From Syncephalis fuscata S228 (lineage: Eukaryota > Fungi > Zoopagomycota): DNA of 64,000 nucleotides. The notes under the pieces are model-generated. The model ran no database searches, was not told where the DNA came from, and was given only the letters and a program-made list of their open reading frames with translations. Made by a program: the position numbers and the translations under genes. The stretch is taken from assembly GCA_025786725.1 (NCBI GenBank), contig JAHLTZ010000005.1:186001-250000 (forward strand), written 5' to 3'. Shown here piece by piece: positions 1 through 64,000 of this stretch. Numbering within the stretch: the first letter of the stretch is position 1; each line of letters begins with the position of its first letter.

Positions 1-81
1 ATGGTCCGATTGAGCACCAAATGCTATCAAAGCAATGATGCATGCCACCATGAAGATGCGGGCCAATAATGGTTGAAGCAT
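1..81 (-). CDS. 5' end of a probable secreted protein (truncated by the window edge)
   Basis: ATG at 81 gives MLQPLLARIFMVACIIALIAFGAQSDH, a signal-peptide-like sequence that stays open to the window edge. Confidence 0.55.
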   Translation of the reverse strand, partial: MLQPLLARIFMVACIIALIAFGAQSDH

Positions 82-1204
82 TCTTAACGTGATATCCTTT
101 GAAGTTATGCAATAAAAGTAACGCGTTAGCGCTGCTAAACAACTTGCCACTAATAAAAATGCTATGCGATGCTGCTATAAAGAGAAGAATGAAACTGGAT
201 GGAATCAAAATAAACTGATGCTACGCCTTTGAAATTTAAAGGGAAACCATTAACAATAACTAACAACAAGGCCTGCCCCCGCAAGGCCTTGTCAATGGTC
301 AAGAGGCATTGTCGCTACCTGTTTTGAGATGTATTGTGCGTATCGCATGATGTTGTTAAAACAAATTAATACTTTATACTAGCTTGCATAGCAATGAGCT
401 GCAATAGCATGCAGCTTGCCATGTGGAATAGAAACATTTGCTAAAAATTTGGATAAACTAATACTAATACCAATACTAATAATACTAATAATAACAATAT
501 GCTAGTACGCAGCATTATTTATTCAGCATAGCTTACTCACATCTACAGCGCTGTTTCAGATTTACTGTAGCACTGATAAGCAGACTTTGCTAAGGACTAA
601 AATAGCCAAATATTCTGGGTATTTTTACGGAATTCTCTAACACCCATGTGACTTCTTTGTATACACAACTGTTATTGATTGTAGCGCGATAATCATACGC
701 TGTATGTTTGTTATTTATTGTTTGTAGGCCTGGCCCCCTAAGCTAATGAACATATAGCTATACAGCTATACCATATCCTCGTTGGTTTATAATGCCAACC
801 CATAGACAATAAATGGCAAATATACAGCCTATCATTGCAATGCTACAGCTAATAACTTGTGCGGTATATTATCAAGTCATACGACCACTAAAAATAGCTG
901 CGTTGAAATGGAGCAGCTGACTTATACTAAACACAAGTATTGGTAAACCATCGATGGACAACGATTGTATCAGACAATCAATAGATATCAATTATCATTA
1001 TCGTTTCAGGCCTATACAAGTATGACAGATGTGTCATATAAGTTGTTGAAGTCGTTTATTCGTTTGTAGTTTGGCCTATTATGTTACGGATTGCATGATA
1101 ATAAATGAACTTTACAACTTGTAATTATATTCATCTATTTGTCTATTATTTTAATTTTAAATGTTTGTGAACCCTGAAATCTGTTAGCTTGATTTGTTTT
1201 TACA

Positions 1205-1400
1205 ACAATTTATTAAAATTAATATGATCTGATGGTTAAATGATCAGATCTAATAATATTCACGCATTTGAACTACACATTCTTCTTATCAAACATGAAA
1301 CTAGGTGGCGAATGATATTAGTAATCAAAATACTATTATCATAGCTTTATTGTCTTGTATGTATATATACTCTATTCGTATATATATCATTTTATAATAT
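1205..1400. mobile_element. Degenerate left end of a dispersed MITE-like family
   Basis: Similar by eye to 18340-18480 and 43260-43430 (ggtYaaatga...aacatg...ggtgRNgaatgaYat...atcatag). Confidence 0.5.
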
Positions 1401-2310
1401 ACTAGGCATATTCTATATTATTTACGAATAGCGACAACATATTGACAATCCTTGCACTATTTATATATCACCTTTACTAATATAATATTACTTTACTGTT
1501 TAGTTCAATCAGTGCTGGTGTAAATAAAAAGTTGGATCATTGCCTTGATATATGAATAGGATAAGCGGCAGTTGTCAAATGGTCTTGCTCTTTACTGGAT
1601 ATATACCTAAATGTATTGAAATAGCAGCCCAATCACACTACTAATGTTAATTTCTTAAAAGTTCCAGTTAGTCTATATCTATAATTTTATACAACATACA
1701 TCATATAATCAGTATATGAATCAGCCATATGCAATATGACTTGTCTTCTATTAGTATTCATATTTACACTAAACATAAACAATGAATAGCGTATAATTAG
1801 TGTCTAATTAATTAATATACAATACCACTTGCCATCTATTAATACAGGCTATAGAACACGCACAATATATGGTACGTTCTAATATGTAATCAGCTGATAT
1901 ACATTGTCACCTACGAACTATTGATAATAATAAAGATTGAAATCAATTGTAACAGTAATAGTCAACTTGCTAATTAGACAACATAGATGACTAACAACAA
2001 TATACATATTAATTATATTTAATCCATTTAAAAGTATAAACACATTAACAAGTAATATTACACTGGAACAACACTATTAATTACAGTAATTTATGATCTG
2101 TGTATAGATTATATTATAATTTGATATATTGGCCAATAACCAGTGAAGCAAGCAAACAAACAGACAGACAAACAAACAGACAAACATATCTACAGAATAG
2201 AGACCGCTACCGAGGTCTATATGCAGCATCAAAACAAAACAAGACAAAAATGCGAAAAAGAAACAAAAGATCTAGTCGAATACCGTCAATCGTCATACCA
2301 CTATCATTCT

Positions 2311-4617
2311 CTAAACTCGACCGGGTGTTCCTCGCGCTTTACTCAATGCTGTGACAACATTCACCATACCTGATGCAGAGCGCTGTTGTTTCTGGTCGTA
2401 ATCATGGCCACGAAGGCTGCCACGACCACTGGCTGCGCTATTACTGCGGGCCGGTGATTTCAAAGGAAATTCATAGTCGCGTAGACCACCAGAGCCATTG
2501 GTTGATGATCGACTCGGTGTTCTAGCTGCATGGCCACCATGACCTGTCTCGTTAAACGCTTGCCAGCTACGCTGACTACTAACTGAATTGCTGCGAATAG
2601 TGCTAGCATCACTGGCACTTCCTGATGGTACTGTTGTTGCTCGAAGGGATACTGTGCCAAAGTCGCCACTTTGATCTGGGTCCGATCCTTCATCGTCAAA
2701 GCCATTGGGTCCATCAAGGCTAAATCCACGTAGTAAAGAGCCGGAAGCAGGCTGATCCGATTCAGCTGGTTCATTCTGTTGCAATGAGAATGAACCAAGG
2801 CTACGGCCAACGGAGTTTGACGAACGTTTACGCTGCATTTTGGCATCTTGTCTTTGCTGTTTAGCTGATGGAGTGGTCCATTGTGGATTAGAGGCTGGAT
2901 AAGCTGCACCATTACTGGCACTTGATCCGGGACGGGCATGATTACGTAGACTGGTTGATCCACTAGATCTGGAACTGGCCGCCGATGTTGGTCGATTATA
3001 GTTGGGCTCAAAAGGTGAAGAAGGTACGCGGCGATGTTGTTGCTGCTGCTGCTGCTGTTGATAATAACCGGTGTTTGAATCGGATGACATGGTCGATGAA
3101 GCAGATGGACGACGTGCATGTCGATTAGGACGGACTGAGCTATGGCTGCTACCGTTGCGTTTAATTACATTGGCCGGACTTGGTGCTGATGCCCACATTG
3201 GTGAAGACTCGGCATCTTCCGAACGTATAGATGGCGATGCTAGTGCGCCACGATACGATCCAGTAGAAGAAATTGAGCCGGCAAAAGGACTTTGAGCATT
3301 ACGACGACGGGCCGACATTGAACCAGCCGATGCATTGCTGATTGAGCTTTCAGGGCGAATATGCGGTGGACGGGCTGAATTTGGACGACCATTCGTTGCT
3401 TGCACACGACGAGGTGTGGCACTATTACTACGGGGACGATTGCCACTTTGGTTACTCACGGCTGACCATGCTCGTTCATTAACATAGCCATTCAGTTTGG
3501 GTGTTGATGGCATTGATCCTTTACCGTTACTGATTGAACTACCAGGTCGGCGTCGTAAATCAGTTGATGCTGATCGTAATCCAATATTATCTATATTATT
3601 ATTATTAGCATTAACATTAACATTATTAATTAAAATAATTATTAATTATTAATTACCATCATCGTCGTCGTCATCATCATCAAATCCATTCAAATAATCT
3701 GATGCACTTTTAGAACGTGATTCTTTACGCTGTAAATCCACAAGGCCTGCATCATCATTAATCCAGAATGAACCATCGTTTTCAACCTCTTCTTCTTCAC
3801 CATTGGCATATTGACCATAGATAGAGTTAGTAATACTTAACGTGTCAGCCAGTGGATTATCATTTGATATACGTGGCCAGGCAGCACCATCCGTTTTAAT
3901 ACTTGTATCAATAGTTAATATATTATCGGTCGATGCCTTTTTACTTTTAATCGATTCGGTACTTGATGCTGGCTTGTCTTTCTTGGCAGCAGTGGCGGGA
4001 CTTGCCGTAGCAGATGAGGCAGCTTCTTTACTATCGCTCATAAACGGTAGGCCTTCAAGTACACGACTGACTTCAGCGTCAGCTGCTTCAATATCACTGG
4101 CTATTGAACTCTCATTGTCTTCGCGCAGTATGCTTAGCTCTTCGGGTGTGCCGTAGCCTGGACGCTGTATAAAGCTAGTATCGCCATTGGCGTCCATGTA
4201 GACCGTCTGGTTGGCCAGTATACTTGCATCCATATCGTCCAGACGGTATTTATTGGTCGGCGAGGTGGATTTTGGAGCAAATAGCTCGTCCTTTACAAGG
4301 TTGCCATCGTCGATGCTGGCACTATCACCGCCCGAATCGAATAGCTGTCGCATAAGTAGCTGTTGCGTCTCGGGCGGTACGGCGCGTACCAGCAGCGCCA
4401 CCACATGATGGGCATGCTCTAGCTGAGCTCGTAGCGAACGCACCTCGTCCGTCGCATCAAGTGCTTGTTGTCGCCACGAATCGCGCTATACACACAAAAG
4501 GAAAGCGTTAATTGGACCAGCCACGGCCAATAGACACGTTTATTTACTGACTTCTTTAGTTAGTTTTGTTATTTGTTCCGGATCTACTTTGGGTTTCGAT
4601 CGTTTTCCACCAAACAT
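2311..4617 (-). CDS. Hypothetical protein: short N-terminal coiled coil, then a long Ser/Arg-rich disordered region
   Basis: ATG 4617 (MFGGKRSKPK); GT-AG introns 4551-4486 and 3656-3591 join ORFs 3649..4443 and 2311..3513 in frame. Confidence 0.75.
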
Positions 4618-5381
4618 ATTCAACTAGAAAAGATTAATAAACAGGAAAGAAGCGGCATGCCAACAGGTCGTAACCGTAACACGTCGGACTCACCATGGTG
4701 AACAAAGGTTTATTGGTCGCTAAACAGCGACAACGTAATTACAACTGAGAAATGAATAACAGATGAAGAAAAAACGCAGAGTGCGGAAAGGTAGTGTTTA
4801 TGTGTCAAATAAATCTATACGGCCATCATTTAACAAAAGCGAATTACCCATTAATCCACACATCTCCACTATTTTAACACTTAATTAATAACCGGTTTGG
4901 TTTGTTTACATTACCTTCTATTCAAATACCATAAACAAAGGAGCATGTTTTGTTAAATGGCAACATTATATGGATATATAAAGACTTGGCAGAAATATCC
5001 ATTATACATATTATTGGCAGACATTGTTTATTATGGTTATCAATTTGAGAGACCATTGAATATACATGTGGACCACTAGTCGGTATTCAAAACAAGTTTA
5101 TTTATTTGACATTAAGCACTTTATTGAATATCCGCAACAATGTGACTTTACTTGACATGTGTAAGTGTATAGCATGTGTATATGTAACATGTGTGTATTA
5201 TAAGTTATCACATTGATTTTATGGATTAATCTATTGCACTAATAGAATACAGTATAAATTGTAATAACAAGTAAATAACAAGTAAATATAATAGATTCTA
5301 CTAGACCTGCATCTATATCGATGTCGTGTTACAATTCGATTGCGAATAAAGGTAATACGATAATGGCTTGCCTTTCGTGGC

Positions 5382-5389
5382 TGACGTCA
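5382..5389. promoter_or_regulatory. CRE/ATF-type palindrome TGACGTCA upstream of prephenate dehydratase
   Basis: Perfect bZIP-type palindrome ~43 bp upstream of ATG 5432. Confidence 0.35.
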
Positions 5390-5431
5390 TTCTTTTTGTT
5401 AACAAATTAACTAATTAACTGATTAACTACA

Positions 5432-6822
5432 ATGTCGACTACAGTTCGTATTGGCTTTACGGTAAGCGCTATTGTTTATCGTGCTATTGTCTTCGACTAT
5501 CTATTTATCTAATACATCGATTGATTCAGGGTGTTGCCGGTTCTTATTCAGAAGCAGCGGTACGTGCTCTTTACGCTGGTCATCCCGACTTTAAAGGTAA
5601 AGAGTTGGTAAGCGTATCATTTCCGACCGACGAACAGGTAGGATAGACCATTTAACAGCGTAAACGCAATAGCATCATTTAACAATACATTATGAACACG
5701 TTTATTAAATTAATGCTAATATTAATAGCTTTTAGCAGCTGTGAGTTTGAGTGAAGTCGACCAAGCAATTACACCTATTGAAAACTCACATTCGGGTACT
5801 TTACACGAAGTACTTACGCTATTGCTTGATGCACGCTGTAAACCAGCTTTGGCTATTGCCGCCGAGTTTACCTATCATGAGCCGCATCAATTGCTTGGTT
5901 TGCCGGGCGCCACAACGTCAAATGCACGTCAAGTAATTAGCCACGAGCATGTTCTTCGTCAATGCGATGTTTTCCTTGATGCCGTACTGCCCACCTGGCA
6001 AGCCAATAGAAACGTTGGTTGTCAACGCGTTATGGCCTCCAGTACTGGTGCCGCGGCCGAATGGGTATACGCATCACAGGATCCAACACTGTAAGTGCTA
6101 ATCTAATAATAATAATAGTCGCTATTAACAACTACCTTATCGCTGCTTTCTTATTCTATTATCATTTAGTATTTGTGTTGCTGGTCATACGGCAGCTGAT
6201 ATCTATGGTCTTGTACCGGTTAAAGTTGATACAAACGAGGAACGAAGCACCCAGATGCGCATCGAAACACATTCCGAGTCAGCTTTTACGCGTTTTTGGC
6301 TTATTGGCCGTGAAGATAATGTTAAACCTGTTGAACGCCACCAAGAACCAAAGACAAGTATTGGTATGCGTACACAGAATCGTCCTGGCGTACTACATCG
6401 TGCTCTAGGATGTTTTGCCACTCGTAATATCAAGTAAGTGTTTTATTAAATAATTATTAAATAATGTGATTAATTACTGATGGGTCATTTAGTGTTTACA
6501 AGATTGAATCACGCCCACAAACACGCTCTATTCAACAGGCTTTTACCACTTGGAGCTACGATATGTACATTGACTTTGAAGGTGCCCCTTCTGTTGATGC
6601 GTCTGTGGGACGTGCTCTTGATAATCTACGCGAGTTTGCCACCGAGGTTACTGTACTCGGCTCTTATCCAAGGTTAGTACTTGAAGAACAGTTTTGGTAA
6701 TGACGCTCTTTGTCGTCATGCTCTTCATGTTGCAAGATTGGCCTTGCTGACCAGTATCGTTTCTACTACCGCCTAGATATATTTTGACTAATCCAGTTGG
6801 ACTTGCTCCGGTTGGATTGTAA
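5432..6822 (+). CDS. PHA2: Prephenate dehydratase (PDT + ACT domain), about 6 exons
   Basis: Motifs GVAGSYSEAA, PIENS, SHEHVLRQC, TRF; ACT domain KTSI..NRPGVLHRAL..FA.RNIN..KIESRP..VLGSYP; introns join in frame. Confidence 0.92.
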
Positions 6823-7089
6823 TAAAGTAGTCCGACGACAAATACTAATTGGAATGGAATACGCAATTAAAGCAATTTCAAACATTTAGTTAATTATGTA
6901 TATATTTGCTATTAATGTACAATGGCTGTATGAACATTAATTCTTACACATTTAATATGTAATGATTGAATGGACATTGATTACTATTACACTCAACATT
7001 AATGTCTATTAATAATTGTTCTATTAGTTGATTCAAATAATAATTAAATTGACATTGATCTCCTTTATTCACACTATGTCACGAGTTAA

Positions 7090-8288
7090 TTACTGGGTAA
7101 ATCCTTTTGGTGATCCACCAATTGGATTGCCTTCTGGTGTCACGTAAGCAGCATGTAAACCGCCATCGACCATAAAGTCGGTACCGGTAACGTAGGATGA
7201 ATCGTCTGAAGCAAGGAAAAGAGCAGCCTTGGCCTGTTCAATAGCCTCACCTATACAATAATAGCATTATTAATAACTCACACTATAAATGATCGTTAAT
7301 AACACTTACCAAAACGACCCATAGGCAAATGAACCATGCGGCGTTGGCGTTTCTCTTCAGTATTCAAGAAATCCATAAGCAATGGCGTGTACAATGGACC
7401 AGGGCATAGGGCATTGACACGAATATTCTCGCGAGCATGAACCATAGCAAGTTCACGGCTATGATACAACACGATTAATTAGCTATTTATGCATATACAT
7501 ATGTATGTATGTATGTACAACGCTTACCTCATTGCCAATACAGCACCTTGGATGCGGTATCTAGTCAGTATATTGTCGTTAGATGAATAGTGTATGACTA
7601 TATATTGGATATTGGATATTTACAAGCCAATTGCGGAGTAGCAGCACCCATAACGGCGACAAAGCTGGCTGTGTTAATAATTGAACCGCCGCCTGACTTG
7701 CGCATAGCTTCAATGGCATATTTACAGCCCCACCAAACACCTTTTACGTTAATCGTCATGGTCAAATCCCTATGGTTTCATTGTTGTAAGCTATATGTTA
7801 ATACATACGCACTTTACTAAGCAACACCAACACTATTTACCAAATAGATTCATCGGTGTTAAGTGCATTATCATCCTTGGGGTGCATAATACCGGCATTA
7901 TTGAACATAACATCAAGCTTGCCTATTACAAAGCATAAGCTATTGTCTATTCATTTAATTGACATAGACCGACTAACCAAACTTTTCAACAGCCGTGTTG
8001 ACAAGTGCTTTAATGTCGGCCTCTTTGCCTACATCGGCCAATACAGCGATGGCATGGTCGGCCGAACCTACTTCTTGTGCAATACGAGCAACTGTCTTCT
8101 GAGCTGCCTCGAGATTGATATCGGCACAGACTACACGGGCTCCCTCGGTGGCAAACAATACCGACGATTGGAAACCAATGCCGCTATATTGGTATTACAT
8201 AGATTAATAAATGTTAAGCTAATTATTCAAACCCCTACCTGCCGGCACCGGTAACAATAGCAACTTTGTTCTGAAGACGACCAGGCAT
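7090..8288 (-). CDS. Classical short-chain dehydrogenase/reductase (apparent 1-bp deletion near 7546)
   Basis: MPGRLQNKVAIVTGAG, NNAG, YTASK, IRVNALCPGP, SSYVTG..F.VDGG across exons. Confidence 0.9.
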
Positions 8289-8465
8289 AGTGTTGTTGTT
8301 GTTGTTATTGACGACGCAATAAAGAGAATACAACTTTAACAAAGAGTAGTTGGCTAGTAGTTAAAAAGAGACAAAAGTAAAAAGTAAAAAGTAGACCCCA
8401 GTTTTTATTATTAAAAATGCCACGTCAGCACTCATTTGATGCCCGCCATAATAATCATCGGCCAT

Positions 8466-11400
8466 TTACTGGCCAAGCCGTCGTGTCACCATAAGCCGCG
8501 TCACCAGTGCAGCGAGCATAGACAAGTCATACTGTATATATTTACCCCAACTAGCATCTCGCTTCCTATAGATGATATTTAATATAGTGTCAGGTCAGTT
8601 AATGCCAACCTACCACTGTGCTGCTGGGAAACATGGACTTGATAATTTATGAAAAATACCTGCCACTGCTCGACCTTAATTACTATAGTAAGTATCGTCA
8701 TTAATAGTCTAGTAAGTAACCTACCAGATACAATAGATGGATGTCGTTCGATAAAAGCATTAATATCTGTACCAACACTAGTAACATAGAATAAAATAAG
8801 CTAAAGTAGTAAATAATAATAACAATGATAATAAACATACATTTCTTGTAATGCTTCCATAGAAATATCATTTGACAATTTGATATTTTCAAGTGATTTG
8901 TTAAAGGCTTCTTGCATTAATGTACATATCTTCTCATGCTGTTGTTGATTTAGTACGTAAATTGAACTAGACTTTTCATCTTTGACAGAAGTGACATTTT
9001 CAATAACTGTATTAAATAATTGATATAACTATATAATCATTAATGGCACCATTATTATATCTATTAGATGACACTTACTTGTTCTATTTTAAGCACACGA
9101 TATCGTTCTATCCGATTTAATGTCTCGATTAAATATGATTGTAATACAGAAAGTGCTCTATCCTTTGCTTCATCTTCACTTTCATCAGCCAATCTTGATT
9201 CCGTCAATGGAGAATCCACTTGAACTAATAAAGACTCATCATAGAATTCAATACGTAATTCACGCTGTCGTTTCAATTGATGTAATTCTTGCAACAATGC
9301 CATTGGACTCTGGTTAAGTAATGCTGCTGCCTATATAATGATATTAATTCTATAATTGACTATTCAATAGCAAACAATGACCTTGGGAATAGAGAATCTA
9401 CAAGATTTGCCTTGTTGTCGACCACACCGAAGCAGTGCATCAATAACACTATATTTATTGGCAAGTTCACTGGCCGATAATCGAGTAAAGTATATTTTAC
9501 CCGTTGTAAATATGGCTATCAACATAGTTAGTCATTCCAATTCTATACACATCCATATATCACTTACGAGCAATAATATGAATTAAACGCGTTGAATGTA
9601 GCGATAACAAGTACAGAATGAGTTGTAAAGTATATCGACTCATATTTAAATCAGTCTCTAGTGTCTCCCATGACAGTAACAGTAATTGTTTGCCATTAAC
9701 TGTACATGTCTGTATCTGATGATCAGTATGATTATTAAAAAATAAATAGGAGAATAAATGACGAAGTGACCATGCCTCTGCTCCATCACGGTAAGCATAG
9801 CTTTTACGGCGTTGAAACGTATCATCATCAAGACAGATGTGAATAAAAGATGGACGGCCATCCTTGCCTACACTGTGTCTATTCTATACAGATATAAGAT
9901 ATTAGACTACGATTAAATAGTATACTTACGTGTATATACTGTTCCACACTAGTAGTATATGGTAGTAGAATATGCCACGTAATCGAGTCGTTGGAATGGA
10001 TGATTGCATAGTAAATGTAGTCACTAATACTCTAAATTGACCACTTATCCATTGTTCTTCAACTCTCTTTAATTCATCCGATGCCATTCCTCTATAACTG
10101 CCACCGACAGTAATAGAGAAACGACGTAGATGGAATAGTAGTCGTTCAACGTCATTCTATTTATAGGTTACAATAATAATTAAATGGCCATTAATCACTT
10201 ACTCTATCTAATACATAGACAACAATACCATCCATATATTGAACATCTGGACGTTGTAGAAACTTGACTAAAGCATCATCTCTAAATGCGCAATTAATAA
10301 AATAGCCTTTATTTAGCTATACTTACTTGTTGATCGGTTTAGATGCAGTCAATTGCAAATTACGCTTTATTCTTAATAAAGATGCAGTGATGGTGATTGT
10401 TGAATCAGTCGGTATACCAAGTATAGAATACAAACTATTTAACGTATCAGTTGTTACAGTATTGACAATAGCCATTATACCACTAGATATCGGTATAGTT
10501 TGTAGCATCTGCTCTAAGCGAACACATGCCCATCTATTCTATGTCATTAATATATCTATTACTATTCATCCAATTACCTGAATTGATCAGAATACGGTGA
10601 AAGTGACTGAGCCTCTAGTAGGCATATAGATCGAATAGGAGGCATATGGGTATCATTCAGTATATTCATAAATGAACTACTAGTAAATTGCTCTGCTGTA
10701 ATATATAGTACATTAATCTCTCCTTTAAGTATACGATTAATAATTGAAATGTACGCATCCTATTTATTTATTTGTTTGTTAATTAATAACAACATTAAAT
10801 ATAAATACTGCTAACTACTTACCATTGATAGAAATCCATGTAAACAGCCACCATTTAATCCTAATGGTAAATGGTCCAAATGGCTACAATGAACATTATC
10901 TATTGGTACAACTACTATAGATATCGATTTCCCTGGTAGAGCAGAGTAAATACTATATACCAATTGATAATCAATAGTGGCTATGTTATAAATAATTAGT
11001 TAATTAGTTAATTAATCTTCAGTATAGTTAATAATTAATTACAATATTTACCATCATCATCATCATCAAGTAAAATAGTATTTTTTCCATTAAATACATT
11101 TTGTATTTTTACTATTTGATCTAATCCACTTATTAATATTTGTAAATTAATACAATGATTTAACATACCGGGAGATAAACAAATAGTTTTATGAGGCCAC
11201 AATGTTTTGGCAACCTTGTCAAGATCAATATAATAAACAACTTGTTCCATAGTTATTTCAACAATACTATTATGTGTTAATTAATACCTATTATAACTCT
11301 AATAACTTACAATAAATTATCCTGTGGTAATGGTGAATCGATACAACATAATTGGAGCCATTCTTTTTGTTGAATTGTATGTTTTACTGTTGTCACTTCT

Positions 11401-11664
11401 ATTTGATCTGATAATACAACCGTTGAATAATCGTGTGTGTTTGATGTATGATATGCATCAATGATATCGTTATTAGCTATAGATGATGCTGATTGACTAT
11501 TAGATATTCCTTTACGTCTATAAAATTAACTTTAATATAATTGTGGTATATTGGTATCATTATCATTGACATTTACCTTAATGTTGCACTCGAGCGTTTT
11601 TGTCCACGCTGTCTTAATTGAAGACGAACAAAGTTTTCACTTACAGTTTTAACTAAATGAATAT

Positions 11665-11702
<38 letters not shown>

Positions 11703-12266
11703 TTGTATTTACTTTTAGGTGTTGAATTATCTGTTATGGATCGTGTTTTTTTTAATGTTGATTCATTTAAAGCATCTGTTGATATTTCACGTTTATTATT
11801 GGATTGAGATGTTTTTTTTGTAGATCTACTTGGATTAGAAGTTTTTAATGGTGTCACTATATAACATGTAAATACATTGTATTAAATATTACACATTGAT
11901 ATACTTACATTTATGTCGTCGATGTTGTCGTTTTTGAGTTGGTCGTCTTTTCCACTCTGTTGTCTATAACATTTTATTAATTGTATATCATTAACATAAT
12001 ATTACTATCTTATTTACACTAGTATTTGTATTTGTTTCATTGTCTGAATCGGCACCTATACGTTTTTTGCTACCACTATCGTTGTTGTCGTTGTCGTTGT
12101 CGTCTTCAATATCGCTAAACATTGCGTCTAACGCATCAAGTGATAGATTCGTTGTGCCATTAGACGGTTTTGTATAACTAGAACGGGTCGAGGCAAGAAG
12201 TAGCGGCGTATTAACCTCGGGCAACTCTCTACTTATTCGTATTAATAAACTATTCTTTACAGTCAT
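8466..12266 (-). CDS. RECQL4-like protein with degenerate helicase motifs (multi-exon)
   Basis: SENFVRLQL; YQL..SIVVVP..LPLGL..GCLHG; GEINVLYITAE..PPIRSICLLEAQSLSPYSDQFR; C-terminal GRAVAGIFHKLSSPCFPAAQW..WGKY, all collinear with RECQL4. Confidence 0.8.
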
Positions 12267-12379
12267 TAATTAAAAGCCTTACGCTGACATGTTCAAAAGT
12301 GTAAAAGATTCTCAATACTTTTTTATTCAGTCACCAGTTGCATCTTTTCTTTTTCACTTATACTTTTGATACAAACAAT

Positions 12380-13673
12380 ATGACTTCTACTCGACCAGGA
12401 AGAAATGCGCATCTGCGCCATATAACAGCTGATTCAGACCGTGTACGCGGTACGCTACAACAACCAGTCTATCGCTGGTAAGAATACTGCAATAGATACA
12501 CTTTTGCATAATAATACTATAATATAATATAATAATAATATGACGCGACGACCTGTAACATCTAGGGAAATGCAGTGGACCTACCCCGAATCAGATAAGC
12601 GCCAGCATTTACGTGTTCGTCGTTGGGTTAAGAGTAGGTTATTAATGTAACATTATAGTATAAATAGCTTATTCAATGGATGTTCCTATTAGCGGAACAG
12701 CTTGCCGATATTGAACCGGATCGAGAGGATACACCAGCGATGATGACGCCACGCGATGTAAGTTATTAATAATAGTAATATCAATAAAACTAATTAATAT
12801 TTAAACTAGTCAAATGTTAATACACCCATGAATATATCTTTATTGCCACCAGAAGGTGCCACACCTACATTTAGTGCACCTGCCACACCAATACCACCAA
12901 ATACTCATTCAATGGAGGTAGATAGTCCGGCACCTTCTGCTATAGCTGCAACAACAACAACAACAGTAGAGACGGTAGCAACTGCAGCAATGGTAGAGAT
13001 ACCTGAAATAGCAACAGAACCAAAACAGCCAATAGCTTCTGTAGTAGAAACAACAACAGAAGCAATGGAAGTAACATCTGTGATAACAGAAACCCCATCC
13101 ATTGTTCCAGTAGCAATAGAAACGGCGGATGTAACACTATCACTGCCTGTAGCTATAGAATCACCCAAAGTATCAACACCTGAAGTAATAGCACCGGCAG
13201 CAGTATCTGCTTCAACTATACCAGTTCCTATTCCAGATGCTTCTCCATTAGCTTCACCAGATCCAATTATGTCTACAACGGAAAAGGTTGACCATACATT
13301 TGATAATACTATCAGTCTACCACCCACCGATACTGCCATTATCGATCCTACTGCCAATATAATAGATGATGCTATTACTACAAGTATTGACAATCAAATT
13401 AACAGTTTTATGAATGCATCTGCCAATATTGCTGCCAATATAGAGCATAATACTAACACTATGGTCAATACTGATACTAGTGTTGATACATTAGTTGATT
13501 TCAATACTGAACAAGCTATACAATCAACAGCCACTTTATTATCGCCAACTGATGAATCTACAATGATTGTGGATTCGATGGAAACTGTTACTGAAGTAAC
13601 CGAGAAAACAATGTCATCTACAAATGCTCCACCATCGGATATATCTACATCGACAACAATGCCATCTATTTAG
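12380..13673 (+). CDS. BCL7-like protein (SWI/SNF-associated) with Thr/Pro/Glu-rich tail
   Basis: Spliced N-terminus YRWEMQWTYP...LRVRRWVK resembles BCL7 VRKWEKKWV...LRIYKWVP; 4 exons ending in ORF 12828..13673. Confidence 0.6.
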
Positions 13674-13993
13674 ATTAAGGAAATAATAAAACGAACGTTG
13701 TATTCATATATTTGATGGGCCATAGTATTACACGGTCATCTATTAGTAATTCAATTATTAGTAATTCAATTATTAGTAAATATTGTAAATGTCATTTATA
13801 CACAAGTGTTACTTTGAATAAACAAATAAAAACAACGATTAATTAAATATTTACATGATAAATATTCTACTCAGTTTGTATTATCGTATTTATTAATATT
13901 CTACCTATTACCAAGTACAGTGTTATAATTATCGTTCGTTGCTTTTGGTCAATATTATATTTATATATATATATATATATATAGTTAATAAGC

Positions 13994-16900
13994 CTATACA
14001 GGAGCCGTTTGAAGTTTGTCGATGGCCATTCCATTGTAATTATTCTTTAGCATATCATTCTTTGTACTATTATCTTGTTGCGGTTGTTGCTTCTCACTAT
14101 CCGCTTGTTCTTGGTCCTCGTCTTCATTCTCTTCTTTAATTTGATCATTGGTACCTAATACTGGTAAAGTACTTTTAATTTCGCGTACTTTACAGCCAGA
14201 AGCCAGTAGTTCGGCCATTGCCATCTGTAATTCGTCGTTCATCATGGCACTTTGACGTTTACGTGCCACTTCAAAACGTTCGGCTGCTTCGCGTTCTTCC
14301 CGTTCCTCCTCGGTTTCCGGCTCTTGGAACTCTTCGGCCGTCACAGAAATACCCATCTTCTTTAGTAGGCGTGGTATTGCAACACGATAACCAAGATGGC
14401 CACGTACTTCGCTAGTCACATCAACATTTTCTAGACCACGTATTCCTTCAAGTGCGGTAAGACCGGCCACTGGATGGCGGGCACCTACACGATACAAGAA
14501 GCCAAGCACCCAGTCTTTTTGATGATAGCCATTAATAACACGGCCAGCCACCACACTTGTTGCTTCTTCCCATACTTCACGTGTGGCAGTAATAGGTGTG
14601 CCAAATAAGAATACATCTTCAACAATGCCAAAGGCATGTACACGCGCCAACTCGACCAAACAATAGAAAATAACTCGTGCGCCTAGTGAGTAGCCGCATA
14701 GAGTGACTGGCCTAAAGCCTTGATTACGATGTAGTAGTGTATCGGCTAGAATAAGGCCTGCTTTACGTGCACGATCCAAGCCAATAGACCACGGATTATC
14801 AACCAAATAACCAAGTTTTGTTAGCGCTAATGGCCAAGCAAGCCCAGCCATTAATGATGCTAGCACTGTATGCGCTAGCGCTGTTTGCACGGCCTGACTA
14901 AGTACTTCACCTGCAAGGATTTTAAGTACACTGCCCAATTCATAGAGCAGCTTTGGCTCCCAACAAAGGCAAAACTGATCGCCAATATCTGGATCTAGAA
15001 CGCTGAAAGGTAGCCAGACATCTTCTTCACAGGTAAGCCAGCCACTTATACATAAAATAACATTAACACGCTTCTGATCGACTAGCGGATGGAACTGGAA
15101 TACTTGAATGCCTCTTGTTCGCTTATGCATCTTCTGGCCGGCCAATCCACCGCCCGTCAGCACACCCCCGTAGTAATTAGTGCAACACCCCCTGTATGCG
15201 CTAAAAAGGCACCGGTACCTGCCACGCCAATACCTGAAAATCCAGCTGCTAGACCAGCACCGATAGCTGGTGCTAATAAACCGGCCGATAATCCAAGCAT
15301 TAAACCGCCGCCAAGTGTAGCCAATCCTAATAATGCCCAGCGACGGCCACGGCCTTCACGATTACGTGCTTCAGAGTCACGCATTTCATGCTTCATTGTC
15401 TCGGCAACTTCGTCATTAATACGCAGTTGTTCAGCAACACGTCGCTCCATCTGTACAATATCTTCCCAATCAAGTTCAAGATCATTTGCCATATCTTTTA
15501 AAAGAAGACGCGCACGTGCATCATATTGAGACTCGGAAATAATTAATAAAAATAAATCAGCAAAACAGTCCATCGCACGTCCATAGCAATTGTCTGTGCT
15601 ATATTTGTCATATCACTTGTTATCGATTGGCTTGATTGGGTGTCTTTGACGTTAAAGACGTAATTGATGTACTGATTCGCTTCTTTGCAAAGGCAAAGGA
15701 GAGAAAGTAGCAGCTGACTCGGTTGGTACAAGCGTATCGGCCTCACTACTAACCATACTATCAGCACTACTGGCTGGTGGCGCTTCACATGTTTCAATCG
15801 TTGGTATATTGACTTCTTTGCAGTCAATAATAAGTGTTTTGGCTACATCGCTTGGTAGTACACCGTGTCCACTCATATTCTCTACCATCTTTTGTTCTAA
15901 TAAAGCATTAAATTATGTTAGTATTGATTATTCAGTATGCATATATCCTTGATGCACATTGTTATGTACCTTCTGGTGATAAGCCCATATGAAGATAAAG
16001 CTTGCGTAGTAGCTGGCGTGAAAAGTTCATGGCACTGGCCCAGCCAGCCTTTTTCTCCTGTCCAACGGCTGCCTTGCCCGTATAGCGTTCGGCCAAGATA
16101 AGATAGCATAGACCAACGTAGGCAATCTTTTGTCGTTCGTCAAATACGCTTTTAGTATCTAGTTCGCTATTATCTTCGCCTTTAAGGCCACTTGGTGTTT
16201 CGGATTCCGATACCGGTACACTTGCTGTATCGGCATTCTCTAGCGTAGGCATAACGGAAGGTGGTCGGAAAGTAGGTGTCGGTGGTCGTTGCTGCTGCCA
16301 TGAAGAGACTGAATCGATTGAATCAGTTCGTGAACGACGACCCGATAACGATGATACAGGGGAAACAGGTGTCGATAGTGGAAAATCAACCTTTTGAGAA
16401 GGTGGAGCTGCTCGTTGGGCCACTCGATACTTGACGGCATCTGATTCGGTGGGAAGACCCGCCCGTCGAATTTCATCGACCAGATCTGTGTCACTTGTAA
16501 GTGCACCAGGTGCAGAAACGGTACTATGCGCATCATTTTCCTCATCACTCCAATCACCACCAGCATTAAGTCGTCGTAATGCCTCAGATACGGCTGGTTT
16601 ACGTATTGGTACCTGTTTTTCCATTGTCATTGTCAGATCTAATTCGTTTATAGGTGAAAAGGAGGATAAAAGCTCTTTAGCTGCAGGACTTAGTGAGGTA
16701 TCGGCAGTTACTTGGCTACTACTAGTCTTTTCTTTATCAAGATTTGATGTTGATGCGTAACTAGTCCACGAAGTACGCCAAGAATCACGAAGACTATAGG
16801 TACGCGACGACGCGTAACTGGCACGGCGTCCGTATGAGCGACTTGATTGAACGCTGTAACGAGATGTATAATGTTCTGTTGACTCTTCAGCTGGCTGAAT

Positions 16901-17320
16901 ACCAATAGATTGAGTATAGTTTTTGGCTAGTAAATCACTAAATCTATTAGCGCTAGCGTTTGTTAATGTCTTTTCCTTTGTTGTGTCAGCTTCTTTGCGT
17001 AGCTGTTCAAGTGTATAACCTTGACTAAGCGGACTACGAACGACACAATTGGAGCTGGCCGTTAATGTACGACGTCGATGTTGTAGCCTATGATTGGCAA
17101 TATCAGTATCAATAAAAAGCGGCTTTTCCTCCAAATCACTGTTAATATCTTTATTAAAATCAAATAGCTGCTGCGATAAAGGTTGCTGCTCCAGCTGTTC
17201 TAGCTGTTGCTGCTGTTGTTGTTGTTGTTGTTGTTGTTGTTGTATTTGTTCTGGCTGTTGTTCAATAGGAATGGAACGAGACAAGTCTTGTTCTAGTGAT
17301 TGTGTACTCGTAACCGTCAT
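13994..17320 (-). CDS. DUF726/TMCO4 (Mil1-like) membrane protein with alpha/beta-hydrolase motif; several apparent frameshifts
   Basis: QKIAYVGLC, DVRWTV, YDARAR, GLATLGGGL..GLSAGLLAP, VDNPW, RPVTLCGYSLGARVI, DWVLGFLYR; one intron ~15967-15896. Confidence 0.9.
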
Positions 17321-18049
17321 ACTCTATTGAAAGTGTACGGCCACGTACCCACTAATAAGCGGGCTATTCAAGAAAGTAAGGAAAATAAACGCAAGATGAG
17401 ATGAGAAATGGCAAGAAATGAATACTTGGGAAAATGGTACTCCGCTTTAGTTGAAGGGACCAACTTTGTTCCGTATTTTGAAATACGAGAGAAAAGGGGA
17501 GTGCAATTGTCCAATACTTGCTTGGTTTCTTTATAATTCAGCGGTTATTTATTGGCAGTTTAATAGACGTGAGTGCCGCATAGGTGCATGCTGATAGATA
17601 GATGTACAGATGGACGGGTATACCGGCTATTGTTGTTGTTTGATAGTATTAAACACTTATATTGGTCAGTAAAAATAGTATATTTGTAGTACGGTGTGTT
17701 ACCTAAGCTATAATAGTGAAATACAAGCCAGCAATACTGCATAGGCCTAGTTGTGCCAGTATACACAACATCTATATCCATCACTTTGGTAACTTACTCC
17801 ATATAAATTGTTTGATATTCATATTATGACTGACTTTAAATGTATTTAATATTAGTAATTGTATGTTAATTATCGTGGGTTATTATGCTATAACTTGTTA
17901 TGTGCTATTAATTCATCATTAATAATAATAGTATAATGATATATTCAGATATTGTAGATAAATAAATGATAAAACTATTAATGTATTAAACTGTAGTATT
18001 TTATTATTATTCATTTAATAAACAAACAATTTTTATTACAATCACTGCT

Positions 18050-18310
18050 TTACTGTTGACATTTTTTATGGATATACTTATTTTTGCTATTTGTTATCTA
18101 ATCTTATTACATTATTGTTTTACTGTTGACGTTGTTCTATAGTTATATTTAGTTTTATGCAATTAATTTTATTCTTTTTTTATTCTATCATTTGAACAAC
18201 TCTTCCAACTGTATTTCAATTTGTTCATAATCTTTTTATGTACAGTTTTATTCAATTTATAACTTATATTAGCATATTGTACATATCATCTTATTTATTA
18301 ATTAAATAAA
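18050..18310. repeat. Dispersed repeat, second copy at 63820-64000
   Basis: Shared aacaactcttcca..tgtatttcaatttgttcata.tctttttatgtacag..ttattcaatttat..ttatttattaattaaata. Confidence 0.8.
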
Positions 18311-18339
18311 AATAACCATTTTTTTGTAAACATTAAACA

Positions 18340-19275
18340 ATTTATTAACTATTTAATATGATTTAGTGGTCAAATGACTAACATCAATAACATCAAGCTA
18401 TTGAACATGCTGGTAAGTGGTGAATGACATCAATCATCAAATAATCATCATCATAGATTTATTATTCAGTATGCATATATCCATCATTTACTTGTATTAT
18501 TTCCATTTTATGCTATATTAAACACATTCCATTGTTTATATGTTCCAATAAACTTCATTCGGCCCACTCATTGCATTATATGCGCTATAACTTTGACATC
18601 ACTTTTTATGCTTTCTTACCATACATTTATCGTTTTATATATCATTCTATACTCGTCTAGTCTTCCTCTATCCAAAACTATTTTATTTTTGTTCTAGCTT
18701 TATTATTACAAATGTCGACCAATGTCGTCATCTTTTCATGCATATATGCTCAATAACTTTAACATAGCTAATTGTCATTCTAAACCGTATATTCTTTATG
18801 TTGCATACTATTTATTGGCTAATAACTATGCGCTAGCTATTGCCGTTGCTCTTTTGGCTTTAAAGTATTACTAATAAATCTCATCTATTTATTTAGCAAG
18901 TTATATGTAGTTGAACCTATAACAATAGAATGTGTTTACTATATTGTATAATATATATATATATGAACAGAAGGGGAATGATATAGATGAATAGAGTATA
19001 TATGTGTACTGAATACATGCATATGGATAATCAATCTACAATGATAAGTATTTGATGATCATGTCATTTACCACCCACCATTATGTTCAATAAATTGGAT
19101 GTTATTGGGTTTTAGTCATTTGTCTCCCAAAAAGCAATAAGAGTGATGATGTGATGATTAAATAAAACTCACCACTTGTTCTCATGTTCAATAGATTGAA
19201 TGTGTAGTTCAATTACGCAAATGTTATTAAAAATAGTCATTTGACTCCAAATCACACCAAACTATTAATAAAATG
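18340..19275. mobile_element. MITE-like element with imperfect terminal inverted repeats and a duplicated right end
   Basis: 18370-18480 is an imperfect reverse complement of 19010-19122; second right end 19165-19275; related copies near 1205, 23135 and 43260; no ORF. Confidence 0.6.
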
Positions 19276-19346
19276 TGAATAAAAGGCATGAAAATAAAAG
19301 TAATATCAATGACTTTTATTTAATGTTTGCAACTAAAGTTTACCAG

Positions 19347-21348
19347 TCACAGTATAAATGCTTCGTATGCTCCATTATTCATGTTAATTCGACCAACAAT
19401 AGCATTTGATGCATAGTATTTAAAACGCTTTAAGTATCTATCGCGATTTGAAAATGGCTGAGGTCCATCTTCCATTTGTCTGCTAATAAGACGTGCTGAC
19501 GGTTTACAAATAAGACCAGTGTGCATGTCAACAAGGTAATTTTTTTTGAATTCCCCATCAAACATTGCACATAAAGATCCAAGCAAAGGAACAAGATTTG
19601 AATGATGTGAACAAACGATTGAACGCAATAAATCTCCATTTCGAGCATCCAGTATATCATATTTCTTAACATTTTGAACAATGATCAGCTTCTCGCTGTA
19701 TAGCTTCGTAACGGTATTGTTGCCAATAGTTCGAGTCCATAATATACGTGCTTGTTCTGAACTATCGATTGGCAATAGTTGCTCATAGTCTTTGGCATCA
19801 AATAAAAACTCTGGTGAATTATTCGATGATAGCTTTCCTAGTGCAAATAAAGAGAGCAATGCTTTAAACGTTCCATTACAGATTTCTTCTTCGCCTTTAG
19901 TTGCGTCATGTAGAATGACTAAACACATTCTAGATGTATATACCTCGGATTTGATGATGGCATTTGGGTAATATGGAAAATCAATTTGGCCTGACAATAT
20001 CTTTTTACATTGAGACTGACCTGTTTGAAAATCAGACAGTTTCCATGCAACGCGTATTGCTGGATAGTCATTGCTAATAATTTCCACATTTTGTGCAGCA
20101 GTGGACGTAGAAGTATCGCTAGTTTTGAGGAATTTACGTGTTATTTTCCAATTTAGCACCTGGCATTGGTCACGGCAAGCAACCTGAATAGAACTGGATG
20201 CAAAAGCACCAAGTGAAACTTCTATCCATTGACTTTCGTTGCAACTGTATAAATGAAATTCAAAGCGCAGTAAATTTATATTAGATATACGAAAAAGCAT
20301 CCAATCGTTATAAGCATCAACTAGTTTTGGCATAAACCCCACCCATTCTTCTCCAGGGCCGCCATCAAAATAGATAATGTTAGGAGGTGAGTTGTTGTCG
20401 ATAGGCCATACTAAAATGGCATCTCGTGCATCAAATTCTTGCTTCTCTGAAGATTCAATGATCGCTGAATCAGTAGAAGCTTCATCTTTATTCTTTTTGG
20501 TACGCCGTGCTTTCGCTTTAGACCATTTTACTATTGTTAATATTATTAATAAATACTTATTATTATTATTATTATTATTAATCATTAGTACTTACCTACT
20601 GGGTCGCCGACGTAAGTTGCTTTTAAATCTTCATATGCATTCATCATAACACCTGCCACAACAAATCGGTTTGTTCCACAAATAAAGTGTATATGACGTA
20701 TAATATCAGGCGCCGATAAAATACTAATCATTTCTTTTCCAATTATTTTCTTGCCGCTGTGTTCATTTCCTTCATCGAAAACATCATGATGAATTGGCCA
20801 TATTCGTTTAAATGTTTTATCACATACTAGTGCATTCCATGGATTTATGTTGATTATTTTCAGCTCCATGCCTTCTTTAAATGGCAGTTGGCATTGCCGC
20901 CTGTTAAATTGGCCTACCGTCAAATTGTAACTGGCCTGTTGGCGACGTTGATAGGCATGGCACCATTGGATGGTAGCAAACCAGGAATCAATGAAGAATC
21001 ACTAGCAAGCGATGTAGGTTCGCTATCGCTGTTAGTAACGGTTGTAACGGCAGACAATAGCAAACGCTTTCGCTTCTTATTTATTCTAAGTGTAGCCACT
21101 CTTGATTTTGCTATAGTGTCTGTACACCAGATAAACCATGAAAGCCATTCTTGTTCGCGTCTATCGCTCAGACAAAATGTTTGGAAATATCGTTGTTTCC
21201 AAATATATGACCGACCAGTCACTATTTGGTATATAAACTGGCAACTCATGGCGAAAAGTGTCAACGTTTTGTCATCCATGAAATTGCACAGATACAATAA
21301 AACATCCAAGTTCTTCCACAAACGCTCATTGCTAGTGCTTAAAGACAT
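19347..21348 (-). CDS. F-box-like protein (apparent 1-bp deletion near 20978)
   Basis: N-terminal LDVLLYLCNFMDDKTLTLFAMSCQFIYQIV...IWKQRY F-box-like pattern; intron 20595-20531. Confidence 0.65.
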
Positions 21349-23134
21349 TGTAAACTAAAAGTGGCCTTGTTAACAAAGTTATACGACAAATAGAATGGAA
21401 AGTATATGTCGTAAGAATAAGACAAGACGCACAACCGTGAGCTAATTTATTCTTTTCACAGTAAAATGGTTACACAGTTGCGTGTGTTTATTAGAGTGTA
21501 ATGTACATTAAAATTACATATAAACGCAACGAATTACATACAAGACTAGATAATTGTATTATTATTTATTAAATGGCCGATTGTCGCGAATCTAGTTAAT
21601 CAACCGGCGTTGTAATTAGTAATAAAGCTTATGAAGTCGTCGCGACTGCAATGAATATACAAAATCGTCATTATGGTGATGACATGTTTGTGAAACTGGT
21701 CTCGCTTTTGTTACACGATTGGTATCCAGGGCGAGTGACTCACTAATTTTATATTGAATATCTGGCAGATGTAGCATTACATACGTATTCAATAAATCAT
21801 ATGTTGCAACGTTCATAAAAATGCTGTCACTCTATCATCTGTTTTATCGCATTGTAAATACATCGCTACTATTGCCATTCAGCCAATGTAAAAAATGAAA
21901 TAAAGACTTTTTTATTACAGGCAGAAAAAGTGGTCTATTGAACATTACACGAATATTTACTTATTAGAGCTAACTGTGCGACATATTGGCTTAGACTGTC
22001 TCAGGCGAGACATGTTTTATTACGATAGTTATCGTAATGATTATGTATAAGATGGCTTTACCGTTTCCCCCAACTAAACGTCGTGCTTTTATCTTCTCTT
22101 GCTATTCTTTATCGCTCAAGGTAATTTACACTCCTTTTCATTTACTATTCTTTGTTGTCTGATATGGTTTACGTCCGTTATACGCTTAATAACTACAAGG
22201 TTACTGCTCCTTACTGTTTTGCATAATTAAGCTAAGTAAATTGACATGTGTGGTGCAATGCAGTTGTGCCTTTTACTATGTGAGCATTCGTACATATGTA
22301 GTCAACTAGACACTATATGGTTCCGTGGCATGCGTTTTAACACGCTGCAAACGGTATTAGATTGCGCATAGTAAAATGGCCTTCTGTTTAGTGAATATGG
22401 AGTTTGCTATGTGTTTGTGTTAGTTACATTGATAAGTATTTGGATGTATAGACAACATGAGGTCGGCACTACAAATATCGTTTGTATTTAAATTGATTTG
22501 GATGGAACGATAGGATTGAATGTTGTTTTACGACGCCTACTAGTTGGATTCTTCATGAAAGTGTATAGGATTTATATGACACAACGTATACAAACTATCT
22601 CCATAAACATGCAGAGAAAAGTAGTAGTCGTGCAGTTGTTTGGTAATTGTGGGTTGGGTTTATATGTTTAGTCCTTTAATCTAGAAGTACAAATAACAAC
22701 ACTATCTGGCCTCTTTCGCTATAGTGCTGATTTTCATAGGTCGAGTAATTCTCCCTCTCTGGCATTATTGTGGATCATAGTTATTTAAAATGACTGTTCC
22801 GAGTGCTTATTAATGTGATTGCTTAACAAGCAGCATTGCTGTAATTGATTACATGACAGTTTACTTATGTTGTACTAAATAGGTATAAATCCAAGGAATG
22901 CTTACATTCATCAAGAATAGGGCCATAATACACCATCTGATTATTTGATTGCATTGTTGTATTAGTATCCAAGTAGTTCTTTATTAAATAAAAATATCTT
23001 TTATGCAAATATTATGCTATTGCAATTAGTTACATCCAATATGAATGCAGTCACGCCAGTTATTTTAATACTGATATCAATGGTTTATTTAGTTATTTTA
23101 TTTGTGCCAATATATTACCGTCATATTATACAGT

Positions 23135-23315
23135 TTATTAACCATTTAATGTTTTGTTTTGGTGGTTAAATGACTAAACTTGACAATTAATCTACAATGA
23201 TGAGTATTTTGATGGCTGATGTTATTCACCATCCATCATGTTCAATCGAAAGAATGCTTAGCTTAAATGTGTAAATATAGCCATTTGATCTCAAATCAAT
23301 ATTAAATGTGTTTAA
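23135..23315. mobile_element. Internally deleted copy of the MITE-like family
   Basis: Left end ggttaaatgactaa joined directly to right-end sequence aatctacaatgatgagtattt...catgttcaat...ccatttg. Confidence 0.5.
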
Positions 23316-23840
23316 TATAATAATTGAAATAATACAAATAAAGCACTGACATTATTATTAAAATGAGCATGTCAATGTAATTGTATTAAATGTAACTAAT
23401 TGTAATATGTTTATTTTTTATTTAATTCATTAACAAACTAAATAAGATATATAATAATATATTGCTACTATTCTATTTGGAGTAAAATAATAAACACATT
23501 ACTAACATTACACTAATCTTAAATGACCTATAATGAAGCTTGTTAATATTTGATAATACTTACAGTAAATTTGGTTGAAGTAGTACTAAATGTATAAATA
23601 TTATTCGTTGTTATAGCTATATGAAAATGTAATATGACGTTTAAATCAACGTAGTTGTGGAATACTAATGAGCCAATGGCCATGTAAATGATAAATAAAA
23701 GGCGTTGTATAGTCATTGACATAAGTACTAAGACAGAAACTATTCAAATATTTTATTGTAGGAAAGGCAAAAATATTCACAAAATACGTTGTTGCCACAT
23801 ATTCCATGATTAAAGTAAAAAGCGAATAAACTAGCAATGG

Positions 23841-25741
23841 TTATGGAAGTGGAGGTGTTGTCGTCGAGTTGATCGCATCCAATTGGGTCGACATTAGCAA
23901 GGCGTGCGCAACTCGCTTCTCTTGTTCAGCGTGTTCACGCTTAAGTTGCTCGAGTTTAGCAACCGCTGCTTCTTTCGCTGCACGACATTTAGTCTTCATT
24001 TCAGAGCATAAAAAGTCCAAATCGTCTTCGGACAATACGCCAGAAGCACAGTACTCTTCAAGCTTTCTCTCGTCGGCCACCGATGCAGCAACATGATGCT
24101 GAGTCGTATCATTCAAGTTAACAGGTGATTCCATGCCGGTAAGTCCTTCTAGTGGCACAATAGCCGCTGAAGGCAGGCTATTGGCGGTGTCGTCAAACAC
24201 AAGAGGCTGGCCATTTGCGCCGGGCACCGGTGCTTCAACTGGCTCGCTAAGTAAAGCACTTAATGAGCTAGTATCACGATAATCAGTGAAAAGTGGATTA
24301 TTGATGTTTTGTCCAAATAGCGCTAACGTATCGGTGTTGAAAATATCCGGTGAGCTAAACGCAACAAATGGTGATGTCATTTGGCTAGGCTGTGATAAAC
24401 AAGGACTTTGTGCTGCACTCGAAGTTGAGGCCGGTGCCAAAGGTGGAAAGAGCTGGCTAGCTAGCAACTCTTGCATAGCCAATGCTGTGGCTGGTGAATT
24501 GGCCCCTTGCCCGAATGGATCATTGCTAAGCATCGATGATGCAGTATCGGGTGTTGCATAAGCACCGGCAAGTAAAGCATTTGCTGATTGAGATGATGCT
24601 TGTGACTGAGATGCAAGTAATTGCAACGCAGCTGCGCTTGCATTAGCAACAGATGTTGCCGCAGCTGGAGATGATGATGATAGTGCTGTTAATGCTGGTG
24701 TTGCAGGAATAGAATGGGTAGTGGCTGCTGTTGTTGATGCCGATGCGAGTGATTGACTATTGACCATAGAAAGGCTAGTGGCATCCTTAGCAGCAGACAT
24801 AGCAGCAGCAGCAGCTTGTAGCATTTGTTGTAAAGCAATGGTATCTGCATCAGATATCTCTGACGTGCCATATATATTGTTATCGTCATTGCTAACTTCG
24901 GGCGGTGTTTGCAAATGGCTTAATTGTTCAAGTGGACTAACTGGCGATGGATGACCAACCTGTTGCGCATACATCGCTGAATTCGATGTGCTAATACTTC
25001 TATTATGCTGCTGTTGGTGTTGCGGCTGGCTGCTGCTGCTGCTGCTGCTGATACTTGTTCATTTGTGTCGTATCGGCCATCACTGGTGGCTGAAAGGTAA
25101 ACTGAATCTCTTTTAATGAGCGATTTTCAGTTGTTAACTTCTTCACCAGGTCACGTAGCTGCTCATTCTCTTTACGTAGCTGATTGGATGCCTCCGAATC
25201 TTTAACACCGGTGGACATTGTCTCAAGTAGCTCAATGCGCTCCTCAAGCTCTTTAACATACTTGTCCTTGCGATCCCTAAATGCACGTTGTGCAGCCCGG
25301 TTTTGTGCCCGCCGTTTCTAGTACTACATAAGTATCGACTGCATGCATACATGAATACACCCACACTACTTACATCAGAGTTGGAGGCATTATTCGGCAA
25401 GTCGGTGTTGATAGGCTTGCGACCTGGCTTCTTAGGCGTTCCATCCTCTTCGTCTAAAATAAAAATTGTCAACCAATGCAGTCTATTGCAGCTTGACGTG
25501 TACATACCTTGAGAGTCGTATAGCTCAGTATCTAGCACAAGAAAAAACAAACAAACAATACAAACATACATACTCGTTAATACGCAGACTATACAATAAG
25601 CCAGCTCTGTTGCCAATGCTTACGATTTAGTTTGACAGGTAGCCGCTCAGCCGCTGTCTCACTCTTGCGCTTAAGTGTAGCATCAATCAAGCCGTTGTCC
25701 AAAAGGACAGGAACAGGAGCCGTCTGCATATTGGTCGCCAT
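23841..25741 (-). CDS. Yap1/Pap1-like AP-1 bZIP transcription factor
   Basis: KKPGRKP, KRRAQNRAAQRAFRDRKDKYVKELE basic region/zipper, C-terminal DDLDFLCSEMKTKC like the Yap1 c-CRD; apparent indel in polyQ near 25028. Confidence 0.85.
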
Positions 25742-25976
25742 GAATAATACAAACAAATAAAGAAAAGTATTGGTGGTGTGGGTAGGTGTGCGTGTGTGCG
25801 TGTATGTGTACGTATGTGTGAGTAATGTGCGTAGGTTGACAATAAAAAGAAAGTAACAGTGAAGTCGATAAGCAACTAACCGTGCAGTGCCAATACAGAT
25901 GAAAGCTGCAATGTGCGAAAGAGAGTGTGGGAGAACACTAAAGAAAGAAATTTGATCCTTTCAAACTGCGAGTATC

Positions 25977-25996
25977 TGTGTGTGTGTGTGTGTGTG
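25977..25996. repeat. (TG)n microsatellite upstream of the bZIP gene
   Basis: About 10 TG units. Confidence 0.8.
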
Positions 25997-26255
25997 GGTG
26001 TGTAAGTAGAGTGAGAAAGTGCGTGTGAGTGTGTGAAACAATTCAAAGTGGACTCTGGAAGCAAAAACGACTTAAAATACCAAGGCAGCTTTATACCCCC
26101 ATCCAATTAGACATGTGTATCAATTTATTTGTTTTAATCGGCCCTTTATCAATCGGCTGGGAACATAACAGAATAGTAGTAATATTAATGGCAATTATTG
26201 TAATAGCAAGGGCACCAGATAACGCCGCCAGAACGTCACGTGCTTGCTTGGTGAC

Positions 26256-29624
<3,369 letters not shown>

Positions 29625-32231
29625 CCTGGACAGGTATACAGAAATAAAAGAATAACCTACAAGAAAGGTGATGTAGTGGGAATAGCAGAAAAGTAGTGTA
29701 ATGATAATGGTAATAAAATAGATATTAATAAGCCATTAATAGTTTTACATTTTGGGCCTATTTGGTTTTTAATTAGCAATGGCCATTTATTCATAGTCTT
29801 TTTACATTTAGCTGTTAATTTATTTCTTAACTTGTATTAAACAAATTACCAATAATTTAGTGCTATTTGGTGTTATATGACTACATCCGATAACACTCAG
29901 AAGCAATAAGGACCAAGTAATTACATTTATCAAAGTATTTTTACAGTATATAAAACTAAACGTGCTAAACTTAGCATTAATCATTGTATTGAAAAACTAG
30001 TATTTAGAAGATAGTATTGATAGATAAATTGTTTAGGTGATGGAAAGAGCAGATAAAAGGTAATACAATTGGCAGAGAGGTGACAATATATATAGCAATA
30101 TTCTAAAAATAATTGATCCAACTATTTGAACAAGTACCAGTCAAAAAATATCTCGCAGAATGCATTGCTTCTTTCAACTATCAACTAAATTTACAATACT
30201 GTTTTAAAGCAACTAACCGTAGCATAAGCAAAAGAACAAGATAGAAATAAAAAATGAAATAATTTGAATATTAGTATAAATAATAAAACACAAATAAACA
30301 TGTGTTTATTGCAATTAACATTACTAAATACAATAAAATATATTGTTTATATTTAATTGCATAAAAATTAGTCTATACTAAAAACAAGCGTAATCATATA
30401 ATAATCTGCTAATAAAGTAGCGAATTTAATAAAAAACAAAAGTCGATTTACAACAAATTTTAGTATGTTAGAGAATAAACTATTAGTAAATAGTAGCAAT
30501 ATTACGATATAATATTCATACGGACTACTATCTAAATATTGCTGCTTTGCATGAAATACATAGACTAGGATACGTAGAAATGTGCAACAGCAGCTTTAAT
30601 AACAGCCATTATAATACTTGAGTGCTTTTGTAATAAATACTGGCTCAGCTACAACAGTGCTCAACTATCATCTATAGTGTAGTATTGAACATTAAATAAT
30701 TGGACAATGCAAATGGTAATACATACTGGTAAATCTGATACCATATGTATCAGTTAACAAGTGCATTAGCAGGCTAGCAATATAACACGTGCATCAATTC
30801 TAACCAACAAGACGACAACTATATTGCCATATCGCCGGTTGCAATAGCATGACAGCCAGTTTCATATGTGCTAATACGGATTGCCGTATTGTTCATTCAT
30901 ACTATTAACCACCAAGACACAGTAGTATACGAGAGTTGGCCACAACTGATAATGGTAGCTGTGCATAAATAGCAATCATCGACAGTATTAGTAGCATAGT
31001 CAGCCATCAGATATGTCGGTATTAGTTGGTAACAGCTCACAACACTACCATTACACCATACCAATGCTCATTGATACATTGCCTAGTAATATTAATATTG
31101 CAATTGTATATAGTTAACCGCTACTTATTATCAACTAGTAGTTATAACTGCAACACTGCCACGTGTGACATAAGTGTGTTCATGATGACTCATGATGCCA
31201 CTAGCTAATCAGCAGTTAGTAATGCATGCGCTATTACGCATGATCAGCTACAAATGGCTACCGTAACAGATGGCAACAACAAACTCCATCGTGTGTCACA
31301 TTATGTCCATTAACAATTACTACAAGTATATTCATTGCATTGTTGGTGACACGATGATCACAGCCATTGTGAAAACAATATTTTAATCAATTATGGACAA
31401 ACGACTAATGCCATTGAACCACTGTTATCAAAGCGTCATTTCTTTGTAAACTACACCATTTACAGCTCACATGATCCGACATTTCTCGGCACTATTGTCC
31501 ATGTGTGTAACCATTAAACACGAGGCTTGGCCATCTTGACACAATATTCATAGGCGACAACATGTGATCTACAAAAAGTGGTCGTTTTTGACTCAGACCT
31601 GAGTACATAAAAGAACTTTCATTTGCGACTCGACGATTTAAGCTATTTTCCCACTTCTTACTCGCATATCCATTCGCTCGCCTTTCAAGCTCCCCTCTAC
31701 AGCCTTATAGCCTTTCGCTTTTCTCTGCTATCAGCCTTTTTTTCTCGTTCTCCTGATCTACCAAGCATTGATATTTCTTTTCTACTTCTACTCTGTTTGC
31801 CAGTTATCAATAGCCACTACGACTATTAGTTGTCTTGTTCCCTTTCCAGGAATTGTTTAAGAATAATACAAAACAGCCATACCAAGTTTTATCTGTGTGC
31901 TGACGCGGCCAGTATCCACGAGCCTGTGCAGCAAAAGTTTTATTAGCAATACGCTGTGTTGTAGTTTTACATTGTAAACTATAGCGTTATTGTTTAAATC
32001 CACACCGTGTTTTATCAGTACTTACGCCTATTGACTACGTAAGTGTGCATTTGCAGCGAATTGTTGCTGAATACGTTGCGAATTGCGGTTGTCAGTCTAT
32101 TTGTTTATTCGTTGTCGAATCAAATCTTTTGCTTCAAAGCGTGTATTGTTAACCAAAGAGTAACAACAAAGTTTGTCTGTACAATTGTGTCTAAGTTTAT
32201 TGCTTGTCTTGAAATACTATAATTGTAAGCC

Positions 32232-34219
32232 ATGGCATCGCGTCAGTTCTGCCCAAAGTCGTTGTTTGTTACCCGTTCGTTTTCCTCTACCACATCGTCG
32301 TCGTCTGCGTCGTCGTCTACGTCTGCATCAGCCATTGCAGCGGTAAAAGCGACGGCGAAGAAAACATCCAAAATGGATATTTTTACTACAAATACAATGC
32401 ATGGATCAAAAAAGTTGATGACGACAGCTGCTAGCTCGATTAGGAGCGTGCAAAGCAAAACAAATCGTCGCAGTTGGCCCGCTTGGCTTCCTGACTGGCT
32501 AGGTGGCAAGCGACTTGGCAGTGCATTGCAGACAAAGCCAAATGCTGTGTGTAAATCCGCGCTTTATTCTACTGCGACTACCAACTTGACAGATGGTATA
32601 TTGAATACAAATTGTTCTGGCCTAGCAGTATTTTCAACCGACGCTCACAATGTGCCTGATATCGTGAATTCTGCTATTGCTTCGCCTGTTCCTACAATCA
32701 CTTCATTAGACTCTTCTGCGTCTACAAGCAAGTCATCCCCTGTTGTCCTGGTTGCTTCTTCGAATCCAAATTATCCCCCAACAACAAAATACGCGATGGA
32801 TCTAACGTAAGTACAGCAATATTATGCCTATTGATATGTCTGCCATTGGCGTTTGTTGTTTTGCTGTGTATCTATGCATTTGTATCTATATAGGAAACTA
32901 TGTACGCGAATACATGGTTATGTTGGCGCAAGCATTGTGCATAAGCTTCTGAATGACTGTGGATATGCTATCTAAAAAATAGCGTGGTTATTTAACAGGC
33001 CAGTATTAAACTAGAGCTGGTAGATATCTTTGATTGTAAAACAACGACTAACCAACGTGATTTTATGTATAGCCGACTCGACGATGTGGACTATTTCCGC
33101 GGCCAAGTACACGTCCTTGTAAGCTCCCTACTACCCGACTGGCATGACGTCGAGGATCCAGACGCGCTGGAAATTACACGTTTGAGTGGTGCCCTTACTA
33201 ATCGTGTTTATGAAGTACGATTTCGAGACCCAAATGATACTAAACATACTTCGCGTCGTGTTCTATTGCGTGTTTATGGTAGTGGTGTGGATAAACTGTT
33301 TTCGCGTGCTAAAGAGTTAGATTGGTTACGTAAACTATCGGCGGTGGGACTTGGCCCTCGCTTGTTGGCTGTGTTTGGCAATGGCCGATTGGAGGAATAT
33401 TTCCGATCGGTTACATTGACGCGTGATGATCTTCGTGATCCTTTAACGTGTCAAAAAATAGCGCAGTGTATGGCGCAATTGCATAAATTGGGACAGACTT
33501 ATCCTTCGCCAGAAGGCAATCATGGTGATTGGCCTGTAGCTACACGCCAATGGCTTCCGCATGTACGCGAACTGATGGCAAAAATGTCTGATGCCTCAAT
33601 TGAGCGATTACAGCAAGTACTTGGTACTAATGAGTCACCAGACAAGCTATTGGAACGATTGGAGCGTGAATTTGATGCTTATGAGGCGGCGGCTAAACGA
33701 GCCAATTCACCAATTGTTTTGTGTCATAACGATGTAAGTAGTATTGAATGCAGAATTGTATTACGTTTAATTAGACTGACATGAGTATTATAACAGTTGC
33801 AATATGGCAATATCCTACGATTACGTGATGCGCCTAACTCACTAGTACTGATTGATTTTGAATATGCTGGATATAATCCACGCGGATACGACATTGCTAA
33901 TCATTTTTGTGAGTGGATGGCCGACTACCATGGACCTACGCCGCATCAGTTGAATCCGGCCGACTTCCCAGACAAGACTGCGCGCCATCGGTTTTTACAC
34001 GCCTATCTAACAGAACTGCTAGATCGCACACCAACCGACGACGAAGTGGATGCACTCTGGAAAGAGGTGGAACAATTTGTTCCTTGCTCGCATCTTTTAT
34101 GGTCACTCTGGGGCTTATTGCAAGCTGACCGTGAAGATATTGACTTTGATTATCTTTCCTATGGTGCTCAGCGGCTTCGGCTTTCTCATGAATATGCCGA
34201 ACGGCTTGGTTTTTGGTAG
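32232..34219 (+). CDS. Choline/ethanolamine kinase with long N-terminal extension
   Basis: LSGALTN, VLLRVYG, F.NGRLEEY, CHND|LQYGNIL, LIDFEYAGYNPRGYDIANHFCEW; introns 32807-33072 and 33734-33796. Confidence 0.93.
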
Positions 34220-35082
34220 CAAGGTTGTTTTAATATTCGGTATTCAATTATTAATAAATATTCATATATCAGTAATCGCTATTACTATTTAGCCACAGTT
34301 AATCATAGTTTATTGGTTAATATACACACTTGTACATACAATTTAATAAACAATGTTTATCATGCCAATTGCAAATATTATAATGTTATACTATAACTAA
34401 ATTAAGTAATAACAATACTATACAAACACTTCTCCATTATGTTGATAGAATCAATAAATACCCATTATATGCTTCTCTATCAATCTTACATAATAATAAC
34501 AATATGTCATCTATAGCAATAAAACTAACAGTCATTAGTTGATTACTTTGCATACAAATAATTTACCAAATCTATAACAATAATAATAAGTGGCCAAATA
34601 CAATATTATTTCAATAAACCGATAATTAAGTCATCGATATAATAGCATAATCTTATACAGGACTAAATGAAGATTTTAGCTATATGTGTAAGTCTGCAAC
34701 ATGCAAAAGGTAGAGTGTGGTGGGAAGTGGCCAAATGCAGTACGTATGCATTACGGATAGTCAACTAGTTAAACATGTAGACAACTAATAAAATAAGACT
34801 TATTATTAAGAGGCAAGCAGTAGTCGGAAAGCTATAATGTTATTTAGCCATATGATGTGTTATTAACGATATAACCGAATATTATAACTGTGGGTGATAA
34901 GTAATCGTATTAGGATAACTATTGTTTTATCGGCAAGCATTTCACTGATGTGTAATAGCTAGCACATCAATGTTGAATAAAATAGAGCGAACGAATGCGT
35001 AAAAGGTGTAATATGTTAATATTAATGCGCATTAGTAGACACAGCACTACAGTGTAAAAACAATCACAGTTGTAACAATAAC

Positions 35083-35825
35083 TTTACATAAAATAAAGCA
35101 AATTGCTTGATATTCTGCACAAGTATACATACAACATATAGGTAGCCATTGGTAAAGTATACCGCAATTGTATTATAAGCTGATATCATGGTTGCAATAA
35201 TACACTAATAAATGTACAAAAATAGCAGTTTTTTACAGATCATGGCTTACATAACTAAAATACAGCAAAATGGTTGCTGGATTCGAGTTCTCCGTGCTTA
35301 GTTATACAGACTGGGTTGATTTACATAACAATATTTTTGCAACAAAAGAGTCAAAAATGCAATTTACGGTAAATTATTAACCAATTGTTTATGTTTTAAA
35401 GATAATTTAATGTGAAAATTTGTATACTAATTGCTATTATGCTTGTTTTATGCGTAGCGTGCTTTAAATTTACTTATACCAATTTCACTTTAATATTAAA
35501 TCTTTAAAACCATCAAACTTTTTGCTTCAATAATTTACGTAAATTGCATTTTGACTAACTTTTGTTGCAAAAATTATTGTTATGTAAATCAACCCAGTCT
35601 GTATAACTAAGCACGGAGAACTCGAATCCAGCAACCATTTTGCTGTATTTTAGTTATGTAAGCCATGATCTGTAAAAAACTGCTATTTTTGTACATTTGT
35701 TAGTGTATTATTGCAACCATGATATCAGCTTATAATACAATTGCGGTACACTTTACCAATGGCTACCTATATGTTGTATGTATACTTGTGCAGAATATCA
35801 AGCAATTTGCTTTATTTTATGTAAA
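35083..35825. repeat. Long near-perfect inverted repeat (arms ~290 bp, spacer ~150 bp)
   Basis: 35083-~35378 is the reverse complement of ~35529-35825 with only a few mismatches and indels. Confidence 0.95.
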
Positions 35826-37327
35826 ATCATAATAACTACTATTGGTTTTTAATTTGGACTCACTGAATTACACCACTAAATTACATAAGTTATATTTTTA
35901 AAACATTGACACGATAGTTTCCCATTTTATATTTGTAAACTAGCGCTCTATTTACATTCAAAACGTTACAACTATACTAGCCTATTTTTCAGCGGTCATA
36001 ACTATTAGAAGTAAAAATATACTATTTTACAACAGCCATATTGCTACTATCTTGCTACTATGCCCATACTGCTATGAGAATGTGTCTAATAAACACAGCA
36101 TGTGCCTAAACAGTTTGTTAAGATTACATGTAGATATTCATAATAATAATAAATACATTAATTAGCAGCACTAATTACTAACAATAAACAACTATTAAAT
36201 AGTATAGCCGGTAAGTATTTGTTCGTTGTAAACATACGAACAGTTGCATAAAGTGATATGCTGTGTTGATGATGAAATAATACAACCATTCAGGCTTTAT
36301 TATTGGCTACGTTTAATATAAAATGATAACTTTATTTAATATCAGCAAAATATATTCATTCTAGTTCCATTTATTTTTTTAATTCTATATAAATTGTTCA
36401 ATCTATTATGGCTAAGCCGTAGTAATTAATGGCCAATAATAAATGTTTATTATCGAATTAATATCGACTAACCAACACATTGTATTCTAAATGTTAAGGT
36501 GAGCGCTAACAAGCATCATACAATAACATTATAGGGTGACGTCTGGATAATCCGTTTCTTAATCATCTACATTGTAACTTTCAATTAAAGTTGTAACAAT
36601 GTGTAGTAGTTATATATATCATTGTTGGTTAAAATGAATATGTAAGCAATAATAGAAAAAAACAATTATATTGTTATACTAGTACAACTGTTGCCTTATT
36701 AATAAATACTTTAGTGATTTATAGTAATTAAAACATCGTTATTAGTTGAGAAATGGCATAGCATACTAATACTGATGTGTTTACTAATACAAATCATTGT
36801 GGTGTAAAATAATATAAATTAATTAGAATTATTGTCGTCAAAGTCACTACTTTCTGACTATCGTAGATTTGATCAATAGAATGTGTTGTTAGATAAGACA
36901 GTTCAACAATTGGATTAAGATATCGTTTATTGTTTAATAAAATGAGTTGGTTTTTATACTAAAATAATTAGTATAGCCGGTGATAATAGTAATAATAATA
37001 GTAATAATAATAGTAATAATGATACTATGAGTCGGCGATCATCGTCATAAGATCATGGGTTAGTCAGGAGTGATTCATATGGCTAGTCATCGGATTGATC
37101 ATATGAATAGATAATTCATATGACTAGTCATATGTGAATACTTAGTGCTGGGTAGTGTGGTGTGTGGTGTGTAATTAGTCAGCAAAATTCAAAGTCGACA
37201 TTATGACATTTCTGCATAAAATAATGCGTAAAAATTGTCAAAATTGTGACAAGCGAGGCCATTTTAGTGTAAAATTTACTGCTTACCAAAGCAAAATATT
37301 ACTGGTAGTAGTAAGTGGCAGCAAAAA

Positions 37328-37401
37328 TGTTTCGGCCCGGGCTCGAACCGGGGACCTTACGCGTGTGAGGCGTACGTGATAACCAACTACACCACCGAAA
37401 C
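37328..37401 (-). tRNA. tRNA-Val(CAC)
   Basis: GTTTCGG acceptor stem, TAGTTGG D-arm, CT-CAC-AC anticodon loop, GGTTCGAGCC T-arm, followed by TTTTT Pol III terminator. Confidence 0.97.
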
Positions 37402-40400
37402 AGCCATAAATTGGAGGGCATTTTTTAAAATATAGACCAAAAATTAAATTAAATTAAAATTTGTTTTATTACTTTAATATACATATTATTAAAACTAACA
37501 TGCTATTTCATATGTAATTATGCTGCTAGAATGCTAACTTAATTATCAGATTATTGAAATAATAAACGCTATATTTTGCCACTTTTTATTGCTATAACTT
37601 TTTTTCTTTATTTGTTAGTTCGTTTTCATTTGCACCCAACAACGTTTACTATTCATACATCTAATGTTTCTACTACATACTAGCTATTCCATAAACTATA
37701 ATTTATAAGCAATAGTGGTATACCATATGGACTTGTAAACAATAGATAATAATTTAATTAAAATGTATTATAGTTGTTATTAAATTATTTATTTAAATAA
37801 TGTACCAATATTACTTATTGTAGTCATAGTATAAACTATAGTATTTGTGGTTGTTATTATAAATACTACTTATTAAATTGAAGGTATAATTGTGTATATT
37901 GCTTAATAAATTATGATCAGCCTTGGCTTAGTAATAATAGCGATATATAATCATACATTTAATTAAATACTATTTTTTTCTTAATTAATACAATAAAATA
38001 TTATCAACAGCTTTCACTGTCGATTCTTCTGATATCATTGTGCAAACTTGTTATTTCTTTTGCTGATTAAAGTGTTTAAAGACATAGTTCAATAAATAAA
38101 ATAGGTTTAAATTTACAGCTAATAAAGCTAGTATTAAATATATAATAGTTTTGAATATTGCGTAATGGCTATATGATAGAGCAAAAAATACATAATATTT
38201 AATACACAATAAGTAGGATAAATAAATAAAGTGTATTAAAATCATAGCAAACATAATATGTCTGGTATATATAAAATAATATAGCTGAATAAAGGGTGTA
38301 TCTGTACAAGATAACGATAATGATAAATTTATGGTTTAAAAACCACACATTGTCGCATAATCGATAACGTGCTAAGTTAAAACATTACTGCTTTAATAAT
38401 TAAAAACAACAAAATGACTGAGCCACGCACAATTATGATCTTGTACATAAATAACAGGTTAACTTTGCGATAATTGCTTATTTTATATGGATACAAAATT
38501 ACCTGTTTAATAGCTTGTAATTTGATTAATTAAAAAATTGAATAGTTAATTATTCTATTATTTCAACATATTGGCACAGTTCAATGGTTTGATAAATTGG
38601 GACAGTTTTAAATATAGCTAGTAATTCAAATGATCAATGGCAATGTTTCTAAGTATTAGTATAGTAATAGCTATGTACTGTAATAAACAGTGCTGGAATG
38701 GTAAAAAAGCAGCTAAGGAAAAACTTGAGCAACATTTCCTTTACTAGGTATTATAGGTCCTATAATCGCGTAATAGTACTGTATACTTAATTAATTTAGT
38801 AGCTCGCTTGCAAATGCCACGAGTTTTATGAAGGTCATTAAGCAATCGACATCATTATTTAAAAATAAACTGAATTAGGTACTATTTACGTGCTGGCTAT
38901 AAATGAGTAATATTACACACATAAATATCACGTGATAATATACTATGTAATTAATGCACATTACTAAGTATGGAAATAGACATAATTAAGTTTATAGTTT
39001 TTGAGTATTATCTGACTGGAATAGTGATAGCATTTCAATTGATAAAGTAATATTTTAAAAGCTCTCTGCATTTAAAATATTAAGCGTCATTATCTATCAC
39101 ATTTTATTTAGCAGTATTAGTTTGTTCGATTGTGCTTGTTAGCACATTATCATATAATAACTGGCACTTGAAGCAGCATGCTGATTTGTCCATAAATATG
39201 CACCTGTGCATACTGAGAACACACACACTCCAACTCATCCATACGCATGCACACGTCGTTTGTGCCTGATAGGTAGATGAATAGACGGCAGCAACGACAT
39301 CAGCGACTAAAAAGCAGCAGTCGCACATGGTCAAAGACTAGGATTGATGAATAACAACAACTCAAATGAATATCGCCGAGTATCTCGTTTTGTAATTAAA
39401 ACCTTGATTGTGTTATTGTTACAATGTTTATCATAATTATAAATAGATTGTTATTATTCGTGCTAATATTAACGGGCCTAGGAATGAATAAACAATGTAG
39501 TGCGTATGGATGAAAGAATAAAAGAATGAAAGAATGCTACTTTAGTGTGTATGGATGAATCTATGAATGGCTCCATGGATGAAAGATAATGATTGAACTC
39601 CGCCTTTGCGTTGCTTCATTTGATTTGTTACCACGCTGCTTTGTTCTAAAAACTATCCTCTGGTTGGTTTTTGATCAAAAGGTAGATAGGCTATCGTTGC
39701 AGCATGAACGGCGTCTGCTCCATCTATTGCTTATAATTACGCTTTGTCTTGCACTGTAGACATGCCAGTCCCTGAATCACTATTCTCCATCTAATAGTTA
39801 TTGTAACAGTAGCTTTTGATCTCCGTCTTCTTGTGCATGTGTCTGTTTCATTCTAACAAAAATACAATCCCATTCTTTATCAATTTTCTTGCCTTTACAG
39901 TTACAGCTATTATTATTATTTTTATTATTACCATTGTGTGATCAATAAGCATAATAATAATAATAAACCTTGATACTTTCAACTCATCCACACACCCACC
40001 CACCCACACGATTATCTGACTTACAACTTTTCTTCCGGTTAGCATTCCGTTTCACTGCTTTCATCGGAATTTTTGTCATTGTTGCAATTGCTTGTATCTT
40101 TGGTGGCTAGCCTACTTGCTCAATTCCTTTCCTCTTCATTCCTTCATTCTCCTTTTACGCGAGTAGCTACTGAGCAGTTGTAGTTGTGGCCGTGGCTATT
40201 GTAGTGCTGACGTCTTATCTCTCTCCCTCCGTTTCGTCAATATATACACCGTTGATACAGCGGACTATCGTTATTTCAACGCACGCCCTCTTTACTGCCA
40301 CTATTGCCACCATTACTACTGTTGCGGCTGCTATCGGTACTGATTCCCCATAGTGTTTCTATTACCGTTTATCATCTGCTTACCCCCGCGGCTATCGCAA

Positions 40401-40470
40401 CCACATCTGGCTGACTTGACGGCTAAAGGGTGCTTGTTATAGCGCCTGATACTACCGTGCAGCACCACTG

Positions 40471-43099
40471 ATGGACTATTTTTCCAAGTTTAAGCGCAAT
40501 GTGGGCACCACGCCCACCAACCGAGCCAAGCCAACGGCTGTAATGCAGCTGGCTAAATTCCATAAGTGCTGGAACTACGTGCATGTAAGTTATTCGCGGT
40601 ATCTATCATTGGATACACTCTACGTGGATTGTATTATTAATGGATATTAATTCATTTAATGATCCATTTACACACTAGAATTTATACTTTATTGAGGATA
40701 AAAAGGCCCAGGTCAATGTGCAACAAACGCCGATTCCACAGCATTTGCGATCGATGGTAGACATTCTAGTGGATGAAGAAATCCGACTTGATGAAGATCA
40801 AACAGGTCTTTGCATGGAGTACTTGCTAAAGAACAATGTACTTACTATTCTGGTCAATATTGCATCGTCAAATTTCCCGCAAGGCGTACGCGGCGAAGTA
40901 GTACGCTGTATCGCGAGTATGATCAATTTACTTGATGACAAATTCCTTGTCCATAACGCGGTGTTCAAACCGACGCTTAAACTGATTCGTATGTGTGTTA
41001 AAGAGACACAGAACGATGAAACGCATCATGAAGATTTAATGGAATTGATGTACGTTATTTGCAGTAAGATCCACGGCTATCCCGACTTGCTTAATATCTT
41101 TTTCCATGACCGTACATGGCTGCGTACACCTTGGAAGAAGACCCTTACGGCCGAACAATGGATGGATGTGATGCGAACAAATGCATCGGCCAATAGTCCA
41201 ACTGGCACGACACGTCGTCGCCTATTTAGTACGGCCAAGATTGCCGCAGCTGCTACACATCGCACCGACGACCCTGATACCGACTCGATATTAAGTAAAG
41301 ATGCAGCGATTGCTGATGCATACGTAGCCTCAGGAGCTGGTTCGGCCGCATCGAAGCGTATGTCGATGATGTCGGTTATGTCGTATGCATCCGATCTACA
41401 GCCAGATACACCAGTAACACCTAAGCCAGATTATGAATTCGCTTTATTCAGCTATCTATTAGGCTATGTACACCGTGAAGGCAAAGCGGGAGATTATGCT
41501 AGAACAGCCATTTTATTTATCATTGAGCTGGCTACTGGCTCACTAGGCGACTATCTATTGCAAAGCAGTTCATTCCCGGCCATTACTGCAGCCGGGATTG
41601 GTGCGCTCTTTTCACAGCTACCACGCTCATTCATGCATGATGAAGATGGCAACGAGTCGGAATCAATTGATTTCCACCGAAAGCTTGATGCATTTGCTAA
41701 AGAACTCGAGTTCTGCCAGGATGTACTTGACCGCTGTCCAACACCGGCCATTTCGCAAGCATTACTAGCCAATATTCGCCGTGTATTTCTAGAGAATATT
41801 ATCTGGCCAAGTCTAACCACCTGTTCAGATGCAGATGGCTCAGCCGAAGCAGCCATCAGCTATTTGGACGTTATTTTACGTAATCTACGCCAGCCTGATA
41901 TGATCGATCTGGTACTTAGCTATCTTGGCCTACCCCTCGATATTGGCGATGACGATGACGATGAAGACAATGCAAATATTACAAAACGTGAAAAGAGCGA
42001 ATCATCACCGCCATCATCATCCTCTAGCCGGAAACTGAGTGACGATGCCATGGATATCGATGATAACGGTTCGCCAGCCGATGGGTTCCTATTGTCCAAT
42101 CTTGTGCTTACTTTATTGAATTCGACATCAGAACCAACAGTTACTGTAACACTTCACCTTCTTGAAACACTGCTAACGCTGCATTGTTCACGTACACGTC
42201 GATTGGTCGGTGGTGCCCGTATTAAACACATAACACCACATCGTATTGAAGATCACCGTCGCGAGCTAGATTTGTATATGTCGGTTGCCGGAATGCTTAA
42301 TCCGGACCTAACACGCGACGATGATGCATTCTCTGAAGGTTATGACCGCTATTTACATGACGCGGAGGGTATTGTTGAGACGCATCGAATAGCGCATGAA
42401 ATGACCGGTGCTTGTCCACCACGCTACCGTGTCGATCCAGAGGCAGCATTACCACGCTCTCTTAATCGTTTACTTACGAATTACTACACTAATTCACGTC
42501 GAATGAATTTGGCATTGTCGGGCGTGGTCGCCGCATTGGCCCATTGTCAGTATCGTGACGTGGATGGATGGATGGCGTGCATTAGCCAGCCTATTAATAA
42601 ACGCAGTCGCGGTGGTGCCGCTAACCGTCGTCGTCGCCGTCGCCGTCAGCCTCGTGGCTCGTTCGATCAAGCAGGCTTTTTATCCGATGACGATATATTT
42701 GCCTCGGATGATGATGCTGCTTCTGGCTCGACCGCATATGAAGACGACGATACCGAGGAAACGACCGAGGAAGGCACGACCGATACCGATACACTGGCCA
42801 GTCGAGATAATGGTGTGCCGCCACCACCCGTGCTTTACTGTACACTTGAGCTACTAAGCGGCAAGGTACTTGAATTACGTTCGCGCAATCCCGAATTCGA
42901 CACGTATCTACGTGAACGACGCAAAGGCATTCGTCAGCCGCACTTATCGGTCATTCCGCGCCGAGTCGACGATGCAAGCGGCCGACAGCTTAGCGATCTT
43001 ATTGACTCGACACTAATGCTCGAGGAAGTTTGCAAGGAGTGGCTTAGTTTGGTACAAGTGCGTCGTAGTGTAGGTTTGGATGCTGTAGCTTATTATTAA
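40471..43099 (+). CDS. FHIP/FAM160 (RAI16-like) subunit of the FTS-Hook-FHIP complex
   Basis: CMEYLLKNNVL, LCSKI-like segment, LFSYLLGYVHREGKAGDYART, Y.NS..MNLALSGV; intron 40585-40678. Confidence 0.88.
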
Positions 43100-43259
43100 A
43101 GCGAACAATTGGTTTCAGTTTTATTACATGTACGTTGGCTTAGTGGTGGTAGAGCGATGTTATAATGATCAGTATTTGTGTTATAAGTAAAGTGTTGGTC
43201 AAGTGTATATAATGTTACTATTGTTGTGTCATTTAATATATCATGTATCGATTTTTGTT

Positions 43260-43560
43260 ATTATTTATTAAACATTATTATTATTTGGGGGATAAATGAC
43301 TTTAGTTGATAACATTCGCGCAACTTAACTACATATTTGTTCTATTGAACATGGCGCTGGGTGATGAGTGACATTAGTCATCAGAATACTTATCATCATA
43401 GATTCATTATTCAGTACGCATATATCCTTTATTCACCTATATCCTTTATCCATCCATACCATTCTCATTATATTCCATACTACCATATATCACTCTATGC
43501 TATACTAGACACAATTTATTCTTTATATGTTCCAATACAATTTACTCATTCCACTTGGTA
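43260..43560. mobile_element. Left part of a MITE-like family copy
   Basis: Similar to 18340-18570 (ctattgaacatg, catcatagatt.attattcagta.gcatatatcc, tttatatgttccaata). Confidence 0.6.
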
Positions 43561-44866
43561 AGTATTTGTCATAAGTTATACCATCTGCTGTATGTTGGTT
43601 ATGCACTATTCAAAATTGTTTCCGGACTATTACTGGTTTTACTAGCTGTAAAGTCAGCTTATTTCACTTATTAGTATATAAACACTACTTGTAACTAATA
43701 CATGTAATAGAAAACAAACAATAGTTTTGAATACTACATGGTCACTATATGACAGAATAATACATGACAGACTGAATATATAACGGGAAAACATAGACAG
43801 TAACATTGGTTTTATAATGCATACAACTCCATAAATGTAATGAGCAAGAATTATAAATAATAAAGCTATCACAAATTAACAACGATTCTAAATAGAATAA
43901 GTTTAAATAAGCATAAAGTGTTATAGAACAGTAGGAAGGAGCATAATAAATGAGCAATATTCATCTTGTGGTAATGACTTGTTTGGAATGATGACCAATA
44001 CTAATTAGTTGCCTGCTTAAGACATATGTTACAGTTTATTTATACATTATACTTGTTTGCTGTTAATTCGACCAATTGAAGGCTTGCCGCCTGTTGTAAA
44101 TTATTTATTATATCTTTGACAAGGTTTGTAAGCATACTGAAAAGCTGTCTACTGATAATAACTTGTAGATATAGAGCAAGGGTATAGCGGTCTATTAATT
44201 TGCACTCTGTTGCTATGAATGTATTCTTTTTGTAAGATTTATTTATGCTGTTTAAAATATACAAACGCGAATGTGATAAATTGTTGTGCCATAACATATT
44301 TATACTACTCTTTTGTTAATATATATATAAAATACAAAGAATATTATTACACATTTATTGATGTCTTGAATAGCAAAAGTAGAACCTTGAAGGAGTATTA
44401 TAGCGCTGTAATAAGAGTTGACTAAACAAAAGTAATATATACCAATAACTTTGAGGAATAATGTTTTATTAAATGATAAATAATCATACGTGTATTTATA
44501 TCAAACCCATGCTACACGTGTATCAATATTTATATCGTTTAAATTTAAAAGCGTAGTAGCTGTTGAGCTGATGATTCACCACGATAAAGTAACAATAATA
44601 TTGTACTGATAACATATTAAATTAACTAAAATCAAAACAACATATTAGCCAATCCAGCATTTATATATACAATGCCACAATAGATCTACAGCTTGCGCTA
44701 TAGTCTGATTGTAGGCTGGATTTAATGCCTCGTAATCAAACGCTATTGCGTTACCATCAATCATAATCTCAAAATTAAAGAATATAGACATTATTACAAG
44801 TAAACTGTTGTAGCACCATGGCTAGTAAACTTAATAAACAATTTATGATTTATTGAACCTATATTC

Positions 44867-45598
44867 TTAGTTTCCGCAAACAACTGACTTTTCATGTTTG
44901 ACGCACTTGGTCGCTGTAGGGCAACCAAGGGTAACCCAAGCACCGTTGTTGCATATTTTTGTAGAGTTACCGTCGCAGTCCCAAGTACCAGATACACAAA
45001 CACCTTGAGGACCACCAACTGGAGGCGCGGGAGTTGCTGGAGCGGAAACATCTTTAGTCTCGCTCTTTATAACAGGACCAGCGCTTGCTTCTGTTTCCAC
45101 AGTTGTATTTACTGGAGATTCATTACTCTCATCATCATAAATCTCTTCTGTGTCTTCAGTTTCTGTTTGCGTTGTAGCATCGGAATCAGTTACTTCCGCT
45201 GTAGGAGCTGTAGGAGTGGTAGACGTTGTAGGAGCTGTGGTGGTTGTAGAAACTGTAGACGTTGTAGGAGCTGTGGTGGTTGTAGGAGTTGTTTCTTTGC
45301 TTGGCTGCGTTGGAGCCGGAGCCGGAGCCGGAGCCGGAATTGGGGCCGGAGTTTCCTTGTCCTTAAACATGGCAAGGATCTTAGTTGTTAAGTCTTGGTC
45401 GTTACACTTGCACATCAAATTGGCTTCAGTAAAGTCGTAGCAACGATTAAATTGGATGTTTGGACCAATTTTTAAGCAAGTTGACTGGCAAGTCTTTTTC
45501 CATTCTGGATGGAGGCATGGCACTACCGTATCGTCAGCGGATGCAGCGGCAGCGGCAAACGCTATGGTAATAAGAACAGCGACGATTGATGATTGCAT
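44867..45598 (-). CDS. Secreted protein: CSab-defensin-like domain + Pro/Thr/acidic linker + CBM19-like chitin-binding domain
   Basis: Signal peptide; C-x8-C-x3-C-x11-C-x9-C-x-C; PA/TTAP repeats; C-terminal CVSGTWDCDG..KICNNGAWVTLGCPTATKC. Confidence 0.8.
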   Translation of the reverse strand: MQSSIVAVLITIAFAAAAASADDTVVPCLHPEWKKTCQSTCLKIGPNIQFNRCYDFTEANLMCKCNDQDLTTKILAMFKDKETPAPIPAPAPAPAPTQPSKETTPTTTTAPTTSTVSTTTTAPTTSTTPTAPTAEVTDSDATTQTETEDTEEIYDDESNESPVNTTVETEASAGPVIKSETKDVSAPATPAPPVGGPQGVCVSGTWDCDGNSTKICNNGAWVTLGCPTATKCVKHEKSVVCGN

Positions 45599-47134
45599 GT
45601 TGGTATATGGAATGATATGGCTTGTGATATATCAAAATACTGGCCGGCAGAATTTTGTAAACGTGAGTTGAAGTCAGTGTAGAAAGCAAATAGATGGTAT
45701 GAAGATAAGTTGAACTTGTAGCATTTGCGAAGGCTATTTATTTAAACTGAACGAGATAGCTTGGCTTATACTGCTTGCATGGCGAGGTGACATATCGGGA
45801 TTGTAAGAACTTAACGCTGATTTAAAACTTGTTTCTTTGGGGCCCATGCCCATGTGTATGTCAATACACAAAAAGGTAGTACTTGTCAAAAACTACGGGC
45901 CATTCTTAGGTGCACTGAAGCGCTGTTTTATTTTTCCTTGATAGACAGGATAGGTGGTGGCACTTTAGTAAAAAGGGGTGCAAACATAGGACAGTGATGG
46001 CACCAACAAAAGATTTGCGGGTTGCTTTGATATCAACTCCGTTTGTTTGAGGGATGGATGTACATTCATAATGGTGACTGAAACATCTGATGACAAGGCC
46101 ATGCAGCACAGCTTCTATGGATAATATCGATTCAAAAGCACCGTTTTTGTAATTCAAAAGGCTTGCCGTTCCTACTTTGGAAACAAGATATAGCTACCTA
46201 TACATTTCAAGTACATAATGATTTGTATAGTCATCAAGAATCAGGAGAGAGTACACCTGAAACGATGGTTTTGAAAATGACTTGACACTGCATATGATAC
46301 CGTTATCATTGGACAGTTTAGCATTAATGCCGTTATGGCTATTGTTACTACTACTGTTATTAGTACCATCATTAGTGTTATTTATTTTCAAGCATTAAAA
46401 CATAAGGTTTGTCACTTTGTTGAATTATGTGTATACAAATATAACTTTTAAACGATAATATTAAAACGAACAACCGTGTAATGCTTCGAGTTAAAATATT
46501 TTAACAGTCTAAAGGCCATGGCGTGCATATTATTGATTTGCTATCATGTCACTTTAATTAATACAAACCTTGTAAATTATGCACCACTACCATGTAATTA
46601 TTATTGAAATAGGCATGATTACTATTTCATTATTAATTCCCATTTCATTTTACTGGTATTTAAAACCGTTATTTAGTAACTTATCAACTAAACTGTAATA
46701 ATTATTAGTCGATTGAAAAAGTGATCTAATAGTCATTGATATATTCTCGAGTTATCTTCTAAGGAAATCTATTTTATAATATGGCCAACGTAATAGATAT
46801 TAAGAATCGGTATATGTTGTTTTCAGGAACAATACTATAGCAATTTCTAGATTACAATACCAGCATCAAGCCTTTTAAAGGTACACCAATAAAACATGTG
46901 GTTAATTAAATTGATCGTATAGAAAAAACGAAGGTTTACTACATTTACGTTTGACCATTTTATCAAATAGCGGTAACATCGATGATTTATAACCATTTTA
47001 GTAAACGAATAAGTTTCATTAATATTTTAAAAAAGCTCAATTAGCTTATTGCTTTATCTTATTAAAAAGTAAAGTTTTTAATATTATAGTTAGTTATTGT
47101 GTTGGTTTCGACTAATTATTATTACCTTATTGAC

Positions 47135-47377
47135 TTATTTCTTTTCCTCAAACTTAGCAATTAGTTGGCTTGTCAGATCCTGGCCATTGCACTTGCACAT
47201 CAAATTGTTTTTGTCATAGTCGTAGCAGCGGTTGAATTCGATGTTTGGGCCAATCTTTAAACACTCTTCTTGACAAGTCTTTTTCCATTCGGGATAAAGA
47301 CATGCAGCTCCATCTGCCGCAGCAACGGTGGCGGCAAACCCAGCGATAACAAGTCCAACGATAATTGAGGATTTCAT
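47135..47377 (-). CDS. Small secreted CSab-defensin-like protein (single domain)
   Basis: Signal peptide + CLYPEWKKTCQEECLKIGPNIEFNRCYDYDKNNLMCKC, paralogue of 44867..45598. Confidence 0.85.
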   Translation of the reverse strand: MKSSIIVGLVIAGFAATVAAADGAACLYPEWKKTCQEECLKIGPNIEFNRCYDYDKNNLMCKCNGQDLTSQLIAKFEEKK

Positions 47378-48431
47378 GCTGTTTGGTATATAAGATGATA
47401 GAATTTGTGAGATGTAAAATACTGATCAACAGAATTTATGGCAGTAATTTATGGTCAGCATAGAAAGCAAATAAATGTTATAAAACTTATTGTGTGTTAT
47501 TTAAATAGATAGATTGTTAAGCAACACAAATCAGTTTGGCATATAATGTTTGAAAATTTAGGCTAATAAAACTAGAGTTATTAAAGCATAATGCATATGT
47601 AAAACCTGTTTCTTCTTGGCATTCATAGTAGCGTATGTCTCGGAGTGCGGAAATGTGACATTCGTGGAAACTATGAGCCATTATTAAATAAATCAAAACA
47701 TTGTTCTACCTCAAATTAAGGCAGTAAAATAATCAATAGCATTTAGTAAAATAAGATGTGGATATAATATGGTTACAATGCTAATAAAATGTCTGTTGAA
47801 GATTTGATGTGTTCATTACCAGCTTTTATTTCATTTCACTAATGTTTAAAAAGTTATTTAATTTATTAATTAGGTTGTGGTAATTATGGTTAATTAAAAA
47901 TAATGGATTTAATAGCTTCAATATATTTTTTAATTATTTACTAAAATAAACTGTTGTGTAGCATGTTCAACGTAATAAATATTAAAATTGATATATATAT
48001 ATATATATTATTCTATGGAACAATACAGTAATGCCGTACAGGCTATAATATTTGTATAAACTTTTCAAAAGCATATTAGTAAAATATATCGTGCATGAAA
48101 TTAATATCATAGAGCAAACAGGGGCTCAATACATTTACGTTTAATTTTAATTTTTTATCAAATTGAAATACTTGTTGCCATTAAAACTAACGTTTATTTC
48201 CAAGTCAATTGCAATGAGTATTTATCTTCATATCTGCTCAATAAACTAAGTATCTGAATAACTAATACCTAAATAAGCTTGTTAGCACTTCTAATTAGAC
48301 ACACAATTTTAAAACTGCACTAGCTATACAATAAATACTGGCTATTTACATTAGTTGTAAATTATATTGATTTTTTAAACGACTATATATTGTGTTTAAA
48401 ATGAGTCATTATTTATTAAACACATTTGCAT

Positions 48432-48562
48432 TTAGTTATTTCAGGCAGTTGCTTTGGTCGACCTAGCGCATTTGGCTCTCGAGGGACAGCCGGTATTAAT
48501 CCAGCGCTGTTACTGCATAACTTAGCCATAATGCCATCATAGTTCCAGGCACCATTTTCTCA
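48432..48562 (-). pseudogene. Relic CBM19-like domain beyond the stop codon of the third paralogue
   Basis: *ENGAWNYDGIMAKLCSNS/WINTGCPSRAKCARSTKATA*NN* aligns with the C-terminal domain of 44867..45598. Confidence 0.8.
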
Positions 48563-49225
48563 AGCTTCATCAGCAGATGGAGAAGCTGGACCATCAGTTT
48601 TCTTGGCTTGTTTATGCTGCTTTCCTTTGCGATGATTTCTTCTGGGTCCTTTACGACCTTTAGACTTCTTAGTGTCCTTTTTAGTGGGCTTCTCAGGTTT
48701 AGTTTCGGTAGGATTCTTGGCAGGTTCATTGGAGTCAGCTTCGACAGGTTCCTTGGGATCAGTCTTGCCAGGCTTTTTGGAGTCAGTCTTGTTAGGCTTT
48801 TTGGAGTCAGTCTTGTTAGGCTTTTTAGACTCATCGTCGACAGGTTCTTTGGGCTCATCTCCGACAGGTTCTTTGGGCTCATCTTCGACAGGTTCTTTGG
48901 GCTCATCTTCGACAGGTTCTTTACTAGGCTTTTCAGGAGAAGAGGGCGGTGTAGTTGGAGCTGGAGCTGGAGCTGGATTCTTGTTGTCCTTAAACATGGC
49001 AAGGATCTTAGTTGTTAAGTCTTCGTCGTTACACTTGCACATCAAATTGGCTTCAGTAAAGTCGTAGCAACGGTTAAATTGGATGTTTGGACCAATTTTT
49101 AAGCAAGTTGACTGGCAAGTCTTTTTCCATTCTGGATGGAGGCATGGCACCACCGTATCGTCAGCGGATGCAGCGGCAGCGGCAAACGCTATGGTAATAA
49201 GAACAGCGACGATTGATGATTGCAT
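48560..49225 (-). CDS. Secreted defensin-like protein with KEPVEDEP / KKPNKTDS repeats and basic tail
   Basis: First 80 aa nearly identical to 44867..45598; 24-bp tandem repeats; Lys/Arg-rich tail. Confidence 0.85.
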   Translation of the reverse strand: MQSSIVAVLITIAFAAAAASADDTVVPCLHPEWKKTCQSTCLKIGPNIQFNRCYDFTEANLMCKCNDEDLTTKILAMFKDNKNPAPAPAPTTPPSSPEKPSKEPVEDEPKEPVEDEPKEPVGDEPKEPVDDESKKPNKTDSKKPNKTDSKKPGKTDPKEPVEADSNEPAKNPTETKPEKPTKKDTKKSKGRKGPRRNHRKGKQHKQAKKTDGPASPSADEA

Positions 49226-50457
49226 GTTGGTATATGGAATGATATGGCTTGTGATATATCAAAATACTGGCCGGCAGAATTTTGTAAGCGTAATTTGGAG
49301 TTGCGTAGAAAGTAAGTAAATGGTATGAAGATAAGCTGAACTTGTAGCATTTGCGAAGGCTATTTATTTGAAATAATTATGATAAAACAATGTGTTAGGA
49401 GCCCTCATAAGGTTTTGAATGGTACAAACTTGGCACATCAAACACATCTACTTAAGATGATGGCCACAATATGCTAAGAGATTGCAAAAGCGGATTCAAT
49501 TGGAAACGCGTATTTCGTGAACTAATCAGTGCTACGTTACATTTAGTTGAATTTAAAACAATAAAGGAGACCAATAGTATACATCATTAAAAAAAGTCAG
49601 TAGACATACGGTTGCCACTATAATATTGTTTAGTTTATTTAATAAATTTAATGCCTTTTTGTTGATTGCAAATAAATGCACTGGCAATATTAGTGCTAAT
49701 GCATTTATACATGTACTATGTCTTTTCTTGAAAACTAAATAGTAAATCTCGCAGATCTTTGTTATGTCTTTTTAAAAAAGGCCTTATAAATACACATATA
49801 TCCCCTGTTTCAGGTACAATATACATGTCATGGGTGTGGACACGTCGTATTTAAAACACAGTTTAATAAAGTTTTGCCAATGCTGTAACGTTTCTTATGG
49901 CTTAATTTGTACATATGAAAATATAATTTAAACTGGTGTAAAAGCTATGATGAATAGCTGTTTATATCATAACTGTTTATTAACTAAAGCACTTTAGATT
50001 ACCGGCTTTAATTAATGTTTGAGTTGTATAATACGCTAATATAAATACTATTAGAAACAACACTTTATTACATTGATTTTGCAAATAAAAGTAGTATTTG
50101 GCAGTAGTATTAAATTCTAGCAATATCTCTCATTGAATTGCATCGTCAGCTGATAAATATCGCAACCACGGGAACTAACCCAGTGATGTCGAGGCTTTTG
50201 ATAGGTAGATTGAACGTGTGATGCGTATGGAAATCCTCTTGCCTAAATTGACATTGATTTTTGCGTGATGAAAACACATGCGCGTGGTCACATGCATCAG
50301 CCTGCATGTTGATATATAAAAAATGATAAGAAGTATAATTGCCAAGATATACTTTGTAATTTGTTCGTTTGCTTATTTACTTGCTTATTCTGCCAACCAC
50401 AGACGTATGCATATTTTATATAACTATTTGTTAGCTGTAAACATAATTGTTTTTTAA

Positions 50458-50973
50458 ATGGAATTAAACGCGACTAATGAAACGAGTGCAGATGAGCCTG
50501 ACATTCAGCAAATCACTACTAATAACTTGAGCAGCCAATGCGAAATATTTTGCAATCAGTGGATAACAAAACCATTGAACAAGTTGTGGAAATGCGTTGT
50601 TACAATAGACGCGTGGTTCGATGGCGCACCATCAGTAGAGGAGCGTCGTTTACAAGAACGAGAACAACGTCAAGCAAAAGAGTTGATTTGGCGACGACAG
50701 AATCAGTACATAATAAATGCTCGTTCTATTGACTCGCTGGCTACAATTATGGTCACCAGTGAAAAAGAAGAAGTAATAGCAAAAGCTACAAATCGACAGC
50801 CAGCAATAATGATACCGCAAGTACAACAACAGCATTCATGCACAATTGACCAATTAACAACTAATCATCTTTGTAATGATAGCTCAGTCCAACCATTGAA
50901 TGAGCAGGAACAGCGCGAGTACATACAAACATGTGTCGATTTATCTGGATTCCCTCCTTCGCTTTATTTATAG
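50458..50973 (+). CDS. Hypothetical protein (171 aa)
   Basis: Single ATG-started ORF in AT-rich context, TATATAAA at ~50313. Confidence 0.55.
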   Translation: MELNATNETSADEPDIQQITTNNLSSQCEIFCNQWITKPLNKLWKCVVTIDAWFDGAPSVEERRLQEREQRQAKELIWRRQNQYIINARSIDSLATIMVTSEKEEVIAKATNRQPAIMIPQVQQQHSCTIDQLTTNHLCNDSSVQPLNEQEQREYIQTCVDLSGFPPSLYL

Positions 50974-51708
50974 CACAAATATCCATTTTTATAATATTAT
51001 TTCTAAAAGTCTGCGGGCCCTGCTATATGACTATTAGATTAAATAAAATTATTATTAACACTGTATTATATGCCATTGAAAATTATTATATGATTTGTCT
51101 CTTATAAATAATAGTGCAAAATGTTACACTACAATAACAGGCCCTCTAACTTGTTATACAAAATAATGTTTATAGCAACAGCTACTAATTAAGTCCAATG
51201 ATCTCATAGCAAATGGTCTTTAGTAACATATAAATAGTTTTATTGCTATTTCACTAATAGTATTAATAAATAGACAGTATAATTATGCTAATTATACAAT
51301 TAGTCTATTGGCTTTATTATCAATTGCTTTATTATTTGGCATAGTATTTCCATTACTTATGTTCAACACTGTCGTTTTTAGTAAAAAATGACATTAATTA
51401 CTAGATATTGGCTGCAATAATAGATGTCGTTTATTGTGTGCATAATAGTGTGTGCATAATATTTCAATGTGTTGCAAAATAGAAATATTATGTTCAAAAG
51501 TAATACAATGGTTGCACACGACAATGGGATGCTGCCAGTCTTGCATGACGTCTGCAGTGTCCTGAGCGCAATGTTCTTTGTCTCAACGCATGTTACGTTT
51601 TAAACTGTTGTGCTTTCTGCCTTCGTTTTCTTACTTTGTTTTTCGCTTTCGTTTGTGCTTTCGTTTTGTGTTTTGTTCTCAATATCCCTCTTGTCAATAA
51701 CTTTACAA

Positions 51709-54676
51709 ATGGTCACCAAATCAATTAAGCCACCCTGTAAGTCAGCGTGTATCAACTATAGCATGATTTGTACAAATAGTTATTGATATCATTTAACTAT
51801 TCGTATAGCCACTATCTCAGGCAAAACATGTTTGATTTGCTATGATTCCATTAAAATTACAGATTTCAATGGAACAATTATAAAGAAAAAAAATGAAGCA
51901 CCGACTGGCACAGTATTGGACTGCGGCCATGGATATTGTTTTGGCTGCTTTGTCAGACACTTACAATCACTTATTACAGCTGCTGTCTGTAAATTCCCAG
52001 TTAAATGTCCCTATCCTGATTGTGCACAGGTGATATCCGACGATATGGCAAAGCAGCTTCTTTCGCCCGCGGAATATCGTCGTTGGCGCCAAAGAAAAGT
52101 CGAGAGCGATCCAAAGTGCATTGTAAGTGCATTGACCTTAATTCTAGCAACTAATAGTTAATTTGCCGTAAAGATGTTTTGCCCAAACAAACGATGCAGC
52201 CACACTATATGGACTGTAATTGACGGCAATCCGCAGCCTTCTCCAGCTAAATGTCCAGAGTGCAAGCTGATACTATGTCTGCGCTGCAAAACAGAGCATC
52301 ACAAAGGTATGTCAATCTGCCACACTAAACAACTGTTTTAATAGTACAGTTGATAGGTATGAGCTGCGGTGAATATGCCAATCTTCCAAAAGCAGAAAAA
52401 TATAAAGAAGACTGGGACACATTAAAGCTTGCCGGCCCAAATCGATGGCGACACTGTCCGATATGTAACGCCTTAGTTGAGCGGAATACTGGCTGTAAGA
52501 AGATGACCTGCACTTGTACTGCTCAATTGTAAGAAGCTTGAAATGCATATAAATTTAACTATTTCTAACATCAACCGATAGCTGCTTTGGTTGTGGCACA
52601 GTATGGACTAAGAAAAAAAACTCCAAAAGCTGCTGTGCACTTCAAAGTCATGATTTAGACCGTGGCATAATGGTTCAAGCATCCAATACTTCTAATGCTC
52701 AGACCAGCACTGATAAACGTAAATTCAGTATTGCTGTTCTCGCGAGCGGTAGATTTCTTCAAGACAGTAAGAACACTTGGTTCCGCACCATGGCACTTCA
52801 AAAACGATGTGGCTATTGTGATCAAAAATTTAAATCTTTGGATGCGTTGCATGCCCATTTGGAAGAAACTCGAAAACATACCACGTATATTTGTTGCGAG
52901 CAACTATTTTCAAGTTCAAGCGCGTACAATGCACACGTAAAGACACATGAAAAAGCCAAACCACCCACATCAACTGTAAATACTGCTCCTGCTTCAATTT
53001 CTGTAAATAGCACAGATCCAAAGGTGCCACTTCCTGCTACAAAGTCTACAGCAAGCACCAGCAAAGAAGTAAAAACTTTAGCGTCATCTAAAAGTCCATC
53101 AGCTAAGAAACCAGCATTGGTCAATCGTAAAGAGGTAGCCAGCGTTGATATTAAAGTGCTGTTGAATGATAAGGAGAGGAATTTTAAAGATTCAGCTTGG
53201 CTGGCACTATCCGAAAAAGGGAAGTGCTGCCCATATTGCCAACGCAAATTCAAGAATCCAGCAGCTCTGCATGAACATTTGATAAAATTTACCAAACATG
53301 AAGTATATATTTGCTGTAAATCGCTTTTTCCTAATGCTTCAGCATTGAAATTACATAAGGAATCTCATACATTAGCATCCAATCTACCGTCAAATAAACC
53401 TTCAACTCAACAAAAGACGTCATCAAACTCAGTTTGCACTCCTACATCATCATCTATTTCAAAATCAGATATTGCTAAACCGAATTTGCCTAAACCAACA
53501 TTGTCTACTTCAAACAATACTTCTACTAAGCAGCAAGTACCCACCAATTCCAAGCCAGCTGCAATTGAAACTCATGTCTGTTGTGGACGCATTTTTAGCA
53601 CATCAGCAGCAAAAAATGAACATATACAAAACTCGCGTCGTCATCAATCAACATTAAAACAGGACTTACACATTCGCTCTGAGCCGCACAAAGCATCGTC
53701 ATCTGCCTCAGCCAATACTTCTGTTAAGCAGCAAGTAGCTATTAGTTTTCATCCACATGTATCTGAAGTTTATTATTGTTGTGGACGCACTTTTAGCACA
53801 TTGGAAGCAAAACGTGAACATATAAAAACATCATGTTATTATCAAACACCATTAGAAAAAAAACCATGCCCTTATGAGCCAGGAACTATTGAATATGAAT
53901 ATTATAAATCAACATCATTTACTTCAAACGATACTTCTACTAAGCAGCAAGTACCCATCAATTCCAAGCCAGCTGCAATTGAAAATCACGCCTGTTGTGG
54001 TTACACCTTTAGTACATCAGCAGCAAAAAATGAACATATACAAAACTCGCGTTGTCATCAATCAACATTAAAACAGGACTTACACATTCGCTCTGAGCCG
54101 CACAAAGCATCGTCATCTGCTTCAGCCAATACTTCTGTTAAGCAGCAAGTATACAACATTTCCAAATCAGCTGCTTCTGAAATTTATTATTGTTGTGGAT
54201 ACGCCTTTAACACACCGGAAGCAAAACGTCAACATATACAAAACTCGTATTATCATCAATCCAAATTGAAAGAAAAATCATGCCCTTATGAGCCGAGAAC
54301 TATTAGATATGAATCTTACAAAGCATTGTCATACGCTTCAGCTAGTACTTCTGCTAAGCAAGCAATGTCTATTAATTCTCAGCCTGCCGCATCTAAAAAC
54401 TTTTATTGTTGCGGGCTTGCTTTTAGTACATTAGCAGCAAAGCGGGAGCATATACGAAACTCTTATTATCATTCCATAATGAGTCAAGATCTATCTACTC
54501 AAGAACAACAGATTTTAATGGATTTACTAAAATCCGATAATTTAGTAAATTCGCCGATGTTGCCACTGCCATCTTCTTCACCAAGAGCAACTAAATCTTG
54601 TTGCTCATGTGGAACGCAATTTTGTTTTTGGATCATTATTATTTTGGCTTCTATTTTTATTTGGATTAGAAAATAG
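51709..54676 (+). CDS. RBR (RING1-IBR-RING2) E3 ubiquitin ligase fused to a zinc-finger array and C-terminal TM anchor
   Basis: CLIC..CGHGYCFGC..CPYPDC; FCPNKRC..CPEC..CLRC..HH; HCPIC..VERNTGCKKMTCTC..FCFGC; last exon reads in frame into ORF 52670..54676; hydrophobic FWIIIILASIFIWIRK end. Confidence 0.85.
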
Positions 54677-54955
54677 CTATTATTGTTATAGTCTTAGTTT
54701 AAGGCATTCTTTTTTATCATATATGACACTTTAGTAAAGCTATAGTTAAATTTGTATGATAAATACAACACTATTTTATAAGTATGCACAGAGCTGTACT
54801 TTATTGATGCAAATAACTGTCTATGTAGTATTTGCTGATATCAATGGTTTAAATTAATTTGTTTTATGATTGCTGTCGAATGCTTAATAGAATTCAATAT
54901 TGTGTAATATAACCGATTATAGGCTATTTGGAAATCAGGTGCTTTATAATTATAC

Positions 54956-55225
54956 TGTAACACCCGGAACTTACCCCGACTCTTTTTCCCAAGTAATATT
55001 AATCATTATTAATGGGAAAGTAATATTAAGTCCGCTCGTATCCATAATCCCTATTTTACAGTATAAGTACTTCACATTCATAACAAATAATAAAAACATT
55101 AGTATTAGTATCAGTATTAATCTTGACTCTACTCCAACTTTGATTTTATTCTTTATTTTGGTGCCTTATCCAATTACAATTAAACCATTGTTGTAAAATT
55201 AACAACAGTGCACCAAAAATTTACA
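54956..55225 (+). repeat. 5' LTR (270 bp)
   Basis: TGTAACACCC...TTTACA, matches 58038-58305. Confidence 0.95.
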
Positions 55226-55226
55226 T

Positions 55227-55236
55227 TGGCGAGCAC
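55227..55236 (+). promoter_or_regulatory. Primer-binding site TGGCGAGCAC (possibly tRNA-Arg)
   Basis: TGG 1 nt after the LTR; its complement GCTCGCCA resembles eukaryotic tRNA-Arg(ACG) 3' ends. Confidence 0.65.
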
Positions 55237-55291
55237 AATAGAGGACCAACGTTCTCCTACGCTTTAAGACTATTACTAGTACAGCGTTTCC

Positions 55292-55841
55292 TTATTATCA
55301 ATATTATTTATTTAATATTGGTATACTACTTTCTTTATTATCAATATTACTGTTTGATATTGGTATATTACTTTCTTTATTATCAATATTGTGTATTTAA
55401 TATTGGTATAGTACTTCCTCATTATCAATATTATTTATTTAATATTGGTATATTACTTCTTTACTATCAATATTATTGTTTGATATTGGTACATTTACTT
55501 TCTTTATTATCAATATTACTGTTTGATATTGGTATATTACTTTCCTCATTATCAATATTATTTATTTAATATTGGTACATTACTTCTTTACTATCAATAT
55601 TATTGTTTGATATTGGTACATTTACATTTCATTATCAATATTATTTATTTAATATTGGTATATTACTTCCTTACTATCAATATTATTGTTTGATATTGGT
55701 ACATTTACTTTCTTTATTATCAATATTGTGTATTTAATATTGGTATACTACTTTCTTTACTATCAATATTATTGTTGATATTGGTACATTTACTACATTT
55801 CATTATCAATATTACTGTTGGATATTGGTATATTATTCATT
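55292..55841 (+). repeat. Tandem array of 13 ~42-bp hairpin-forming units in the retroelement leader
   Basis: Unit core tatcaatatt-loop-Ratattggta followed by a pyrimidine-rich spacer. Confidence 0.9.
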
Positions 55842-55895
55842 TAACAATACTCATTAAACGATATCGAAAGATTGCCCCCTTAACAATATCGCAAA

Positions 55896-57203
55896 ATGGA
55901 CGATTCAACCAACGTGTGGTCTACACAAGAAGCATCCCACCCTACACCACAATGGCAATCGGTTTCCGAGAGCAATGGATGGTCGGATCAGTCGATACGC
56001 GAGACCATGAGTCTCCTCTTATCATTATCTCCACAGGAAAGACTTCGCCTAGCCGACATCGCGCGCAACAATCATGACCAGATGCCAACCGTTGAGCAAT
56101 CACCAACTGTGTCAGAGGCAACTCCAGGCAATAATGACCATCCGGAACAATGGCAAACAAACGCAGATAACCCCCGGCTCACTCACGAACCGATTAATGG
56201 AATCCCTGACTTGTCACAGGCTACGGGTGCTCACCCGGTAGTTACTACGCAAGACTCAGGTAGAATCCTCGAATCGTTCGATGGAGTAAACCCATGGGCT
56301 AATATGCAGTCTAGCCAAATGTCCTGGTTTGCAAACCAACGTTACGATAAGACAATCGTTCGGTTTGCAGGATCATTATTGACTGAAGACGCCATTGCAT
56401 GGCTGGAACAGTACGACGAATGTGCAGAAAGGAATGGTTGGTCGCACGAAGCCAGGTTAAATACGGTCGGTAGTTATCTGGATGGACAAGCTAAGCTCTG
56501 GTGGAAAGCTATCAAACCAAAAGTCACGCATTGGCGCAAAGGTCGTGGACTACGCGACTCCGGACCTGCAACGTTTTATAATGAATTTCTCAAGGCTTAT
56601 TTTACAGCAGATATCGTTGCTATTTGGCACCGATGCTTAATGGAAGGCAAACAACAACCCAACGAGAGTGTAGATATATTCGCCTTACGACTTCAAGATA
56701 TAGCTAGAAAAGTTCGATATAGCCGTGAAGTAACAGATGAGACTATTAGTGACATTTTTATGCGAGGACTGTCACAAGATCTGGAAGTGTCATTACGCGA
56801 CTACGAAATGATGCAACCACTCGAATCGATTACGCTAGAAAGTCGAATCAGGACAGCGTCACGACTAGAAGCAAATCGTTGTATACCAACCAGATCGACT
56901 ATTCCTGTATACCAGAACCAAGCAAATAGTCAACGAACTGATAATACACCACGCATGCGACCTAACTATAACTGGCAACAACTAGTCAAACATGAACCAG
57001 CAACTGTACAATCGACCGACACCAAGATTAGTCGACTGGAAGAACAAATTAGTAAAATGACTCAACAAATAGGTGAACTTACTACTACGTTGGACAAAAA
57101 ACCATTAGTCGCACGTGACTACTCACCCAGAAAGTGTCGTACTTGTGGCAGTGCCGATCCACATAACTGGGCCGAATGTAAGCAGAGGAAGGATTTTCGG
57201 TAA
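55896..57203 (+). CDS. gag: Retrotransposon Gag (capsid + zinc knuckle)
   Basis: WLEQYDECAERNGW, YLDGQAKLWW, KQQPNESVDIFALRL, FMRGL, CRTCGSADPHNWAEC. Confidence 0.92.
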   Translation: MDDSTNVWSTQEASHPTPQWQSVSESNGWSDQSIRETMSLLLSLSPQERLRLADIARNNHDQMPTVEQSPTVSEATPGNNDHPEQWQTNADNPRLTHEPINGIPDLSQATGAHPVVTTQDSGRILESFDGVNPWANMQSSQMSWFANQRYDKTIVRFAGSLLTEDAIAWLEQYDECAERNGWSHEARLNTVGSYLDGQAKLWWKAIKPKVTHWRKGRGLRDSGPATFYNEFLKAYFTADIVAIWHRCLMEGKQQPNESVDIFALRLQDIARKVRYSREVTDETISDIFMRGLSQDLEVSLRDYEMMQPLESITLESRIRTASRLEANRCIPTRSTIPVYQNQANSQRTDNTPRMRPNYNWQQLVKHEPATVQSTDTKISRLEEQISKMTQQIGELTTTLDKKPLVARDYSPRKCRTCGSADPHNWAECKQRKDFR

Positions 57204-58016
57204 CCGCGGCCCATGCTGAAGGTCAAGTCGTGGTATTACCTAAAGAACCTACAGACGAGCTAGCGTTAGCCGCAGAGAAGCGCGTCAAATCAATCAATAA
57301 TCGAGATACGCCATACATTAAAACGCGTAATCAACGACGTGCTCATACCCAGTCAATAAATGAAGAAGTCCCGGTTGATACCCCACCAACGATATCAACC
57401 ACTCCAATTAACCACCTACCTAAGGTCGTATCAATATCAGAACCGCCAGAAGAAATTATACCAGAAGCGGATCCGATTACTACACCTATTCAATCTACCA
57501 CATCATCGTCGATCGTAGAAGATGCAGAAATGGAAGACGACAATGCAGCAACAACGATCGATAAAAGGACTGTAAATAACAAGTCTAATCGACCCAAATT
57601 TTCAGCCAAGTTACAGAAGCTAGTACAATTGTTAGAGACACGCCGACCGAAAGGCAGTGATACTTACGATATTAGCGACAAACTAGGCAATTGCAAGGTC
57701 GACATTACTTATGAGGAATTAACTGAATTCTTGGATGCACAAATACACCCAGAAAAAGGTACTTATGCACCAGTTCGAAAGAAGAAGGTTAAAACAACGA
57801 CTGAAGCTTTACAAGTCGACACAATATTCCCTCGTATACCTGATGTTAAAGCATTATAAATTACTACCTAAGTGGGACGGACCGCGCACTATTATTGCTA
57901 GACACACCCCAGCCGTCTATACGATTAAGATTAAAGGTCAACTTCGTAAGGTTCATCGTGACCGTCTGAAACCGGCTCACACCTTTGATGCTTTTCCTGA
58001 CGCTATAGAGGACTAG
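57191..58016 (+). pseudogene. Truncated pol: -1 frameshift ORF abutting an integrase C-terminal remnant
   Basis: G_GAT_TTT at 57191; -1 frame is continuous with ORF 57230..57859; KLLPKWDGP..VYTI..KVHRDRLKP in another frame; no protease, RT, RNase H or DDE motifs. Confidence 0.8.
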
Positions 58017-58025
58017 GCGCGTCTT

Positions 58026-58035
58026 AGAAGAGGGG
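58026..58035 (+). promoter_or_regulatory. Polypurine tract
   Basis: AGAAGAGGGG just before the 3' LTR. Confidence 0.85.
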
Positions 58036-58037
58036 CA

Positions 58038-58305
58038 TGTAACACCCGGAACTTACCCCGACTCTTTTTCCCAAGTAATATTAATCATTATTAATGGGAA
58101 AGTAATATTAAGTCCGCTCGTATCCATAATCCCTATTTTACAGTATAAGTACTTCACATTCATAACAAATAATAAAAACATTAGTATTAGTATCAGTATT
58201 AATCTTGACTCTACTCCAACTTTGATTTTATTCTTTATTTTGGTGCCTTATCCAATTACAATTAAACCATTGTTGTAAAATTAACAACAGTGCACCAAAT
58301 TTACA
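58038..58305 (+). repeat. 3' LTR (268 bp)
   Basis: Identical by eye to the 5' LTR except for a 2-nt shorter A run. Confidence 0.95.
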
Positions 58306-58616
58306 ATACTATCATCTCCATTGCACTGATAATATATAATCAGTATATAATATTTGTAATAATCTTAAATAGCAAACTTATTACAATGCAAAGCAATTAC
58401 ATAAATATAATGCTATTATATGTCTTAGCGCACAACAGATATATTTTTACCTATATTATACTAGCATTAGACAATAACCATCTTATTTATTAGTAAAGCT
58501 ATAAGCCATCGTGTATATTTCCAGTATCATGCTATGTAATTGTGCTAGTAGTTACATGTTTATTTTGTAAATAGTTTGTTTGTTAATATATTTAAAACTT
58601 GTTAATACATATATAT

Positions 58617-59266
58617 TTACAGCCATAGCCCAAGTAATAAAATGCTACCTATAGCACACAAGTACGTCCAGGTCGTATGGTTTCTTGAATATTTATGACT
58701 TCCACCACTTTTGGGAACGCTAGCAATCCGCGCGTCGTGTTCAACAGCACCTTTAGGATAATCAGGATCGTCAGCGTCATCTTCACTCGACTTGATGTAA
58801 TCGATCACATAGTCAACAGATGATGTGTTTGCTGTAGGATTAAACAGAAGTAAACACGGAATTTCGGTTGTATTAGTGCGGACAAATTTGTTATACGATC
58901 CAATACACTCAAATCTTTTGCCCATGTGTTCCTTATAGATGCAATCTGTATAGTTATAGCGTAGTAGCGTTTTTTGATCTTTGTCTGAAAGTGTTTTGTT
59001 ATAATAGGTTTGGAATATTTTTTGCGGCAATATATAAGCCATAAGATTGCCACCATACGAAGTAATATATGTTTTTATGAATCCATAAGGCTGGTCCGCA
59101 CACTGGCCCCAGGTATAATTTGTTTGAATTTTTACATTTGGTATATCAGTAGCCTATATACAGCAAATATACATTTAATACAGCTGATTCAAAAACTTTT
59201 ATTTATACATACCAAAATTGCTGGGACTGTCCATATAACACATAATAAAATGTGGAATAAATTCAT
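58617..59266 (-). CDS. Secreted/GPI- or TM-anchored Cys-containing surface protein
   Basis: Exon 1 MNLFHILLCVIWTVPAIL, one intron, in frame into ORF 58617..59042; hydrophobic C-terminus. Confidence 0.7.
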
Positions 59267-59506
59267 ATTGCAATTAGTAATACTAAAATGCCGAATGCTA
59301 AGAAACAAATGAAAGAAGGATGATAAAATTCAATTGCTTGAACTTGTCATTAATAAAGTTACACGGCCTTTGCATTTTCATTGTTATTCTACTATTCATT
59401 TGCTAAACCTTTGCCGCTAAACCTTTGCCGTTCAATAATTACAAAACATTATAAACTGTGCAATTAAGACTATCATTATTATTATTTACAAATATTTATA
59501 TTGCTG

Positions 59507-60160
59507 TTAATATAAAGACGCTGTAGTCAAATCGCTAATTGCCAACAATATACTGGTAAATAGTATAGATGCTAGTGCTTGTGACATCCCTATTGGTCCT
59601 AGCGTAGTAGGTGCCGTATTTCTGGCCAATACATGTTCCTGTGACATTGCAGTACTAGTCATATTGCTGCAAGTGTAATTCAATGAGACTACGGCCTGCA
59701 GAGTAGTAGAACGATTGTCCAGTACTAAACAAGCGGGACTGAACTCATTAAGTAAAGGAGTTGGCCCAATAGTGCAATTGTATATAGCTATGCCAGGACC
59801 GCCGACACAAGAGGTAATGGGGTCATACTTGACATCTTTTATGACCTTGTCAGTAAACTCGGAGTATGTTTTGTTGGGTATTTCTATTCCTAGTTGACCG
59901 CACGGCAATGCGTAGACACCGTTCAGCATACCAAGTTCAAGATTAGTATATACCGAAATGGAACTACATGTAGTGCCTGTAGTAATAACATGCACAGATC
60001 CAGGTGGTATATACTCTTTATTCGTCAGTACTCTTTGTTGGTATGATATCTATGACGCCATTAAGCCAGTTGATAAGCTGTGCAATAAGTATTAAATAAA
60101 CGAATCGCAGCTTACCTGGACATTCAATAAACAAACAAACAGCAAACTTATCCAAAACAT
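59507..60160 (-). CDS. Secreted/GPI-like surface protein, distant paralogue of its neighbour
   Basis: Exon 1 MFWISLLFVCLLNVQ, one intron, ORF 59507..59995; ACLVLDN vs PCLLLFN; hydrophobic C-terminus. Confidence 0.7.
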
Positions 60161-61268
60161 GCTTAATAGCTATTCAACTTGAATTTAAATGCTTAAATAT
60201 AGATGCTATAATGCAGATGCTAATAATGCAAATGATTCAAATGCAGATGTCAAAGTGTAGAATAATATAATATTCTCGATAAACAACGGCCTATTTGGCC
60301 TTTTGTATCTAAAGCGACTAAAAATAGTACGATTGTCCAAAATGCCTTGAACAAAGCATGGCACGGTAAATAATCATCCGCTCAATGTGGTAGTCAGGGA
60401 CATGCATAGCTAATAGACGCATGCCAATGTTATACTACCGTTATTATGGCTGCTTTCATTGTTATTGCAGCCACAGTAATAACAGCAACACTAGCAGTAG
60501 CAACAACAACAACAACAATAGGCATAACAGCAATAGTATCGTTATGTCTACTACAGTCGTCGATATCATACATAGCCCCTACATTGTTACGATAGCGGCT
60601 GTTTTGCTTTATTCATCTCCTTTTCATTATTCATCCTTTTAAAGCCAGGTTAATTATTCTAGACGCCGAGCACCTGCTTTTACAACACATCTAAAACGCG
60701 TAACCGTCGCTATCTATAGAGCAATATCTGTCCTAGAAGATTCGCCCCAACGGCACAACGGCACAACCATCCATTCCAAGGTTTGATGAGCGCCAAGGTG
60801 GCCATACACACCACACACACACAACTCAATATACTATCCTACTAATTCTCATGCATTATCCGCATGCTCTACACAGTCAAATAGGTAAGTGCTTCTAGAT
60901 GGCCGTATGACAGCAGCAGCTAAACACGCGGGGCAAATATGGGAAGACGGCGTTCGCTATTTTTGCCGCGTGACTTCTAGCTTGGATGCAAAGAAAGAGG
61001 CATGCTCAGTGTCTCACGCTCCACAGTCAATACTCCTTATTCACTTCTTTCTTTTTACTGTTTTCGGTGGTTTAGACGCTACGTTGTGTGGCATGTCCAC
61101 CTGCTGTTTCATAATTCCTTTTCATTAAATTCGTTTATTATCGTTCATTTTAGCAGTGCTAGAGAAACCACTCTAGACGCGCAATAATCAATGCCAACGC
61201 CACTACTTGTTACATCACACTGACGCCATTTTACTTTATTAGTATAACTGCCATTGTCGCTCTACAAT

Positions 61269-63402
61269 ATGGCCAATGCCAAACTCAATCCACTTCATCT
61301 ACGCCTAGGCGGCACGCCGTTACCAAGGCCGCGCTTTCGCCTGCGTAGACAAACGTCAGAACCGTCGTTAAAAGAACGCAGTGCATTTGCCGCCATGGCG
61401 GGTCTGACGGCCACCCTTACTGGCCGCAAAGAGGACGGGTCAACCATGATGTCCAAAGACATTCAAGGCGCTGGAGAACGGGCTGAGCTTACTAGGGAAA
61501 ACCTTATATTACATACAAGCTTGGTAAATATCATATTCAGTTGAATACACTATGTACAATTACTAATCGTTCATGGATCATTCCTTTATTTAGCTACCAC
61601 CAGTTAATCCAGAAACTACGTTTGAGCGTTGCTTACGCTATGTACGCGATGTACACCAAAAGACACATAAGCATGGCCGAGGATCACCGGTCGACGCTGG
61701 CACTTCCCAGGGCGCGTCTGTTGTAGTCCATCGTTCAGACAATGAAAAGCGTGGAGGAGAGCATATAGACGGTGAAAGTAAAAGCAAATCTAAAGAGCTA
61801 CAAAAACGACTCCGAAAATGGAAATCCAGTACTCGTAAAGAGAAGAAGGAAAAGAAGGAAAAGAAAAAGAAACGCAAGGAAAAGACGCTGTCACGATTGG
61901 TTATTCCTACAGAAGTACCATTGCCAGCTTCACCAATGGAACAATCACCTAAATCAATTAAGAATGATATTGATCAATACCATCAGCAACAAGAACAAGA
62001 ACAAGAAGAGCAAGAGCAGTCACAAAAGAAGAATGGAAATGAAGCGGAGGATACACTCACTCCTGTAACTCCGCCAAAATCACCACCTACTGCATCTCGA
62101 CCTGGCTTAAACCGACGACATACAGTAATGCCAAGTGCATCCTGGTCCCATGCTTCTTGGTCCCAATCGGCCTTCAGACAATGGAGTTCATTCTGGCAGG
62201 ATCTAAAGGATGAGTTAAAAGATGCTGCTCATATAGGAGGTGCAGGTGCAGATGGATTTAAAAATATACGTCGTAAACATCATTCTGGTGATATGAAAAA
62301 GAAGTCTGACAAGGATTATAGTCCTGGTGGTATGGATACCAATAGGAGAAAGCCACCTACCCGTCGTTTATCAATTAATGTGCCTGTGGATAATAGTCGA
62401 GTATTAACACAGCAAACACTATTGCAAGGTAATGGCTTGAGTATGATAAGAGGATCGGCAAATGATGTGAATGACGCTGAAGATGACATAATGTCCAATC
62501 TATTGTCACCTCGTACTACATTGGCAGTGTTTGGTGATATGCCACATAGTTCGCATATAGATAGCTCGCCTTCAGTTTCACGAGCACGTACACCTTTACC
62601 AAGACCAGATACAGCAATGCAGCAACCCCGTGAGCCATATGTATCACAGTCATCGTTTTCTTTTGGTTCAGCGAGTGACGCTATAAGTAGCTCGAGTAGT
62701 AGCAGCAGCAGTAGCAGCAGTAGTTCAGGTAGCTCTTCCAATGAGAACTCATCTGAACGTCGACGTCTTCATCCACTTACTTCACTCTTCCGTGAAAGAA
62801 GCCGATCTCGGCAACCAAGTCAAGAGGATGAAGACAAAGAAGATGAAGAAGTTGAGTATGATCCAACTAGAAACGAACTTGAAGTGCCTTACGCTACTAA
62901 TACGGGTAAAGCTTCAAATCGTGCTTCTAAACAACGATTGCGTAATATGGCACGCAAAGTGGGTCATGTATTCCGTCGTGGTAAAAGCGGACAACGCCAT
63001 GCTGCGCGCGATGAAGATGGTAGTCAAGGTGGCAGCGATGATAGTATTGAAGATGGTGGCAATGGCCAAGCAAGCGATCAAAGTGAAGGCCTACCAAATA
63101 GAGGCGACATAGGCGCTGAATTCACCGCTGCTATGGATGGTCTACAAATATCGAACATACCCGTATGTCGAGTAGATGGACCGAATGGCGAGCCAGTACT
63201 ATCTTCGTCACCGGTAGCTGAAACACATAAGAAGAACTGGCTATATCAGCGTAGTGGTAGTAGCGGACTAATTGACCATCTACATACGCGCAGTACCGAC
63301 TACAAGACAAATTCAAAGCATCGACGGGACCTGTCTTGCGATCAACCGCCTACACAAGCCTCTTCAGTAAGCGGTGATCAGCTATGGGGTGTTAAAGTTT
63401 AG
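61269..63402 (+). CDS. Hypothetical, largely disordered Ser/Arg/Lys-rich protein
   Basis: ATG 61269, intron ~61523-61592 joins in frame to ORF 61897..63402. Confidence 0.7.
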
Positions 63403-63819
63403 CATGTTTATCATTCGTATTATTATTATTATTATGACCATTATATTTTATCATTTATCATTTGTTTCTATTATTTCAGCACATATCAGTTTCCTAAAGT
63501 TTTGTAAAGAGTTATTACTCATCCACAAATAAAAGGAATTATGATAATCTTCCTTTTTTTAAATAAAATATAGAAAATATATGTCAATGGCTGGTTGATG
63601 TTTACTTTGATCCTCCTTGGGGCAGTAAATCTTTTTACGCAATCGATTGCAATGATTTAAATAGTTGACGAATTGATTGAATTAATTTGTGTTTAAATTA
63701 TCATTCACAATAAACACTGTTGCTTATATACTGAATATAATGTTTAAAGTTTAACTGTCAATTGTAATATCATGTTTTATGATAATGACATTTGCTTATG
63801 CGTTGATATCCATCCCTCT

Positions 63820-64000
63820 TATTTTATTGTTGACATTATTCTATTAGTATACTTGTTTTTATGCAATTGATTTTCATTCTTTGTTTTATTCTACTATTTA
63901 AACAACTCTTCCATTTGTATTTCAATTTGTTCATAGTCTTTTTATGTACAGCGTTATTCAATTTATGATTGTACATATTACATTATTTATTAATTAAATA
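63820..64000. repeat. Dispersed repeat, copy of ~18110-18310
   Basis: Collinear similarity over ~180 bp, runs off the window end. Confidence 0.8.

Follow-up and report, generated by a model that had tools for sequence, protein, structure and literature searches.

Three genes of the mycoparasitic fungus Syncephalis fuscata S228 encode members of a small, unnamed family of secreted proteins, in which a conserved head domain, likely of the CSab (defensin-like) type, would be combined with a C-terminal part that sets the location of the protein. We assign this reading a probability of about 0.6. The genes lie in a stretch of 64,000 nucleotides, referred to here as the window (contig JAHLTZ010000005.1, positions 186,001 to 250,000), and all positions are counted from its first letter.

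Gene organization and protein architecture

The open reading frames and their alignment confirmed the description of the cluster in an earlier note on this DNA, namely three co-oriented genes that are intronless, lie on the minus strand and encode a signal peptide followed by six cysteines with the spacing C-x8-C-x3-C-x11-C-x9-C-x-C (Table 1). Read by eye, the signal peptides of the three copies have a short polar start, a hydrophobic core and an A-x-A motif preceding the mature end. The tails were also found to be composed as had been described, with a linker and a Cys-rich domain in copy 1, a bare head in copy 2, which ends 3 residues past the head domain, and charged repeats followed by a basic tail in copy 3, whose last 40 residues carry a net charge of +11. 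Judging from its sequence, the linker of copy 1 is likely an O-glycosylated stalk. The number of repeats in copy 3 varies, the second copy of this gene in the assembly (on contig C48) encoding 197 aa as compared to 221 aa. Copies 1 and 3 share a near-identical block that is made up of 148 nt of upstream sequence, the signal peptide and the head, and downstream of this block the two genes are unalignable.

Table 1. Positions of the genes, domains and repeats of the family in the window
Feature	Position	Strand	Description
Copy 1 gene, 243 aa	44867..45598 (stop codon included)	-	Signal peptide, head, Pro/Thr/acidic linker and CBM19-like domain
Copy 1 signal peptide, aa 1-21	45536..45598	-	Ends A-S-A before D-D; cleavage site inferred by reading the sequence
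Copy 1 head, aa 22-80	45359..45535	-	6 Cys; predicted CSab-like core and C-terminal helix
Copy 1 linker	45014..45358	-	(Ala-Pro)n, Thr-rich 36-nt repeats, acidic stretch
Copy 1 C-terminal 6-Cys CBM19-like domain	44870..45013	-	Pfam match below cut-off, Cys alignment, AF2 model
Copy 2 gene, 80 aa	47135..47377	-	Signal peptide and bare head
Copy 3 gene, 221 aa	48560..49225	-	Signal peptide, head, 8-residue Lys/Glu/Pro repeats, basic tail
Copy 3 tandem 24-nt repeats, 8.4 copies	48721..48922	-	8-residue charged units
Copy 3 basic tail, about aa 182-209	48599..48682	-	Lys/Arg-rich
Relic CBM19-like domain 3' of copy 3	48410..48562	-	Translation and DNA similarity to paralogue L007
Block shared by copies 1 and 3	45357..45746	-	96% identical to 48984-49373 (blastn)

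Fold of the head domain

In the CSab fold, the defining arrangement is a CxxxC motif on the helix and a CxC motif on a strand. The head of copy 2 was modeled by AF2 with a pLDDT of 91.1, and the head of copy 1 is 67% identical to the modeled domain. The model contains a helix (residues 10-21) with C14 and C18, strands at residues 25-29 and 39-42, and a second helix (residues 48-58); C40 and C42, which form the CxC motif, are predicted to lie on strand 39-42, the second strand of a beta-hairpin. Three disulfides probably hold this domain together; in the cis-defensin pattern, C1 would pair with C4, and C2-C5 and C3-C6 would run in parallel from the helix to the strand. The Cys framework of all three copies fits the expression CX(2,18)CX(3)CX(2,12)CX(4,17)CXC that has been used for the mining of cis-defensins (PMC11561630). 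The pattern goes beyond chance: of the window's 382 open reading frames of at least 50 aa, the expression matches these three and, apart from them, just two artefacts consisting of Cys runs.

Comparison of the head model with known structures by VIA aligned it with AtLURE1.2 (Z 2.8, 36/39 residues) and mytilin (Z 2.4, 33/34 residues, rmsd 2.3). These defensin matches are weak (Z 2.4-2.8) and rank below the best ones, which are to secretin N1 domains (Z 3.8). For two distant members of the family, the nearest named language-model neighbors were all CSab proteins (Toxin_3, nematode ABF and termicin), with scores of 0.75-0.78. Foldseek against the PDB gave no match for the head, a second VIA comparison of one chain added nothing, the atlas shape search returned unrelated rows only, and the head profile had a single chance match among PDB sequences. 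None of the Pfam defensin and toxin models matched the head, even at E 10; a Defensin_2 search of the genome was likewise empty, and membership in that sequence family was rejected. A weak match of DUF7155 to copy 2 (E 0.056) was dropped as well, being unreproduced in the genome search while the controls were silent too. The gamma-core GxC is absent before the fourth Cys, where the 27 members compared have N-R/Q-C with invariant Asn and Cys, and the net charge of the head is between -2 and +1.

The CSab assignment proposed in the earlier note is plausible in view of the confident helix and beta-hairpin model, with CxxxC on the helix and CxC on the hairpin strand, but it gained no support from Foldseek, from profile matches or from a GxC motif, and the structural matches that point to it are weak. 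On the strength of the model, we consider a defensin-like fold of the head quite probable. The neutral charge of the head, together with its strong conservation, argues against a classical cationic antimicrobial peptide.

Public databases suggest a different identity. The orthologues of S. pseudoplumigaleata (P0004, P0026 and P0027) bear the automatic UniRef name [quoted passage not shown], and the Pfam CFEM model (PF05730) gave weak partial matches in 2/27 members, with a best E of 0.0015 and, in P0007, coverage of profile positions 7-41 of 66. CFEM is a fungal extracellular helical domain with eight Cys that binds heme or iron in some members. The name would make the head a degenerate CFEM domain, but the head has six Cys, and its confident model has a beta-hairpin rather than an all-helical basket. 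Moreover, CFEM did not match the window copies at E 10 or anything in the genome at E 1, and no CFEM structure was among the 50 best VIA matches. We therefore rejected this identity as very improbable, and the automatic label is probably wrong.

The CBM19-type module of copy 1 and a decayed relic behind copy 3

The earlier note had also recognized a CBM19 chitin-binding module at the C-terminus of copy 1. When searched with CBM_19 (PF03427), this domain scored 17.3 bits (E 0.0048), which is below the cut-off of 20.1, whereas a paralogue (L010, 23.2 bits) and a GH18 chitinase of the same genome (L026, 26.4 bits) scored above it. All six Cys of the copy 1 module align with those of the CBM19 domains of L010 and the chitinase, and they were also aligned with LPMO-like proteins; the same module is C-terminal on the GH18 chitinase and on three LPMO_10-like proteins (L016, L020 and L030). 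The AF2 model of the domain has five strands and a pLDDT of 87. In a comparison of this model with 48,161 chains, 30 reached a Z of at least 2, and roughly 8 of these are chitin binders, among them Der p 23 (Z 4.7), chitin-bound Avr4 (Z 4.0), CBM14 (Z 3.8) and tachycitin (Z 3.2). Because the domain aligns Cys for Cys with domains above the cut-off, and because its model matches solved chitin binders, the assignment of the copy 1 tail as a divergent CBM19 is supported indirectly, even though copy 1 itself does not pass the Pfam threshold.

A relic of such a domain was found behind copy 3. In translation, a stop codon stands at the position of the first Cys and is followed by a Cys-to-Tyr replacement, a frameshift and a second TGA. 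At the DNA level, 48410-48589, which includes the final nine codons of copy 3, is 77.7% identical over 184 nt to paralogue L007 in its C-domain region (E 6e-28). As read from these sequences, the ancestor of copy 3 bore a CBM19-type domain. A contig of probable RNA (48405-48799) spans the relic, which is probably transcribed as part of the copy 3 3' UTR. A relic was also looked for downstream of copy 2, and none was found there.

Distribution, selection and transcription

The whole Cys framework is present in 62 sequences, the window's own copies included. The approximately 60 relatives come from Zoopagales fungi, Basidiobolus and bdelloid rotifers, and none of them has a significant Pfam domain. 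An exhaustive profile search yielded 25 representatives; word-index searches that used copy 2 alone or the C-terminal domain region of copy 1 returned nothing, which is attributed to the limits of the word index, given that the profile search did find representatives. A search for contigs encoding copy 1 found no record. S. plumigaleata and S. pseudoplumigaleata likewise have bare, basic-tail and C-domain forms. This recurrence of the same head with a CBM19-type module, with no tail or with a basic tail in other Syncephalis species supports the modular head-plus-address reading of the earlier note. The heads of fungi and rotifers are 40-60% identical, and the rotifer relatives have a hydrophobic C-terminal tail after Ser that resembles a GPI signal.

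We found no family name or published description for these proteins. Literature searches on defensins in Syncephalis, on defensins together with CBM19, on fungal defensin-like proteins together with chitin binding, and on defensin-like proteins of bdelloids returned nothing relevant, and a 2026 paper on mycoparasite effectors does not mention these proteins. No paper that describes a fusion of the head with CBM19 was found.

Among the four alignable copies, dN is 0.12-0.20 and dS is saturated, with dN/dS of about 0.2 where it could be computed. The GC content is 43-47% in the coding parts and 28-32% between the genes. Contigs of a run that we guess to be RNA extend without joints over copy 1 (44928-45583) and copy 3 (48405-49191), and none of them falls on copy 2; copies 1 and 3 are probably transcribed. 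The frameshift in L007 and the dead domain carried by copy 3 could be taken to mean that the open reading frames are chance or decaying frames without function. This explanation is contradicted by the transcript-like coverage, by purifying selection and by the conservation of the family in about 60 relatives from two kingdoms, and it also disagrees with the coding GC; we regard its probability as negligible.

A weightier alternative, although in our judgement a rather unlikely one, treats the head as a new disulfide-rich alpha/beta domain whose Cys spacing has only converged on that of defensins, and the proteins as non-toxic residents of the wall such as Avr4-like chitin shields, adhesins or wall organizers of the parasite's hyphae and spores. 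It would account for top structural matches of the head that are not defensins, and for a neutral and strongly conserved domain (by dN/dS and by the identity of fungal and rotifer heads). The wall-bound GH18 chitinase of this genome also has the layout of signal peptide, head, Ser/Thr stalk and CBM19, the fold matches of the anchor include the chitin-shielding effector Avr4, and the rotifer relatives with their GPI-signal-like tail can be read as surface display proteins. Against a new fold stand the CSab arrangement predicted by the model, in which CxxxC falls in a helix and CxC in a strand, and the consistently CSab language-model neighbors. The free copy 2 and the basic-tail forms fit structural wall parts poorly.

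Proposed mechanism and significance

Under the preferred reading, a CSab-like head with an interchangeable address, each protein would be exported through its signal peptide. The conserved head of about 55 residues would most likely consist of a cis-defensin-like core with an extra amphipathic C-terminal helix, and the C-terminal part would determine where the head is located. In copy 1, the Thr/Pro-rich stalk and the CBM19-type module are expected to hold the protein on chitin, in the same arrangement that is seen in the GH18 chitinase and LPMO-like enzymes of this genome. Copy 2 would be a free, diffusible head. Copy 3 has lost its chitin anchor by a stop codon, and its Lys-rich repeats and basic tail are expected to give it a preference for anionic surfaces. 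From its neutral charge and strong conservation, we infer that the head recognizes a single specific, conserved ligand in a cell wall or membrane, rather than disrupting membranes by charge. The host wall and the parasite's own wall are about equally probable as the target.

An extended form of this model, which we offer as speculation and consider unlikely as a whole, holds that the head is an unrecognized branch of the cis-defensins, which zoopagalean mycoparasites bring to surfaces in chitin-anchored, free or charge-held form and which acts on the walls or membranes of fungi where parasite and host meet. The head-plus-anchor cassette would have moved once between these fungi and bdelloid rotifers; in the latter it would have expanded to dozens of GPI-like-tailed surface proteins, perhaps with a role in anti-fungal defense.

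To our knowledge, little is known about the molecular basis by which obligate zygomycete mycoparasites such as Syncephalis, a parasite of other molds, attack and cling to their hosts. The family provides concrete candidates for the parasite-host wall interface, being conserved, secreted, apparently transcribed and equipped with interchangeable addresses (chitin, none or a basic tail). We know of no earlier case of a defensin-like head joined to a CBM19-type module and, if the assignment is true, the cis-defensin fold would gain a branch that is fused and non-cationic. Its occurrence in bdelloid rotifers as well makes the family a clean case in which to study gene transfer between fungi and animals.

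Comparison with known systems

CFEM proteins are likewise fungal, extracellular and Cys-rich, often with a Ser/Thr stalk and a GPI anchor, and their Cys spacing partly overlaps with that of the head; they differ in having eight Cys and a helical fold, and their Pfam model has no match on the copies described here. A functional analogue of the role proposed in the earlier note is BbAFP1 of Beauveria bassiana, reportedly a small secreted Cys-rich antifungal peptide that resides on the fungus's own conidial wall, is released and is used against competing fungi (PMC7200012). It is not known to share sequence or domain make-up with the present family or to have a separate carbohydrate-binding module.

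With the CSab or cis-defensins (insect and fungal defensins, mytilin, plant LURE peptides and long-chain scorpion toxins), the family shares a small secreted domain with a six-Cys framework, the predicted helix-CxxxC/strand-CxC arrangement and the neighbors Toxin_3, ABF and termicin. In contrast to these proteins, the head lacks a profile match and GxC, has an extra C-terminal helix, is neutral and unusually conserved, and is joined to long tails and carbohydrate-binding modules.

The module of copy 1 shares with the CBM19 (PF03427) of fungal GH18 chitinases the six Cys, Gly and aromatic positions and a C-terminal site after a Ser/Thr/Pro stalk. However, it falls under the Pfam cut-off and is carried by a small non-enzymatic head instead of a catalytic domain. 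The predicted five-strand, disulfide-rich fold of this anchor also superposes on chitin binders of the CBM14/peritrophin/tachycitin type (Z 3.2-4.7), namely Der p 23, chitin-bound Avr4, the CBM14 of chitotriosidase and tachycitin. Tachycitin is an antimicrobial chitin-binding protein, and Avr4 of Cladosporium fulvum is a secreted chitin-binding effector. The likeness to CBM14, tachycitin and Avr4 is at the level of the fold only, and whereas in those proteins the binder is the entire protein, in copy 1 it would serve as the address of another domain.

Three secreted architectures share one domain

Copies 1, 2 and 3 all lie on the minus strand and open with a typical signal peptide, recognized by eye from the sequence without a predictor. 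The domain that follows, here termed the head, has in all three exactly the spacing C-x8-C-x3-C-x11-C-x9-C-x-C, which bears out the earlier note's claim of three co-oriented genes with a signal peptide and this spacing. Downstream of the head, copy 1 has an (Ala-Pro)n, Thr-rich and acidic linker and then a 6-Cys C-terminal domain (the C-domain, or anchor), copy 2 ends after 3 residues, and copy 3 has Lys/Glu/Pro repeats of a 24-nt unit (8 residues) and a tail of net charge +11 in its last 40 residues. Each copy thus matches the architecture proposed for it (linker plus Cys-rich C-domain, bare domain, charged repeats plus basic tail).

Positions of the three window genes and of a second tandem pair in the S. 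fuscata genome
Feature	Position	Strand	Basis
Copy 1, ORF, 243 aa	44867-45598	-	ORF reading
Copy 2, ORF, 80 aa	47135-47377	-	ORF reading
Copy 3, ORF, 221 aa	48560-49225	-	ORF reading
L007, head and C-domain, several frameshifts	G000:C317:322947-323333	+	
L008, intact, 117 aa, head and basic tail	G000:C317:324684-325037	+	

The copies are real genes and the head is under purifying selection: GC content is 43-47% in the coding parts versus 28-32% between the genes, and dN between heads is 0.12-0.20 with dS saturated (dN/dS about 0.2 where computable). We scanned the 382 open frames of at least 50 aa in the window with the published cis-defensin Cys expression (PMC11561630), which was matched only by copies 1-3 and two artefacts. 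The latter are long runs of Cys codons in open frames (17169-17249, plus strand; 12951-13115, minus strand), which look like low-complexity sequence.

Probable transcription of copies 1 and 3

Contigs of one public sequencing run (X1) cover only copy 1 (44928-45583) and copy 3 (48405-49191), with none on the approximately 3 kb of intergenic DNA. Because the contigs total about 18 Mb, below the genome size of 29.4 Mb, and one runs into an Illumina adapter at 48405, the run was read as a transcriptome. Contigs of this probable RNA run contain no joints over either gene; they support transcription of copies 1 and 3 and the absence of introns that had been claimed, and they support a 3' end of the copy 3 transcript about 155 nt past the stop codon. 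Depth derived from such contigs is not a measure of expression. Unlike the covered genes on either side, copy 2 has no X1 contig, perhaps because it is silent in that condition or was lost to the filters of the run.

The family in S. fuscata and the history of copy 3

The genome holds six family loci: the three in the window, the tandem pair L007 and L008 about 88 kb from them, and L010, with head and C-domain, on another contig. One paralogue beyond the window has a translation identical to S. fuscata KAI9597979.1. L007 is either a pseudogene or a bearer of assembly errors; its public model (P0003) skips the frameshifts and lacks a signal peptide. Two loci occur a second time in the assembly, on contigs C48 and C336, as near-identical or slightly divergent copies. 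The C48 stretch (C48:1-6117; L001, L003 and L005) repeats the entire cluster (44867-49225) at about 98% identity and represents either another haplotype or a duplication in the assembly. Its copy 3 is three 8-residue repeats shorter than that of the window (197 versus 221 aa); the repeat number is unequal, and the tail is therefore still changing.

From 148 nt ahead of the ATG to about codon 80, copies 1 and 3 share 96% identity; past that point no alignment is possible. A decayed C-domain starts right at the stop codon of copy 3, a TGA in place of the first Cys; beyond it one Cys has become Tyr, the frame is shifted and a further TGA follows. This relic, which lies within the 3' UTR covered by X1, matches the C-domain region of L007 at 77.7% over 184 nt (E 6e-28). 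Copy 3 is therefore a once chitin-anchored form whose address has since been switched.

A predicted chitin anchor

The earlier note had assigned the C-domain to CBM19. The last 48 residues of copy 1 score 17.3 bits against the CBM_19 profile, under the cut-off of 20.1. The homologous domains of L010 (23.2 bits) and of the GH18 chitinase of the same genome (26.4 bits) exceed it, and six Cys and two Gly line up in all three. An AlphaFold2 model of the anchor (pLDDT 87, five strands) matched only 30 of 48,161 chains at Z of at least 2. Roughly eight of the 30 bind chitin, among them Der p 23 (Z 4.7), Avr4 with chitin (4.0), the CBM14 of chitotriosidase (3.8), and Blo t 12, Der f 23 and tachycitin (Z 3.2). 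We predict that the anchor of copy 1 binds chitin, and consider this likely.

The genome also contains arrays of LPMO_10-like genes (L016-L024 and L030, on contigs C86, C139, C304 and C309), with His first after the signal peptide, and a single GH18 chitinase (L026, on C224). These proteins all carry this same CBM19-type module at their C-terminus, preceded by a Pro/Ala/Thr-rich linker. The LPMO_10-like genes with a His start are probably AA11 genes, a type reported to be characteristic of mycoparasites; Syncephalis itself lives as an obligate biotrophic mycoparasite (PMC6784888).

Relatives in fungi and bdelloid rotifers

Searched exhaustively with a profile, 1.84 billion representatives yielded only 25 clusters; a second profile search gave 37 proteins, of which just one (P0012) has a precomputed Pfam entry (PF15874). 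The full Cys framework is present in 62 sequences, own copies included. Named fungal sources are S. plumigaleata, S. pseudoplumigaleata, Thamnocephalis sphaerospora and Basidiobolus ranarum. The survey of architectures proposed earlier recovered the bare, basic-tail and C-terminal Cys-rich forms in other Syncephalis species. Three S. pseudoplumigaleata orthologues (P0004, P0026, P0027) carry the UniRef name 'Extracellular membrane protein CFEM domain-containing protein'; we rejected this label for the head, since Cys number, Pfam profile and predicted fold all disagree.

Unexpectedly, bdelloid rotifers were also sources (Adineta vaga, on a 16-Mb chromosome, A. steineri, A. ricciae and Rotaria species); most of their proteins add a related 8-Cys domain and finish in a hydrophobic, GPI-like stretch. 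Relatives of 45359-45535 are expanded there (P0010, P0012, P0013, P0037, P0044, P0052, P0053). In a head-domain tree built on 53 columns without outgroup, the named rotifer sequences all group with 37 environmental ones in a single clade (support 98/90), which midpoint rooting places next to one of two fungal groups. This placement fits, and suggests, a single gene transfer between fungus and rotifer in either direction.

Predicted fold of the head and proposed working

The AlphaFold2 model of the head (27-row alignment, pLDDT 91.1) has a coil (1-9), a helix (10-21), two strands (25-29 and 39-42) and a second helix (48-58). CxxxC (C14, C18) lies on the first helix and CxC (C40, C42) on the second strand, the defining arrangement of the cysteine-stabilized alpha/beta motif (PMC11561630); C5 and C30 would form the C1-C4 pair. 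Pfam defensin and toxin profiles did not match the head, and the Foldseek search suggested earlier matched no structure. Structure alignment with VIA placed secretin N1 domains first (Z 3.8); they have the alpha-beta-beta-alpha order in common with the head. Two cysteine-stabilized alpha/beta proteins, LURE1.2 (Z 2.8, 36/39 residues) and mytilin (Z 2.4, 33/34 residues, rmsd 2.3), matched the head core weakly but almost end to end. For one Syncephalis protein of the family, and for the mature part of P0009, which groups with the rotifer clade, the language-model neighbours were scorpion Toxin_3, nematode ABF and termicin, at scores of 0.75-0.78 that serve as leads only.

Several features speak against membership in the cis-defensins: besides the missing profile matches, the head lacks GxC, having N-R/Q-C instead with Asn and Cys invariant, has a net charge of -2 to +1 and bears an additional C-terminal helix. 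The main rival explanation is a non-defensin head on a wall-resident protein, for example an Avr4-like shield; the modelled positions of CxxxC and CxC speak for the defensin-like fold. We place the probability of a cis-defensin-like fold at about 0.7, a figure for the fold and not for membership by descent.

Most likely, the secreted protein would combine a conserved binding head with an exchangeable address; forms with no tail or a basic one would get to sites other than that of the anchored form. Because the head is neutral (net charge -2 to +1) and conserved, a specific ligand would be expected, not charge-driven membrane attack. The layout of stalk plus CBM19 is the same as that used for keeping enzymes on chitin, and the chitin target would be either the host's or the parasite's own.
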